Source: a virus
Taxonomy: Duplodnaviria; Caudoviricetes
Virus record (IMG/VR): IMGVR_UViG_3300006097_000004
Span: 1-51,349 of that record
Length of the DNA stretch: 51,349 nucleotides
Reading direction: 5' to 3' (one strand)
How positions within the stretch are numbered: the stretch's first letter is position 1; every line of letters begins with the position of its first letter. The position numbers and the translations under genes were made by a program. Shown in pieces: positions 1 to 51,349 of this stretch. Below the pieces are notes generated by a model that was not told the DNA's origin, did no database searches, and saw only the letters and a program-made list of their open reading frames with translations.

Positions 1-403
1 TCCCAGGAGTCCTTGTCAGGGTCCGAGGCGCATACTGCGGATGAACGAGCCAGAGGACTTCCCCGGATTGCACATAATCGAGTGAATGCAACCGCATCAT
101 CTGGCGCAGCAGGGGAGCCGACGGTAAAATCCGTGTAGGCTCCGGGGTGAGACATCCAGATAAAACCTGGCTGGTTCTCTGTCGCGGCGAAAATCAGTCT
201 CGATTCATAGATCTCAATAAGCGATGGGTTGTCCCCGTTCCCGTCTGCCGCGCCAAAATCAGGAGTATCCACAGCTCCGGTTGTAGTATACGTCGGGGTT
301 GCGAATGCCCAGGTATCGGGCGTCCCAGGAGTCCTTGTCAGGGTCCGAGGCGCATACTGCGGATGAACGAGCCAGAGAACCTCACCGGATTGAACGTAAT
401 CGA
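1..403. repeat. 81-bp direct repeat (1-81 and 323-403) with 5 mismatches
   Basis: 1-55 is identical to 323-377; mismatches at 56, 59, 62, 71 and 74 are all synonymous third positions in the tail-protein frame; offset 322 bp (out of frame). Confidence 0.9.
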
Positions 404-749
404 TATCCCTGAGGTCCGAGGAGGAATATGGATAGCTCCCGGTCGTATTATTGACGCTGATCTCTGATCCGTCGCCATAGATAATGGTAACCTCGTTGTC
501 CTGAAACAGGAGAACGATTCCCTCGTCGTCAGCGATCTTGAACGGTATCAGGCACACATCGTCACCATCGACAAGGGCGTGCCCAGCATATACCGTCCCT
601 GGACGTTTCGTCGCTGGCCCGGCGGGAGAAGGGAGCATATTTGTCATTGTTTTGCAGCAGTATGGATACTGAGGAAGGTCAGAGCGCCCGTAAAACCTGG
701 GCGAGACCTCCCCCATGCTGAAAGCGGGAATCTGATAAACCTGGGGCAT
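1..749 (-). CDS. Podovirus tail tubular protein B (T7 gp12-like nozzle), N-terminal part, running off the window edge
   Basis: Not in the ORF track because it is open at the edge. ATG at 749 overlaps the upstream stop (TAATG). Translates MPQVYQIPAFSMGEVSPRFYGRSDL...PAGPATKRPG and DYVQSGEVLWLVHPQYAPRTL, typical of this family; follows tail tubular A. Confidence 0.75.
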   Translation of the reverse strand, partial: MPQVYQIPAFSMGEVSPRFYGRSDLPQYPYCCKTMTNMLPSPAGPATKRPGTVYAGHALVDGDDVCLIPFKIADDEGIVLLFQDNEVTIIYGDGSEISVNNTTGSYPYSSSDLRDIDYVQSGEVLWLVHPQYAPRTLTRTPGTPDTWAFATPTYTTTGAVDTPDFGAADGNGDNPSLIEIYESRLIFAATENQPGFIWMSHPGAYTDFTVGSPAAPDDAVAFTRLCAIRGSPLARSSAVCASDPDKDSW

Positions 750-1333
750 TATTTAAACCTCGCATCGCTCCACTGCCGCTTTCTGTTACTGCGCTTGCGG
801 GAGCTTATAGCATCTCGTGACTTCGCCGTACCGAGTTCTACGGTTGCAAGCGCCATGAGGTCGCTTCTGGCGACACCATCTATAGAATAGGATATTTCCG
901 CTGCGAGCTGCAGCGCGATCGCGTTTATGAAATGTTCCGGGAAGGTTGTGACATCGTCCTCCTGCCTGACGTATATCAAGACAGGATCGTCTATATTGCA
1001 GAAGAACACACCGTTCTCGATGAGAAAATCGTATCCCTTATACTCGACGCCGTCGACATTGCTTAAGCCCTTCGGCTCAAGGACCGGTGGGCTCGACGGC
1101 ATGGCATAGGAATGCGTGAAGGGAGTGTAGTTCTCGACTACTACCAGGGTCAACTTCTTCCTTTCGGTGGCAAAGCTCCACCTGAAGTCTGCGAGAAACC
1201 TGTCCCGTACTGCAGGATACAGCAGGCGAAGAAGGCTTCCCCGCTTGCTGTCGTCTTCGAGGTCGACAACGGGCTCCTCGCCGATATAGCGAAGAGCCCT
1301 ATTGCACAGTTCAGCCTCACTGGCTACCGGCAT
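749..1333 (-). CDS. Tail tubular protein A / head-tail adaptor (T7 gp11-like)
   Basis: ELCNRALRYIGEEPV start, WSFATERKKL, F...FINAIALQLAAEI; lies downstream of capsid and cement genes. Confidence 0.75.
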   Translation of the reverse strand: MPVASEAELCNRALRYIGEEPVVDLEDDSKRGSLLRLLYPAVRDRFLADFRWSFATERKKLTLVVVENYTPFTHSYAMPSSPPVLEPKGLSNVDGVEYKGYDFLIENGVFFCNIDDPVLIYVRQEDDVTTFPEHFINAIALQLAAEISYSIDGVARSDLMALATVELGTAKSRDAISSRKRSNRKRQWSDARFK

Positions 1334-1343
1334 CCCTCACCCC

Positions 1344-1742
1344 TTAGTCAGAATCCTGACCGATGGTGAAGAATACGGATACCTTGCCGGACGCTACCGG
1401 AGTGGTGGCGGCCAGGACAACGTTCACGTATTTGCCGTCCAGCCCCTCGGGGACCGCCTGCCGTATGGTGAACCCCTTGGTTCCCATCTCGGCGGCAGCC
1501 ACGCTGGCCTGCTTGGTCATGACCGCATCCCCGATTACGGGGGGGTCGGTATCTGACACGCAGAGGTTGAAGTCCACGGTCTCGGTATCAACGGAGAAGG
1601 CGGTGTTCACCTTCACGTTGAAGTATATCGGGGTTCCCTTTGCGATCTCTCGCAGGGCCCCGAGGTCGACGATCTTGGAAGTATTACTCCCGTCAGTTAC
1701 CGCCTCATTGTCAATGAAGACCAGGGTCTTATCGGTTACCAT
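1344..1742 (-). CDS. Capsid cement/decoration protein (BPP-1 Bbp16-like)
   Basis: 132 aa beta-rich protein directly after the capsid gene; MVTDKTLVF...IVDLG...GTP and SGKVSVFF pattern. Confidence 0.6.
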   Translation of the reverse strand: MVTDKTLVFIDNEAVTDGSNTSKIVDLGALREIAKGTPIYFNVKVNTAFSVDTETVDFNLCVSDTDPPVIGDAVMTKQASVAAAEMGTKGFTIRQAVPEGLDGKYVNVVLAATTPVASGKVSVFFTIGQDSD

Positions 1743-1753
1743 CTATGCCCTCC

Positions 1754-2725
1754 TTACGCCACAGCGGCTTCGGTGGTGCTGATCCCTTCGAGCATAACGA
1801 GGGGAATACCACGTATATTTGTTACCTGGCGACCGTACTGGTCGACAGTATAGCTCACCAGGTTTGGACGGTTCCGGAGAGCCTTCTCGATCTGGTATTT
1901 GCCCATCCTGTTCGCGTAGATGCAGGCCCCGGTGGTGTCGTCGGGATCAGGCAGGCTGTCCATTGCCCAGAAGAGCATGTCCAGGTCAACCTCGTTGACC
2001 CCGTTGGTTCCAAGGTTCGCGATCCTCTGTACGGCACGATCGTCATACAGGCAGAAACCAAAGTTCGAGTAGAACCTGGTCACCCACTTAAAGAGCCCCT
2101 CGCCGGTGGTGGCATTGGTAACAATGAAGATTCTCTTCATGTCTTCCTGCTTGATCACCTCGGCTCCGCGTCCGCTCGGGTACAGCATGGAGAGCTTTTT
2201 CGGCCCCCACTGCGCGAGCAGGATGCTGGTACAGTTCGAGGATGCTCCGCCGTTGTGTACGTTTGCCTGGCTCAGGTCATTGAGCCGGATTGCCATTCCA
2301 CGGGGTTTGTTTATGTTGTCGGCCGGATCTGCGTACAGAAAGGCGCTTACAACATCCTGGGTATAGCCTTCGAGGTGTCCCATATCATGGTTCAACCGGA
2401 AGGTCATGGGGTCACGCTGCAGGTCGAGCAGGTACTCGTCAATCTCCGAGCGGCCTTCCAGCCGTCCGAGAGCCTCAACCTCCTGTCCTACCTGGTAGTT
2501 TCCGGCGGTGGTTCCCTGGTTTACACCGCGGAAGGTTCCGCCTGGCAGGGCAACCTCTTTGGTGTAGACATGGCTGGTAAGCTCGTTCGCTTCCTCCATG
2601 TGTGCGGTCCGGAAAAGACCGTTCTTTTTGTGCAGAAGTTCGACAATCGGGAGAATATCCTTCCCGTTGTGCATTTTGGCAACGTCGATTATGTTGGTAA
2701 CGCTGCCAAGATTGTAGTCAGCCAT
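1754..2725 (-). CDS. Major capsid protein (BPP-1 Bbp17-like)
   Basis: IVELL...EEANELTSH...LPGGTFRGVNQG, SEIDEYL, TSILLAQWG, VQRIANL, IRGIPL...ISTTEAAV; strong RBS GAGGAGG; lies between scaffold and cement genes. Confidence 0.85.
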   Translation of the reverse strand: MADYNLGSVTNIIDVAKMHNGKDILPIVELLHKKNGLFRTAHMEEANELTSHVYTKEVALPGGTFRGVNQGTTAGNYQVGQEVEALGRLEGRSEIDEYLLDLQRDPMTFRLNHDMGHLEGYTQDVVSAFLYADPADNINKPRGMAIRLNDLSQANVHNGGASSNCTSILLAQWGPKKLSMLYPSGRGAEVIKQEDMKRIFIVTNATTGEGLFKWVTRFYSNFGFCLYDDRAVQRIANLGTNGVNEVDLDMLFWAMDSLPDPDDTTGACIYANRMGKYQIEKALRNRPNLVSYTVDQYGRQVTNIRGIPLVMLEGISTTEAAVA

Positions 2726-2881
2726 TATAGCCTCCTCATAGTCTTAGCCTGTCGCCATTCAACGCTTACCATGATTGCCGGGGGCCTCATGGTCTCCCGC
2801 TTGCCGCTTGAGATTGAAGCAGGACCTCAACCCTCTGCGAAAGACAGTTCAATACGGGCCGCACGGGCCCGTGTATACTTT

Positions 2882-2910
2882 ATCATACACCCTGGTGAAA
2901 AAAACATCAA
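2882..2910 (-). promoter_or_regulatory. Sigma70-like promoter for the capsid gene
   Basis: Minus strand TTGATG-17 bp-TATGAT in the scaffold-capsid gap, followed by a leader of about 150 nt. Confidence 0.6.
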
Positions 2911-2915
2911 GCTGT

Positions 2916-3719
2916 TTATTTTCTCCCCAGCATTGCAGCCATCTCGGGGTACAGTCTCCGGGCGAGCGCCTGGGGGCTGTTGCCGTCAGACCCTCCGCCT
3001 GAGTTTCCATCAGGATTCAGGGACCCGTCAGTGAAACTCTTTGCCATGTCAATCATGCCGTTGACGAACCAATCCTTGACCCCAAGGCCTGACTCGCGGA
3101 TCTCCTTCATACCTTCGACGCCGAAGAATCGCTTCAGGGTGGCGTTGGTCCCGTCGATCCGCTGCTGGTAGTCGTTTGGATACTTCTGCTTGATCTGCTG
3201 TATGGTGGCGTCCCGAGTCTTGTTAAACTCCTCCGCCTGTTTCTGCTGATAGTCCTGTATCCGCTGCTCGTTATACTTCAGGATGGCCTCTGCCTGTTGC
3301 GGGCTCAGGAGGTTCTTATGGGCAAACTCGGCGAACTCTTTGGCAAAATCCTCCGTATACCCCTCGAACGTGTACGCCCCGGGGTCATCTGGAAGCCCCA
3401 TAGCCTTCCGATACTCTGCTATCTCCTGATCAGTCGCCCCTTCCGCCAGCGGCTTCACCGCTCCGTCGTACCCCTGGAGCTTCTGGTTCAGCTCTTCCTG
3501 TGTCGTGTACACGCTTTTCAGATAATCTCCGAAGGAGTCGAACTCGGCCATCTCCGGCCGGACAAGATCCTTCGGGATATTCTGGGTCCACGGCTTATAC
3601 TGCGGTTCCGCGCTCTGGCTTCCAGCTCCCTGTCCATCTCCTGCTGCAGGCTGCGGTGCCTGCATTCCAGGATCAGACGAAGTCGCCTGGGGCGCTCCGC
3701 CCTGATCTACATCACCCAT
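2916..3719 (-). CDS. Capsid scaffolding protein
   Basis: Low-complexity N terminus, YRKAMGLPDDPGAYTF, FAHKNLLSPQQAE, C-terminal ARRLYPEM; lies between portal and capsid. Confidence 0.75.
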   Translation of the reverse strand: MGDVDQGGAPQATSSDPGMQAPQPAAGDGQGAGSQSAEPQYKPWTQNIPKDLVRPEMAEFDSFGDYLKSVYTTQEELNQKLQGYDGAVKPLAEGATDQEIAEYRKAMGLPDDPGAYTFEGYTEDFAKEFAEFAHKNLLSPQQAEAILKYNEQRIQDYQQKQAEEFNKTRDATIQQIKQKYPNDYQQRIDGTNATLKRFFGVEGMKEIRESGLGVKDWFVNGMIDMAKSFTDGSLNPDGNSGGGSDGNSPQALARRLYPEMAAMLGRK

Positions 3720-3732
3720 TCATTCCTCCCGG

Positions 3733-3966
3733 TTATACCGTGATATTGCTGGACTGATCTTTCATGTTCTCGATCCACCAGCGGTCAAAGATTACCTTCA
3801 TCTCTGCGTCCTGGTGGTAGCTCGTATTCCCGGCCGCAATTGCGGTCGCATACTCAGAAACGAAAGCCCTCTCGGTCGGAGTGAGCTTCGTATCTGCCGC
3901 CATTTTCGCACAGACTCCGGTGGTTGCGGTTTTGAATGCAACCCCTACAGGTCCTGTTGACAACAT
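3733..3966 (-). CDS. Hypothetical protein in head module
   Basis: 77 aa ORF with GGAGG RBS, co-oriented with neighbours. Confidence 0.55.
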   Translation of the reverse strand: MLSTGPVGVAFKTATTGVCAKMAADTKLTPTERAFVSEYATAIAAGNTSYHQDAEMKVIFDRWWIENMKDQSSNITV

Positions 3967-3987
3967 ATTGACACCTCCATGGTCTTT

Positions 3988-4329
3988 TTATGCCCTCCCT
4001 CGGGCTTTCCTCTCGTATCGTGCTGACCGTCGCGCTATATCAGCGTTGGCCCTCCTGAGCATTGCCTCGACATGCTCTTCCTCGGTTCCCGTTCCCATGA
4101 TGTATTGAATCCGCTTGAATGCATTCTGCAGAACACGGTCCTCCTCGGTCTCCGCCTCGTTAAAAACCTTCATCATGGTAGCAAGAGCCTGCAGGACGAT
4201 TTTCCCGTTCTTCGTGCTGAAGGTCTCGATAAAGGCCCGGGCCAGCATCTCGCGCTGCTTCTTTGCCTTCGGGCTCTTCTCCGCTGCGGCCTCCAGGGCA
4301 AGGATTATACTGTCTCTCGTGCTTATCAC
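3988..4329 (-). CDS. Conserved small protein after portal (Bbp19-like)
   Basis: FIETFSTKNGKIVLQAL motif and position immediately after the portal. Confidence 0.6.
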   Translation of the reverse strand: MISTRDSIILALEAAAEKSPKAKKQREMLARAFIETFSTKNGKIVLQALATMMKVFNEAETEEDRVLQNAFKRIQYIMGTGTEEEHVEAMLRRANADIARRSARYERKARGRA

Positions 4330-4330
4330 A

Positions 4331-5980
4331 TTATCCTCCGAGTATCTGGCTCGCTATTGAGTTGTCCTGCGGCGTGTTGGTAAACGCAGGAGCAGCTCCT
4401 CCCAGGGCCTTGAGCTTCTCTGCGGCTGCAGCTTCGGCTGCCTGTTGCTGTGCTGCTGCCTGGCGCTGTGCGTATTCCTCCTCGGTCGCGAAGTTCTTCT
4501 CCGGCATGTTGGCGGCCACCATAATATCGTCGATAATTTTCTCCGGATTAAACTTCATACGCGCCTCTGGGAAGATCTGCAGTATTGGTAGGGAGTTCTC
4601 GATTGCTGATACGATGCCGGTGGTCTCGGTAACTTCCTTCTGGGCTTGAGCAAAGGGTCCGATAAAGTCGACCATCATCCCGCTGTCGACAAGCTCCTGC
4701 GGAGGGTCTGGGAGCCTCCCTGCATCCTGTTCGATCCAGAACATCCTCGCCAGGAAGGGCGTGAGAAACTCCTGCTGGCAGCGCCCGACGATGGACCCCA
4801 TCGCGGTTATCTTCTCGATCTTCCGCTCTCTTATCTCGTATGCCGTCCTCCCAGGCTGTTCGAGCTGCATCAGCATCATGAAATAGCGAACCTTGTATAT
4901 CGACCTGATCTTTTCCTGCCACATGGTAACAGACCGCTCGATAGACGCCAGGCTACCCTGTGGGGGAAGCTGTATCGGCAGCTGCCCCGGGTCCTTGTAG
5001 AACCCTACGAAGCCCGCCTCTGTCGAGTATTCATCATCATCGGCCATCTGCTCGGGGAAATAGGTCGGAGGATCTGCGAACTTCTGCCCGACGGCCAGGT
5101 AGGTCCTGACAATCTCATTCAGGGTTTTGATATCAGGCATTGCCTCGGTCGTGAGCCCGTACCCGTAGGGGTCTCTTCCGCGGACCTCCCAGCGCCAGGT
5201 CGGTATCGGTATGGTCCGGAATCCGGTCTCCTCGATCAGCTCTTTCTGCCCGGACTGGAAGGTATATCCAGCCCAGGGCATGTTCAGAACATCCTGCAGC
5301 TCCGGGTTCCTATTATGCCGCTTCTGTACGACGGTTACGAACTTGTATTCAGCATCAGGATTCTGATCCAGAGCGGTCCGCAGGGAATCACTCATCTTAT
5401 CCAGCGCCTCGGGCCATAGGTTTGCTGCCTGCTCTGCTGTCAGCTTATACTCACGGTACACAGCCTCAACCCTTCCGTAGGCGTCGTTGGCGATATAGAT
5501 TTCCCTGGGAGGGATCACAGACAAGACTGCCGTCCCGGTATCAGGATCTTTCCCGATCATCGCCGAGACGGTCTCCAGTGCGACGGCATGTTTATAGATC
5601 GTCGGCGCTATATCGTAGAAGTTGGTCCTGTTTATCGCTTCCCGCACCCGCTCGTTCACCTCCTGGAAGTATTCCCGGATATGCGGCAGGTCGTTCAGCT
5701 CGTTTACCACTGCGGAAAAGGAGAACCATTCCACCGTGGGCGGTGATAGATTCCCGAGCATACCATCGGCCAGGCTGGTGGCAGCTTCGCTCGCGGTTGC
5801 ATCGTACCTGTTGTCCTCATAATCACTGGCATCGGCGTCGGGGTCCATTGAATGCTGATAGGGCAGGACGTACCTGATCGCCTCATTCATCCTCTTCTCA
5901 AAAGGATCTCTGATTCTCTTCAGCGATCCGAGCCGCTTCTCCAGCCGCTCTACGTCTACCGCCCGCCGCTTCTCATCCAT
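4331..5980 (-). CDS. Portal / head-to-tail connecting protein (T7 gp8/BPP-1 type)
   Basis: 549 aa; YDATASEAATSLADGM...PPTVEWF, RWEVRGRDPYGYG...AMPDIKTLN, RTAYEIRER, FIGPFAQAQK. Confidence 0.9.
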   Translation of the reverse strand: MDEKRRAVDVERLEKRLGSLKRIRDPFEKRMNEAIRYVLPYQHSMDPDADASDYEDNRYDATASEAATSLADGMLGNLSPPTVEWFSFSAVVNELNDLPHIREYFQEVNERVREAINRTNFYDIAPTIYKHAVALETVSAMIGKDPDTGTAVLSVIPPREIYIANDAYGRVEAVYREYKLTAEQAANLWPEALDKMSDSLRTALDQNPDAEYKFVTVVQKRHNRNPELQDVLNMPWAGYTFQSGQKELIEETGFRTIPIPTWRWEVRGRDPYGYGLTTEAMPDIKTLNEIVRTYLAVGQKFADPPTYFPEQMADDDEYSTEAGFVGFYKDPGQLPIQLPPQGSLASIERSVTMWQEKIRSIYKVRYFMMLMQLEQPGRTAYEIRERKIEKITAMGSIVGRCQQEFLTPFLARMFWIEQDAGRLPDPPQELVDSGMMVDFIGPFAQAQKEVTETTGIVSAIENSLPILQIFPEARMKFNPEKIIDDIMVAANMPEKNFATEEEYAQRQAAAQQQAAEAAAAEKLKALGGAAPAFTNTPQDNSIASQILGG

Positions 5981-5984
5981 CTCT

Positions 5985-6620
5985 CTACCTCGCTATCTCA
6001 AGGTTAAAACGTTTTTGGTGGGTTATGTATACACCTGGGTGCAGCTCGATGGAGAACCCGGCCTGCTTGCATCTCCAGGTAAATCCCATGTCTTCAGAGG
6101 TCAGCATCTCCTTTCCGCCCGGGGCAATAACGTTCCCGTGCCGGAAGAACTGCGGCCCCTGCGATTCCAGGACCCCCCTCTTCATGAGCAGGAAGCCGAA
6201 GCCGCACATATCGACGTCGATCATCCCGCGATCATTCTTCTCGTAGTCGTTCACATGGTATCCGTTCAGGTATGCGAGGACGTCGTCGCCGTCTTCGTCC
6301 CTCATAAAGCTCGCACAGTTAATCTTCTGCAGACCTATCGGGCAGACCCCGGTCACCAGGTCCCCATCAGCCTCGATGAGGGCCTCTATATCCTCCCAGG
6401 TCCACCGCATATCAGAGTCTACCCATAACATGAAATCGTAATCCGGCAGAGCCTCCAGGGCCCTGACAGCGACCGTGTTACGTACCGTGTAAATATCCGA
6501 GGACTGCGCGTTGACAAAGGCCTGGAAGTATCCCTTACGCTGCTCCATAGTCTCAAGCAGGGACATGACGCAGCCTTCGGTATAGGTAGACCCCGGGGAG
6601 GCTATCGCCAGCTTAATCAA
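5985..6620 (-). CDS. GT-A fold (family 2-like) glycosyltransferase
   Basis: IYTVRN, MLWVDSDM (DxD), DMCGFGFLLMKR, SEDMGFTWRCKQAGF, H...HQK. Confidence 0.75.
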   Translation of the reverse strand: MIKLAIASPGSTYTEGCVMSLLETMEQRKGYFQAFVNAQSSDIYTVRNTVAVRALEALPDYDFMLWVDSDMRWTWEDIEALIEADGDLVTGVCPIGLQKINCASFMRDEDGDDVLAYLNGYHVNDYEKNDRGMIDVDMCGFGFLLMKRGVLESQGPQFFRHGNVIAPGGKEMLTSEDMGFTWRCKQAGFSIELHPGVYITHQKRFNLEIAR

Positions 6621-6928
6621 CGACGGCCCCCGAATTGTCTCGCAGCCCCTGACATCCCCTGGGCCGAGGTTCTCCCCTTTCCCGTTGCTTTGAAGTTCTG
6701 TAGCTCCTCGATTGCATCCAGGACCTTGTTAACGATAGGGGCTACAGCGGGCTCTGTGATCTCTGCCAGGGTGCTGAAAATGGGCCCTGCGAAGTCGTAC
6801 TTCCCGGGCTCCTTCTTCATCTGCTCGATCCTCCGTACCGGATCATTCTGCTCCTGGTCCTCCCCGATGATCCCGTCAGGCTGATAAGCAGCCCCGCTTG
6901 TATCGAATCCTCTCATCACGTCAGACAT
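6617..6928 (-). CDS. Hypothetical protein
   Basis: Overlapping start/stop with both neighbours; RBS GGAG. Confidence 0.55.
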   Translation of the reverse strand: MSDVMRGFDTSGAAYQPDGIIGEDQEQNDPVRRIEQMKKEPGKYDFAGPIFSTLAEITEPAVAPIVNKVLDAIEELQNFKATGKGRTSAQGMSGAARQFGGRR

Positions 6929-7172
6929 CGCTCTCCCCCTTGGTTTGTTTGCTGGTTCTTGTTTTCTTTGCAGCCGGTTTGGCTGCCGGCTTCTCTATTG
7001 GCTTTTCCTTCGGTGCAGCCTGAGCCACGACCTGGGCCCACTCGCCGCAGAAATGCTCCATAGTTACTGTTACATGCTCAGGAAACCTGCTGCACTTCCC
7101 CCGCTTGTTGTTGGTATCGTGCGGAGTGTAAGTCTCCGAGAAATACCTGCAGGTCTTACATATTGCCGTCAT
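6921..7172 (-). CDS. Small Cys-rich (CxxC...C...C) protein with basic tail
   Basis: CKTCRYF...GKCSRFP...FCGEW; coupled to neighbours. Confidence 0.6.
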   Translation of the reverse strand: MTAICKTCRYFSETYTPHDTNNKRGKCSRFPEHVTVTMEHFCGEWAQVVAQAAPKEKPIEKPAAKPAAKKTRTSKQTKGESDV

Positions 7173-7498
7173 ACTACCCTCACCACCCGTGAACTCATGA
7201 CCATCTTGGTCACCTTTTTCATCTTTCCGTCCGGACCCTTCACGTCGATGGCCTTTGCCGTCTTCTCTCGGACCTCGACAGCCTGGCGACCGACAAGACG
7301 CCTCATCTCATTCAGGAAGTCTGCTCTCAGGTCTGCGGATATATCCATCGCATGGACAGCGCAGGCCCGCAGGAAGTCCTCGACGTTCATATCGAACTCA
7401 GCCAGCACCAGGGCCAGCTCCTCCGCGAACTCCTGGGTGACCTCTACCTTCGGTATTGTCGTCCGTTTTCCAGCATCCGCCCCTGCCTCTTTCGCCAT
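7169..7498 (-). CDS. Hypothetical protein
   Basis: RBS GGGAGG; co-oriented with the operon. Confidence 0.55.
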   Translation of the reverse strand: MAKEAGADAGKRTTIPKVEVTQEFAEELALVLAEFDMNVEDFLRACAVHAMDISADLRADFLNEMRRLVGRQAVEVREKTAKAIDVKGPDGKMKKVTKMVMSSRVVRVV

Positions 7499-8190
7499 GA
7501 TTCCTCCCGTATTTTCATCGGATCTGATATTATCGTCCTCGTAATCTTACCCCCTGCGGGCACATACGTCAATGATGCACCGTACAGCTTCACAAAGTAC
7601 CAGCAGATCAGCCCCAGGGCTATGACCATATCATCGTGGATCACGTCCAGCCGGTTCTCGTACTTAACCGATCCGTTGGCCTTCCTCTTCATCTCGAACT
7701 CCGCGAGCTGCTTCTGGATAAGGTCGGCATGTTCAAGCCCGTTGGCAAAGGACAGTCTTCCCGTGTGCAGCAGGGCAATGACAGAGTCCACCAGTTTCAC
7801 TTTCGGCACATTGACAAACCCGTCTTGTCTGGTGGTCTCGTACTCTCCTGCGGTGATCTTCACTCCCCACGGGATTACCTTGCTCTCTCTGATGATATCA
7901 ACAACCGGCGTTCCCACCCCGGTGGCATCCATGATCATCTGGTTATTGCCGATGAACTGCTTATGCTTCGCCAGGTCCACCAGCCTCCGGGCTATCTCGG
8001 TGTAGGGCGTTCTTAAAGGTATCTGCTCTGAATAGACGATAGACAGACGCCTCTCGATTGCATCCTCATGGTAAAGCCCGCCGGTCCTGGCCTTTGTCAT
8101 TGAGGTCGGGGTCTGTATCAGCTTTCCTATCAGTATCGCTGTGGGGTCTGTATCCCTTCCCAGGTCTGCCCCGATTATGTATTCCTTCAC
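7444..8190 (-). CDS. Terminase large subunit, stand-alone RNase H-like nuclease domain
   Basis: YIIGADLGRDTDPTA, MDATGVGTPVVD and HDDMVIAL acidic motifs; GTG start overlaps the ATPase gene stop (GTGA). Confidence 0.8.
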   Translation of the reverse strand: MKEYIIGADLGRDTDPTAILIGKLIQTPTSMTKARTGGLYHEDAIERRLSIVYSEQIPLRTPYTEIARRLVDLAKHKQFIGNNQMIMDATGVGTPVVDIIRESKVIPWGVKITAGEYETTRQDGFVNVPKVKLVDSVIALLHTGRLSFANGLEHADLIQKQLAEFEMKRKANGSVKYENRLDVIHDDMVIALGLICWYFVKLYGASLTYVPAGGKITRTIISDPMKIREESWRKRQGRMLENGRQYRR

Positions 8191-9038
8191 AGTTTCACCG
8201 CCTCGATCCCGTTTGTGGGAATCTGTATACCGCTCTCAATGTTCAGCGCCGCATCTCCGCGCCCTCGCACAAACGCAGCGCCGACCAGGTCGGTCCCGAA
8301 GACCTGCATCTCGTTGTCCACAAACTCGCAGTAATACTCCTGCCTGAACAGCCACTCCGGCATTCTTCGCCGCTCCTGGTCAAGGAACTCCTGAGAGATA
8401 CGCGGGATATCATCTGCAGTAATCTTGATCTTCAGGACGTTTGGATCATCCGGAGCGTGGAACTCCTCGAAGAAAAACCCTCGGCGGCCCTTCGGGCTCG
8501 ACAGGATGATAACCCTGGCCTTCGTGTTGTTGGTTGCTATCATCGGCCTGATGGCATAGTACAGATCGTCGGAGGCCATTGCAGCCTCATCGACGATGAT
8601 CAGATCCGGAGCAGAGAACCCGCGGATAGTGCGCTCGTCGGCCCCTGGGAGGGCAAAGGCCCTGGAACCGTTCTGAAGGACAACAGACTTCGCTGCCACC
8701 GATTGAGGTCTGACATAATCCCAATCAATGTAAGCCCTGGACTTTATGAGCAGCTCCTGGCTCTGTCGCTCAGAAGGGGCAAGGATAAGGGTTAGAGACC
8801 GCTCTCTGGTCTCAAGCATATTCGCCACCAGCGCCGCGTTGATCTCGGTCTTTCCTGCCTGTCTGGTGCAGCAGATGATGGTGGTCTGCGCTGTACCGTC
8901 GGCCACCTGTGCCTGCCAGGGGTCAAGATCCAGGCCCCTGGACCGTATCCAGCGCGAGGGATAAATCTCTGACATGAGATCAGACAGGAGACCATAGGAG
9001 CCCAGCTCGTTATATGGTGATTCCCCGGTCAATATCAT
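8187..9038 (-). CDS. Terminase large subunit, stand-alone ATPase domain
   Basis: LDPWQ, Walker A TRQAGKT, APSERQS, Walker B LIIVDEAA, motif III LSSP, FRQEYYCEF. Confidence 0.85.
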   Translation of the reverse strand: MILTGESPYNELGSYGLLSDLMSEIYPSRWIRSRGLDLDPWQAQVADGTAQTTIICCTRQAGKTEINAALVANMLETRERSLTLILAPSERQSQELLIKSRAYIDWDYVRPQSVAAKSVVLQNGSRAFALPGADERTIRGFSAPDLIIVDEAAMASDDLYYAIRPMIATNNTKARVIILSSPKGRRGFFFEEFHAPDDPNVLKIKITADDIPRISQEFLDQERRRMPEWLFRQEYYCEFVDNEMQVFGTDLVGAAFVRGRGDAALNIESGIQIPTNGIEAVKL

Positions 9039-9535
9039 GGCAAGTCTACATCCCCATCGTCCAGCCGCCTCTCAAGCTCGCGGGCGACATCCGGGTATTG
9101 CTGCAGTGTCTCTTTCAGTATTCCCCAGAGCTGGACGAACGCTGGGTCTGTTTTGAATGATCCCGCCCGCACACTACGCAGCTCTGCGGCAACCTGGGCC
9201 GCAGCTCGTATGTTCTTCGCTATCTGGTCCAGAATTATTGGCCGCCGGTCGTCAATGGCCATGAGCTGCGCCGTCTCCCTGGGCTCCAGCTCACCGCTGT
9301 CCATGGCTTCCCTGATGGCCTCTGTCTTCTTCTCCTGCTCCTTGTACAGCTTTATCAGCTCCGCCCGGGCCCAAGCCAGATAATCAGAAGCCAGGACCCC
9401 GGCCTCTATCTCCTCAGCCGCCAGCCCCTGGATCTCTTCCAAGATATCACTATTTCTTCCCTGAGCCCTCTTCAGGTCCAGGAGAGCCCTGTCTGTCGCT
9501 GTCCTCGGTCGTAATGTTTGTGCCTTCGTTCCCAT
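9035..9535 (-). CDS. Putative terminase small subunit
   Basis: Helical protein, first gene of the packaging operon; ATG 9535 preferred over the track start because a promoter occupies 9543-9571. Confidence 0.5.
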   Translation of the reverse strand: MGTKAQTLRPRTATDRALLDLKRAQGRNSDILEEIQGLAAEEIEAGVLASDYLAWARAELIKLYKEQEKKTEAIREAMDSGELEPRETAQLMAIDDRRPIILDQIAKNIRAAAQVAAELRSVRAGSFKTDPAFVQLWGILKETLQQYPDVARELERRLDDGDVDLP

Positions 9536-9542
9536 CAGTAAA

Positions 9543-9571
9543 ACTCTACCACATAAAGGGTAATAAGGCAA
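9543..9571 (-). promoter_or_regulatory. Late promoter giving a probably leaderless transcript
   Basis: TTGCCT-17 bp-(TG)TAGAGT, 7 nt before ATG 9535, no SD. Confidence 0.55.
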
Positions 9572-9618
9572 ATACTATACATCCGTGTAGTATCCCGGAT
9601 TATTCTTTTGCTCTTTTG

Positions 9619-9670
9619 TTGACATTATTTTGACATTCTATTGACATACCCCCCACCTATGTGCTATACT
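9619..9670 (+). promoter_or_regulatory. Early promoter with three phased TTGACAT repeats
   Basis: TTGACAT at 9619, 9630 and 9641; the last is followed after 18 bp by TATACT (9665-9670) with an extended -10 TG. Confidence 0.7.
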
Positions 9671-9865
9671 CAGATCATGGTTGAGGGAGAGCGAGGCACT
9701 CCCCACCGGGGATCATTGACATAGGGCTTACAGCAGGAGCGGGGATTGTAACCGTGGATAGCTGGAGGGGCACCGAGGAGCAGACGGTATTTCTGCGGCT
9801 GAGCATGACAGCATTCATGCAGCAGCTTCCTCAGCACGGGGCGGGGGAGCTGTAGAGCGAGATTC

Positions 9866-9915
9866 TGGTCTGTATCTGATGCGGATACACTGATGAGCCC
9901 AGCAGGGCGAAACCG
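9866..9915 (+). ncRNA. Hammerhead ribozyme, type III
   Basis: UGGUC^ (cut after 9870), stem I UGUAUCU/GGAUACA, core CUGAUGA 9890-9896, stem II GCCC-AGCA-GGGC, GAAA 9909-9912, CCG closing stem III; loop I (GAUGC) is complementary to loop II (AGCA). Confidence 0.88.
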
Positions 9916-9928
9916 ACAGGGGGATAAT

Positions 9929-10219
9929 ATGGAATACAATAAAAACTACCAAGATATTGCCAGCTTCAAATGTGAACGAGCTTTGCTCTACCACGACAGC
10001 TACAGAGATGCCAGACCTGCTGAGAAAGTTATTACGCTTTATCAGATAAACCGCAAAGTCTATTCCAGGGTCGGGAACGGCAAAAAGCTTTACTTCATGG
10101 CCAATCAGGAGCTCATCATCGAGATGGAGAAGGATGATGATTATTCGAACCTCTTCCGCCTCGTTTTCTCGAACGGAAGCAAATACCAGCATTGGGATAT
10201 TCTGGAGAGAGTAAGCTGA
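9929..10219 (+). CDS. Hypothetical early protein (96 aa) flanked by two hammerheads
   Basis: ATG 9929 with AGGGGG RBS (MEYNKNYQ...); the track start at 9893 falls inside the ribozyme core. Confidence 0.7.
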   Translation: MEYNKNYQDIASFKCERALLYHDSYRDARPAEKVITLYQINRKVYSRVGNGKKLYFMANQELIIEMEKDDDYSNLFRLVFSNGSKYQHWDILERVS

Positions 10220-10282
10220 GTCGAAACCCGGATACGTCCGGGTCCGCGGTGGAATGGCCTCCCCGCGCTGATGAGACAGGCT
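10220..10282 (+). ncRNA. Hammerhead ribozyme, type II (pseudoknotted)
   Basis: GUC-GAAA, stem III CCCGGA-UACG-UCCGGG, GUC^ (cut after 10244), stem I CGCGG/CCGCG, core CUGAUGA 10268-10274, GAC closing stem II; loop I GCCU pairs with 3' AGGC. Confidence 0.92.
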
Positions 10283-10300
10283 ACAGAAACGGAGGGAAGT

Positions 10301-11173
10301 ATGGCAAGCAATAAAGAAATCGCAGGATATGTTATTGAGCAGATTGAAAAGCTTCTTGACCAGCCGCTTAGCTGGAGCAATGGCCGGAAAGATTTTAGTT
10401 TCCCGCATAACCCGGTGAGCGGCACCAGCTACAAAGGAATCAACGTTTTTTCTTTGGCGGTAGACACCCTCGCCCATGGCTACAAGAGTAGCAGATACAT
10501 GACTTACAATCAAGCCAATAAGCTTGGCGGGCAGGTCCGGGCAGGAGAGAAGTCCAGAATTATAGTCTTCTGGAAAATGCTTCGCACAACCGACAAAGAC
10601 AACCCCGACAAGCAGAAGTTGATCCCCCTGCTCCGCTATTATCGGGTATTTAATGTTGACCAGATAGACGGACTTCCAGAGAAATATCAGGCTCCTGAGT
10701 TCGAGGACATGGAAACCCTGCAGGCGTCTGAAGATCTTGCAGCCAGTTTCTTCTCCAGGGAGAAGGTAACCCTGCACGAGGCCAACGGGACCCCGAGCTA
10801 TTCGCCCGAGCTTGACAGGATATTCGTTCCTCCTATCGGGCACTATGAGAGCTCTTCCAGGTACTATGAGACCCTGTTTCATGAGATGGTTCACAGCACG
10901 GGGCACCCTTCGCGATTGAACAGGGAGCTCTCGATGATGCCAGATTCTTACGCCAAAGAGGAGCTTATCGCGGAGTATGGTTCGGCGATACTTTGTGCCA
11001 TGACCGGATCTGCCAATGGGTTCGAGAACTTCGCAGCCTATATCAAGTCATGGTGGCACCACGTAAAAGAAAATCCAATGGACCTCGTATCCGCGGCAGG
11101 CAAAGCCTATCAAGCGGTTGAGTATATTGAAGGCAAAGCCTCTGGGGAAGAGGCTGGCGCCAACGCAGCGTAA
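10301..11173 (+). CDS. ardC: ArdC family ssDNA-binding antirestriction protein (N-terminal ssDNA-binding domain plus zincin-like domain)
   Basis: PHNPVSGTSYKGINV, YMTYNQANKLGGQVRAGEKS, YYRVFNVDQIDG, YYETLFHEMVHSTGHPSRLNR, YAKEELIAE; ATG 10301 with GGAGG. Confidence 0.92.
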   Translation: MASNKEIAGYVIEQIEKLLDQPLSWSNGRKDFSFPHNPVSGTSYKGINVFSLAVDTLAHGYKSSRYMTYNQANKLGGQVRAGEKSRIIVFWKMLRTTDKDNPDKQKLIPLLRYYRVFNVDQIDGLPEKYQAPEFEDMETLQASEDLAASFFSREKVTLHEANGTPSYSPELDRIFVPPIGHYESSSRYYETLFHEMVHSTGHPSRLNRELSMMPDSYAKEELIAEYGSAILCAMTGSANGFENFAAYIKSWWHHVKENPMDLVSAAGKAYQAVEYIEGKASGEEAGANAA

Positions 11174-11186
11174 AGGAGAGAGATCT

Positions 11187-11489
11187 ATGAACAAGGCTGA
11201 TTATCGTGCATACCTGATTGAGCAGGCTGCAGGCTTCGGAATCCCCTCCCGCATGACGGATGGGCTCGTATCATATATCGTCGACGGACAGCGGCCCGGT
11301 GGATTCCTTGAGGCCGTACTGAGCAATGATCTGAACGCTGCTGTCGCCAGGGGAGATGATGAGAACCGGAAGCTCCTGTCGAACTACATTCTTTTCCTGT
11401 TCAACAGGGCCCCCGGCGGCTGCTGGGGTAACCGGGATCTCTTCGAGTCCTGGGAAGGCATGAACCTTGAGGAGGGGGAGGATGATTGA
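11187..11489 (+). CDS. Conserved phage hypothetical protein
   Basis: ATG 11187 after AAGGAG; YIVDGQRPGGFLEAVLSNDL...APGGCWG. Confidence 0.7.
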   Translation: MNKADYRAYLIEQAAGFGIPSRMTDGLVSYIVDGQRPGGFLEAVLSNDLNAAVARGDDENRKLLSNYILFLFNRAPGGCWGNRDLFESWEGMNLEEGEDD

Positions 11490-11847
11490 TTATTACTTTG
11501 TTGAGGATGCCGCCGGCAGGCGGTTTGTCTCCTGCCTCGGTAGAGACGAGGCTGCGAAGCTTGCCGAGTCCGGAACAACGGTAAAACTTTGCGGTGAGCC
11601 TGGGGCCTTCACTGAAAGCGGAAGGGTCCATAGATATATTCACTGCCCGCCGAGTGCCTGGGCTGCAGATCAGGGGGCAACAGACTCGCTCCTCATCGAG
11701 GCAGAAATGTTCTACACCACGGCGGGCCATCTTGCAGGCTCATGCACAAGGCCAGCCATCGTTGGAAAGACGGTTGCTTATATCGGGGTCGACGAGGACG
11801 ACCGAGGGAAAATCGTATGGGAAAAATGGAAAATCAGGAGAAGGTAA
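11482..11847 (+). CDS. Hypothetical protein
   Basis: ATG 11482 after a purine-rich RBS, overlapping the previous stop. Confidence 0.55.
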   Translation: MIDYYFVEDAAGRRFVSCLGRDEAAKLAESGTTVKLCGEPGAFTESGRVHRYIHCPPSAWAADQGATDSLLIEAEMFYTTAGHLAGSCTRPAIVGKTVAYIGVDEDDRGKIVWEKWKIRRR

Positions 11848-11975
11848 GGTACTGCGAAAAGTGTGGCGGTAAAACCATCGTCACATACCGCAGGATCTTC
11901 GGCAGAGAAGGGAACGAGCAGGGAAAGGATCTGTTTGACGAGTGTGTCCGCTGCGGGCATAGAAGGAGGTTTTGA
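11817..11975 (+). CDS. Small zinc-ribbon protein
   Basis: CEKCGG...CVRCGH; ATG 11817 after GAGG. Confidence 0.5.
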   Translation: MGKMENQEKVRYCEKCGGKTIVTYRRIFGREGNEQGKDLFDECVRCGHRRRF

Positions 11976-12329
11976 ATGTTCAAGATGGTAGAGGTCCTTA
12001 TACACGACCGGAAAGAGCTGTACGGCTGGCGGCTGAAGTCTGTTCTCTGGATGCTCCAGCGGCTGCAGGATAAAATATACGGAAAGCCGATGCAGCTCGG
12101 GTTTGAGACCCTCAGGGGCCAGGTTTACTCGATACGGCACGAGCTGAATGTGATCTGGCTCTATGCCCATGGCTGGAATTATGTTCCCTGGTGGGGAGGC
12201 GGAGGCAGTGGAGAAGCGTACATGAAAACCCTAAACGCCGCATACGCCGAGAGGAGGTTCAACGGAAGCCAGAAGAGACCCGGGACAATGACCATAAAAG
12301 AGCTTAAGCTCGCATTCAAGGAGGTGTAA
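11976..12329 (+). CDS. Hypothetical protein
   Basis: RBS AGGAGG; operon continuity. Confidence 0.6.
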   Translation: MFKMVEVLIHDRKELYGWRLKSVLWMLQRLQDKIYGKPMQLGFETLRGQVYSIRHELNVIWLYAHGWNYVPWWGGGGSGEAYMKTLNAAYAERRFNGSQKRPGTMTIKELKLAFKEV

Positions 12330-12604
12330 TGAGCTGGCATATAAACGACGTCCTGATCCAGGGACATACGGCGGCTGTTCACAAGGAGGGGGACAGCCTG
12401 CTGTTTGCCCTGAATGTCCGGTCTTATGACGTATCTGCAGACGGGACAGAGTATCCTGTTTACCGGAAGTTCGCAGTTCGATCGGAAGCGCCTCTGCCCG
12501 AGATCAGAGAGAGGTCCTTTGTCGAGATCCGCGGGGGGCTCGATCATGACGAGAACTTTCAGGTCTACATCACGACCCGCTCTGTAAGGGTGCTGAAGTT
12601 TTGA
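12329..12604 (+). CDS. Small OB-fold/SSB-like protein
   Basis: INDVLIQG...FALNV...VEIRGGL strand pattern resembles SSB; RBS AGGAGG. Confidence 0.4.
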   Translation: MSWHINDVLIQGHTAAVHKEGDSLLFALNVRSYDVSADGTEYPVYRKFAVRSEAPLPEIRERSFVEIRGGLDHDENFQVYITTRSVRVLKF

Positions 12605-12909
12605 ACTGGGATATCGTATCAGGCTACAGGGACGGAGGGCTACAACACGGAAAGGAGCTGCTTGTGACAAACGGAAATGAAACGGTCCCCCTCAGCGATG
12701 CTATCTACAGAGTTATTTCTGAGCGGGAAAAGAGAAGGGCTGCAGAGACAGAGAGGCGGAAGTACCTGGAACTCGTAGAGGACTTTCACAGGTTCAGGCT
12801 CGGCGAGATATCGAAAAGTGAGCTTGCCTGCAGTATTCACATGTACCAGAGGGGTATGGGATATGAGGTACCTGGGACGCAGCAGGGCGGTTGTCCTGCA
12901 GAAGAATAA
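12601..12909 (+). CDS. Hypothetical protein
   Basis: TTGA overlap with the upstream gene. Confidence 0.45.
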   Translation: MNWDIVSGYRDGGLQHGKELLVTNGNETVPLSDAIYRVISEREKRRAAETERRKYLELVEDFHRFRLGEISKSELACSIHMYQRGMGYEVPGTQQGGCPAEE

Positions 12910-13216
12910 GCACTGCGTTATCCCGCTCCCCCCGCAATATGTTGAATCGAAGTTAAGCGGGAGCTGGTCCAGCGTCGTGTTTGATATCTGGACAGACGAA
13001 AATAGCCGGGGGCTTTTTCTGAGCCCTGTCGGCGACAAGGAGTTATTCGGTGCGGAAGTATACAATGACGAGGGAACAGGCCGAGGCGATGGTAAACCTC
13101 ATGAGAGGACAATCCCCGAAGCGACGTTTGGAGCCATGGGCAAGAGAAAACTTGTCGTATTATCTGAGAGCGACTTCGATGAGCGAGTTCCTGGGAAAGA
13201 ACGGGATCACAATTGA
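12863..13216 (+). CDS. Hypothetical protein, possible AbrB-like N terminus
   Basis: MRYLGRSRAVV...CVIPLPPQY; overlaps both neighbours, so boundaries are uncertain. Confidence 0.35.
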   Translation: MRYLGRSRAVVLQKNKHCVIPLPPQYVESKLSGSWSSVVFDIWTDENSRGLFLSPVGDKELFGAEVYNDEGTGRGDGKPHERTIPEATFGAMGKRKLVVLSESDFDERVPGKERDHN

Positions 13217-13367
13217 CGACAACGCATATTCATACGATTTTCCCTGCTGCCATGAGCTGTGGGACAGGGAAACAGAGGGGCTCAAGCCCTGCGGAGATAC
13301 TCCGACCCGCGAGGTAAAACGCGGTCGGTTTGTATGCGAGAAGCATGATATTTTAGGAGTACGCTGA
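13065..13367 (+). CDS. Hypothetical protein with C-terminal Cys/His cluster
   Basis: Stop overlaps the ERF start (TGATG); CC...PC...CEKH. Confidence 0.45.
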   Translation: MTREQAEAMVNLMRGQSPKRRLEPWARENLSYYLRATSMSEFLGKNGITIDDNAYSYDFPCCHELWDRETEGLKPCGDTPTREVKRGRFVCEKHDILGVR

Positions 13368-14116
13368 TGGAAGAAGAGAAAGCCCTACAGGCCGCGAGCA
13401 ATAATATTGTTGCCGCGGAAAACCCTATCCAGTCCCTGGTTGAGAAGGCACTGGATAAGCAGGTAGACGTTGAAACGCTGGAGCGGATCATCGCCCTGGC
13501 CGAGAAGACCCAGGCGACGATCGACCAGAAGGAGTTCGAGTACCACTTCGGGCTCATGCAGCAGGAGTTTGAGCCGGTCCACAAGACGCGGTCGGTTAAG
13601 ACAAAGAGCGGGGATCACGCCTATTCCTATGTGAACCTTGACGACATTCTCGCGGTGTATAAGCCGATACTGTCCCGGCATGGGTTCTCCTATCGCTGGG
13701 AGGAAGAGACAGTCACCCCGGACCTGAAGAGAATAACCTGCGTTATTGCGGGGTACGGGCACGAGAAGAGAAGCTCTGTCGAGGTCCCGATACCCCCGGC
13801 GTCGTCCATGACCAACAGCATCCAGCAGCGAGGATCTGCGACATCCTACGGGAAACGATACTCATTCTGCTCGGCTGTCGGCGTAATCATCCAGGATGAG
13901 GACGACGATGCAGCGGGCCTTACCTTTGCCGATGGTGTCCGCTACTCGGTTTTCGTCGATGCCATGAATAAGGCTGAGGATCTTGAAAAGCTGAAGTCCG
14001 CCTGGGCATCCTGCTATAAGGAGCTGAGCAAGGCCCGGGATAATGACGGCCTCGAAAAGATGAGCGGGATATACACCAGCCGGAAGGAGCGGCTTACCAA
14101 TGGATCAGAGAACTGA
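13367..14116 (+). CDS. ERF family single-strand annealing protein
   Basis: YSYVNLDDIL...PILSRHGFSY, QQRGSATSYGKRYS...GV...EDDD. Confidence 0.88.
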   Translation: MEEEKALQAASNNIVAAENPIQSLVEKALDKQVDVETLERIIALAEKTQATIDQKEFEYHFGLMQQEFEPVHKTRSVKTKSGDHAYSYVNLDDILAVYKPILSRHGFSYRWEEETVTPDLKRITCVIAGYGHEKRSSVEVPIPPASSMTNSIQQRGSATSYGKRYSFCSAVGVIIQDEDDDAAGLTFADGVRYSVFVDAMNKAEDLEKLKSAWASCYKELSKARDNDGLEKMSGIYTSRKERLTNGSEN

Positions 14117-14696
14117 AGAGTGGTTTGAAGCTCGCCGCGGGAAGTTTACAGCTTCCCGCGTTTATGATCTTATCCCGGGACCCAGGGGCGGATCGGCAGC
14201 GCTCGACAACTATATCATGGAGGTCGCCCTGGAGAGGGTTACCGGGTATACGGAAGAAGGGTTTTTCTCCCAGGATATGCAGAACGGGATAGACCGTGAG
14301 GGTACAGCCAGGGCGCTATACGAAGCTCAGTACGAGTCGGTTACCGAAGTAGGGTTCATTCTGCACCCCGATATACCGTACCTCGGAGGATCTCCGGACG
14401 GGTTAATTGAGATTGATGGGGGGCTTGAGATAAAATGCCCGAAGGCGAAAACTCATCTGAAAACACTGCAGACCATGAAAATTGAGACGCGGTATCTTTA
14501 TCAGATCCAGTGCAATATGATGTGCAGCGGCAGGTCCTGGTGGGCATTCGTCTCCTATCATCCCGGATTCCCGTTTGGGAAAGAGCTTGTTAGGATCATC
14601 GTCAAGAAAGATCCAGTAGTGCAGACAGAGATAAAGATAGCAGTCGAGAAGGCTGAGAAAAAGGTTCAGGAAATCGTAAAATATCTGGAGGAGTAA
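14100..14696 (+). CDS. YqaJ/lambda-exonuclease family protein
   Basis: MDQRTEEWFEARRGKFTAS, GGSPDG, LEIKCP, YQIQCNM. Confidence 0.92.
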   Translation: MDQRTEEWFEARRGKFTASRVYDLIPGPRGGSAALDNYIMEVALERVTGYTEEGFFSQDMQNGIDREGTARALYEAQYESVTEVGFILHPDIPYLGGSPDGLIEIDGGLEIKCPKAKTHLKTLQTMKIETRYLYQIQCNMMCSGRSWWAFVSYHPGFPFGKELVRIIVKKDPVVQTEIKIAVEKAEKKVQEIVKYLEE

Positions 14697-15679
14697 TGTT
14701 AGACTTAATCGAAAAGAAAACTGTAAACGAGCTTGATCCGAGCAAGGCGCAGCAGATCCGTGAAATGTTCGAGCCCATGGTCGGGATGCTGGAGGAGATG
14801 GAAGGCCAGTACGCTGAAGTAATGAAACTTGAACAGTCTCCCGAGAAATCTGCCCTGGCCAAGCGGCTCCGCATAGAAATCGCCAAGGTGCGTATAGAAG
14901 CCGACAAGGTCCGCAAGGCTCAGAAGCAGCAGTACCTGATTGCCGGTAACGCGATTCAGGGAGCGTTCAATATCCTTAAGTATGCCGTGACCGACAAGGA
15001 AGAGGCGCTCAAGGAGGTAGAAACCTACTACGAGCGGCTTGAGGAGGAGCGGCTGCAGAAGATCAGGGAAGAGCGTGGTCAGCAGCTCGAAGAGCTTGAG
15101 TACGTACTCCCAGGGGTAGACCTCGCGAGCGTAAGCGACGAAGACTTCGAGAAAATCCTCGGACAGGCCAGGGTTAACCATAAAGCCCTGATAGAGGAGC
15201 GCGAGAAGGAGGAGCGCGAACGGCTGGAGAACGAGCGTCTCGACAAAGAGTATCGCGACAGGAGAGAGAAGGCTGCCAGGTATGCCAGATACGGATCGCT
15301 CGACCATGTATATCGCGGGATGCCTGACCATGAGTTCAATGAACTTATCGAAAATATGGAACTGAAGGAGCAGGAAGAGGTTCAGCGCCAGAGGGAAATC
15401 GAGGAAGAGAATAAGAGGCTCGCAGCAGAGAGGAAGAAGCAGGACGAGGAAATGCGGAGGGAGCGGGAAAAACGTGATAAGCTCGAAAAGGCCGAAGCCG
15501 AGAGAAAACGGATCGCAGCCGAGGAAGCAAGGAAACTGAAAACTGCAACCGACAAGGAGAAACTTCTTCTTGCTGCCCAGCAGGTTCTTGGTTTCGTTGA
15601 TACGGTCTCGACAGACGAGGCGGTGGCCGCAATACGGGAGGCATACAGCGTCCTGTCGAAGGCTGCCGGTGAGCTGTGA
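14696..15679 (+). CDS. Coiled-coil protein next to the recombination genes (homolog of 47640-48695)
   Basis: AKRLRIEIAKVRIEADKVRKAQK...GNAIQG; E/K/R-rich C half. Confidence 0.75.
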   Translation: MLDLIEKKTVNELDPSKAQQIREMFEPMVGMLEEMEGQYAEVMKLEQSPEKSALAKRLRIEIAKVRIEADKVRKAQKQQYLIAGNAIQGAFNILKYAVTDKEEALKEVETYYERLEEERLQKIREERGQQLEELEYVLPGVDLASVSDEDFEKILGQARVNHKALIEEREKEERERLENERLDKEYRDRREKAARYARYGSLDHVYRGMPDHEFNELIENMELKEQEEVQRQREIEEENKRLAAERKKQDEEMRREREKRDKLEKAEAERKRIAAEEARKLKTATDKEKLLLAAQQVLGFVDTVSTDEAVAAIREAYSVLSKAAGEL

Positions 15680-16164
15680 AGATCCTGATCGTCTCAGACT
15701 CAGAGTATATCCCTGAGTCTGAGGATCTCCCCGAGATAGGAACCTCGTACCTGCTTGAAGACGCTACCTATGGGACCTCGGCGCAGAACAGGACCTTTCA
15801 CGCGCTGCTGCAGGAATATTGGAAGAGCGGGCTTCACCCGAAATACGGCGGGGACCCCTTCTCTACATTCAAGGATCAGATAAAACGTACCATTGGAGCT
15901 GGTTTTGAATCCTACGTCTATGCAGACATCATCGACGGAAAGCCGAAGATTTTCCAGGCATCTTCAATCGACGAGATACCCGACAGGATACGTAAAGATC
16001 CTGACATGAGGTCGATAGTCAGAGGGCGACTGAAATCCTGGGCTGATTATACCAAGAAGGAGCGGCAGAATACGATCGACAACATAATAAACGACATGCT
16101 CTCGGTCGGAGTTAGCAGTAAAAAGTTCGATGAAATACTTTCCGGAATCGGGTGGGGATCGTGA
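15676..16164 (+). CDS. NinB/Orf-like recombination accessory protein
   Basis: TSAQNRTFHALL motif and C-terminal KSWADYTKKE...ID. Confidence 0.45.
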   Translation: MKILIVSDSEYIPESEDLPEIGTSYLLEDATYGTSAQNRTFHALLQEYWKSGLHPKYGGDPFSTFKDQIKRTIGAGFESYVYADIIDGKPKIFQASSIDEIPDRIRKDPDMRSIVRGRLKSWADYTKKERQNTIDNIINDMLSVGVSSKKFDEILSGIGWGS

Positions 16165-16457
16165 CCGAGAGGGAACGGTTCGCCCTGGCTGATCTTCGTT
16201 CCGAAGTCTATGTTCGCGACCGTGGGTGCTGCCGCTATTGCGGAAAGCCTGTTCCCTTCCCAGGGGAGCTGGCGCACAGAATACCGCAGACAAAAGTGAA
16301 TCTCAAGAAGTACGGCAAGGATGTGATTCACCATAAAAACAATCTCGCCCTGGTGTGCTATCGCTCATCCAGGTGCAATGACGGCATGATGATAGGGAAC
16401 GACAAGGAAGAGACTACTAAACTTCTGTTTAGTATTTACGCGGAGCTTGGGCTGTGA
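16161..16457 (+). CDS. HNH-type endonuclease
   Basis: RDRGCCRYCG...AHRIP...NLALVC...CN; GTGA overlap. Confidence 0.65.
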   Translation: MTERERFALADLRSEVYVRDRGCCRYCGKPVPFPGELAHRIPQTKVNLKKYGKDVIHHKNNLALVCYRSSRCNDGMMIGNDKEETTKLLFSIYAELGL

Positions 16458-16554
16458 TAATATTACAGCAACCTTCTTCCGTTTCCTGTGCCTTCTCCTG
16501 TGCCACCGCCCACAATATACGGGCGGTGGACTTTATTACCTACTGGAGGATCTG

Positions 16555-16758
16555 ATGGCAACAGTAATAACGAAACGCGAACTCATCGAAATATACGAGA
16601 ACAATTCGAACCATGAAGCAGCACGCCTTCTCGGCGTGTCGGTCAACACCCTGATGCGCGTTCTCAGGGAGAACGGGATAGAAACAAAGGGCAAGGGGGT
16701 CCGCCAGGGGAAGCTTGTCGTCGTCGATGAGGAGAGTGTAGATGATAATCAGGATTGA
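16555..16758 (+). CDS. Small HTH DNA-binding protein
   Basis: EAARLLGVSVNTLMRVLRENGI; GGAGG RBS. Confidence 0.7.
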   Translation: MATVITKRELIEIYENNSNHEAARLLGVSVNTLMRVLRENGIETKGKGVRQGKLVVVDEESVDDNQD

Positions 16759-17482
16759 AAAAACAAAAGGGTATAGCGTAATAGCGAACGAACTCGCCAA
16801 GAGGAGCGACGTTTCAGCCAGGGCGAAGGGAATATATTTCTACCTCATGACACTCCCCGACGACTGGAAGCTCTACAAGCGAGAGCTATACACACACTTT
16901 ACCGAGGGCAGAGACGCGATATCAAAGGCATTCAATGAACTGAAAGATCTTGGATATATAACGAAAAATCCTGAGCGCGACGATTCTGGACGCATAATCG
17001 GCTGGGATTACACGGTTCACGAGTCAGTCCAAAATCTCCAATCTACCGAACGACTGAAAAACCGTCGGACGGAAAAACCGTCGGACGGAGAATCCGCAAC
17101 TACTAAATACTCACTTAAACAAAATACTTACTCAACAAAGAATATATATAGTCCTGCACGGCAGGACCGTATTCCCTATGCGGATATCGTTGATATTCTT
17201 AACAGAGAATGCGGAACACGGTTCAAGAGTTCCGGAGAGAAGACGAGGAAGCTTATACGAGCAAGATGGAATGACGGGTTCAGAACAGCTGACTTTGAGT
17301 CTGTGGCCAGGAAGAAGGCTGCTCAGTGGCTGGGGTCAGAGATGGAAAAGTTCCTGCGGCCAATTACGCTGTTCGGGACGAAGTTTGAATCATACCTAAA
17401 CGAGAAGGAAGAGAAGAATGGAAGAAGGAAAACAGATCCCTGGGAATCTGGTGACTACTACGGGGATCGCAACGTGTCCTGA
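16742..17482 (+). CDS. Replication initiator / replisome organizer (N-terminal HTH, conserved phage C-terminal domain)
   Basis: VSARAKGIYFYLMTLPDDW...ELKDLGYI; KLIRARWNDGF...FLRPITLFGTKFESYLNE. Confidence 0.85.
   Translation: MIIRIEKTKGYSVIANELAKRSDVSARAKGIYFYLMTLPDDWKLYKRELYTHFTEGRDAISKAFNELKDLGYITKNPERDDSGRIIGWDYTVHESVQNLQSTERLKNRRTEKPSDGESATTKYSLKQNTYSTKNIYSPARQDRIPYADIVDILNRECGTRFKSSGEKTRKLIRARWNDGFRTADFESVARKKAAQWLGSEMEKFLRPITLFGTKFESYLNEKEEKNGRRKTDPWESGDYYGDRNVS
17056..17150. repeat. Probable origin: tandem 16-bp repeats plus AT-rich tract inside the initiator gene
   Basis: GAAAAACCGTCGGACG twice (17056-17087), each holding the inverted repeat CCGTC-G-GACGG, followed by an AT-rich run at 17101-17150. 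Confidence 0.55.
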
Positions 17483-18218
17483 GCATGGTGACTATGAATG
17501 CAAGCTGATACGCTTTGCCGGTATGGAGCTGCGTTCTACCCTGTGTCCGATATGCGAGAAGGAGAAGCCAGAACACAGGAGGCCGCTGTCTGAAGACGAC
17601 AAGGAAAGAACAAAGCAGCGCGACATCCAGCTCTACCAGAACAAGATGGAGGGCATGGGAATCCACCGCAGGTTCTATGATGCAAGCTTCGAGTCGTTTG
17701 ATACTGAAATACGAACAAATATATACAAAGATTCCCCGTCTCATGTTCTTGAGTCCTGCATTGCATATGCCAGGGATTATAGAAGCAATCTCGACACAGG
17801 GAAGAACCTGTTCCTCATCGGAGGCCCTGGGACAGGGAAAAACCATCTTGCTGCATCCATACTGAAGGCCGTTGGATCTGGACGGATCGCAAAAGTATCA
17901 GAGATCATAAGGAATATCAGAAGTACCTACCGGACGGGAGCGAGTGAGCAGGAAGCAATCAACTCCTGGGCTTCCATCCCGCTCCTCGCTATCAACGAAA
18001 TCGGAATCCAGTATGGGACTGAAGCTGAGAAGAATCTCATCTTTGAGGTCCTGGATATGAGGTATGAGAACGTTCTTCCGACGATTATGATATCGAACCT
18101 TACTATAAGCGATATGAAAGAGTTCGTCGGAGGACGGGTAATCGACAGGATGCTGGAGAATGCACAGGTACTCACCCTCACATGGAGGTCATACAGAGAT
18201 GGCAAAGTCTCAAAGTAA
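17418..18218 (+). CDS. DnaC/IstB-like AAA+ helicase loader
   Basis: CPEHG...CPIC zinc motif, Walker A GGPGTGKNHLA, LLAINEIG, PTIMISNL, RVIDRM. Confidence 0.9.
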   Translation: MEEGKQIPGNLVTTTGIATCPEHGDYECKLIRFAGMELRSTLCPICEKEKPEHRRPLSEDDKERTKQRDIQLYQNKMEGMGIHRRFYDASFESFDTEIRTNIYKDSPSHVLESCIAYARDYRSNLDTGKNLFLIGGPGTGKNHLAASILKAVGSGRIAKVSEIIRNIRSTYRTGASEQEAINSWASIPLLAINEIGIQYGTEAEKNLIFEVLDMRYENVLPTIMISNLTISDMKEFVGGRVIDRMLENAQVLTLTWRSYRDGKVSK

Positions 18219-18426
18219 GCTCATCCTCATGGATCTCATCGGAGGCCACAGGATCACAGCTCTCGACGCCCTGCGCGATTATGGGTGCTTTAGGCTGTCT
18301 GCACGGATTGAAGAACTAAGAAGGAGGGGATATCAGATAAAATCAGACAAGGTTTTGATAAAATCTCGTTTTGGGAGAAGGACGGTAATATCGTCATATT
18401 ACATTGAAGGAGAAGGAGATGAATAG
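18199..18426 (+). CDS. Winged-HTH protein
   Basis: ITALDALRDYGCFRLSARIEELRRRGYQI. Confidence 0.75.
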   Translation: MAKSQSKLILMDLIGGHRITALDALRDYGCFRLSARIEELRRRGYQIKSDKVLIKSRFGRRTVISSYYIEGEGDE

Positions 18427-18520
18427 ACTTTTATTCTGGATAGGGATAGACATATTCCTGTCGCTCGTCTTAATTGCGCTTGCCGGGATTGCGCTCCCGG
18501 CGGTCTTATAGGGGTCGGTC

Positions 18521-18892
18521 GTGGAAAGAATAGTACTCACAGATATCTATATGAGGTTTGAGCCGAGAGAAGATGATGGCGATTATTTAACCGGGCTTGG
18601 CGAACTGTCGGAAGCTGGGCTCGATACAATACTTGCGCATCTCGTTTCCGGAGGAGGGGACTTTAAAAAAGACGGAAACATAGCATTTACAACCGAGGAG
18701 ATCTTAAGCAAGGTAAATCTACTTCCTCGCGACACAAAAAACAGGATAATAATAGGACTCGCGTCATATACAGTAAACGTAATTGTGCAATACTGTGCCC
18801 ATGTCGCCAGCATCGGTGGCCTACAGAGGATTCAAACCGACAACGAAATAGGGTTTGAGGAAACAATTAAGCAATTGAAGATGTTATTATAG
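18521..18892 (+). CDS. Hypothetical protein
   Basis: 123 aa co-oriented ORF. Confidence 0.5.
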   Translation: MERIVLTDIYMRFEPREDDGDYLTGLGELSEAGLDTILAHLVSGGGDFKKDGNIAFTTEEILSKVNLLPRDTKNRIIIGLASYTVNVIVQYCAHVASIGGLQRIQTDNEIGFEETIKQLKMLL

Positions 18893-18937
18893 GAAATGAA
18901 TCAATAACTACCGGCCCCTGGGAATCAGGGGCATTTT

Positions 18938-19022
18938 GGATGGCGCCGCTGAGTTGGTCGGCGACCGGTCTTGAAAACCGGGGGTGCGTGAAAGCGTAGG
19001 GGTTCGACTCCTCCGTCATCCG
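18938..19022 (+). tRNA. tRNA-Ser(UGA), non-canonical 8/4 fold, no encoded CCA
   Basis: Acceptor GGATGGCG/CGTCATCC, D stem CGCTGA/TCGGCG, anticodon arm CCGGT-CTTGAAA-ACCGG, long V arm, T arm GGGG-TTCGACT-CCTC, discriminator G. Confidence 0.85.
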
Positions 19023-19024
19023 TT

Positions 19025-19108
19025 GGAAGCATGCCAGAGAGGTAATGGGCCAGTTTGCTAAACTGTGACGCGGGAAACCGTGCGGAGGTTCGATCCCTCC
19101 TGCTTCCG
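19025..19108 (+). tRNA. tRNA-Ser(GCU), canonical 7/5 fold, no encoded CCA
   Basis: Acceptor GGAAGCA/TGCTTCC, anticodon loop TTGCTAA, V arm CGCG-GGAAAC-CGTG, T arm GGAGG-TTCGATC-CCTCC, discriminator G. Confidence 0.92.
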
Positions 19109-19296
19109 TAGACCGTTTGCTGTTGGCTACGGTCAAACCCCGTGAGGTGATCGGGGAGCGCACAAGCGCATATTATTATTCAAAGGATTTTAGGCATTCT
19201 TTCTGACAATCGGTAGTTGTAGTGGGCTGCAGGTTGTCCCTCCGTACCCCGGCAGAGAAGAGGTTGCCGGGGTACATTTTCTACAGGAGAAAGCGT

Positions 19297-19638
19297 ATGG
19301 ACAAAGAGAAGCAGGCGTTTGAAGAGTGGTTTTCAATGGAATCTACAAAGGAAGAACTTAATTTTTCTAACTATTTGTACGGTGAGAATTGTTATCCAAT
19401 ACGATTTACAAGAGGCTTCTACGGCGGCTACCACGCACGAGACGCAGAAATCGCCAGCCTCAAGGATGTGATTGAGCGGAAGGATGAAGCATTAAGGCAG
19501 GCTTTTGGAGTATTGCAAAGATCGAGAACGTGGGGCGGTACAGAGTGGGTATACCACGGTGCACCGAAATACCGAGTAGCTAAAGTGTTGAGAATACTTG
19601 ATAGAGCCATCACAAAAACCGAGGAGGTGGAAGGATGA
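19297..19638 (+). CDS. Hypothetical protein
   Basis: ATG 19297 after AGGAG (MDKEKQAFEEWF). Confidence 0.6.
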   Translation: MDKEKQAFEEWFSMESTKEELNFSNYLYGENCYPIRFTRGFYGGYHARDAEIASLKDVIERKDEALRQAFGVLQRSRTWGGTEWVYHGAPKYRVAKVLRILDRAITKTEEVEG

Positions 19639-19871
19639 TGCCATTACATGAAATAAATATTGGCGATGTTTTTTGTGCCGGATATCCGTTTGTCAATGAA
19701 TATGCCGTTGTTGAAAAAAGCGAAGGCATGGTTAAGCTCATGGTGTGCGGACCGAATATGTCTTATGTAAGAAGCCCATTAAATAAACCATTTTGGAAAA
19801 AGCCAACCGACCAATTGTTTACCGAGCGGAACAGAGTTTTAAACTCAAAATTATTCGGAGCCAACCCATGA
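19635..19871 (+). CDS. Hypothetical protein
   Basis: ATGA coupling, GGAGG RBS. Confidence 0.55.
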   Translation: MMPLHEINIGDVFCAGYPFVNEYAVVEKSEGMVKLMVCGPNMSYVRSPLNKPFWKKPTDQLFTERNRVLNSKLFGANP

Positions 19872-20215
19872 CTCCTGAAATCTGGCAAGAATGTGGAGAG
19901 TGCGGTGGCAGAGGGTGGCACTGGCACCATCATCTTAGTAGTGCTGGTGAGCACATAGGAAAGACAAAAGAACCGTGCCCCCACTGCGCTCACTCACCGA
20001 AACCGGGCTACCGCGCAATCCTCTACACCCCGGAACAATGGGAAGCGGCAGGCGGTGTGCTGCATGATGATCTGCGTGTCTGGTTCAAAGATCATTATTT
20101 GGCGAAGTGGGTAAATGATTCATATAAATCAGCGATGACTTGGAAAAATCCATTATACTTTCAGATTATAGTTTCGACCACAGCGATCACAATGAAGGAT
20201 CTGGAGGAGATATGA
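19868..20215 (+). CDS. Zinc-finger (DnaJ-type CxxCxGxG) hypothetical protein
   Basis: CGECGGRG...CPHC; ATGA coupling. Confidence 0.55.
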   Translation: MTPEIWQECGECGGRGWHWHHHLSSAGEHIGKTKEPCPHCAHSPKPGYRAILYTPEQWEAAGGVLHDDLRVWFKDHYLAKWVNDSYKSAMTWKNPLYFQIIVSTTAITMKDLEEI

Positions 20216-20409
20216 GTATCTTTTGGGATTACAGACCAAAGGCGCTAAAAAACGAAATACCGTGTACAGATTGTGTACATTCCAGCATCAGATGGTGGTC
20301 TGGGCGTATTGGCTGTGGACTGTATAATGGGTATGCAGTATCAAAAAAAGGTACATGTTCTAAGGCAGAGAAAAAGCAGAAGGAGGCCACCGATGCCGAT
20401 GAAGATTGA
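20212..20409 (+). CDS. Small Cys-rich protein
   Basis: CTDCVH...C...C; GGAGG RBS. Confidence 0.55.
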   Translation: MSIFWDYRPKALKNEIPCTDCVHSSIRWWSGRIGCGLYNGYAVSKKGTCSKAEKKQKEATDADED

Positions 20410-20716
20410 GTTCACCCATGATGATGTTGTTTCCGTTAAAACAGCACTGACAAAAATGGGAGTAAGTGTACCAGAAACAGACGATCTTGCGGACAGTCAA
20501 ATACTATCCATGTTCAGACGTTTAGCTGAGCGTGTAAGGGGAGGAGATTATATGATGCACCGAACATTCACCCAGGCCGAACTCGATGAAGCGATGAAGG
20601 CGGCGAAGATTGAAGTGTATTTGGATGTTATGGGCAAGCTAACCCATATTGACAAATATACTAATTCCTACTGGGAATATTGTCGAGATGCAATAACGGA
20701 GCTTGAAAATGGCTGA
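20393..20716 (+). CDS. Hypothetical protein
   Basis: ATG 20393 after AGGAGG. Confidence 0.55.
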   Translation: MPMKIEFTHDDVVSVKTALTKMGVSVPETDDLADSQILSMFRRLAERVRGGDYMMHRTFTQAELDEAMKAAKIEVYLDVMGKLTHIDKYTNSYWEYCRDAITELENG

Positions 20717-20825
20717 GTTAATATTAAAGATCATATTTATCTACATTCCAGCAGCGGTGTTTTATATCGGATTGATTATTTTCTTTATCGCCAGAGGTGC
20801 GGCAAAGGACATTGGCAATGGCTGA
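20709..20825 (+). CDS. 38-aa single-pass membrane peptide
   Basis: MAELILKIIFIYIPAAVFYIGLIIFFIARG...; GGAG RBS; below the track cutoff. Confidence 0.45.
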   Translation: MAELILKIIFIYIPAAVFYIGLIIFFIARGAAKDIGNG

Positions 20826-21264
20826 GTTGAAACCGTGCCCGTTTTGTGGTGGTATTCCAGAAGTTCACACAGCACAATCAGGTCCGTTTGTTGGGCTGAC
20901 AAGAGTATCACATAGATGTTCAATAATGGGTTATTTGTTAATTCAAGATTGGACTGAAGGGATAGAATATGCAAAAAGGTGGAACACCCGCAACGACGAA
21001 GCCGCCAGACAAAAAGGCGCAGAAGATGCAATTTTGAAAAGCGGTATCATGCAACTTAAAATAGATAGCGCCGTAGCTGTTGCACGAAAAGAAGAGCGGG
21101 AGGCGTGTGCCGAGCTGATTGATGAGTTCTTTGAAATATATGAATCTGATGGCGTTGAGTTCTGGTTAGAATATGACGCAGAAAATGGATCAGAAAAAAT
21201 ATACAAACGCTTCCAGGATTGGAAAGAGAAGGCTAATGCAATCCGCAAGCGAGGGGAGAAATGA
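20818..21264 (+). CDS. Lar-like (restriction alleviation) zinc-finger protein
   Basis: MAELKPCPFCGG...AKRWNTR motif. Confidence 0.65.
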   Translation: MAELKPCPFCGGIPEVHTAQSGPFVGLTRVSHRCSIMGYLLIQDWTEGIEYAKRWNTRNDEAARQKGAEDAILKSGIMQLKIDSAVAVARKEEREACAELIDEFFEIYESDGVEFWLEYDAENGSEKIYKRFQDWKEKANAIRKRGEK

Positions 21265-21491
21265 AAACAGTAGGCTTTATGTGTTCAACTCCGCTGTATG
21301 AATACAACGGCTGGACGTTTGAATTTGGCTACATGTCAGGACCATGGCCGGTACGCAAAGACGGAGAATTGTATAAGCGGTGTGGCGATAAGTTTTACAA
21401 CGACATTGACGGCTTTTTAAAAATGCCACAAGAGGAACGAAATAAATACCGTGTCGGCGGCGGTTGTGATCCGCTTGTGAGGGAGGAATAA
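21261..21491 (+). CDS. Hypothetical protein
   Basis: Coupled ORF; YEYNGWTFEF...GPWPVRKDGE. Confidence 0.55.
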   Translation: MKTVGFMCSTPLYEYNGWTFEFGYMSGPWPVRKDGELYKRCGDKFYNDIDGFLKMPQEERNKYRVGGGCDPLVREE

Positions 21492-21889
21492 TGACACCGC
21501 TTGAATCATACGATATAGGAACAGACGTCCGGCCTTTTCTTCACAAGATTTCCCAGCCTCCTAAAAAAGAATCATCACACCAGGGAGGCGTCAAGGTTCA
21601 CAAAATAAAAAAAGATACAAATTATAACATTAAAAAAGCAGTTGCGGCACAGCGAAAAATTGCACTTGAGAAGGGAAACGAACTTCGAGAGTACCGTATG
21701 AAAAAAGAAATCAATATAAACGATTTAGCGAAAAAATTAGGATGTGCAAGCAAAACAATCATTGTTGCTGAAACTACAACCGGCGTATTGACGCAAAAGC
21801 AAGTCTATAAATTACAACCGTTTTATGGTGATCTTGTGAATCACTTTTTAACGGTGAAGGGGGAGGAATGGAAGACAGTGCAGAAATAG
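21491..21889 (+). CDS. Cro/XRE-type HTH protein
   Basis: GNELREYRMKKEININDLAKKLGCASKTIIVAE. Confidence 0.65.
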   Translation: MTPLESYDIGTDVRPFLHKISQPPKKESSHQGGVKVHKIKKDTNYNIKKAVAAQRKIALEKGNELREYRMKKEININDLAKKLGCASKTIIVAETTTGVLTQKQVYKLQPFYGDLVNHFLTVKGEEWKTVQK

Positions 21890-21946
21890 AGAAATTGATT
21901 GATGCTATGATTGAACGATTATCAAATATTTTAGAGGGAGAAAATA

Positions 21947-22213
21947 ATGCAGGAAAATAACGATCAGATCGGGGCCATGTGGATCAAGGAAGGACAGCGC
22001 GGGAAATACATGTCAGGCGTAATTGAAATAAACGGCGAGAAAATAAATATTGTCGTTTTCAAAAATGGATATAAAAAAGAGGACAAGCACCCGGACTACA
22101 GGATATTGAAGTCACGGCCGAAAAGTGAACAGTACGGAAATTCCGAACAGTTGCCGGATAAACAATTCAATCCGGAAAATAAGGATATGTTTGAAGACGA
22201 TATCCCATTTTAA
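21947..22213 (+). CDS. Small ssDNA-binding-like protein with SSB acidic tail
   Basis: IGAMW...GKYMSG...KHPDYRI and C-terminal EDDIPF. Confidence 0.65.
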   Translation: MQENNDQIGAMWIKEGQRGKYMSGVIEINGEKINIVVFKNGYKKEDKHPDYRILKSRPKSEQYGNSEQLPDKQFNPENKDMFEDDIPF

Positions 22214-22234
22214 TAATTTTACAAGGAGTGTTGT

Positions 22235-22375
22235 ATGGACAGTTTTCATTATTTAGTATTGGCAATTATAGGATTTTTTCTCTTGCGTTTCTTAGTCAAT
22301 TGGTATTTTCGCTTGAACGATATTGCAGATACCCTGCACAGTATCAAAAAGCTGCTTGAGAAAAGAGAATTGTAG
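22235..22375 (+). CDS. 46-aa membrane protein
   Basis: AAGGAG RBS; MDSFHYLVLAIIGFFLLRFLVNWYFRLN. Confidence 0.5.
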   Translation: MDSFHYLVLAIIGFFLLRFLVNWYFRLNDIADTLHSIKKLLEKREL

Positions 22376-22379
22376 TCTA

Positions 22380-22565
22380 TTGATTTTAGTTTAGGATTGT
22401 GGTAGATTATCGGTGTCGCGTGAATCTGGCGGTAAGCGCGGCGCCGGTGTTACCGGTTTTCCTGGGATGAAGCCTTTCAACATTGGCGGCTCCGTCCCGA
22501 ATCTTGGCTCCCAGGTGCCTTGAGTAGGGGTGTCAGCGGGGCTGCCAATATTGAGAGGTTTTTTT
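22380..22565 (+). promoter_or_regulatory. Promoter plus structured leader/attenuator of the replication operon
   Basis: TTGATT-17 bp-(TG)TAGATT; 24-bp hairpin 22471-22494/22537-22560 followed by a T-run and ATG 22566. Confidence 0.6.
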
Positions 22566-23315
22566 ATGTCAGAAAGAAAATCATTATCTAAGAAAAAAAG
22601 GTTAGAAATATTTAAAAGGGATAAGTTTACGTGCCAGTATTGCGGTAGGAAATCCCCAGATGTTGTACTTGAGATAGATCATGTTGTCCCGGTTTGTGAT
22701 GGTGGAAGCAATGATTTATTGAATCTTGTAACTGCATGTTTTGATTGTAATCGAGGAAAAGGAAAAAATAAGCTCGATGATTGCAGTACAGTTGAAAGAC
22801 AACGTAAAGAATTAGAAATAAGAGCAATAAAGAATGAACAGATAGAAATGATGCTTGAATGGAAAAAGTCATTACTTGATATCAACGACAAGGAAGTTGA
22901 CGCTTTTAATAATTACATGAAAGAAGTTAGTGGATCCTCTTTAACAGATCACGGTAAAAAGTTAATAAGATCATATATAAAAAAATATGGATTATCTGAG
23001 GTAATGGATGCATTTTTATTGTCATATAATCAGTACGCTGTAGTTAAATATCAAAATGTGTCTGTGGCCATGGATAAGTTGCCAGGGATATTAAGAAATA
23101 GAGAAATACAGAAAACAGATCCACTACATGCAGAAGCAACACATTTGTGCTATTGTTCAAAAAAAGAGTTAAGAGATGCAAGATATAAATGGTCTGAAAT
23201 GTATAATTTTTATCACATATTATTAGAAAAAGAAATTAGCAAAAGAGAAATAATGTCTGTTATATATTCGTCAGAATATTTTGAAGAAGTAGAGGAGAAG
23301 TTAAGCATACAATGA
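22566..23315 (+). CDS. HNH endonuclease-domain protein
   Basis: RLEIFKRDKFTCQYCG...LEIDHVVP...NLVTACFDCNRGK. Confidence 0.88.
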   Translation: MSERKSLSKKKRLEIFKRDKFTCQYCGRKSPDVVLEIDHVVPVCDGGSNDLLNLVTACFDCNRGKGKNKLDDCSTVERQRKELEIRAIKNEQIEMMLEWKKSLLDINDKEVDAFNNYMKEVSGSSLTDHGKKLIRSYIKKYGLSEVMDAFLLSYNQYAVVKYQNVSVAMDKLPGILRNREIQKTDPLHAEATHLCYCSKKELRDARYKWSEMYNFYHILLEKEISKREIMSVIYSSEYFEEVEEKLSIQ

Positions 23316-24400
23316 AAGAAGAACGCAGATCAGTAGACACTTCATTTTGGACTGATCCGGTCGTGGAAAATCTTAGCAAAGAAGCAACGTATTTATTTAA
23401 TGCTATGCTAACCTTTCCAGAAAATAACATGGCCGGAGTTTATGAAATAACGGAAAAGAAAATATCATATTATACAAAGCTAACGCTTGAAGAAATCAAT
23501 TCAGCTTTCCGTGAGCTTGAATTGCAGGGAAAAGTTTTTCGTTATAATCACTGGATAGGAATAAAAAATCATATTAAAAATCAGAAGATTGCAAACGGCA
23601 ATATGGCTATTTCAATCGTAAAAGATTTATGTAAAGCGCCGAAGGAAATTAAACTATGGCTTTATTACAAGCCAAATACTGAACAGCTTGAAGAATGGTT
23701 TCAGACAATAGTTTTCAAGGTAAATAGCTACTACGGTGAGCAAAGAAGGCGCGCTATTGTAAAGGCAGTGAACAATAAACAGGTTGCGTCAGAAGAAGAG
23801 GCAAATAGAATATATCCTGAAATCTCAATATCAAAAGATGAACTGATAAGAATTACCACCGAAGAGTTACCTTTTCACCGTAATGAAATATCTAATTTCT
23901 ACAATACTCTAACCCTTACACAATGGTTACAAGGGTGTTCCCCTAATAAGAATAGGAATAAGAAGATAGAAGTAGAAGATAGAAGTAGAAGAGTGAAGGG
24001 GGAAGTAGAATATATGAATGGTTATTCAGATAACCATGGTGACAGTGACTATTATAATTTTTTAAAAGAGCTCATCGAGCTTTCAAAGACAATGGGGGCT
24101 TTAACTGAGTTTCGCGGAATACCAGAGAACATACCAAACATAGGTCAGGTTTTCGATACCCTTAAAAACTATTCTGCTGAAGAAGTAAAACAGGCATTTT
24201 CAAACTATGAGGAAATATATAATAATCAGGATAAGTACAGATATCTTACTTATGGTAATATCGGAAACTTTATTATAAAGGGAGTGCCTGAATATCATGA
24301 CGGAAATAATCCTTTTGTGAAGTATGCGAAAAAAGATAACGTAAAAGAATCAAACAAAGACGATGATTGGCTTATGAAAGAAATCAGGAAAGCAGAATGA
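23312..24400 (+). CDS. Putative replication initiator
   Basis: VDTSFWTDPVVENLS...AGVYEIT N-terminal domain, KNRNKKIEVE linker; lies upstream of the primase-helicase. Confidence 0.65.
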   Translation: MKEERRSVDTSFWTDPVVENLSKEATYLFNAMLTFPENNMAGVYEITEKKISYYTKLTLEEINSAFRELELQGKVFRYNHWIGIKNHIKNQKIANGNMAISIVKDLCKAPKEIKLWLYYKPNTEQLEEWFQTIVFKVNSYYGEQRRRAIVKAVNNKQVASEEEANRIYPEISISKDELIRITTEELPFHRNEISNFYNTLTLTQWLQGCSPNKNRNKKIEVEDRSRRVKGEVEYMNGYSDNHGDSDYYNFLKELIELSKTMGALTEFRGIPENIPNIGQVFDTLKNYSAEEVKQAFSNYEEIYNNQDKYRYLTYGNIGNFIIKGVPEYHDGNNPFVKYAKKDNVKESNKDDDWLMKEIRKAE

Positions 24401-26112
24401 ACGTACAAGAATATCTTACAAAAAAAGGATATGACTATAACGTCATAAACAGGCCTGCAGGACCGCAAGCAATTATGAACTGCCCTAAGTGCGGAGACCG
24501 GGAAAAAAAGTTTTCTATAAATACTGAGACAGGCGCTTTTAATTGTATGCATCTTAATAACTGCGGATGGAAAGGATCGTTCAGGGATTTTCAAATATTC
24601 CATAATGATGAACCCACAGGTTTAATAGGTGACAATAATTTTTCAGTTAAGAAAAAAGAATATGATATACCGAAGAAAAAAATAGAAGATGTAAACAAGG
24701 AAATATATATATGGTTTAATAATCGCGGAATATCTAAAAACACAGTTGATCATTTTCGTATTGGAAAATATCAGAATCAGATAGCCTTTAAGTTTTATGA
24801 AAATGGCGTATTTAAGAATTGTAAATATCGAGACATGAAAGAAAAGAAATTTTACCAGGAAAAGAACGCTGCACCAGTATTATACAACCGCGATAATGTA
24901 CCGGAAGAATCGGAAGAGCTTATTATTTGCGAGGGTGAAATTGACGCTTTAACATGGCATCAGTACGGATTCCCTTCCGTTGTATCTATCAATTCAGGGG
25001 CGAACGACAAGCGATGGATTGAATATAATTTCAAATGGCTTGAACGATTCAAAAAGATATTTTTATCAATGGACATGGATGAAGCTGGACGGAAAGAAGT
25101 TGAAGAAATTTCGAATAGGCTTGGGGCATGGCGGGTTTATGATATCGAACTGCCTTATAAAGATTGTAATGAATGCCTACAGAATAAAGTTGATAAGGAA
25201 ACAATTACAAACGCTTTATTAAACGCAAAAGGATTTGACAGGGAAGAAATAGTCTGCGCGGTTGAATACAAAGAACTCATAATAAAAAACATGCTTGAAC
25301 CTGAAAAAGACTATGGGAGAAAAACGGGAATAGACCTTCTTGATAATAAACTAAAAGGGTGGAGAGGTGGAGAAATAACAGTTTGGACGGGAAGGAACGG
25401 ATCAGGAAAAACAACAGCGATAATGGAAGTTTTAATTCTTGATATTATCCACGAAGCAAAAAAAGGCAATCTATTACCTGGATGCTTAGGGTCTTTTGAA
25501 ATGAGGCCAGAAGTTTTGTTATCATGGGGGACTCTTCAGTTACAATATTTAAATGGTCACATAAGAAAGCCTGATGGAATAACAAGATTAGAAATAGAAA
25601 AACTTATCGAGAGTATTTTCTGGCAGATGTACGTGATAAATATTAAAGACGTAATCAGTGAGGATATGTTATTTGATCTTTACGAGTTTGCAGCCCAGAA
25701 ATACGGATGTAAAGTTTTTATCCTTGATAGCCTTATGCGCGTAAGATTGAAAAATAAAAAAGACAAGTACGAAGGACAGGCACACTTTATGGATCGTCTT
25801 GCGCGTTTCGCTGATAAATTTGACTGCCATGTTCATCTTGTTGTACATCCGCGAAAAGGAGAAAAGGATACTGATGCACCAGATTCTTCAGCTGTAAAGG
25901 GTGCTGGAGAAATAACAGACATAGCGCATAATGTAATTTCAATATATAGATTATCAGACGATCAAGTTGAGAAAATAGCAAACGAATTAAACATATCAAA
26001 AAGTAACGCGCCGACAAGTTTATGGCATTTACACAAGAACAGGATGCACGGCCTCACAGGATCAAAAAGAATGATTTTTGACGAACAATACAAAATATTC
26101 AAGGAGTTTTAA
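24397..26112 (+). CDS. Primase-helicase (T7 gp4/Twinkle-like: zinc finger, TOPRIM, SF4 helicase)
   Basis: CPKC...C...C, IICEGEIDAL, DMDEAG, KDCNE, Walker A GRNGSGKT, ILDSL, HLVVHPRK, KNRMHG. Confidence 0.9.
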   Translation: MNVQEYLTKKGYDYNVINRPAGPQAIMNCPKCGDREKKFSINTETGAFNCMHLNNCGWKGSFRDFQIFHNDEPTGLIGDNNFSVKKKEYDIPKKKIEDVNKEIYIWFNNRGISKNTVDHFRIGKYQNQIAFKFYENGVFKNCKYRDMKEKKFYQEKNAAPVLYNRDNVPEESEELIICEGEIDALTWHQYGFPSVVSINSGANDKRWIEYNFKWLERFKKIFLSMDMDEAGRKEVEEISNRLGAWRVYDIELPYKDCNECLQNKVDKETITNALLNAKGFDREEIVCAVEYKELIIKNMLEPEKDYGRKTGIDLLDNKLKGWRGGEITVWTGRNGSGKTTAIMEVLILDIIHEAKKGNLLPGCLGSFEMRPEVLLSWGTLQLQYLNGHIRKPDGITRLEIEKLIESIFWQMYVINIKDVISEDMLFDLYEFAAQKYGCKVFILDSLMRVRLKNKKDKYEGQAHFMDRLARFADKFDCHVHLVVHPRKGEKDTDAPDSSAVKGAGEITDIAHNVISIYRLSDDQVEKIANELNISKSNAPTSLWHLHKNRMHGLTGSKRMIFDEQYKIFKEF

Positions 26113-26114
26113 CA

Positions 26115-26336
26115 ATGACAATGGCAATTGTAATTGAACAGCTTTTGACGGCGAAGGCACAGGGACTGGAGATTGTTGGGATCAACGCTGGGATGGGATT
26201 CCAGGATATGCTTTGTGTAGAGTATAAAGGCAAAGTGCCTGATAGTGCTTATGCAATTTTCTGCGGGTTACCAATAACTTGGGATTCAAGTATTACTGAT
26301 TATCACTTTATCGAGCAGGTAGCGTTTAATTTCTGA
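26115..26336 (+). CDS. Hypothetical protein
   Basis: AAGGAG RBS. Confidence 0.5.
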   Translation: MTMAIVIEQLLTAKAQGLEIVGINAGMGFQDMLCVEYKGKVPDSAYAIFCGLPITWDSSITDYHFIEQVAFNF

Positions 26337-26340
26337 CCAC

Positions 26341-26369
26341 TTGAAAATAAACACATAGGGCGGTATTAT
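26341..26369 (+). promoter_or_regulatory. Late promoter before terS (leaderless)
   Basis: TTGAAA-17 bp-TATTAT, 7 nt before ATG 26377. Confidence 0.65.
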
Positions 26370-26376
26370 TTTAGGT

Positions 26377-26781
26377 ATGGCAGGTATGACGACTAAGCAG
26401 GAGCAATTCTGTTTAGAATATTTGAAAGATTTTAACGCTACTCAGGCGGCTATCAGGGCAGGATATAGCCCTAAAACCGCCGTTGTCACCGGACATGAAA
26501 ACCTTAGAAAACCTGATATCAAAAAAAAGATAGATCAGCTCATGTCAGAACTCATAGAGGACAAGAATAAAATAATAATTGATAATGTTCGATTCTGGAT
26601 CGATGTACGCAGCGACCTTGAAAATGACATGAAAGACAGATTGAAAGCGTCGGAGTACCTTGGGAAATATGCGGCCATGTTTACCGAGCGGATTGAACAC
26701 TCAGGCAACATAGAATTCAAAACAGTCTCCCTGGAAGAACTGGAAAATCATATAAACTCAGATACTCCGCGTGATGAATGA
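26377..26781 (+). CDS. terS: Terminase small subunit
   Basis: KQEQFCLEYLKDFNATQAAIRAGYSPKTA; DRLKASEYLGK. Confidence 0.92.
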   Translation: MAGMTTKQEQFCLEYLKDFNATQAAIRAGYSPKTAVVTGHENLRKPDIKKKIDQLMSELIEDKNKIIIDNVRFWIDVRSDLENDMKDRLKASEYLGKYAAMFTERIEHSGNIEFKTVSLEELENHINSDTPRDE

Positions 26782-28154
26782 ACGAAGCAATAAGCAAATG
26801 CAGGTCAAGTTTTATTTACTTCGTATCGGCGGTGGCACCGCATTTTATCTTTTCTGATTTTTCCCGGGACCTATGCCGTAATCTTCAAAAGTTTTTTGTT
26901 GATGCACAACGCGAAAAAATGCCGAAGCTTTTACTTGAGGCTCCACCGCAGCACGGTAAAAGTTTTATCTGTTCAGTTTTATTCCCGGCGTGGATAATCG
27001 GCGTACGTCCTAACTTAAGGGTTGCTGTTGCAACCTATACGTTTATCCTTGCGAAAAAACGAAACATAGAAATACAGCGTATTCTTGAATCAGATATGTA
27101 CAAGGCCATTTTCCCCGATACAACGCTACGTCAGGGAAACAAAACAGTTGACGGCGCACGTGACGCAGAAGGATTTGAAATAGTCGGGAAGGACGGCTCT
27201 ATGCGATTTGTCGGCGTCGGTGGATCGCTGACAGGTTTTCCCGTTGATATCGGAATAATTGACGATCCATACAAGGACATGTCAGAAGCCAGAAGTCAGA
27301 CTATGAATAATTCAGTCATTGAATGGTATAACTCGGTATTCAAAACACGTCTATCAAAAATAAGTGGAACTGTCATGATGCTTACCCGTTGGGCGACAAA
27401 TGACCTTGCAGCGTGGTGTATGAAAAATGAAAAATGGGACGAACATAAATATATGGCAATAGACAATGGAAAAGCTCTTGTGCCTCAGCTTCATCCAGTT
27501 GAACAGCTATTAGAAATACAGGCAAGTATGCCGCCTGCAATTTGGGAGGCCATGTATCAACAGAACCCTGTTATCCAGGGTGGAAATATTATCAAAGAGG
27601 AATGGCTGAAATATTATTCCGTACTGCCTGAAAAGTTTGAACGTGTATTCATAACCGGTGACACGGCGCAGAAGGTCAAAGAACACAATGACTTTTCTGT
27701 ATTTACTTGCTTCGGATTTGACGGCGCTAATGTGTATATTTTAGATATGTATCGCGGAAAGGTTACTGCTCCCGGGCTACGTGATGCCGCATTGGAATTC
27801 TGGAATAAATGGCAGAATGGGGCAGGCGGTGCGCATTGTTCAGGATTTTACATTGAGGACAAGGCAAGCGGAACTGGGCTTATTCAGGATTTACAGATAT
27901 CATCCCCTATACCAATTCTGCCGGTACAGCGTGACAGAGATAAATATACAAGGCTCATGGATATTTTGAATTACATACAGGCTGGTAAACTGTATCTTCC
28001 GGCAAATGCGGTTTATACTAAAATCATGGTTGACGAAATGCTTGCATTCTCCGGAGACATGAAACATGAACATGATGATATCATAGATACTATCATCGAC
28101 GGATTATATATAACATACGGTCCAGGTTTTATCTCAATGCTTGACGTACTTTAG
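26778..28154 (+). CDS. terL: Terminase large subunit
   Basis: APPQHGKS, GIIDDPYKD, LTRW, YQQNP, GDTAQK...DFSV, IEDKASG, HDDIID. Confidence 0.95.
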   Translation: MNEAISKCRSSFIYFVSAVAPHFIFSDFSRDLCRNLQKFFVDAQREKMPKLLLEAPPQHGKSFICSVLFPAWIIGVRPNLRVAVATYTFILAKKRNIEIQRILESDMYKAIFPDTTLRQGNKTVDGARDAEGFEIVGKDGSMRFVGVGGSLTGFPVDIGIIDDPYKDMSEARSQTMNNSVIEWYNSVFKTRLSKISGTVMMLTRWATNDLAAWCMKNEKWDEHKYMAIDNGKALVPQLHPVEQLLEIQASMPPAIWEAMYQQNPVIQGGNIIKEEWLKYYSVLPEKFERVFITGDTAQKVKEHNDFSVFTCFGFDGANVYILDMYRGKVTAPGLRDAALEFWNKWQNGAGGAHCSGFYIEDKASGTGLIQDLQISSPIPILPVQRDRDKYTRLMDILNYIQAGKLYLPANAVYTKIMVDEMLAFSGDMKHEHDDIIDTIIDGLYITYGPGFISMLDVL

Positions 28155-28159
28155 AACAA

Positions 28160-28188
28160 TTGACCGTAGATCAAAATAGGGGTAAGGT
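28160..28188 (+). promoter_or_regulatory. Candidate promoter before portal
   Basis: TTGACC-17 bp-TAAGGT, 6 nt before ATG 28195; the -10 could instead act as an SD. Confidence 0.45.
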
Positions 28189-28194
28189 ACAAAC

Positions 28195-29574
28195 ATGGCA
28201 CGGAGAAAATCGAATAACGGGCAGCGTTTTACAAATAGCCTCACGGAGATGGGGATTCAATTATCAATGCTAAACGGGACAACCGGCGGGAGCACGCTGT
28301 CAAGTTACGGGACGGCAGCCTACTCAAATAATTATTCACTTCTTACGCTGAACCGCATAATCCTTACCTACATGTATACCGGGAACGGTATTTTTCAGAC
28401 TGCTATTCAGCTTCCAATTCAGGACGCAATCGGGAAAGGCGTTGACATACAGTCCGGTGAACTCGATAACGATGACATCGATGAGGTTATGAGCTATTGG
28501 GAAGATATCGGCCTATGGGATGCTGTACTTAATTACTGGACATGGGTCAGGCTTTACGGTGGTGGCGCCCTGCTTGTAAATAGCAATCAGGACCCTCAGA
28601 AACCGCTTAATCTGAACACACTCGATAGAACACCATTAGACTTCTACGACATAGACCGCTGGCAGCTTGATACCAACCAGGCCATATTTGACGATTGGGA
28701 TTCTTACAGTCTGTCAGCATCAAACAATAACGATATGATTTATCTGTACGGCGAGCCCATCCATGAGAGCCGTTTTCTACGTTCCAAGGGAAAGCGGGCC
28801 CCGCATTATGTCCGTCGGGTACTACGTGGCTGGGGAATGAGTGAAGGCGAACGGATGATCCGTGACCTGAACTTGTACCTTAAAACGCAGGATGTACTGT
28901 ATGAAATACTCGATGAGTCGAAGGTTGACGTCTACAAAATAAACGGCCTTGCTCAAAAGCTCATGCAATCCGGGGGAACAGCTAAAATAACCCAGCGGGT
29001 ACAGGCGGCAAACGAGATAAAGAATTACGTCAATGCTCTGGTTCTCGATAGTCAGGAAGACTACGAGCAGAAGAGCATGAGTTTCGCCGGGCTTGCCGAA
29101 GTTATGAATCAGAACAGAATGGGCGTATCTGCGGCCTTGCGTATCCCGATGGCTAAATTGTTTGGAGAAGCGGCTTCCGGTTTTTCAAGCGGTGAGGATA
29201 CCTTACAGAATTATAATGCCATGGTTGAAAGTGAGATCAGAGCACCGCTTAAGCCTGTTATACGTAAGCTTTTAAAAATCACCATGGCTCATGTTTTAGG
29301 CTATGTTCCATCGTTTACGTTTGATTTTCCGTCGCTTCGTGAATTGAAACCGGAAATTGAGGATCAGATAAAAACCGGAGATACTAACCGGATACTATCA
29401 TTTTACGATCGTGGCCTTATTGATGCTCAGGAAGTTATGCAATCTGCCAGGAAAGCTGGAATCATTGATATCGAGACAAAGGCGGAACGCGGACTTGTTC
29501 AGAACCCGGTAGCGCCTGCAGGGGAAGAAGAAATTACGACCATGAGCGATCAAGTTAAACCAGTAGCGGAATGA
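28195..29574 (+). CDS. Portal protein (DUF1073-like)
   Basis: WVRLYGGGALL, IHESR, GWGMS, AALRIPMAKLFGEAASGFSSGEDTLQNY; follows TerL. Confidence 0.85.
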   Translation: MARRKSNNGQRFTNSLTEMGIQLSMLNGTTGGSTLSSYGTAAYSNNYSLLTLNRIILTYMYTGNGIFQTAIQLPIQDAIGKGVDIQSGELDNDDIDEVMSYWEDIGLWDAVLNYWTWVRLYGGGALLVNSNQDPQKPLNLNTLDRTPLDFYDIDRWQLDTNQAIFDDWDSYSLSASNNNDMIYLYGEPIHESRFLRSKGKRAPHYVRRVLRGWGMSEGERMIRDLNLYLKTQDVLYEILDESKVDVYKINGLAQKLMQSGGTAKITQRVQAANEIKNYVNALVLDSQEDYEQKSMSFAGLAEVMNQNRMGVSAALRIPMAKLFGEAASGFSSGEDTLQNYNAMVESEIRAPLKPVIRKLLKITMAHVLGYVPSFTFDFPSLRELKPEIEDQIKTGDTNRILSFYDRGLIDAQEVMQSARKAGIIDIETKAERGLVQNPVAPAGEEEITTMSDQVKPVAE

Positions 29575-30584
29575 TAAAACTACAGGAATCAGATTACAAA
29601 ATAATTGAGGATCAACTCATTGAATTATTTTACCAGTGGTACTATAAGCCTATTCTCGATCTGATGGATGATAAGCGTTTTAACCAGCTTTACAATTCAA
29701 ACAGCGCTCTTGTCTCCGCAATCAGACGAGGGACGGTAAAATACAAAGACGGAATATTTACCGGATCGTTTAATTCCCGCATATCAAAAGAGCTTTCCAG
29801 GTTCGCAAAATACAACGGACGCAAGAAACAATGGGAAGGCATGGCCCCGCCTGATGTAACAGCTGCGGCGATGATTGCAAACGATAAAATGATGAAACTA
29901 AACGAGCGCATAAAGGCTGAGCTGAATACCATGGAGGCCCGGGTAAAGTCTTCGATAAATAACCTGCCGCTCCGTGTTGAGGAAGTAATCAACGATATCG
30001 ACGGCCGCTTAGTCAAAGAGGTTAAGGGAATAACTGTCTTGCCAGAAATAACCGAAGATATGCGGAAAAGTCTCACGGAAAAGTATACCGAGAATATGGA
30101 GCTTTACGTCAAGGATTGGAATCCTGAACAGATAAAGCGCCTCCGTGTGATGGTAGAAAACAATATCCGTAAGGGACTCAACAAGCAAGATATGCGCGAC
30201 GCTATTATGTCGGAGTTTGGCACCACCAGGGCGAAGGCGCAATTTTTAGCCCGTAACGAGGTCAGTCTATGGCTTGCCGAGATGCGTAACAACAGGTTCG
30301 GCGATGCGGGGGTTGAGATTTACAAATGGTCAACGTCGAATGATTCCCGGGTTGTAGGCACCCCCGGCGGGAAATGGCCCGAGCCGTCGAAGGGACACGG
30401 CAACCATTTTCTACTTCAGGGCTGCATATGTAGACTTGATGATCCTACAGTTTACGCCGATAGCCTGAAAGATGCTAAAGCCGGCAAGTGGAAAAGCAAG
30501 CTTGCAATCGGAGCTGGCGACAAGCACCCCGGGCAGGAATATTTGTGCCGCTGCGGGATGATACCTGTACTATTGCCTAAATAG
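29571..30584 (+). CDS. Minor head / morphogenesis protein (Mu gpF / SPP1 gp7-like)
   Basis: AQFLARNE, YKWSTSNDSRV, HPGQEYLCRC. Confidence 0.88.
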   Translation: MIKLQESDYKIIEDQLIELFYQWYYKPILDLMDDKRFNQLYNSNSALVSAIRRGTVKYKDGIFTGSFNSRISKELSRFAKYNGRKKQWEGMAPPDVTAAAMIANDKMMKLNERIKAELNTMEARVKSSINNLPLRVEEVINDIDGRLVKEVKGITVLPEITEDMRKSLTEKYTENMELYVKDWNPEQIKRLRVMVENNIRKGLNKQDMRDAIMSEFGTTRAKAQFLARNEVSLWLAEMRNNRFGDAGVEIYKWSTSNDSRVVGTPGGKWPEPSKGHGNHFLLQGCICRLDDPTVYADSLKDAKAGKWKSKLAIGAGDKHPGQEYLCRCGMIPVLLPK

Positions 30585-30613
30585 TAAACAAACGTATAGC
30601 AAACAAATGTTAC

Positions 30614-30643
30614 TTGACAATTGTATAGTATTTACTCCATTAT
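30614..30643 (+). promoter_or_regulatory. Late promoter before the head protease (leaderless)
   Basis: TTGACA-18 bp-CATTAT, 6 nt before ATG 30650, no SD. Confidence 0.55.
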
Positions 30644-30649
30644 CTAAGT

Positions 30650-32317
30650 ATGAGCGTCAAAACGCAAAAGGTCAGAAACGCGGCCCCGAAAAAATACAAA
30701 GCGAGGATGATTGCCCCCGGATTGGTCAATTATGACGATCTCGGAATAGGTAACGTCCTTGTACGTAAACCGGCACTTGATAAAATCAATCCGGGATGGA
30801 CGGGGAAGCCCGTGTTTAACATGACACACCGGGACGTATCGGAAATAGAGGCGTTCGATTTCCGCAACGAAGACCCGGAGAATTTCGCTGACGGTATCAT
30901 AACGGAATCAGTTTACGATGATGCAAGCGGGTTTTACGTCGCTGAGTTTTTAGTATGGGATGCGGAAACGCAGGAGACCCTTGATCTAAAAGACCGGACA
31001 GGAAAACCGCTGTATAGCGTATCGTGCGCGTACACGGTAACCGAAGAGGACGAGACCGGAGGGGAATACAACGGTATACCCTTCACATCAGAAGTACTCA
31101 ACGGGCGCGCTGATCACTTGGCCATCGTAAATAATCCGAGATACCCGGATGCGGTATTATTGGAGAACGCTAAACCCGATAAGGAGAAATCTATGGGATT
31201 TAAACTATTTTTGAACAAGGGCAAGGATGAGGCCGACGCGAAAAAGCGTAAAAACGAACTGCCGCCTCCTGAACCCGAAGAGACCGCGGCCCCGAAAAAA
31301 TACAAAGCGAGGATGATTGCCCCCGGATTGGTCAATTATGACGATCTCGGAATAGGTAACGTCCTTGTACGTAAACCGGCACTTGATAAAATCAATCCGG
31401 GATGGACGGGGAAGCCCGTGTTTAACATGACACACCGGGACGTATCGGAAATAGAGGCGTTCGATTTCCGCAACGAAGACCCGGAGAATTTCGCTGACGG
31501 TATCATAACGGAATCAGTTTACGATGATGCAAGCGGGTTTTACGTCGCTGAGTTTTTAGTATGGGATGCGGAAACGCAGGAGACCCTTGATCTAAAAGAC
31601 CGGACAGGAAAACCGCTGTATAGCGTATCGTGCGCGTACACGGTAACCGAAGAGGACGAGACCGGAGGGGAATACAACGGTATACCCTTCACATCAGAAG
31701 TACTCAACGGGCGCGCTGATCACTTGGCCATCGTAAATAATCCGAGATACCCGGATGCGGTATTATTGGAGAACGCTAAACCCGATAAGGAGAAATCTAT
31801 GGGATTTAAACTATTTTTGAACAAGGGCAAGGATGAGGCCGACGCGAAAAAGCGTAAAAACGAACTGCCGCCTCCTGAACCCGAAGAGACCGAGGAGGAT
31901 GTCGAAGTGGACGGTTACGTTGAAATGGAGAACGGAGAAAAAGTCCCCATGAATGAGCTTGTCGCTGCGTATAATGAGAAAATGAAAAACGCAGAGGAAG
32001 AGGACAAGAAATATGACATGGAGGATGAGGTTGTTGTAAACGGCGAGACCATGAAAGTCAAAGATCTTGTGGCCGCGTGCGGATACGGCACTCAGCAGGA
32101 AAACGCCGAAGCACCGACCGATGAAAAAGCCGAGGATGTTGTTGACGAGAAAAAGCAGGTCAGCAACTCGAAGAAAGAGAAAAATGAGAATTTCCGCAAG
32201 GTAGCCAATGCCGTTAAAGGCGATGAGGCCCCGGCGGAGAGAAACGTTAACACCGCAACAAAGCGCCTTGAGCGTGGCAAGCAGCGGTATACCATACCCA
32301 AGAAGGGGGATAAATAA
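30650..32317 (+). CDS. Prohead protease-scaffold protein (DUF2213-like) with an in-frame duplicated domain
   Basis: GKPVFNMTH, SVSCAY, DHLAIVNNPRY; acidic scaffold-like C terminus; position before the capsid genes. Confidence 0.8.
   Translation: MSVKTQKVRNAAPKKYKARMIAPGLVNYDDLGIGNVLVRKPALDKINPGWTGKPVFNMTHRDVSEIEAFDFRNEDPENFADGIITESVYDDASGFYVAEFLVWDAETQETLDLKDRTGKPLYSVSCAYTVTEEDETGGEYNGIPFTSEVLNGRADHLAIVNNPRYPDAVLLENAKPDKEKSMGFKLFLNKGKDEADAKKRKNELPPPEPEETAAPKKYKARMIAPGLVNYDDLGIGNVLVRKPALDKINPGWTGKPVFNMTHRDVSEIEAFDFRNEDPENFADGIITESVYDDASGFYVAEFLVWDAETQETLDLKDRTGKPLYSVSCAYTVTEEDETGGEYNGIPFTSEVLNGRADHLAIVNNPRYPDAVLLENAKPDKEKSMGFKLFLNKGKDEADAKKRKNELPPPEPEETEEDVEVDGYVEMENGEKVPMNELVAAYNEKMKNAEEEDKKYDMEDEVVVNGETMKVKDLVAACGYGTQQENAEAPTDEKAEDVVDEKKQVSNSKKEKNENFRKVANAVKGDEAPAERNVNTATKRLERGKQRYTIPKKGDK
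30679..31890. repeat. Exact 606-bp tandem duplication (30679-31284 / 31285-31890)
   Basis: No mismatches seen by eye; 202 codons; CG microhomology at the junction. Confidence 0.95.
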
Positions 32318-32805
32318 TGGCTTTGCAGAACCTAAACCAGTTCAAGCAGACTCCCGTAGTCGGGAAGCTGGCAGATGATACCACCGGGCGCGTATTTACG
32401 CTGACTTGTCGTTTCAAAGACGCACAGACTACCGGGAATAACCTTGAACCCGGTACCCCGGTCAAACTTGTCGACCTTGGTGCGAGTGACTTCTCGAGTC
32501 CTCCCATTGTTGATTTCATGGCTGATGACAATGACGGCGGTGCTCTCGGCGTAGCACTTTGGGACACGAAGAAGAACCCGAAGGAAGATAGCGACCTTGT
32601 ACAGGTAGCCCTTGAGGGTTCAATTGTCTATCTTGAGGCATCGGCCGCTATCTCGCGTGGTGCTTCCGTAGCTGCCGTACTTGCGGCTCCTGGGGAAATT
32701 GTGACCGCTACTACTCAGGACATCTTGGGTGTTGCACTGGACAAAGCCGCAGCTGACGGGGATGTAATCCGCGTTCGTATCAAGCCCGTAGCGGTGAGCA
32801 CCTAA
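32317..32805 (+). CDS. Capsid decoration/cement protein
   Basis: LNQFKQTPVVG, LEASAAISRGASV, GVALDKAAADGDVIRV; directly upstream of the capsid gene. Confidence 0.7.
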   Translation: MALQNLNQFKQTPVVGKLADDTTGRVFTLTCRFKDAQTTGNNLEPGTPVKLVDLGASDFSSPPIVDFMADDNDGGALGVALWDTKKNPKEDSDLVQVALEGSIVYLEASAAISRGASVAAVLAAPGEIVTATTQDILGVALDKAAADGDVIRVRIKPVAVST

Positions 32806-32819
32806 GGAGGGGATGAAAG

Positions 32820-33875
32820 ATGAAAGGTAATATAGGACTTGTGGGCAGACTTTTGAAAAACGCGGGGATCGTTCCCGATTACGTAGGCGGGCGACGCCTT
32901 ACCAATGCCAATGGCGATATTGACCCGGCATCGAGCGGTTACCGGTACATAATCGACACGCTGAGTTATATCCGGTCGAGTGTAATTGACCAGGTATTCT
33001 ATGAGGTTTCTATCGGCGATTATCTCCCGATGGACGTAGGCGAGGCCGCATGGATGGAAGAGATAATCCAGAACGTGAACTTCTACCAGGGCGGTAGTTT
33101 TTACGAGGGTGACGCTGATATTCAGGCTGACACCGGACGGCTTGCACAGGTAGGGGCAGGACTTGATAAGGTTCGCATGGACGTCAAAACCTGGGCGAAG
33201 GCCACAGGCTGGACTATTATGGAGCTTTCCAAGGCTGCTGCTGCTAACAATTGGGATGTTGTCGAGGCAAAACTCAAGAGTCTCAAGAAGAACTGGGATC
33301 TTGGTATTCAGGAAACCGCTTTTCTGGGGCATCCCGATGGAACCCTGACCGGGCTTCTGAATGACAGTGAGGTAAATATCAATACCACGCTGATCACCGA
33401 GCCTCTTTCCGGCATGACCGGGACTGAGTTCCAGGCTTTTATAGCCGGGCTACTCGGTGCCTACTGGACCAATTCGCAGAGTACCCGCCTGCCGGATACC
33501 TTCGTTATGCCGACCGACGATTATCTGGGACTTGCTTCTGCGGCTTCCCCGGATTATCCGAACATTAGCAAACTTGAGTACATGCTGAACGCATTCCGCA
33601 AGATGACCGCTAATGAGGGATTCCAGATTCTCCCGCTGGCATACGCGCAGGATGATTTCAATGACGATCGCGGAATCAACAAAAACCGGTATGCACTGTA
33701 CCGAAACGACGCCGATACCCTGAAAATGGCTATCCCCGTTGATTTTACCATGTTGGAGGCTGACACCACCAACAAAATCAACTGGCAGCAGGCTGCCTAC
33801 GGACAGTACTCCGGCGTACTGATTAACCGGAAACGGGAAGTCTTGTATTTTGACGAAACCGCACCGAGCACTTAA
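32820..33875 (+). CDS. Major capsid protein (DUF2184/encapsulin-like HK97 fold)
   Basis: WTIMELSKAA, AFLG...TGLLND, PDTFVMP, YSGVLINR; followed by a terminator. Confidence 0.85.
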   Translation: MKGNIGLVGRLLKNAGIVPDYVGGRRLTNANGDIDPASSGYRYIIDTLSYIRSSVIDQVFYEVSIGDYLPMDVGEAAWMEEIIQNVNFYQGGSFYEGDADIQADTGRLAQVGAGLDKVRMDVKTWAKATGWTIMELSKAAAANNWDVVEAKLKSLKKNWDLGIQETAFLGHPDGTLTGLLNDSEVNINTTLITEPLSGMTGTEFQAFIAGLLGAYWTNSQSTRLPDTFVMPTDDYLGLASAASPDYPNISKLEYMLNAFRKMTANEGFQILPLAYAQDDFNDDRGINKNRYALYRNDADTLKMAIPVDFTMLEADTTNKINWQQAAYGQYSGVLINRKREVLYFDETAPST

Positions 33876-33894
33876 GAAACAGCATCAGACAATT

Positions 33895-33922
33895 AGCCCC
33901 TGGGAAACCGGGGGCTTTTTTA
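33895..33922 (+). terminator. Rho-independent terminator after capsid gene
   Basis: AGCCCCTGG-GAAA-CCGGGGGCT followed by a T-run. Confidence 0.85.
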
Positions 33923-33951
33923 TTGCACAGACCGCTAAAATGTATTACGGT
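33923..33951 (+). promoter_or_regulatory. Candidate promoter (leaderless) restarting transcription after the capsid terminator
   Basis: TTGCAC-17 bp-TACGGT, 6 nt before ATG 33958; weak -10. Confidence 0.4.
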
Positions 33952-33957
33952 AAAATT

Positions 33958-34419
33958 ATGCACGATCTAATTATCATGGGCCTGGGTAACGGCTGGCGGG
34001 ATATTGTAAACGAAGAAGCCCGGGAAGTCTGGGCGGTCCTGTCAGTCTATAGCAATTACAAACAGGCTGATAAGTATTTTGATATTCACAAAATGACAAA
34101 TGCGAAGCTTGAACGATTGAGGGAGATAATCCCGAAGGAAAAGTTATTCAGGGCTGAGGCGTTTCCTCATGCTGATCTTATCAAACAGTTTGGCCCGGTC
34201 TTCCATTCCTCAGTCTCATGGATGCTTGGCTACGCTTGTTTATTGGGATATACTGATATCAAGATGATCGGCGTAAACATGGAACACGGCACGGAGTACG
34301 GCAGTCAGCGGGATTCTTACTTTTACATGGTCGGGAACCTTGCGGCCCGTGGCGTGACTGTTTACACTGACCGAAAATCAGGAGTATATTTAAGTACAGA
34401 AATGTACGGAGGAGTTTAG
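33958..34419 (+). CDS. Rossmann-like putative glycosyltransferase (Maf/sialyltransferase-like)
   Basis: LIIMGLGNG, EVWAV, SSVSWMLGYACLLGYTDIKMIGVNM...EYGSQR; family call from motif memory only. Confidence 0.45.
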   Translation: MHDLIIMGLGNGWRDIVNEEAREVWAVLSVYSNYKQADKYFDIHKMTNAKLERLREIIPKEKLFRAEAFPHADLIKQFGPVFHSSVSWMLGYACLLGYTDIKMIGVNMEHGTEYGSQRDSYFYMVGNLAARGVTVYTDRKSGVYLSTEMYGGV

Positions 34420-34423
34420 GAAA

Positions 34424-34675
34424 ATGGCTACATTGTATAACAAAGGAAAACGAACATGGAAGCTTGCGAAAGATTTGAAAGAATTGAAGCCCGGCAAGCG
34501 CATAGACGTTGACAAGAAACTTGCGGAGAAATACATCGGTCTTTACCCGAAGGAATTCGAGCTCATGGAAAGTATAGAACAGAAAGCAGAACCGAAGCGT
34601 AAGCCCCGTAAGCAGAAAGCTGAACCTGAAACGGTAAACGCCGAGGATATCGAAGTAAAACTTGAGGAAGAATAA
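34424..34675 (+). CDS. Small head-associated hypothetical protein
   Basis: GGAG RBS; basic/acidic low-complexity tail. Confidence 0.6.
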   Translation: MATLYNKGKRTWKLAKDLKELKPGKRIDVDKKLAEKYIGLYPKEFELMESIEQKAEPKRKPRKQKAEPETVNAEDIEVKLEEE

Positions 34676-35094
34676 TGGTTACGATAACCGCTACTGATTT
34701 CAAAGCTTATTTTGACCGTGGACAATTTACCTACGGTGCTACTCTGCCTGATATACGGGACACCGATATTGACAGGGCGATAGCGGAAGCAGAGGCGGTT
34801 TTCAACCATGATTTATATCCTACTGAGGTTGTAGAAAATCTTGCCCTGTTGTACCTTACTGCCCATTATTTGCAAGGGGACACCGATGCCGCTGATTCAG
34901 GCGGTCAAAGTCAGCTTCCGCAGACGTCCAGATCGGCAGACGGGATTTCTGAAGGGTTACATATTCCAGACTGGATACAACAGGGCGAGTTTTCAATCTA
35001 TGCCACTACATACTACGGTATTAAGTTTCTCATGCTGTCAAAACCCTATCTTGACGGCGCTGTATATAGTGTGCCCGGGGGGACGCAATTTTGA
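34675..35094 (+). CDS. Head-tail adaptor (DUF4054-like)
   Basis: LYLTAHYL, SRSADGIS, YATTYYGIKF. Confidence 0.8.
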   Translation: MVTITATDFKAYFDRGQFTYGATLPDIRDTDIDRAIAEAEAVFNHDLYPTEVVENLALLYLTAHYLQGDTDAADSGGQSQLPQTSRSADGISEGLHIPDWIQQGEFSIYATTYYGIKFLMLSKPYLDGAVYSVPGGTQF

Positions 35095-35588
35095 GTTTTT
35101 CTGAACGCTACGGCACAAGCATAGTACAGGGCGATTTCTCAAAACTTGAAAAACTTGTAAAAGAATTGGGAACAGATTATTACGTTGATGTAGGGATCAT
35201 CGGTGAAAATACGGAGACTGAAAGCGGCCTCACAATTGCGGGTATCGGAGCGGTTCATGAGTTTGGAACTGACAAGGCAGGTCGGGGGAACAGTACCGTA
35301 ATTCCTGAACGCTCTTTTATCCGTATGCCTCTTAATAAAAAACAAGGGCATATACAAAAACAGGTTGAGGGGCGTCTTGAAGCTCATCTTGCCCGGGGCG
35401 ACGTGAAAGCGGTTTTCAAAGATATCGGCATAGCGGCAGAGGGCGCAATCCAAGAGGCTTTTGATACCAGGGGGTTCGGAACATGGAAAGAAAACGCAGA
35501 CAGCACAATCGAGAAGAAGGGGAGCGATGCCCCGCTAATTGACGATGGGACACTCCGCAAGTCCATATCATCTGAGGTAGGCCAATAA
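35091..35588 (+). CDS. Neck / virion morphogenesis protein
   Basis: AVHEFGT, IPERSFIR, NADSTIEKKGSDAPLIDDGTLRKSI. Confidence 0.8.
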   Translation: MSFSERYGTSIVQGDFSKLEKLVKELGTDYYVDVGIIGENTETESGLTIAGIGAVHEFGTDKAGRGNSTVIPERSFIRMPLNKKQGHIQKQVEGRLEAHLARGDVKAVFKDIGIAAEGAIQEAFDTRGFGTWKENADSTIEKKGSDAPLIDDGTLRKSISSEVGQ

Positions 35589-35935
35589 TGGCAGTGCCCT
35601 ATGTCGGCCATGTACTGAAAGGCTGGACAACAAAACAGACCGTTACCTTTGTCACGAAAACAATTGACCCGGATACTCATAAGACCGTTGAAGTTGAAAC
35701 AACCGCAGTCTACCAGGTAAACCGGCAGCCGGTACCGCAGCAGAAAATAGACCAGAAGCAGGACGGGGAAAGAAACTGGAAATGGTGGAGCTTTATTATT
35801 CGTGGTATGGTCTACCTGTCAAAAGATGATCGCGTAACAATCGCCGGGGTGAGATACAGAATCATGAATGGATCCGACTGGTCTCAAAGCGGATTCACGA
35901 AGTTTGAGGCCGTGGAGGATTATACAAGTGCCTGA
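35588..35935 (+). CDS. Head closure / head-tail joining protein
   Basis: Position; DRVTIAGVRYRI...DWSQSGF. Confidence 0.65.
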   Translation: MAVPYVGHVLKGWTTKQTVTFVTKTIDPDTHKTVEVETTAVYQVNRQPVPQQKIDQKQDGERNWKWWSFIIRGMVYLSKDDRVTIAGVRYRIMNGSDWSQSGFTKFEAVEDYTSA

Positions 35936-36425
35936 GGTTGACGTTATCCTTGCAAACATAATCCGCGATCACATGGGAATAGATGGTTCCCGCATTGCTC
36001 TTTACAATCAGAACTTTAACAAGCCGAAAGATGACGATATTTTTATCGTAATCGCAACCGAGAATAAACGGGTTGTCGGGAATGTTTTTAATTTTGATAG
36101 CGACGCCGACGAAGAAGTCTTAAGCACAACGATATATACTACGCTGAATATTGAGATCACCAGCCGGGACGATAGCGCTAAATTGCGAAACCATGAAATA
36201 CTGATGGCGATCAATTCCACGTTATCGCAGCAGGCGCAAGAAGAAAATAATATCCGCATATACCGGACAGGCTCAATTCTTGACCTGTCTACTATAGACG
36301 GAGCATCGGCCTTGTACAGGTATCAGATTCCCGTTATTATATCCCATGTGGAAATAAAGAGGACGGCAATAACGCCGGTAGACAAATTCCAGCCAATAAC
36401 TACGGAGGTAGAGAGAAATGGCTAA
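35928..36425 (+). CDS. Tail terminator / neck protein
   Basis: GTG 35928 after GGAGG; immediately before the sheath gene. Confidence 0.6.
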   Translation: MPEVDVILANIIRDHMGIDGSRIALYNQNFNKPKDDDIFIVIATENKRVVGNVFNFDSDADEEVLSTTIYTTLNIEITSRDDSAKLRNHEILMAINSTLSQQAQEENNIRIYRTGSILDLSTIDGASALYRYQIPVIISHVEIKRTAITPVDKFQPITTEVERNG

Positions 36426-37896
36426 AATTGACATTAGCAATGTAATTACGGTTACGCTTCTATCGGCGTTACGAGGATTACAGAATCTTAACACATCGGT
36501 ACTTGCACTGTTCACCGATGAGGAGCCGGTTACTACCCTACCGGATGGATACGGTATATACCGCAATCCTACGGCGGTGGCCAATGACTGGGGGAGTACA
36601 TCGGACGCATACACGTATGCAAACCGGATTTTTTCGCAAACATTAAACCCGGTATCAGGCGGCGGCTATCTTGTAATCATCCCGCTTGACCAGGCGGCGG
36701 CGGCAAGTGCGGCCACGCTGAAAAGTACGGCCCCGGTAAACCTGCTTAATCTGACCGGAGTTGATTATGAGATTAACGCAACGATAGACGGAGGATTAGC
36801 CGCAGATCTTACCATCGGAGAGCTTGACTTATCGAGTGTTGAAGCTGCGGAGACAAGCCTGAACAGTACCGAAGTATCAGCGGCCGGAGTTACCTTTTCA
36901 ATCAGCGGAGATTTGACGGCCGCTACGATAACACTTGTAAGCGATACGACTGGAGCGTTGTCAAGCCTCCTACTTGACGATGCTACCACCGGAACCGATA
37001 TAGCCGGGCTCTTGAACCTACAAAAGGGCGTTACTGCAACCGGAGCTGATGCGGGAGTTGAACGGGTCAAGGATGCAATATTGAGGACTGCCGGAAGTAT
37101 AAACTATTTCGGAATTATTCTTAATCAGAAACTCACGGACGCTGAATTGACCGAGACTTCCGCACTAATGCAGGGGCTTGATAAACTGCTCTTCGTAGGT
37201 TCTAACCTGTCAGCCGACGTCATCGGGATTTTTACCACGCTGAAAGATGCAGGCTACACGCATACCCGCTGTCTGTATTATTCGATCAGCGAGACTAAAG
37301 CTCTTGAGTTTGCAGCCGGGTACGCAGGGCGCGGCCTGTCTGTCAATTTCGACGGAGTGAATACGGCCCAGACGATGCACCTGAAAGAGATAACCGGGAT
37401 GATAGCTGATACTGGATTGACTGAGACACTACTCAATACCGCTAACCGTGCGGGCGTCGATGTGTATGCTGATTTCGGAGTGCCGAAGCTTTTTACTTCC
37501 GGGGCTAACGAATACTTTGATTTTATTTATATGCAGCTTGCGTTTAAGAACCGCCTACAGATTGCAGGATTCAATTTCTTGGCTACAACCAATACGAAGA
37601 TCCCGCAGACTGAAACCGGAATGAACAACTTGAAAAACGCTTACCGGGAAGTGTGCAAGGACTTTGTGGAAAACGGATCCTTTGCTCCTGGAACCTGGAA
37701 CGATGCCACCACCTTTGGAAACCCGGAGGATCACCGGCGCAATATCGCAGACTTTGGCTATTATATTTACAGCGTACCGATCACGGAGCAATCACAGCTT
37801 GAACGGGAAAACCGTGTTGCCCCTGCCGTGTATATCGCTGGTAAATCTGCAGGAGCGATTCATCGCAGCGATCTGGTTGCGTTCATTGAGAAATAA
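36418..37896 (+). CDS. Contractile tail sheath protein (DUF3383-like)
   Basis: IDISNVITV, TMHLKEITG, KIPQTETGM, APGTW, GYYIY, REARVAP-like ENRVAP...AGAIH. Confidence 0.88.
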   Translation: MAKIDISNVITVTLLSALRGLQNLNTSVLALFTDEEPVTTLPDGYGIYRNPTAVANDWGSTSDAYTYANRIFSQTLNPVSGGGYLVIIPLDQAAAASAATLKSTAPVNLLNLTGVDYEINATIDGGLAADLTIGELDLSSVEAAETSLNSTEVSAAGVTFSISGDLTAATITLVSDTTGALSSLLLDDATTGTDIAGLLNLQKGVTATGADAGVERVKDAILRTAGSINYFGIILNQKLTDAELTETSALMQGLDKLLFVGSNLSADVIGIFTTLKDAGYTHTRCLYYSISETKALEFAAGYAGRGLSVNFDGVNTAQTMHLKEITGMIADTGLTETLLNTANRAGVDVYADFGVPKLFTSGANEYFDFIYMQLAFKNRLQIAGFNFLATTNTKIPQTETGMNNLKNAYREVCKDFVENGSFAPGTWNDATTFGNPEDHRRNIADFGYYIYSVPITEQSQLERENRVAPAVYIAGKSAGAIHRSDLVAFIEK

Positions 37897-37910
37897 GGAG
37901 GATTGATTAT

Positions 37911-38363
37911 ATGAGTGTTTCATTAACCGGAGAAGATACGACAATCATCAATGGCAGGATTTTGCGGGACTTGGCCGATGGCGATTGTGTTGCTATCGAC
38001 GTACCGAACAACATAGCGGAGCAGAAGGTCGGAAAGAACGGCAATATTCTTGTAGCCTTCAACGCTACGGGAAAAACCGTCAATGTAACCATGCGTGTTA
38101 TAGCTGGTAGCGCAGACGACAAGTTTCTTAACTCGGAGTATGCTTCCTTTATCAATGACCCCGCAAGTTTCCCCATGTTCGAGGGTGAGTTTATCAAACG
38201 GGTTGGCGACGGGTCAGGCAACGTCAATAATATTGTCTACTCCCTCGGCAAAGGTGTCCCGCAGAAAATGCCGGTGGTAAAGGAAAACAAGGAAGGCGAC
38301 ACGGAACAGAGCGTTGCGATCTGGATGCTACAGTTTGCCAACACTGACAGGGCTATTGCATAA
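37911..38363 (+). CDS. Tail tube protein (DUF3277-like)
   Basis: 150 aa after sheath; LADGD, VGKNG; AAGGAGG RBS. Confidence 0.8.
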   Translation: MSVSLTGEDTTIINGRILRDLADGDCVAIDVPNNIAEQKVGKNGNILVAFNATGKTVNVTMRVIAGSADDKFLNSEYASFINDPASFPMFEGEFIKRVGDGSGNVNNIVYSLGKGVPQKMPVVKENKEGDTEQSVAIWMLQFANTDRAIA

Positions 38364-38755
38364 TGGGATTTGACAAGAAAAAGTTACAGATTACAAAGGC
38401 GACGTTTGACGATGCTTTTGATCTGCAGGACGCAATAAGCCGGGCCGTAAAAGGTAACCGGCTTAACGTCCCCGAGGGCATGGAATCGGATATCGACGTT
38501 TCCTCTTTCCTTGACGCAGCATTGTCAACAATTTCCAGCAGGGAAGTACGTGACTGCCTTTTCCGTTGTGCGGAGCGGGCCTTGTATGATAATCAGAAAA
38601 TCAACAAGGATTTTTTTGAGAAAGAGGATAACCGGGAGCTGTACTATCCCATTATGATCGAGATAGTAAAGGAGAATGTTGGCCCTTTTATCACGGGTCT
38701 GCTTTCATCGTTCGGGGGCCCCGGACAGATAGAAACCTTCCTAAAACGGAAATAA
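38363..38755 (+). CDS. Tail assembly chaperone (G-like)
   Basis: Between tube and tape measure; slippery C-CCT-TTT at 38683-38689. Confidence 0.75.
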   Translation: MGFDKKKLQITKATFDDAFDLQDAISRAVKGNRLNVPEGMESDIDVSSFLDAALSTISSREVRDCLFRCAERALYDNQKINKDFFEKEDNRELYYPIMIEIVKENVGPFITGLLSSFGGPGQIETFLKRK

Positions 38756-38928
38756 AGGTCTCCGATAAAATGCTTGCGGCATTGCGTATTGCAAAGGCTG
38801 GGTATTACGGGGGAGACCCAGAGAAGGTTTTAAATGCGAAAGTAGACCATGTACTTATGATATTAGATTATGAAAAGTTTACAATTGATTTTGAAGATGT
38901 TTATTATGAGATAAACAAGGCCCGGTAA
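38683..38928 (+). CDS. Tail assembly chaperone -1 frameshift extension (T-like)
   Basis: The -1 frame is open from the slippery site to TAA 38926-38928 (...MLAALRIAKAGYYGGDPEKVL...). Confidence 0.7.
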   Translation, partial: PFYHGSAFIVRGPRTDRNLPKTEIKVSDKMLAALRIAKAGYYGGDPEKVLNAKVDHVLMILDYEKFTIDFEDVYYEINKAR

Positions 38929-38947
38929 AAAGCCGGGCTTTTCTTTT
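38918..38947 (+). terminator. Rho-independent terminator
   Basis: AGGCCCGGT-AAAAA-GCCGGGCTT followed by TTCTTTT. Confidence 0.75.
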
Positions 38948-38952
38948 GTCTA

Positions 38953-38981
38953 TTGATACCATACAAAATACAAGTTATTAT
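38953..38981 (+). promoter_or_regulatory. Promoter before tape measure gene (leaderless)
   Basis: TTGATA-17 bp-TATTAT, 6 nt before ATG 38988. Confidence 0.65.
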
Positions 38982-38987
38982 TGAGAT

Positions 38988-40451
38988 ATGAATATCGCGA
39001 ACTTATTCGCTAGGATCGGATTACAGACAGACGAAGCAAAGGCTAAAAGTTTCGACCGCTCAATTCGTGCGGTTAAAATCGGCATGGTAGGAGCCGCAGC
39101 CGGGGCCGTTGCATTTTCCGTAAAATTGAAACAATTAACCGACCAGGCTTTTGAGGCTGCCGCAGCTTTCAAACAATTTGAAGCCGAGACCGGCGGAAGC
39201 GCACAGGAATTACAGAAATGGCAGGCGGTCGCTAATCAGACGAATAATAGCGCCGAGGCTGTCACCGCATCTATAAAAGCGATAGCCGCTAATCAGGAAA
39301 AGATAAAACTTGGACAGGGAAATATTTCAGGGTACCAGCTACTTGGGATAAGCCCGGCAAGTGATCCTTTTGAAATATTGGAACAGCTGCGGGTAAAGAC
39401 TGCGGGATTATCGCAGGCCATGAAGAAAAACGCATTGTAGCAGATGGGCGTATCTTCTGAACTCATCCAGGTACTTGAACTCACTAATGATGAGTTTGAC
39501 CGCATGGCCGCTAATGCGTTTATTGTCCCGCCGTCTGCGATAGATACGCTTGATAAAGCCCGGGCAAGCGGACAGATGTTGGGGAACGCTGTAAGGTATA
39601 TCAGACAAATGATAGCGGCGAACCTGTCCCCGGCGATCGACGAACTGAATAAAAAAATAGCATTGTGGATAAAGCAGAATCAGGACGGAATCATAAAAAC
39701 AATTCAGACTATTTTTGGCTGGATAAATAGATTCGTAACTGCGATGTACAGAACTGCTACCATGATAGACAAAGGAGTAAGGGCAACTATTGGATGGTCA
39801 AACGCTATTAAAATTTTAATAGGCGCGATTGCCTTGCTTAATTCGGCGCTTTTGTTTTCTCCAGTCGGCGCATTTATCGCGGCCATTGCTATGCTTGTAC
39901 TTGTGATGGAAGACCTGTACGTCTACTCGAAAGGTGGAAAGTCTTTATTCGGCAGGATGATGGAGCAATTCCCGCAATTGGAAAACGCTTTGAAAGGATT
40001 ATGGCAAATGCTAAAAGATATCGGCGCCGTCTTAAAAACTGTTTTCGGCGGCGGTGATCTTGGAAGCATACAGGGAATACTCGATGAATGGGGATTATGG
40101 GGCGACATAATAGAGGGTATAATAGAAGGACTTAGGAAAATACGCGAATGGTTTGCGACCGCTGAATATGACGCAGAGACCGGTGAATTCGGAAACGTCC
40201 CGGGATACCTTAAAGCACAGATGGCAGATTTTATGCAGCTTTTTACCGATCCTGTCGGATGGGCGAAAGAAGGAATTGAGGCCGGTAAAAATGTAATCGG
40301 TGGATTGTTCGGCGGTGGAGGCGGTAGCGCTACCACGAATAATGTCAACGTAAATATCAATACTTCCGGGAACGTAGACGGTGAATCGGTGCAGCGTGAA
40401 ATGCAAAGAGCTTTTAATTCAAGCAACGTACAGCGGGGGAATACTGAATGA
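38988..40451 (+). pseudogene. Tape measure protein interrupted by one in-frame TAG (39438-39440)
   Basis: ORFs 38988-39440 and 39444-40451 share a frame: ...KNAL*QMGVSS...; MNIANLFARIG start, LVMEDLYVYSKGGKSLFG; could be a read-through site or a base error. Confidence 0.75.
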
Positions 40452-41242
40452 GTATTTCAAATATTGCGCAGAGGTCAAATACAGGTATATCTTCTGTCCG
40501 TGATTACGTCGATGAAAAAGCAGGGGCGGCGGTTGTATCTCCAAAAAATGCTAAGGGTATTCAAGGATGGGTATTCGATATATTAACAAGGGAAAGCATC
40601 GACCTGAACGCAGAAATTACAGACCATGTTGTACAGAGCGGATCTTTTCTGTCTGACCATGTTGTTATAAAGCCGCGCAGGATTACGCTATCAGGTTTAA
40701 TCGGCGAGAATGTTTATAATGCACCAGGGGCCGCAGAAGCCTTACAAGAATTACAAAATAAACTTGAGGTAGTGGACGCTTACGGCGGCGCATACACCGA
40801 CGGCATGACACAAAAGCTACAGGGAGCAATAACTCAGGCCCAGACGGCAGTTGATAAATTAAATAATACACTGAATAAGACGCAGAGCGTAATCAGCGCC
40901 TTTGCCGGTGAATCATCGGAACAGACACGGCAGCAGCGATTATATCAGCAGCTACTTGCAGCGTTCAAAGTCAAATATATTTTGACAGTACAAACATGGC
41001 TTGACTACTACGATAACATGGTTATTGAATCCATAAGCGCAACGCAGGACGAGACCACGGAGCAAATTACAGATATCAGCGTAACTCTAAAAGAAGTACG
41101 TTTCGAGGAATTGGAATTCGTAAACTATGATGAAAGGCTACAGCCTCCACGGGAACAGATACAGAAGGCTGGCGAAGAGGACGCAGGAAAGGCACAGGGA
41201 GAACTTGCAAGCGCAGCCTATAAACTAACGGCGGGTGAATAA
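40448..41242 (+). CDS. Tail tube initiator / baseplate-proximal protein
   Basis: EITDHVVQSGSFLSDHVVIKP, YDNMVIESI, LKEVR; follows the tape measure gene. Confidence 0.75.
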   Translation: MSISNIAQRSNTGISSVRDYVDEKAGAAVVSPKNAKGIQGWVFDILTRESIDLNAEITDHVVQSGSFLSDHVVIKPRRITLSGLIGENVYNAPGAAEALQELQNKLEVVDAYGGAYTDGMTQKLQGAITQAQTAVDKLNNTLNKTQSVISAFAGESSEQTRQQRLYQQLLAAFKVKYILTVQTWLDYYDNMVIESISATQDETTEQITDISVTLKEVRFEELEFVNYDERLQPPREQIQKAGEEDAGKAQGELASAAYKLTAGE

Positions 41243-41589
41243 TGATAACAATACAAGGTCTTTCAAGCAATCCTATACAGACATTCCAGGTAACAAGCGA
41301 GGATGGCATTATAATTGATATCACTATCCGATATCACGCTTCATCTTCCATGTGGTTTGCTAATATTTCAACTGAGGATTTTACCGTAAACGGTTTACGC
41401 CTTTGCGCTAATAATAATCTATTGCTGCAGTTTGAGAATATAATTGATTTCGGTTTACTTGTATCAGCGCCGGAGGGGACAGAACCTATTTTAATAAATG
41501 ACTTTTCAACCGGTAGGTGTACGCTGAATATTTTATCCGCTGCCGACGTCGTACAATTAGAATCATTATACGTGGAAGCTAATCAGTGA
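41242..41589 (+). CDS. Baseplate plug/accessory protein
   Basis: PIQTF...WFANI...NLLLQF; conserved position. Confidence 0.6.
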   Translation: MITIQGLSSNPIQTFQVTSEDGIIIDITIRYHASSSMWFANISTEDFTVNGLRLCANNNLLLQFENIIDFGLLVSAPEGTEPILINDFSTGRCTLNILSAADVVQLESLYVEANQ

Positions 41590-42464
41590 ACTGGATACGC
41601 GATTATGTTATTTTAATTCAACGGCCCGATAAAAAGACTCTTGAGATCAGGCCTCCTTTTTCCATGAAATGCGATATACAGAAGAGTACAACCGCCTCCG
41701 CTAATCAAGCATCTGTTACGCTTTACAATTTACGTAAAGATATACGCAACGGTATTTATAAAGATCGCTATACTATTTCGGAATATTGGCAGATCAGAAT
41801 ATATGCAGGGTACAAGGGTAAAGTATTAGACCTTATTTTCCAGGGAAACATAATGCAAGCGTCAAGCGTAAAACAGAATACTGATTGGATAACAACGCTT
41901 GAGTGTTTCGATGGACTGTACGGAATACAGAACGGTGTTACAGCGCAGACGTTCGGTAAAAATGTAGACCTGTCAGAAGTTGCACTCGGAATAATAAATA
42001 CCATGCAGAACATTGAACCCGGCGCAATGGGTAGCCCTGTCGATGGGAAAACGGGACCGAGGGGATTATCTCTTATAGGGAATTCTAAAGATATGCTTGA
42101 CGGCATTGTAGAGGGAAAATACTTCATTGATTCAGAGCGGGTAAATATTTTAGACGATGATGAGGTTATTATCGGAAAAGTCCCGCTACTCGATGAGGGA
42201 CGTTTATTCACGTCTCCTAAACGTGGAGACACAAGTCTTACCGTTCAGACTCAACTTTTCCCTAAGGTGCAATTGGGATTATATACTGAGTTACGCAGCA
42301 TTAGCGGTATCTATAACGGGCAGTATAAAACAATCGCTTTTAAGCATAGCATTACAGTATCGTCAGCCGAGGCGGGCGACGCAATAACTGAGATTACTTT
42401 ATACACCGGACAGAAACTATTTCAGGAGGTGGCACGTGTCAGGTCTACAACTGCCGGAGCCTGA
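41586..42464 (+). CDS. Baseplate hub protein
   Basis: ASVTLYNL, IYAGY...IFQGNI, ECFDG, YNGQYK. Confidence 0.75.
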   Translation: MNWIRDYVILIQRPDKKTLEIRPPFSMKCDIQKSTTASANQASVTLYNLRKDIRNGIYKDRYTISEYWQIRIYAGYKGKVLDLIFQGNIMQASSVKQNTDWITTLECFDGLYGIQNGVTAQTFGKNVDLSEVALGIINTMQNIEPGAMGSPVDGKTGPRGLSLIGNSKDMLDGIVEGKYFIDSERVNILDDDEVIIGKVPLLDEGRLFTSPKRGDTSLTVQTQLFPKVQLGLYTELRSISGIYNGQYKTIAFKHSITVSSAEAGDAITEITLYTGQKLFQEVARVRSTTAGA

Positions 42465-43050
42465 TCTTGACGATATATTGGAACAATTAAGTAACGATAT
42501 ATTTGCGCGTCTTAATTGCGTTCAGATCGGAAAAATAGAAAAGGTAAATAATAATCAGACCGTTGAAATAATGATCCAGGTAAAGCGGCGCGTACCTACC
42601 GGAACTATAAACTATCCCATGCTTGTGGACTGCCCCTATATTGTAATGCAGGGTGGCGGGGCGTATCTTGATATGCCGATTCAAGCAGGCGATTATTGCC
42701 TTGTACTTTTCAACGACCGGAATATTGATACGTGGTGGAGTACTGCAAACGTTAAGGAACCCCGTGACCGCAGAAAACATAGCCTGTCCGATGGTATTGC
42801 ACTTGTCGGGATAAATCCTGAAAGCTCATCGCTTGAAACAGATGGCCAGGTAGTCCGCTTGCTTGGAACGGCAGGACCGGGAGCTGAGGAATTCGCAGCG
42901 CGTCAAAACGATGAGATAACAGCAGACGCTACTACTGACCCCGCATTATTTTCATGGTTCAACGCGGTAGCAACGGCAACAGGGACTACCGCTCCGACAT
43001 CAATTACTGGTAAGATATCTGGTGGCAGTACGGAGGTAAAAATAGGATGA
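42436..43050 (+). CDS. Baseplate central spike (phi92 gp138-like N-terminal OB domain)
   Basis: GGGAYLDMPIQAGDYCLVLFNDRNIDTW, RKHSLSDGIALVG. Confidence 0.8.
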   Translation: MSGLQLPEPDLDDILEQLSNDIFARLNCVQIGKIEKVNNNQTVEIMIQVKRRVPTGTINYPMLVDCPYIVMQGGGAYLDMPIQAGDYCLVLFNDRNIDTWWSTANVKEPRDRRKHSLSDGIALVGINPESSSLETDGQVVRLLGTAGPGAEEFAARQNDEITADATTDPALFSWFNAVATATGTTAPTSITGKISGGSTEVKIG

Positions 43051-43394
43051 TAATTCGTAACCTTACAGCAACCGGAGACTGGACATTTGGCAGGGGACAA
43101 AGCGATTATTTACGAGATCTCCCGGCGTTTAAATTAAACTTGCGTACACGATTAAAATCATGGAAAGGTGACTGTTTCTACGCTACTGCCGAAGGTGTAG
43201 ACTGGAATAATTTTCTTGACATAGGCACAAAGGATTTGCTTGATCGAGATATAAAGCGGGTAATTTTACAGACAGAAGGCGTATTGAAAATAACTGAATA
43301 TACCAGTACACTCGATAGAGATGATAGGGACGTTTCAATCAACTGTACGCTTACAACAATTTTCGGGACCATCACAATTCAGGAGGTCTTGTAA
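43047..43394 (+). CDS. Baseplate wedge / sheath initiator (gp25/GP46-like)
   Basis: RNLTATGDWTFG, TRLKSWKGDCFY...GVDW, ILQTEGV, TIFG. Confidence 0.75.
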   Translation: MIIRNLTATGDWTFGRGQSDYLRDLPAFKLNLRTRLKSWKGDCFYATAEGVDWNNFLDIGTKDLLDRDIKRVILQTEGVLKITEYTSTLDRDDRDVSINCTLTTIFGTITIQEVL

Positions 43395-43541
43395 ATGAGT
43401 GACATTGACGAAAACTTAGGCAATCTTGACGATTGCTGGGTTACGCAAGCAAACGATCAATTCCAATGTATAGTAGATGATAACTTGACAGCCCTGTCTT
43501 TTTTTAAGATTGTTATGCATGGTCATGTAGTGAGGGAATAA
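43395..43541 (+). CDS. 48-aa hypothetical ORF
   Basis: ATG after AGGAGG; stop overlaps the next start (TAATG). Confidence 0.45.
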   Translation: MSDIDENLGNLDDCWVTQANDQFQCIVDDNLTALSFFKIVMHGHVVRE

Positions 43542-44728
43542 TGCCGACGACGTTTGACGAAAATGGATTGACGATTGAAACGCTAACCGAGATTCGCGAA
43601 AACTTAGAAGCGGAATTCCGCAGTATTTACGGCGACGATATAAACCTTGATCAAAACTCACCAGACGGGCAATTATTAAATATACTCGCGCAGGCCAAAA
43701 TAGATTTGCTTGAACAGCTGAATAAAATCAACGCAGGATTTGACCCCGACCAGGCAGAAGGCCGTGTACTCGATCAGCGGGTGAACATGAACGGCATACA
43801 GCGGAACGGGGGAACCTACACGCTTGTGCCAGTAGAGATAACCGGTGACCGTGCGCTTAATCTTATGGGACTTGATGATCAGTCCGACGAATTAAACCCG
43901 AATATATCGAACTTGTACACGATAAAAGACGATAACGAAAATGAGTATTATCTATTGGAATCGCAGGCTATTGCTTCCCCCGGGACTGCTACCTACACTT
44001 TCAGAGCTGCCAGGATCGGAGCGGTACAGGTAAGCGTCAACACGATTACAACACCAGTTACAGTTATCGCCGGGGTTACAAATATAAATAATTCCTCCGG
44101 GGCATCCACGCAAGGAGTAGACGAAGAATCAGACTTTGACTTGAGGGAGCGCCGTAAAATATCGACGGCCATAAGTGCTACCGGATATCTTGAAGCAATC
44201 GAGGCTGCCATAGCAAATATTGACGGCGTGTCGGCTTCCATCGTATTGGAAAACACAACTGACACAACCGATTCAAATAGTATTCCGCCTCATTCAATAT
44301 GGGCCATTGTCGAGGGCGGAGATAATACCGCAATCGGAACAGCGATATATGCGAAGAAGTCCAGCGGCTCAGGAATGAAAGGAGCGGTCGAGGTAGAAAT
44401 TGAGCGGCCGAACGGTACGACCTTTACCGCAAAGTTTGACCGGCCGGTTGATGAGGATTTGTATATCAGGTTTTCAATACAGCTACCTAACGGCGGCGTA
44501 ATTGATACCGATAGCATAAAAGAATTGATTGTAGAGAATATACAATGGGGAGTTGGAGCCGACGCGGTAGCGTCCACGGTAACAAGCTATGTACAGTCTC
44601 TTAATTCACGCTATCAGATAAGCTCGATGGAAGTAAGCGCCGACAATGCAACATGGTTTGAAGTGTTGGCACCGTCAAGCCCGGGGAACAGATTTGTAAA
44701 CTCAACGGCAAGGATAAGCATAAGCTGA
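43541..44728 (+). CDS. Baseplate J-like wedge protein
   Basis: IYGDDINLDQNSPDGQ, GVDEESDFDLRERR, IPPHSIWAIVEGG, FDRP. Confidence 0.88.
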   Translation: MPTTFDENGLTIETLTEIRENLEAEFRSIYGDDINLDQNSPDGQLLNILAQAKIDLLEQLNKINAGFDPDQAEGRVLDQRVNMNGIQRNGGTYTLVPVEITGDRALNLMGLDDQSDELNPNISNLYTIKDDNENEYYLLESQAIASPGTATYTFRAARIGAVQVSVNTITTPVTVIAGVTNINNSSGASTQGVDEESDFDLRERRKISTAISATGYLEAIEAAIANIDGVSASIVLENTTDTTDSNSIPPHSIWAIVEGGDNTAIGTAIYAKKSSGSGMKGAVEVEIERPNGTTFTAKFDRPVDEDLYIRFSIQLPNGGVIDTDSIKELIVENIQWGVGADAVASTVTSYVQSLNSRYQISSMEVSADNATWFEVLAPSSPGNRFVNSTARISIS

Positions 44729-45450
44729 TGGATCAGGAATTGGTACAGTATTATATCAACCTCTTAATTATCCAGTATCAGAATCAGCCAAAGGCACGGG
44801 CGACAATTGAGGCGGTGATCTCAACGCTCATGATGTATGATATGATGATATCGGTACGGGATGGCTATGATCTTAATACGGCAGTAGGACGGCAGCTTGA
44901 TATCATCGGTAAATATCTTGGAGAAGATAGGACAATTACCGGGACTACCTTTACCAGGGAGTATTTCGGTTTTTCTGAATATGGCGACGTCTCCCCGTTT
45001 GATTTTAATCCGTACATTGTTTACGGCGCTACACCGCCAGATGTGCAGTACCGTCGGTATGAGGAAAGCTCACAATCACTGTATGATCTCAATGATGATG
45101 AGTACCGGCAGATATTGCGGTTCAAGCTTGTACAGAATTACAGTGATGCAAGCAATCAGGATGTTGACGATTTCTTAGATGCGTATTTTGGTTCAAGCGT
45201 TATTTTTACAGACCGTGAGAATATGACAATATCGTATATTTTCCAAGATACTGTGGAACGGCTTGTTACCATTGCGCAGAGTGAGGGGCTGCTACCACGG
45301 CCTGCCGGTGTTGGCTTGTCCGTCTCTTTTGTACCTGATATAAATAATATATATAGTTTTAGTTTGTATGGAATGGATGCGCCTGATTTCGGCGTAGGAT
45401 ATTCAGAATACGGCGCAACGCCGGTAGGGAGTTGGTTACAATATGGCTGA
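44728..45450 (+). CDS. Baseplate wedge protein (DUF2612-like)
   Basis: LLIIQYQNQPKA, TAVGRQLDIIG, LNDDEYR, LPRPAGV. Confidence 0.85.
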   Translation: MDQELVQYYINLLIIQYQNQPKARATIEAVISTLMMYDMMISVRDGYDLNTAVGRQLDIIGKYLGEDRTITGTTFTREYFGFSEYGDVSPFDFNPYIVYGATPPDVQYRRYEESSQSLYDLNDDEYRQILRFKLVQNYSDASNQDVDDFLDAYFGSSVIFTDRENMTISYIFQDTVERLVTIAQSEGLLPRPAGVGLSVSFVPDINNIYSFSLYGMDAPDFGVGYSEYGATPVGSWLQYG

Positions 45451-46609
45451 GATAGTTAGAAAAGAACAGAAAATATTTGGCGAATCTGGCGGTACATCAG
45501 AATTTGGACAATTCGGGTCTGATGCGGCAGGGACTCCGACTACGACAAAAGACTTAGACCAGATACAGGCGCTTAGTCAATTCGCAGGTGGATGGTACGA
45601 CGCAACTGCAAACGCCGCAGAGCCTCCGCGTATTCAGGACAGGAACGGACTTGATTATCTTATGACAACGCAGCTGGCTTATCTCCTGCAGAAGGGCGTA
45701 CCGGAATGGCTGGACAGTGCTACACAACGATATTACGCCGGGAAGTCTATCGTCTCCCGGTCAGACGGTATCTATATGGCAATCTTGGGCGACGATTCCA
45801 CCAACATAAATGCACAGAAAGACCCGGCAACCGAACCGCTATGGTGGTCGCTTATATATCAGAAACCAGCTGTTGAATCATGGGACGCAACGGAATCGGT
45901 AACATACGAAAGTGCCGGGGTAGTAGTTGAACGCTATGGGAAACACTTTACTTCCACTGGTCTCGCAGGCAACATAAACAAAGACCCGATAAACCCGGCA
46001 AACATAAATTATTGGTATCCGTCTCCAGGGATCGACAAATTAATTGATATGTTCATAGCCGGTGAAGTAGTCCGGGGCGGGATGCACAAGGTCAACAATC
46101 TTGGCGATGGTGATTACTCCACAAGCCTATTACTCGATAAAGCGACCTTCGGCGGGACAACCTATGAGTTCTACCGGGTGGCTCTCGACGGCTCTGTAGT
46201 CACAGGTGATGCCACACTTGAGGGAATTCTCAACACACTATCAGGAACGCTCTACCCTCATGCTGATATATTCGCCCCAGATAACCTCGGCACCCGTACG
46301 CTTGTTGACATGCGTGGTCGCGGCGTTTCTTCAATGACAACCGGAGGCGGTGAGGCTGATACGCTTGGCGAGGTTCGCGATGATCAGATGCAGGGGCACC
46401 ATCACTACGATAACGTCAACACGGTACTAACAAACACGCCAGGAGCTCAAAACTATGCTGTGACTGGCGGCGCTCAAACATTCGCTGATCTAACCGTTAC
46501 CGATCCTAAAACTGACGGAACCAACGGAACCCCTCGCACCGGAGCAACAACCCACGGCGCCGATATCGTAGAAGGAATAAAATACATCATCGTCATGAAA
46601 GCGGCATAA
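45443..46609 (+). CDS. Tail fibre protein
   Basis: YLLQKGVPEW N-terminal anchor; collar-like VDMRG...DQMQGHHH...GTPRTG C terminus. Confidence 0.75.
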   Translation: MAEIVRKEQKIFGESGGTSEFGQFGSDAAGTPTTTKDLDQIQALSQFAGGWYDATANAAEPPRIQDRNGLDYLMTTQLAYLLQKGVPEWLDSATQRYYAGKSIVSRSDGIYMAILGDDSTNINAQKDPATEPLWWSLIYQKPAVESWDATESVTYESAGVVVERYGKHFTSTGLAGNINKDPINPANINYWYPSPGIDKLIDMFIAGEVVRGGMHKVNNLGDGDYSTSLLLDKATFGGTTYEFYRVALDGSVVTGDATLEGILNTLSGTLYPHADIFAPDNLGTRTLVDMRGRGVSSMTTGGGEADTLGEVRDDQMQGHHHYDNVNTVLTNTPGAQNYAVTGGAQTFADLTVTDPKTDGTNGTPRTGATTHGADIVEGIKYIIVMKAA

Positions 46610-46640
46610 AAATGAGCCCCCGTAATTGGGGGCTCTTTAA
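46607..46640. terminator. Bidirectional terminator between convergent arms
   Basis: A-run, GAGCCCC-CGTAATTG-GGGGCTC, TTT. Confidence 0.7.
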
Positions 46641-47333
46641 TTAAAACAGGCGGCCTTTCTGCTTCCATTTTGTCATTCTACGTTCCCCGTCTTTCCAGAA
46701 GAGCAATCCTTCCGGCCTCGATGATCCCCGTCCTTCCTGCACACTCAAAAGTACCCCGCCTTGTACTGCTATAGCGCCGTCAATAAAGTGCATAGGCTCA
46801 TCGTAGTCACGGCGGGCGATAGAAATAGGATCTCCGTTGTACTCGCTCTCGATAATTTCAACGTCTGCAACCGTACCTATAAAGCGGGATACTTCAGGCG
46901 GCATCTTAAACTTCGTTTCCGTTACCGTGGTCAAGACTCCGCCGGCCTGCTTGCAGTATTTCTTGACTGAAACTGATTCCTCACCTTCGACCGTAGGGGG
47001 GAATACATGCTGCACGGTAAAATAAATAGTACCAGCCTGCACGGAAAAGTCAGCTGGCACTACTTCTGTTTGTGTACCATCTGCATCATCGACGGTCAAG
47101 GTCGCTTTCACTTCCTGAAATTCTTCCCGGCTTGCCATTGCGGAATTGATACCGAGGACTTTTCCGTGCTGTAGAAAATATCCGTCATATTCCGTGATTG
47201 GCGACACTGTAAAATCATTAGCCATTGCGTTTACCTCTTCATATTGTATTGCCGTTTTACCATCCGGCTCTAATTCACAGTTTACAAAAATTAAAATAGT
47301 TAGTATAGTAATGATGAAGGTTACCCTTTCCAA
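46641..47333 (-). CDS. Putative lipoprotein
   Basis: MERVTFIITILTILIFVN-C signal peptide; AAGGAG RBS, TTG start. Confidence 0.6.
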   Translation of the reverse strand: MERVTFIITILTILIFVNCELEPDGKTAIQYEEVNAMANDFTVSPITEYDGYFLQHGKVLGINSAMASREEFQEVKATLTVDDADGTQTEVVPADFSVQAGTIYFTVQHVFPPTVEGEESVSVKKYCKQAGGVLTTVTETKFKMPPEVSRFIGTVADVEIIESEYNGDPISIARRDYDEPMHFIDGAIAVQGGVLLSVQEGRGSSRPEGLLFWKDGERRMTKWKQKGRLF

Positions 47334-47417
47334 AACAATACTCCTTGATCTTCCCCCCGTTAGCCTTCCGGGGGGATTTTTTTAATAATTATTTATTTTC
47401 TTGTTTAAGATACCCTT

Positions 47418-47627
47418 CTATTCTCCAGTCATTTTCAAATCACGGTCTGAGAATGCTTTTTCTTCGTACATTGGTACTTTCATGCGGGAAAGCATCTGAA
47501 AGAGCGCCACACGGGCCATGGTGGAAATATTGCCATAGCCCTTTTCTGTAGCGATTTCGTTATAGTAACTTTTTTCTTCCTCAGACTGTAACGCAAAGGA
47601 AACGGTCTTTTTTGAACTCGATGACAT
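47418..47627 (-). CDS. Ribbon-helix-helix-like regulator
   Basis: KTVSFAL...IATEKGYGNISTMARVAL. Confidence 0.5.
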   Translation of the reverse strand: MSSSSKKTVSFALQSEEEKSYYNEIATEKGYGNISTMARVALFQMLSRMKVPMYEEKAFSDRDLKMTGE

Positions 47628-47639
47628 TAGAATACCCCG

Positions 47640-48695
47640 TTACATCTTATTTGCAGCAGTCGTCAATATTTCAGCTGCTCTTGCAAGTGCATCCTTTGCC
47701 TCTTTGCTCTTCACGCTGTCTTTTCCGTTTATGAGGGTTTTTGCATGGTCAATCAGCTTATCTTTGTCGGGAGCAAGCTCAGCCTTTTTCTTTTCTTCTG
47801 CTTCGCGGGCGGCCTTCTCTTCAGCTTCGCGTTTCGCCTTTTCTTCCTTCTCCCGCTGTTCGCGCTCGATACGCTCTCGCTCTTCACGTTCTTTTCTGAT
47901 CGCTGCCTCATGTTCGGCGCGTTCCTTGGATGCTTTTTTCTCTGCTGCTTCCCGCTCTTTCTGCAGGCGCTCATTTTCCTTTCTGATTTTCTCCTGTTCT
48001 GCCTCATAAGCGGATCTTTTTTCCATAGCAGAATCAACTATTTTTTTGTAATCGCCTTCTGATAATTCGGAAAAAACAATGTCGTCAAAATCGTCGATAA
48101 AATCAGCTAATCGGCTACACTGAATGCGGCGCTTGTTTTCCAGCTTCTCTTTGCGCTCTGCTTCCAGCCTTTCCTCTTCTGCTTTCCGTTCGGCTTCTTT
48201 CACCGCTTCGTAATTTGCTTTTACACCGGCTATATAATTATTCCATACATCATCAGGCATGTTACCGAGATCAAGCCCGGTACTTTCCGCTTCGTATTTC
48301 TCAAGCTCAAGCTCGCGTTCTTCTGCTATCTTTGCGATACGTTTAGCTTCAATTCTATCATAGTATGTTTCAACTTCTTTGAGCTTTTCCTCTTTATCGG
48401 TTACGGCAAATTTGAGTACGTTGTACACTCCCTGAATCGCGTTACCGGCGCGGAGATATTCTTCCTTTTGTGACTTCCGCACTTTGTCGGCCTCAATGCG
48501 AACCTTGGCTATATCAAGCCTCAGTCTCTTAGCCTTAGCGCATTTCTCTGGGCTCTGTTCCTCTTGCATTACTTTGTCATAGGCAGACTCAAACCCTTCG
48601 AGCATTTTAACCATCGGCTCAAATACTTCTTTAATCTGTTTGGCCTTACTTTCTGATAATCCGTTCAGCTCTTTTGTGATTACAAGCTCATTCAT
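47640..48695 (-). CDS. Coiled-coil protein next to the recombination genes (homolog of 14696-15679)
   Basis: AKRLRLDIAKVRIEADKVRKSQK...GNAIQG; AAGGAG RBS. Confidence 0.8.
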   Translation of the reverse strand: MNELVITKELNGLSESKAKQIKEVFEPMVKMLEGFESAYDKVMQEEQSPEKCAKAKRLRLDIAKVRIEADKVRKSQKEEYLRAGNAIQGVYNVLKFAVTDKEEKLKEVETYYDRIEAKRIAKIAEERELELEKYEAESTGLDLGNMPDDVWNNYIAGVKANYEAVKEAERKAEEERLEAERKEKLENKRRIQCSRLADFIDDFDDIVFSELSEGDYKKIVDSAMEKRSAYEAEQEKIRKENERLQKEREAAEKKASKERAEHEAAIRKEREERERIEREQREKEEKAKREAEEKAAREAEEKKKAELAPDKDKLIDHAKTLINGKDSVKSKEAKDALARAAEILTTAANKM

Positions 48696-48748
48696 TCAAT
48701 ACTCCTTGATTTATTTAACAGGGGCATAGAGCCCCCGTATGCTTATTT

Positions 48749-49564
48749 CTAAAATATCTCCGGCTGTTCTTCTTCTTTTTCCTCTTTGGGCGGAGTTGCA
48801 ACAGGCTTTTCCTCAGCCTTGCCGGTTTTCGCTTTCAGCTTTTCTTTGACAGTCTCGGCGGTCGATTCTTTCGGTGTCACGTCCCGGGCGGGCTCATCAA
48901 AATTATAAAACTGATCATCCCGCATAATGACCCGCTCGATATCGGTACTCATCGGAAGGCGCTTGGCAAGTCTGCGGGTTACGGTCTTCTTTGCCATCTC
49001 TTCCCACCATTGTACCCATGGTCCGTTATTCTTTGCCTTGGAAATACTACGCACCTTCTCGATCTCCCGGACTGTCATAACTTCCAGGTACTTCCCGCCG
49101 TCCTTTGTCCTGGCCATTGCATAGACTGCTTTCACTTTGTCGCTGTCTGATTCCAAATTCGGAATGTGTTTAAAGTGTGGGCCTTCTTCATCGTTCCAGT
49201 ATTCGAACTTATCTTCACTGTACACAACATTAGCCATGATGCTTTCAAGCTCACCGGACTGCCTGATCTTCTTGTGAACCCCGGCAATCATCGGCATATA
49301 GGCGGCTTGATCGCCGAACTTGACGAGGGCCGCTTCCCTGCCATCCGGGATAAGTCCATCCTGGGCGCAATCGAGGACTGACTGCAGCAGACTGTCACGG
49401 TTTACTCTGAGCAAGTCCGGGTACTTCTGGACTGCCATTACCGTGATTCTCATGAATTTCTCTTTTGTCACGTGATCTGGTAGCAAGCTCTCGATCTTGC
49501 GGCTGTATGCTGCAATCTGATACTCAAACTGAGCCACCGGGGACAATGCTTTTTCTTCTGCCAT
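48749..49564 (-). CDS. recT: RecT family recombinase
   Basis: LLPDHVTKEKF, AQDGLIPDGREAALVKF, VVYSEDKF, GPWVQWWEEMAKKTVTRRLAKRLPMS. Confidence 0.92.
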   Translation of the reverse strand: MAEEKALSPVAQFEYQIAAYSRKIESLLPDHVTKEKFMRITVMAVQKYPDLLRVNRDSLLQSVLDCAQDGLIPDGREAALVKFGDQAAYMPMIAGVHKKIRQSGELESIMANVVYSEDKFEYWNDEEGPHFKHIPNLESDSDKVKAVYAMARTKDGGKYLEVMTVREIEKVRSISKAKNNGPWVQWWEEMAKKTVTRRLAKRLPMSTDIERVIMRDDQFYNFDEPARDVTPKESTAETVKEKLKAKTGKAEEKPVATPPKEEKEEEQPEIF

Positions 49565-49593
49565 CTTCAAAACTCCTTGTCTATTTTTTAGGG

Positions 49594-50511
49594 TTATCTA
49601 AAAACCCTGGTACTCGATTCTTTTTTGTATTCTTCATACAGGTCCGCATGATCCTTCTGAAAAGCCTTGCTGTCAAACCGGCGGGCCGTTTGCCACTTCC
49701 AGGAGTGCGCTTTTTTCCCGGCGATATTCAGCACGGCGTGATCTTCCATATACCGCTGTATTTCAAACTTTACGGCGTCGATCTTTGCGTCGATGTTTTT
49801 AGCGGCAGTTTTATACGCTGACAGTTTCCTGGCCATCTCTTCAATTTCCGGCGTCGCCTCAATCGCATCATCTACCGTATCTTTCCAGCGACGCTGTAGG
49901 TCTGTAAGGTTCTGCGGTTCCGGGCGGATTCCCTTCTGGAAATTATTCCAGAATTGCGCATATACTTCAATCATCATGTCTGCTATTTCTTGGTCGTACT
50001 CAAAACGGTATACCTTAAGACTGTTACCGCCTACAACTGCGGCAAGATCGCAACCATGCCGGAATTGCGGAAATAGTGTGTAATGATGCCCCTGGATGTA
50101 GTAATACTCCGGGACTTGATCGGTGTACTCCTCACCCCAGTCGCCGAAACGGAAAACCATGGAATCGACGTTCTTACACTCAAGTACTTTTTTCTTCCCT
50201 ACGATACGCCGGTCAACGTTCGCCCTGATGAAATCGTATTTGTCATGCACCAGGATTCTATTGACGTTTGCGATCCGCTCCCCTTCCCGGTCGGCGTACC
50301 ATTCAGCGATGACAGGTTCCATACGGCGGCCGGCTTCCATTCTTTCCGTATCTTCTGCAGGCGGGATTTCTCCCTTTTTTTCTGCGTAGACTTGATCGGC
50401 AGTCTTGTACGGGTTCATTCCCATGATTGCTGCGCCGTCACTGCCGCCGATACCGCGTGATCTTTCGGCAAGCCATTCCTCACGGCTCATATCTTTTTTG
50501 TCTATGTCCAT
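49594..50511 (-). CDS. YqaJ-like viral recombinase exonuclease
   Basis: EEWLAERSRGIGGSD, MEAGRRMEPVIA, ANVDRR, LECKN, VPEYYYIQGHHY. Confidence 0.92.
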   Translation of the reverse strand: MDIDKKDMSREEWLAERSRGIGGSDGAAIMGMNPYKTADQVYAEKKGEIPPAEDTERMEAGRRMEPVIAEWYADREGERIANVNRILVHDKYDFIRANVDRRIVGKKKVLECKNVDSMVFRFGDWGEEYTDQVPEYYYIQGHHYTLFPQFRHGCDLAAVVGGNSLKVYRFEYDQEIADMMIEVYAQFWNNFQKGIRPEPQNLTDLQRRWKDTVDDAIEATPEIEEMARKLSAYKTAAKNIDAKIDAVKFEIQRYMEDHAVLNIAGKKAHSWKWQTARRFDSKAFQKDHADLYEEYKKESSTRVFR

Positions 50512-50529
50512 GTCATACTCCTTGATAGT

Positions 50530-50558
50530 ATTGTATCACATTGCAATATATAGGTCAA
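50530..50558 (-). promoter_or_regulatory. Sigma70-like promoter for the yqaJ-recT operon
   Basis: TTGACC-17 bp-(TG)TACAAT, then AAGGAG RBS. Confidence 0.75.
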
Positions 50559-51139
50559 TCAAATCTTATGATAGATCGCTTACCTCCTGACGGACTCATC
50601 TGTATCATTTCTTGTATTTTTTCTTTGCTTATTCCTGATAGCATTTCTGCTAGTTTTTTTATTGTACCGATGCAAGGGGTATATCCTTGACGCTGGTATT
50701 TAAATGCGCGCCTAAGTGTATCGAGCTCAAATCCTTCTATCGAATTATTAAAAGATAGGTGCTTTCTCATCGACGATATAATAGCCAGTTTCGTTGTATA
50801 TATATTCTTCCCATCGTATGCGAATTGACAATGATGAAAATCAAAAGAGTTTAATAATTCTTCAATTGAATTATATTCTTTTTTTATTACCTGTATTATT
50901 TTTCCGTCTTTTTCGTATGTAGAATTTATAATATTCTCATATTTAAGCTTGAAAGTTTTATCTATAAATGATTCTTGTCTTTTCCCTATCGTAAAATAAT
51001 CAAAATCAGAATCTTGTTTTTCACCGAGAAACCATCTACGTACTGAACCACCAGCGACTACATACCCTTCTGGTATTTTCATTTCTTTTGGGAAACTTCC
51101 TTTCATATTTTCTTTTTCAAGATTTATAATTTCGTTCAT
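50555..51139 (-). CDS. Nucleotidyltransferase, CCA-adding enzyme/poly(A) polymerase head-domain-like
   Basis: VVAGGSVR...DSDFDYF (GG..R + DxD), SFDFHHCQFAYD, RAFKYQRQGY; ATG 51139 after AAGGAG. Confidence 0.7.
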   Translation of the reverse strand: MNEIINLEKENMKGSFPKEMKIPEGYVVAGGSVRRWFLGEKQDSDFDYFTIGKRQESFIDKTFKLKYENIINSTYEKDGKIIQVIKKEYNSIEELLNSFDFHHCQFAYDGKNIYTTKLAIISSMRKHLSFNNSIEGFELDTLRRAFKYQRQGYTPCIGTIKKLAEMLSGISKEKIQEMIQMSPSGGKRSIIRFD

Positions 51140-51150
51140 ATTTACTCCTT

Positions 51151-51225
51151 TTCCCCGCGCCGGACTTGAACCGGCAGACCGCGCCGGGCCGCTTTTTAGC
51201 GTCTCATCGCCTGCGGATACGGGGG
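51151..51225 (-). ncRNA. tRNA-like element (perfect T arm and acceptor-like stem, degenerate D and anticodon arms)
   Basis: Minus strand: CCCCGT...GCCGG-TTCAAGT-CCGGC-GCGGGG, about 75 nt, abutting the RBS of the nucleotidyltransferase gene. Confidence 0.5.
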
Positions 51226-51349
51226 ATGATCTTTTCAACTTCTTCAACGCTTCTGACCGTGTATACCTTCTGTAAGTGCATATTCAGGACAGCATGCATA
51301 TCGTCCTGTTCTGCCGATGTTTTCCCGTCGCTTGTTTTTATCTCCAACC

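Follow-up and report, generated by a model that had tools for sequence, protein, structure and literature searches.

Why would a tailed phage set two self-cleaving ribozymes of different topology on either side of one small early gene? The question is raised by a complete virus record, IMGVR_UViG_3300006097_000004, whose full 51,349 nucleotides are referred to here as the window. The record is rated 100% complete and represents a 51-kb tailed phage with terminase and ERF genes. An earlier note, made from the letters alone, had described a type III hammerhead ahead of a 96-codon open reading frame and a type II hammerhead behind it, and the sequence matches that description at every position given. 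The features that enter the argument are the following.

9641-9670, + strand: sigma-70-like promoter (TTGACA, 18-nt spacer, TATACT, with TG ahead of the -10 element)
9677-9870, + strand: predicted 5′ leader of ~194 nt, from the promoter and the type III cut site
9863-9918, + strand: type III hammerhead (RF00008), cut between C9870 and U9871
9918-9924, + strand: RBS AGGGGGA of orf96, from sequence, 4 nt ahead of the ATG at 9929
9929-10219, + strand: orf96, encoding a 96-aa orphan protein, from the ORF list
10219-10285, + strand: type II hammerhead (RF02276), cut between C10244 and C10245
10291-10296, + strand: RBS GGAGGG of the ArdC-like gene, from sequence
10301-11173, + strand: ArdC-like anti-restriction gene (PF08401, 9.8e-28; PF18818, 2.4e-28)

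Both motifs are probably genuine self-cleaving hammerheads of a rightward early operon, and their action would make its cistrons autonomous. The motifs, their placement, the covariation of their family and a geometry shared with other phages are the observations from which we infer cleavage, co-transcription and a benefit to the phage.

Two hammerhead motifs on the early strand

The Infernal comparison with Rfam that the earlier note had proposed matched both hammerheads, the type II above and the type III below the respective gathering score. For the type II motif, RF02276 aligns to 10219-10285 over model positions 1-66 of 66 with 44.4 bits (gathering score 37), which confirms the call of a complete ribozyme after orf96. 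Its stem II is open, with GUC 10220-10222 pairing with GAC 10275-10277 and GAAA next. Stem III has 7 bp (10226-10232 with 10237-10243) and stem I has 5 bp (10245-10249 with 10263-10267), followed by CUGAUGA at 10268-10274. Stems I and III each have a closing loop and are both contained in the MFE fold, the core is canonical (CUGANGA, GAA, A15.1-U16.1, H17), and a descriptor match returns stems I, II and III of 5, 3 and 7 bp. Loop I (10255-10260) is complementary over 6 bp to the 3′ tail (10278-10283), a possible pseudoknot in the location described for type II hammerheads in passages of an earlier survey (Perreault et al., 2011; PMC3088659). The ribozyme begins on the base following the orf96 stop codon (TGA, 10217-10219) and takes up the greater part of the 81 nt that separate orf96 and ardC.

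The claim of a complete type III hammerhead before the orf96 RBS is upheld by its full core and a descriptor match (stems of 8, 4 and 4 bp), at a score below the RF00008 gathering score: the full model aligns to 9863-9918 with 34.1 bits against 48.5. The E-value is 2.7e-5 in a 1.1-kb search and 1.3e-3 when the whole window is searched with all families. Plant viroid and satellite sequences make up the bulk of the Rfam seed of RF00008. Every core position is canonical, stems I and II are closed and stem III is open. Stem I spans 6-8 bp (9871-9876/9884-9889) and leads into CUGAUGA at 9890-9896; stem II has 4 bp (9897-9900/9905-9908) and is followed by GAAA at 9909-9912. Stem III consists of three Watson-Crick pairs, GGU 9867-9869 with ACC 9912-9914, and a wobble, U9866.G9915. 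A 3-bp contact between loops I and II is possible (UGC with GCA), and stems I and II are present in both the MFE and the centroid folds. The RBS of orf96 begins 3 nt past the ribozyme.

Relatives of the type III motif were collected from viral sequences, where 20 of 23 pattern matches passed a stem test. In the alignment of these 20, which includes the window's own, 86.6% of cells pair, a level that none of 500 shuffles attains (69.0% in shuffles); part of this stem pairing is owed to selection, as the rows were picked by pattern and stem filter. Changes on both sides occur in 12 pairs, and the slid controls give 33-50%. The helix between loops I and II, which was not selected for, changes on both sides too. 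Several of the phage sequences carry an RBS-like purine run at most ~20 nt downstream, as in the window. Judged by its sequence, the window's ribozyme matches these phage hammerheads, a type III subfamily that shows covariation.

It is improbable that either motif (the type III would be the likelier candidate) is an inactive relic or a chance match, such that the orf96/ardC junction alone, or neither site, is processed. The score below the Rfam gathering score and the very short stem III would fit such a reading, and some clustered hammerheads may be non-functional according to passages of the prophage survey (Perreault et al., 2011; PMC3088659). Against it stand the E-value, the lack of any deviating core position, and a placement relative to the RBS that is the same as in the covarying phage relatives. 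A descriptor scan of the 51 kb on both strands found exactly two hammerheads, the type III and the type II. The same scan of 200 dinucleotide shuffles of the window yielded a total of 2 matches for type I, 11 for type II and 8 for type III, or an expectation of ~0.1 descriptor matches per window and ~0.04 for type III alone; yet the type III motif is located in a 5′ UTR and is followed, 374 nt downstream, by another hammerhead of the same strand.

The cut sites after C9870 and C10244, and the 374-nt unit that they delimit (9871-10244), follow from the sequence as the note had placed them, and orf96 is the sole ORF within this unit. It had also remarked that both ribozymes cut at GGUC. The sequence agrees, but the sharing amounts to just one G of real coincidence, as the motif already fixes U16.1, H17 and the G that faces the conserved C of GAAAC.

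The operon and its counterparts in other phages

The promoter at 9641-9670 has 11 of 12 consensus matches and forms the third copy of a TTGACAT element repeated three times at 11-nt spacing (9619, 9630, 9641). Transcription would start near 9677. No terminator-like site occurs on the + strand within 9300-11600, and so none lies between the two ribozymes. Both ribozymes are sense-strand elements placed between genes and downstream of this promoter, in agreement with the claim that they are sense to the early transcript. The region ahead of the first cut gives a weak sign of structure (fold of 9655-9870, z = -1.74; 7 of 200 shuffles equally stable). A search of Rfam with 9677-9870 returned no family at E<=1, and the possibility that the leader is a known RNA was rejected on both counts.

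The protein encoded by orf96 belongs to no family in Pfam or PHROG and has one homologue among 1.84 billion representatives, a distant protein of 98 aa with 40% identity. Its AlphaFold2 model is beta-rich and of low confidence (pLDDT 56); a protein atlas gave no usable feature match, with structural neighbours at TM <= 0.55 (model pLDDT 0.50). The gene behind it encodes an ArdC-like protein with an ArdcN ssDNA-binding domain and a zincin-like metallopeptidase domain according to Pfam, and it has 4300 homologues at E<=1e-10, the closest full-length ones being 47-50% identical. A 168-aa fragment covering 58% of the query is 98% identical. The suggestion that the early mRNAs are directed against the host is plausible for this gene on its Pfam domains.

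Relatives of the phage itself were sought by several routes. GenBank phages yielded none by blastn with 9600-11200 or by tblastn with ArdC (best match 39% identical). Viral contigs gave none in protein-guided scans with orf96, ArdC and TerL or in a scan with an alignment of orf96 and P0002, nor did metagenome contigs searched with P0002, which is carried by a single 1400-bp contig. A type II-specific pattern found 25 loci in metagenome contigs, whose common part is the ribozyme alone (72-82% identity over ~60 nt). Four DNA runs contained short, low-depth, near-identical contigs only, among them one 255-nt piece identical over 10138-10392; such DNA matches carry no information on expression.

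The layout was compared with 143 viral loci fetched with hammerhead patterns, a biased sample because the patterns were modelled on the window's ribozymes and the matches then filtered by the stem test. Two to eight hammerheads are found in 46 of the 143 loci, and on one strand only in all 46. Neighbouring hammerheads lie at most 2 kb apart in 85 of 87 pairs, delimiting units with a median length of 469 nt, and a single ORF fills at least 60% of the unit in 59 of these 85. The ORF starts a median of 54 nt past the cut (58 in the window) and stops a median of 26 nt ahead of the next cut (25 in the window). A type III followed by a type II occurs five times, for example in a 369-nt unit with a 95-aa ORF (L294).

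Anti-restriction genes recur beside such ribozymes. Among 160 ArdC-like loci, four carry a sense-strand candidate hammerhead 2-11 nt past the ArdC stop codon. These candidates, called by the descriptor from a complete core and stems, score 21.5-26.6 bits in the Rfam models, the one in L028 being absent at E<=1, and Rfam at the gathering threshold gave no matches in 20 ArdC-like loci. GenBank MW202801.1 has a type II hammerhead (45.1 bits) downstream of ardC, with one small ORF between them, and ArdA is found in 2 of 84 unit ORFs scanned. These data suggest that the ribozyme-bounded layout is common, geometrically stereotyped and recurs beside ArdA- and ArdC-type genes. The window shares it, with two same-strand hammerheads 374 nt apart around one ORF, under one promoter, in a phage operon, and is one case of an arrangement widespread in phages, in which ribozymes delimit units of a single gene, often with a link to anti-restriction genes.

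The arrangement has already been described in phages, and the window adds one more example. Passages of Perreault et al. (2011; PMC3088659) describe several hammerheads that flank prophage genes, singly or in short blocks, including a triple arrangement around ardA in Agrobacterium tumefaciens, and report that clustered prophage hammerheads, those flanking ardA among them, cleave in vitro and in E. coli. As in those clusters, same-strand hammerheads of mixed type bracket single genes of a polycistronic phage transcript here, and an anti-restriction gene adjoins a ribozyme. In contrast to the ardA case as set out in that account, the anti-restriction gene in the window is ArdC-like and follows downstream of the second ribozyme instead of being enclosed by the pair; the gene that they do enclose is an orphan, and the first ribozyme is located in the 5′ UTR of the operon. 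An identical or ArdC-adjacent case may already be among the clustered hammerheads of the same work.

Probable processing of the early mRNA

Processing of early mRNA, which the earlier note had listed among its proposals, is the best-supported reading. The prophage survey, in which the flanked genes likewise vary, also proposes it for such a layout, with single-gene mRNAs as the products, and considers circles as well (Perreault et al., 2011; PMC3088659). A transcript from the promoter at 9641-9670 would be cut twice during its synthesis. The type III cut past C9870 would remove the leader of ~194 nt, leaving it with a 2′,3′-cyclic phosphate end, and the type II cut past C10244 would part orf96 from the ArdC-like gene and those that follow it. 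The expected orf96 product is a 374-nt monocistronic mRNA that bears a 5′-OH and a 2′,3′-cyclic phosphate, with both termini in compact ribozyme folds. The downstream product would be an mRNA with ardC first, opening with a 5′-OH and the hairpin of stem I. Such cuts probably serve to make the stability and translation of each cistron independent of its neighbours and of the leader.

How the benefit would arise is less straightforward. Unmasking of an RBS by cleavage was considered and dropped: in partition-function modelling of uncut and cut RNA, which ignores tertiary structure and ribosomes, the cut did not raise the unpaired probability at either start site. The model thus gives no sign that cleavage frees either RBS and offers no explanation for a benefit of processing. 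A 5′-OH can also mark RNA for decay rather than protection, as RNase J1 does with the product of the glmS ribozyme, so the direction of any effect on stability would depend on the host. A parallel is offered by RiboJ, an engineered insulator from a plant satellite RNA. In insulators of this type, a hammerhead between the promoter or leader and the RBS strips the variable 5′ context and makes gene expression independent of it. By analogy, the phage ribozyme units may be the natural counterpart of synthetic ribozyme insulators.

Natural systems provide closer comparisons. The HHphage ribozyme of the haloviruses HF1 and HF2, as presented in a section of Perreault et al. (2011; PMC3088659), precedes the first early ORF by a few nucleotides, as in the window, and the mapped 5′ end of the early transcript falls within 3 nt of its cut site. 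In that account HHphage is a single ribozyme of an archaeal virus that has a variant core and needs high salt, whereas the window has a canonical core and a second ribozyme after the first ORF. In Desulfovibrio vulgaris, capture of both end types revealed in vivo self-cleavage of three type II hammerheads that have phage-like genes close by, according to parts of the report of Olzog et al. (2021; PMC8782182). They belong to the same Rfam family as the window's type II ribozyme and have similar phage-like neighbours, but occupy three separate chromosomal loci there, in place of a pair around one gene.

On the purpose of the layout, a 2019 review states that ‘additional work is needed’ (PMC6765202). 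With the commonness, stereotyped geometry and recurrence beside ArdA and ArdC that the loci above suggest, it becomes directly testable why phages would divide their early mRNAs gene by gene. The locus is a clean added example of a layout described in 2011, and it is convenient for experiments, with two ribozymes of different topology, one 96-aa ORF, a strong promoter and an anti-restriction gene behind. The layout may also point to unexplored early genes.

Proposed circular RNAs and gene cassettes

The ends left by hammerhead cleavage, 5′-OH and 2′,3′-cyclic phosphate, are those on which RtcB acts. The end chemistry of the cleaved orf96 unit would therefore suit this enzyme, and the unit could in principle be circularised by a host RtcB-type ligase or by the reverse hammerhead reaction in a rebuilt type III core, giving a stable circular mRNA. 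The rebuilding of a type III core across the junction, put forward in the earlier note, is correct at the level of sequence, as GGUC at both sites means that joining the ends formally gives the type III ribozyme its 16.x strand back. It is not supported at the level of folding: in the circular fold of the unit the GGU:ACC pairs needed at the junction have probability 0.0, and enforcing the rebuilt type III ribozyme costs +9.9 kcal/mol above the circular MFE. These pairs are disfavoured because the 3′-terminal GGGU is locked in the 7-bp hairpin of type II stem III (pair probabilities 0.79-1.0). A stem III of 3-4 bp favours product release over religation, and the shared GGUC requires only one G beyond the bases dictated by the motif. 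A stable complete hammerhead across the junction, as expected of a hammerhead-derived circular RNA, is absent from the circular fold. Circular or spliced products from hammerhead clusters were sought, and none detected, in experiments related in passages of Perreault et al. (2011; PMC3088659), and a literature search returned no report of phage hammerhead circles. Circularisation of the excised RNA is thus unsupported by the modelling and very improbable.

A likeness to retrozymes and viroid-like circular RNAs exists in that two hammerhead cuts free a unit with ligation-ready ends. Such RNAs are also the subject of PMC4918200 and PMC7229834. As portrayed in parts of one paper, those units carry repeated identical ribozymes that are fully reformed at the junction, and they have no coding sequence or else replicate as RNA or via reverse transcription (PMC7761336). 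The ribozymes of the window, in contrast, differ in topology, their rebuilt core is disfavoured by ~10 kcal/mol, and there is no hint of mobility at the RNA level.

A further reading concerns the DNA and is compatible with RNA processing. The ribozymes could act also or mainly as conserved boundary repeats of ~55 bp, serving as linkers for homologous recombination that swaps gene cassettes between phages; this is possible but rather doubtful. For the mobile gene cassette suggested in the earlier note, the support is indirect and comes from the family and from DNA comparisons. Unit contents are highly variable, with 67 of 85 lacking a homologue among the other units, and the flanked genes are called ‘not constant’ in the passages on prophage clusters (Perreault et al., 2011; PMC3088659). 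Among the arrays, one related pair is informative. The backbones of L241 and L285 are 95% identical, one unit is replaced between them and another is present in L285 only. The breakpoints are sharp and lie at or within ~20 nt of hammerheads: 1210|1471 in L241, where the hammerheads occupy 1156-1210 and 1491-1557, and 2224|2599 in L285, with hammerheads at 2172-2224 and 2618-2684. The hammerheads of the two loci cross-match at 73-88% identity. Support from arrays is limited to this pair, however, and one of its breakpoints (606-795 vs 1240-1811) does not coincide with a hammerhead. Phage early regions are mosaic anyway, and intergenic boundaries are expected without a special linker. The window itself has only two ribozymes, of different types and with little common sequence, and the searches for relatives described above yielded none to compare it with.

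Processing of the early mRNA by two self-cleaving hammerheads is accordingly the preferred reading for the window. A bolder and quite tentative proposal joins it to the exchange of cassettes: hammerhead arrays may mark hypervariable early counter-defence islands, in which the units are autonomous expression modules and the ribozymes their swap linkers. If so, orf96 and dozens of orphan unit ORFs would be candidate anti-defence genes, and hammerhead arrays would be usable as a search handle for new ones.

Two hammerheads and their genome setting

Two hammerhead ribozymes bracket a single small ORF in the window, as an earlier note had claimed, and its coordinates, both cut sites (after C9870 and after C10244) and the 374-nt length of the RNA predicted between them (9871-10244, the unit) all proved correct on direct reading. 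The unit carries orf96, a 96-aa ORF (9929-10219). The Rfam models match both ribozymes end to end, the type II hammerhead (10219-10285) scoring 44.4 bits against a gathering score of 37, whereas the type III hammerhead (9863-9918) falls short of its gathering score (34.1 against 48.5 bits; E-value 2.7e-5 when searched locally, 1.3e-3 when all families were run against the whole window). The relevant features are:

8187-9038, minus strand: terminase large-subunit ATPase ORF (Terminase_6N), left of the ribozymes with further minus-strand ORFs
9641-9670, plus strand: near-consensus promoter (TTGACA, 18 nt, TATACT, extended -10 TG; 11 of 12 matches)
10220-10222, plus strand: type II stem II strand GUC, directly 3' of the TGA stop (10217-10219) and followed by GAAA
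after GAAA, plus strand: type II stem III, a 7-bp hairpin, then U, C10244 and the cut
3' of the cut, plus strand: type II stem I, 5 bp with a 13-nt loop
10268-10274, plus strand: type II CUGAUGA, then GAC closing stem II
10301-11173, plus strand: ArdC-like gene (Pfam ArdcN 9.8e-28, MPTase-PolyVal 2.4e-28)
13367-14116, plus strand: ERF-family recombinase, right of the ribozymes

Most of the 81 nt separating orf96 from ardC belong to the type II ribozyme. Its 3' tail has a 6-nt complementarity to loop I at the usual place of the pseudoknot, which type II hammerheads mostly form between these two elements, according to Perreault et al. (2011; PMC3088659). The type III core is canonical at every position, and both the MFE and the centroid fold contain stems I and II. 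With GGU/ACC and a single U.G pair, stem III is short; the last paired nucleotide of the ribozyme lies 3 nt from the orf96 RBS. A descriptor requiring an exact core and minimum stems in any of the three hammerhead topologies found these two ribozymes and nothing else on both strands of the window, compared with 21 matches in total across 200 dinucleotide shuffles. Scanning the whole window with Rfam at a permissive cut-off (E<=1) revealed no further ribozyme of any class.

The window, a whole virus record of 51,349 bp, is rated 100% complete in IMG/VR. Because packaging genes occupy the minus strand to the left and the ArdC-like and ERF genes the plus strand to the right, the ribozyme pair appears to head a rightward early-type operon diverging from the packaging genes, its early character being suggested by gene content. 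Given the promoter at 9641-9670 and a plus strand in which no terminator-like site was found through 11600, the type III ribozyme would cut off a leader of about 194 nt (9677-9870). This leader is G-rich, folds into a weakly structured RNA (z = -1.74) and matched no Rfam family; released with a cyclic-phosphate end, it could form a separate small RNA.

Several other features of the record were observed. TTGACAT occurs three times at exact 11-nt spacing (9619, 9630 and 9641; 9619-9647, plus strand), the last copy being the -35 of the strong promoter, and the repeats may serve as alternative -35 boxes or operator sites. The terminase large subunit is apparently split (7444-9038, minus strand) into the ATPase part and a 248-aa ORF (7444-8190) with no Pfam match, the two being in different frames and sharing 4 nt; a genuine split, a programmed frameshift or an indel from assembly could each explain it. 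A 363-aa open frame (9815-10906, minus strand), antisense to both ribozymes, orf96 and most of ardC, is probably spurious, arising from codon bias on the opposite strand. Two tRNA-Ser genes with anticodons UGA and GCU lie 1 nt apart (18938-19109, plus strand), the first also giving a below-threshold Rfam tRNA-Sec match (42.5 against 47).

Related ribozymes and units in other viruses

A gapped pattern built on the type III ribozyme matched 23 viral contigs, 20 of which pass the stem descriptor. In the resulting alignment of 20 rows, including the window's copy, 86.6% of cells are paired in the named structure; column shuffles give 69.0% (none of 500 reaches 86.6%) and slid partners 33-50%, figures to be read with the core-adjacent bases fixed by the pattern and minimum stems demanded by the descriptor. 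Twelve pairs have changed on both sides. A four-pair helix between loops I and II, required by neither pattern nor descriptor, pairs in 60% of cells, and three of its positions have changed on both sides; the window's ribozyme can form three of the four pairs. Several of the aligned sequences, like the window, have an RBS-like purine run no more than about 20 nt downstream.

The pattern built on the type II ribozyme matched at least 120 viral contigs, and both sets combined gave 143 loci among the matches listed, a biased sample picked for having such ribozymes that shows recurrence of the layout rather than its frequency among phages. The descriptor finds 227 hammerheads in these listed loci; 46 of the 143 carry two to eight, on one strand in every case (46/46). 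Neighbouring hammerheads are at most 2 kb apart in 85 of 87 pairs, with a median unit of 469 nt, and in 59 of these 85 units a single ORF covers at least 60% of the length. That ORF starts a median of 54 nt after the cut (58 in the window) and stops a median of 26 nt before the next (25 in the window). The order type III then type II occurs five times among the listed loci, for example around a 369-nt unit with a 95-aa ORF (L294). Three of the arrays hold eight, seven and seven same-strand type II hammerheads (L206 8125-11317, plus; L285 241-2684, minus; L238 3617-6699, plus), spaced 250-900 nt apart with mostly one small ORF per unit, and one L206 unit encodes ArdA.

At most seven of 84 unit ORFs, orf96 included, match any Pfam family (ArdA 2, DUF932 2, DUF6011 2, Mu Gp27 1). 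Matches to PHROGs are mostly to families of unknown function, with three to 'anti-restriction protein' and a few to families named for replication or packaging. The DUF932 proteins, from a family common on conjugative elements, lie in L300 5276-6319 and L252 628-1482.

The orf96 product is an orphan. It has no Pfam or PHROG family. A word-indexed search across 5.8 billion proteins retrieved nothing but the protein itself, and when 1.84 billion representatives were searched exhaustively one 98-aa protein of 40% identity emerged; neither protein has a homologue in any fetched locus. Its predicted structure is beta-rich at low confidence. No relatives of the phage were found by nucleotide and protein-guided searches of GenBank phages and viral and metagenome contigs, and the nearest full-length ArdC-like proteins share 47-50% identity with the window's. 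No RNA-seq run was found to contain the locus. Short DNA contigs (150-255 nt, depth 2-5) matching window 9220-12000 occur in four metagenome runs from three studies (sludge, anaerobic-digester and unlabelled), some identical or near-identical and others at 80-92%, which hints at a habitat.

Proposed processing or circularisation of the early transcript

Both ribozymes are, in our view, likely to be active and to cleave the early transcript co-transcriptionally, yielding the leader, a 374-nt orf96 mRNA and an mRNA beginning with ardC. Such cleavage would insulate each cistron from its neighbours and the leader, and would give each defined, structured ends. Modelling showed no unmasking of the RBS by cleavage. 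A 5'-OH may stabilise or destabilise the RNA according to the RNases of the host: RNase E is stimulated by a 5'-monophosphate, and the 5'-OH RNA left by the glmS ribozyme is degraded by RNase J1.

The window locus is a further case of an already known kind of arrangement. According to Perreault et al. (2011; PMC3088659), a hammerhead trio flanking ardA in A. tumefaciens cleaves in E. coli, a hammerhead followed by ardA occurs in three Legionella strains, and in haloviruses HF1/HF2 the first early ORF is closely preceded by a hammerhead whose cut coincides with a mapped 5' end; for clustered hammerheads the authors favour processing into single-gene mRNAs. Three type II hammerheads near phage-like genes cleave in vivo, as described by Olzog et al. 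(2021; PMC8782182). A 2019 review still terms the purpose undefined (PMC6765202). No paper on ArdC-linked hammerheads, long hammerhead arrays or hammerhead circles in phages was found in open-access text.

The earlier note also proposed that the excised unit could circularise, its 10244-to-9871 junction rebuilding a type III core. The junction does restore the GGUC strand of that ribozyme, yet the circular partition function gives the three stem III pairs a probability of 0.0, and imposing the rebuilt ribozyme on the circle lifts its energy from -94.6 to -84.7 kcal/mol. The 3'-terminal GGGU instead remains paired within the 7-bp stem III of the type II ribozyme itself (pair probabilities 0.79-1.0), and a short, open stem III favours product release. 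The GGUC common to both sites carries little weight, since the motif itself includes U16.1, H17 and the G that faces the C of GAAAC. Perreault et al. (2011; PMC3088659) sought circular or spliced products of such clusters and detected none. Ligation of the ends by a host RtcB may be possible. A circular form of the 374-nt unit is improbable overall.

Possible unit exchange, and links to anti-restriction genes

The suggestion that hammerhead boundaries act as cassette or linker sites for module exchange concerns the family as a whole, and we regard it as rather unlikely. Among the listed loci, 67 of 85 units have no homologue among the other units (tblastx), and nine two-member families come mostly from near-identical contigs. 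Two loci, L241 and L285, share a 95%-identical backbone up to the first ribozyme, beyond which one ribozyme-bounded unit has a different counterpart in each and a second unit exists in just one locus (L241 796-1557 against L285 1812-2684). The sharp homology breakpoints coincide with, or lie no more than about 20 nt from, hammerheads that match each other at 73-88% identity. Judged by sequence comparison, this pattern would fit module exchange at ribozyme boundaries; however, it comes from a single informative pair, and one breakpoint lies away from any ribozyme.

Among 160 ArdC-like loci (80 viral and 80 from genomes), the descriptor gave eight matches in seven loci compared with about two expected from the shuffle rate. 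Four of the 160 have a sense-strand hammerhead 2-11 nt 3' of the ArdC stop codon:

L003 3753-3816, sense: candidate hammerhead, viral contig
L005 3775-3822, sense: candidate hammerhead, viral contig
L028 802-862, sense: candidate hammerhead, viral contig
L158 2626-2684, sense: candidate hammerhead, bacterial genome contig

Three of these descriptor matches and a second hammerhead in L003 score 21.5-26.6 bits in Rfam, below threshold, and that of L028 has no Rfam match at E<=1. One of five GenBank phages with ArdC-like genes, MW202801.1, carries a type II hammerhead by ardC (45.1 bits; L331 3465-3517), placed one small ORF downstream of the gene and beginning 1 nt after that ORF.
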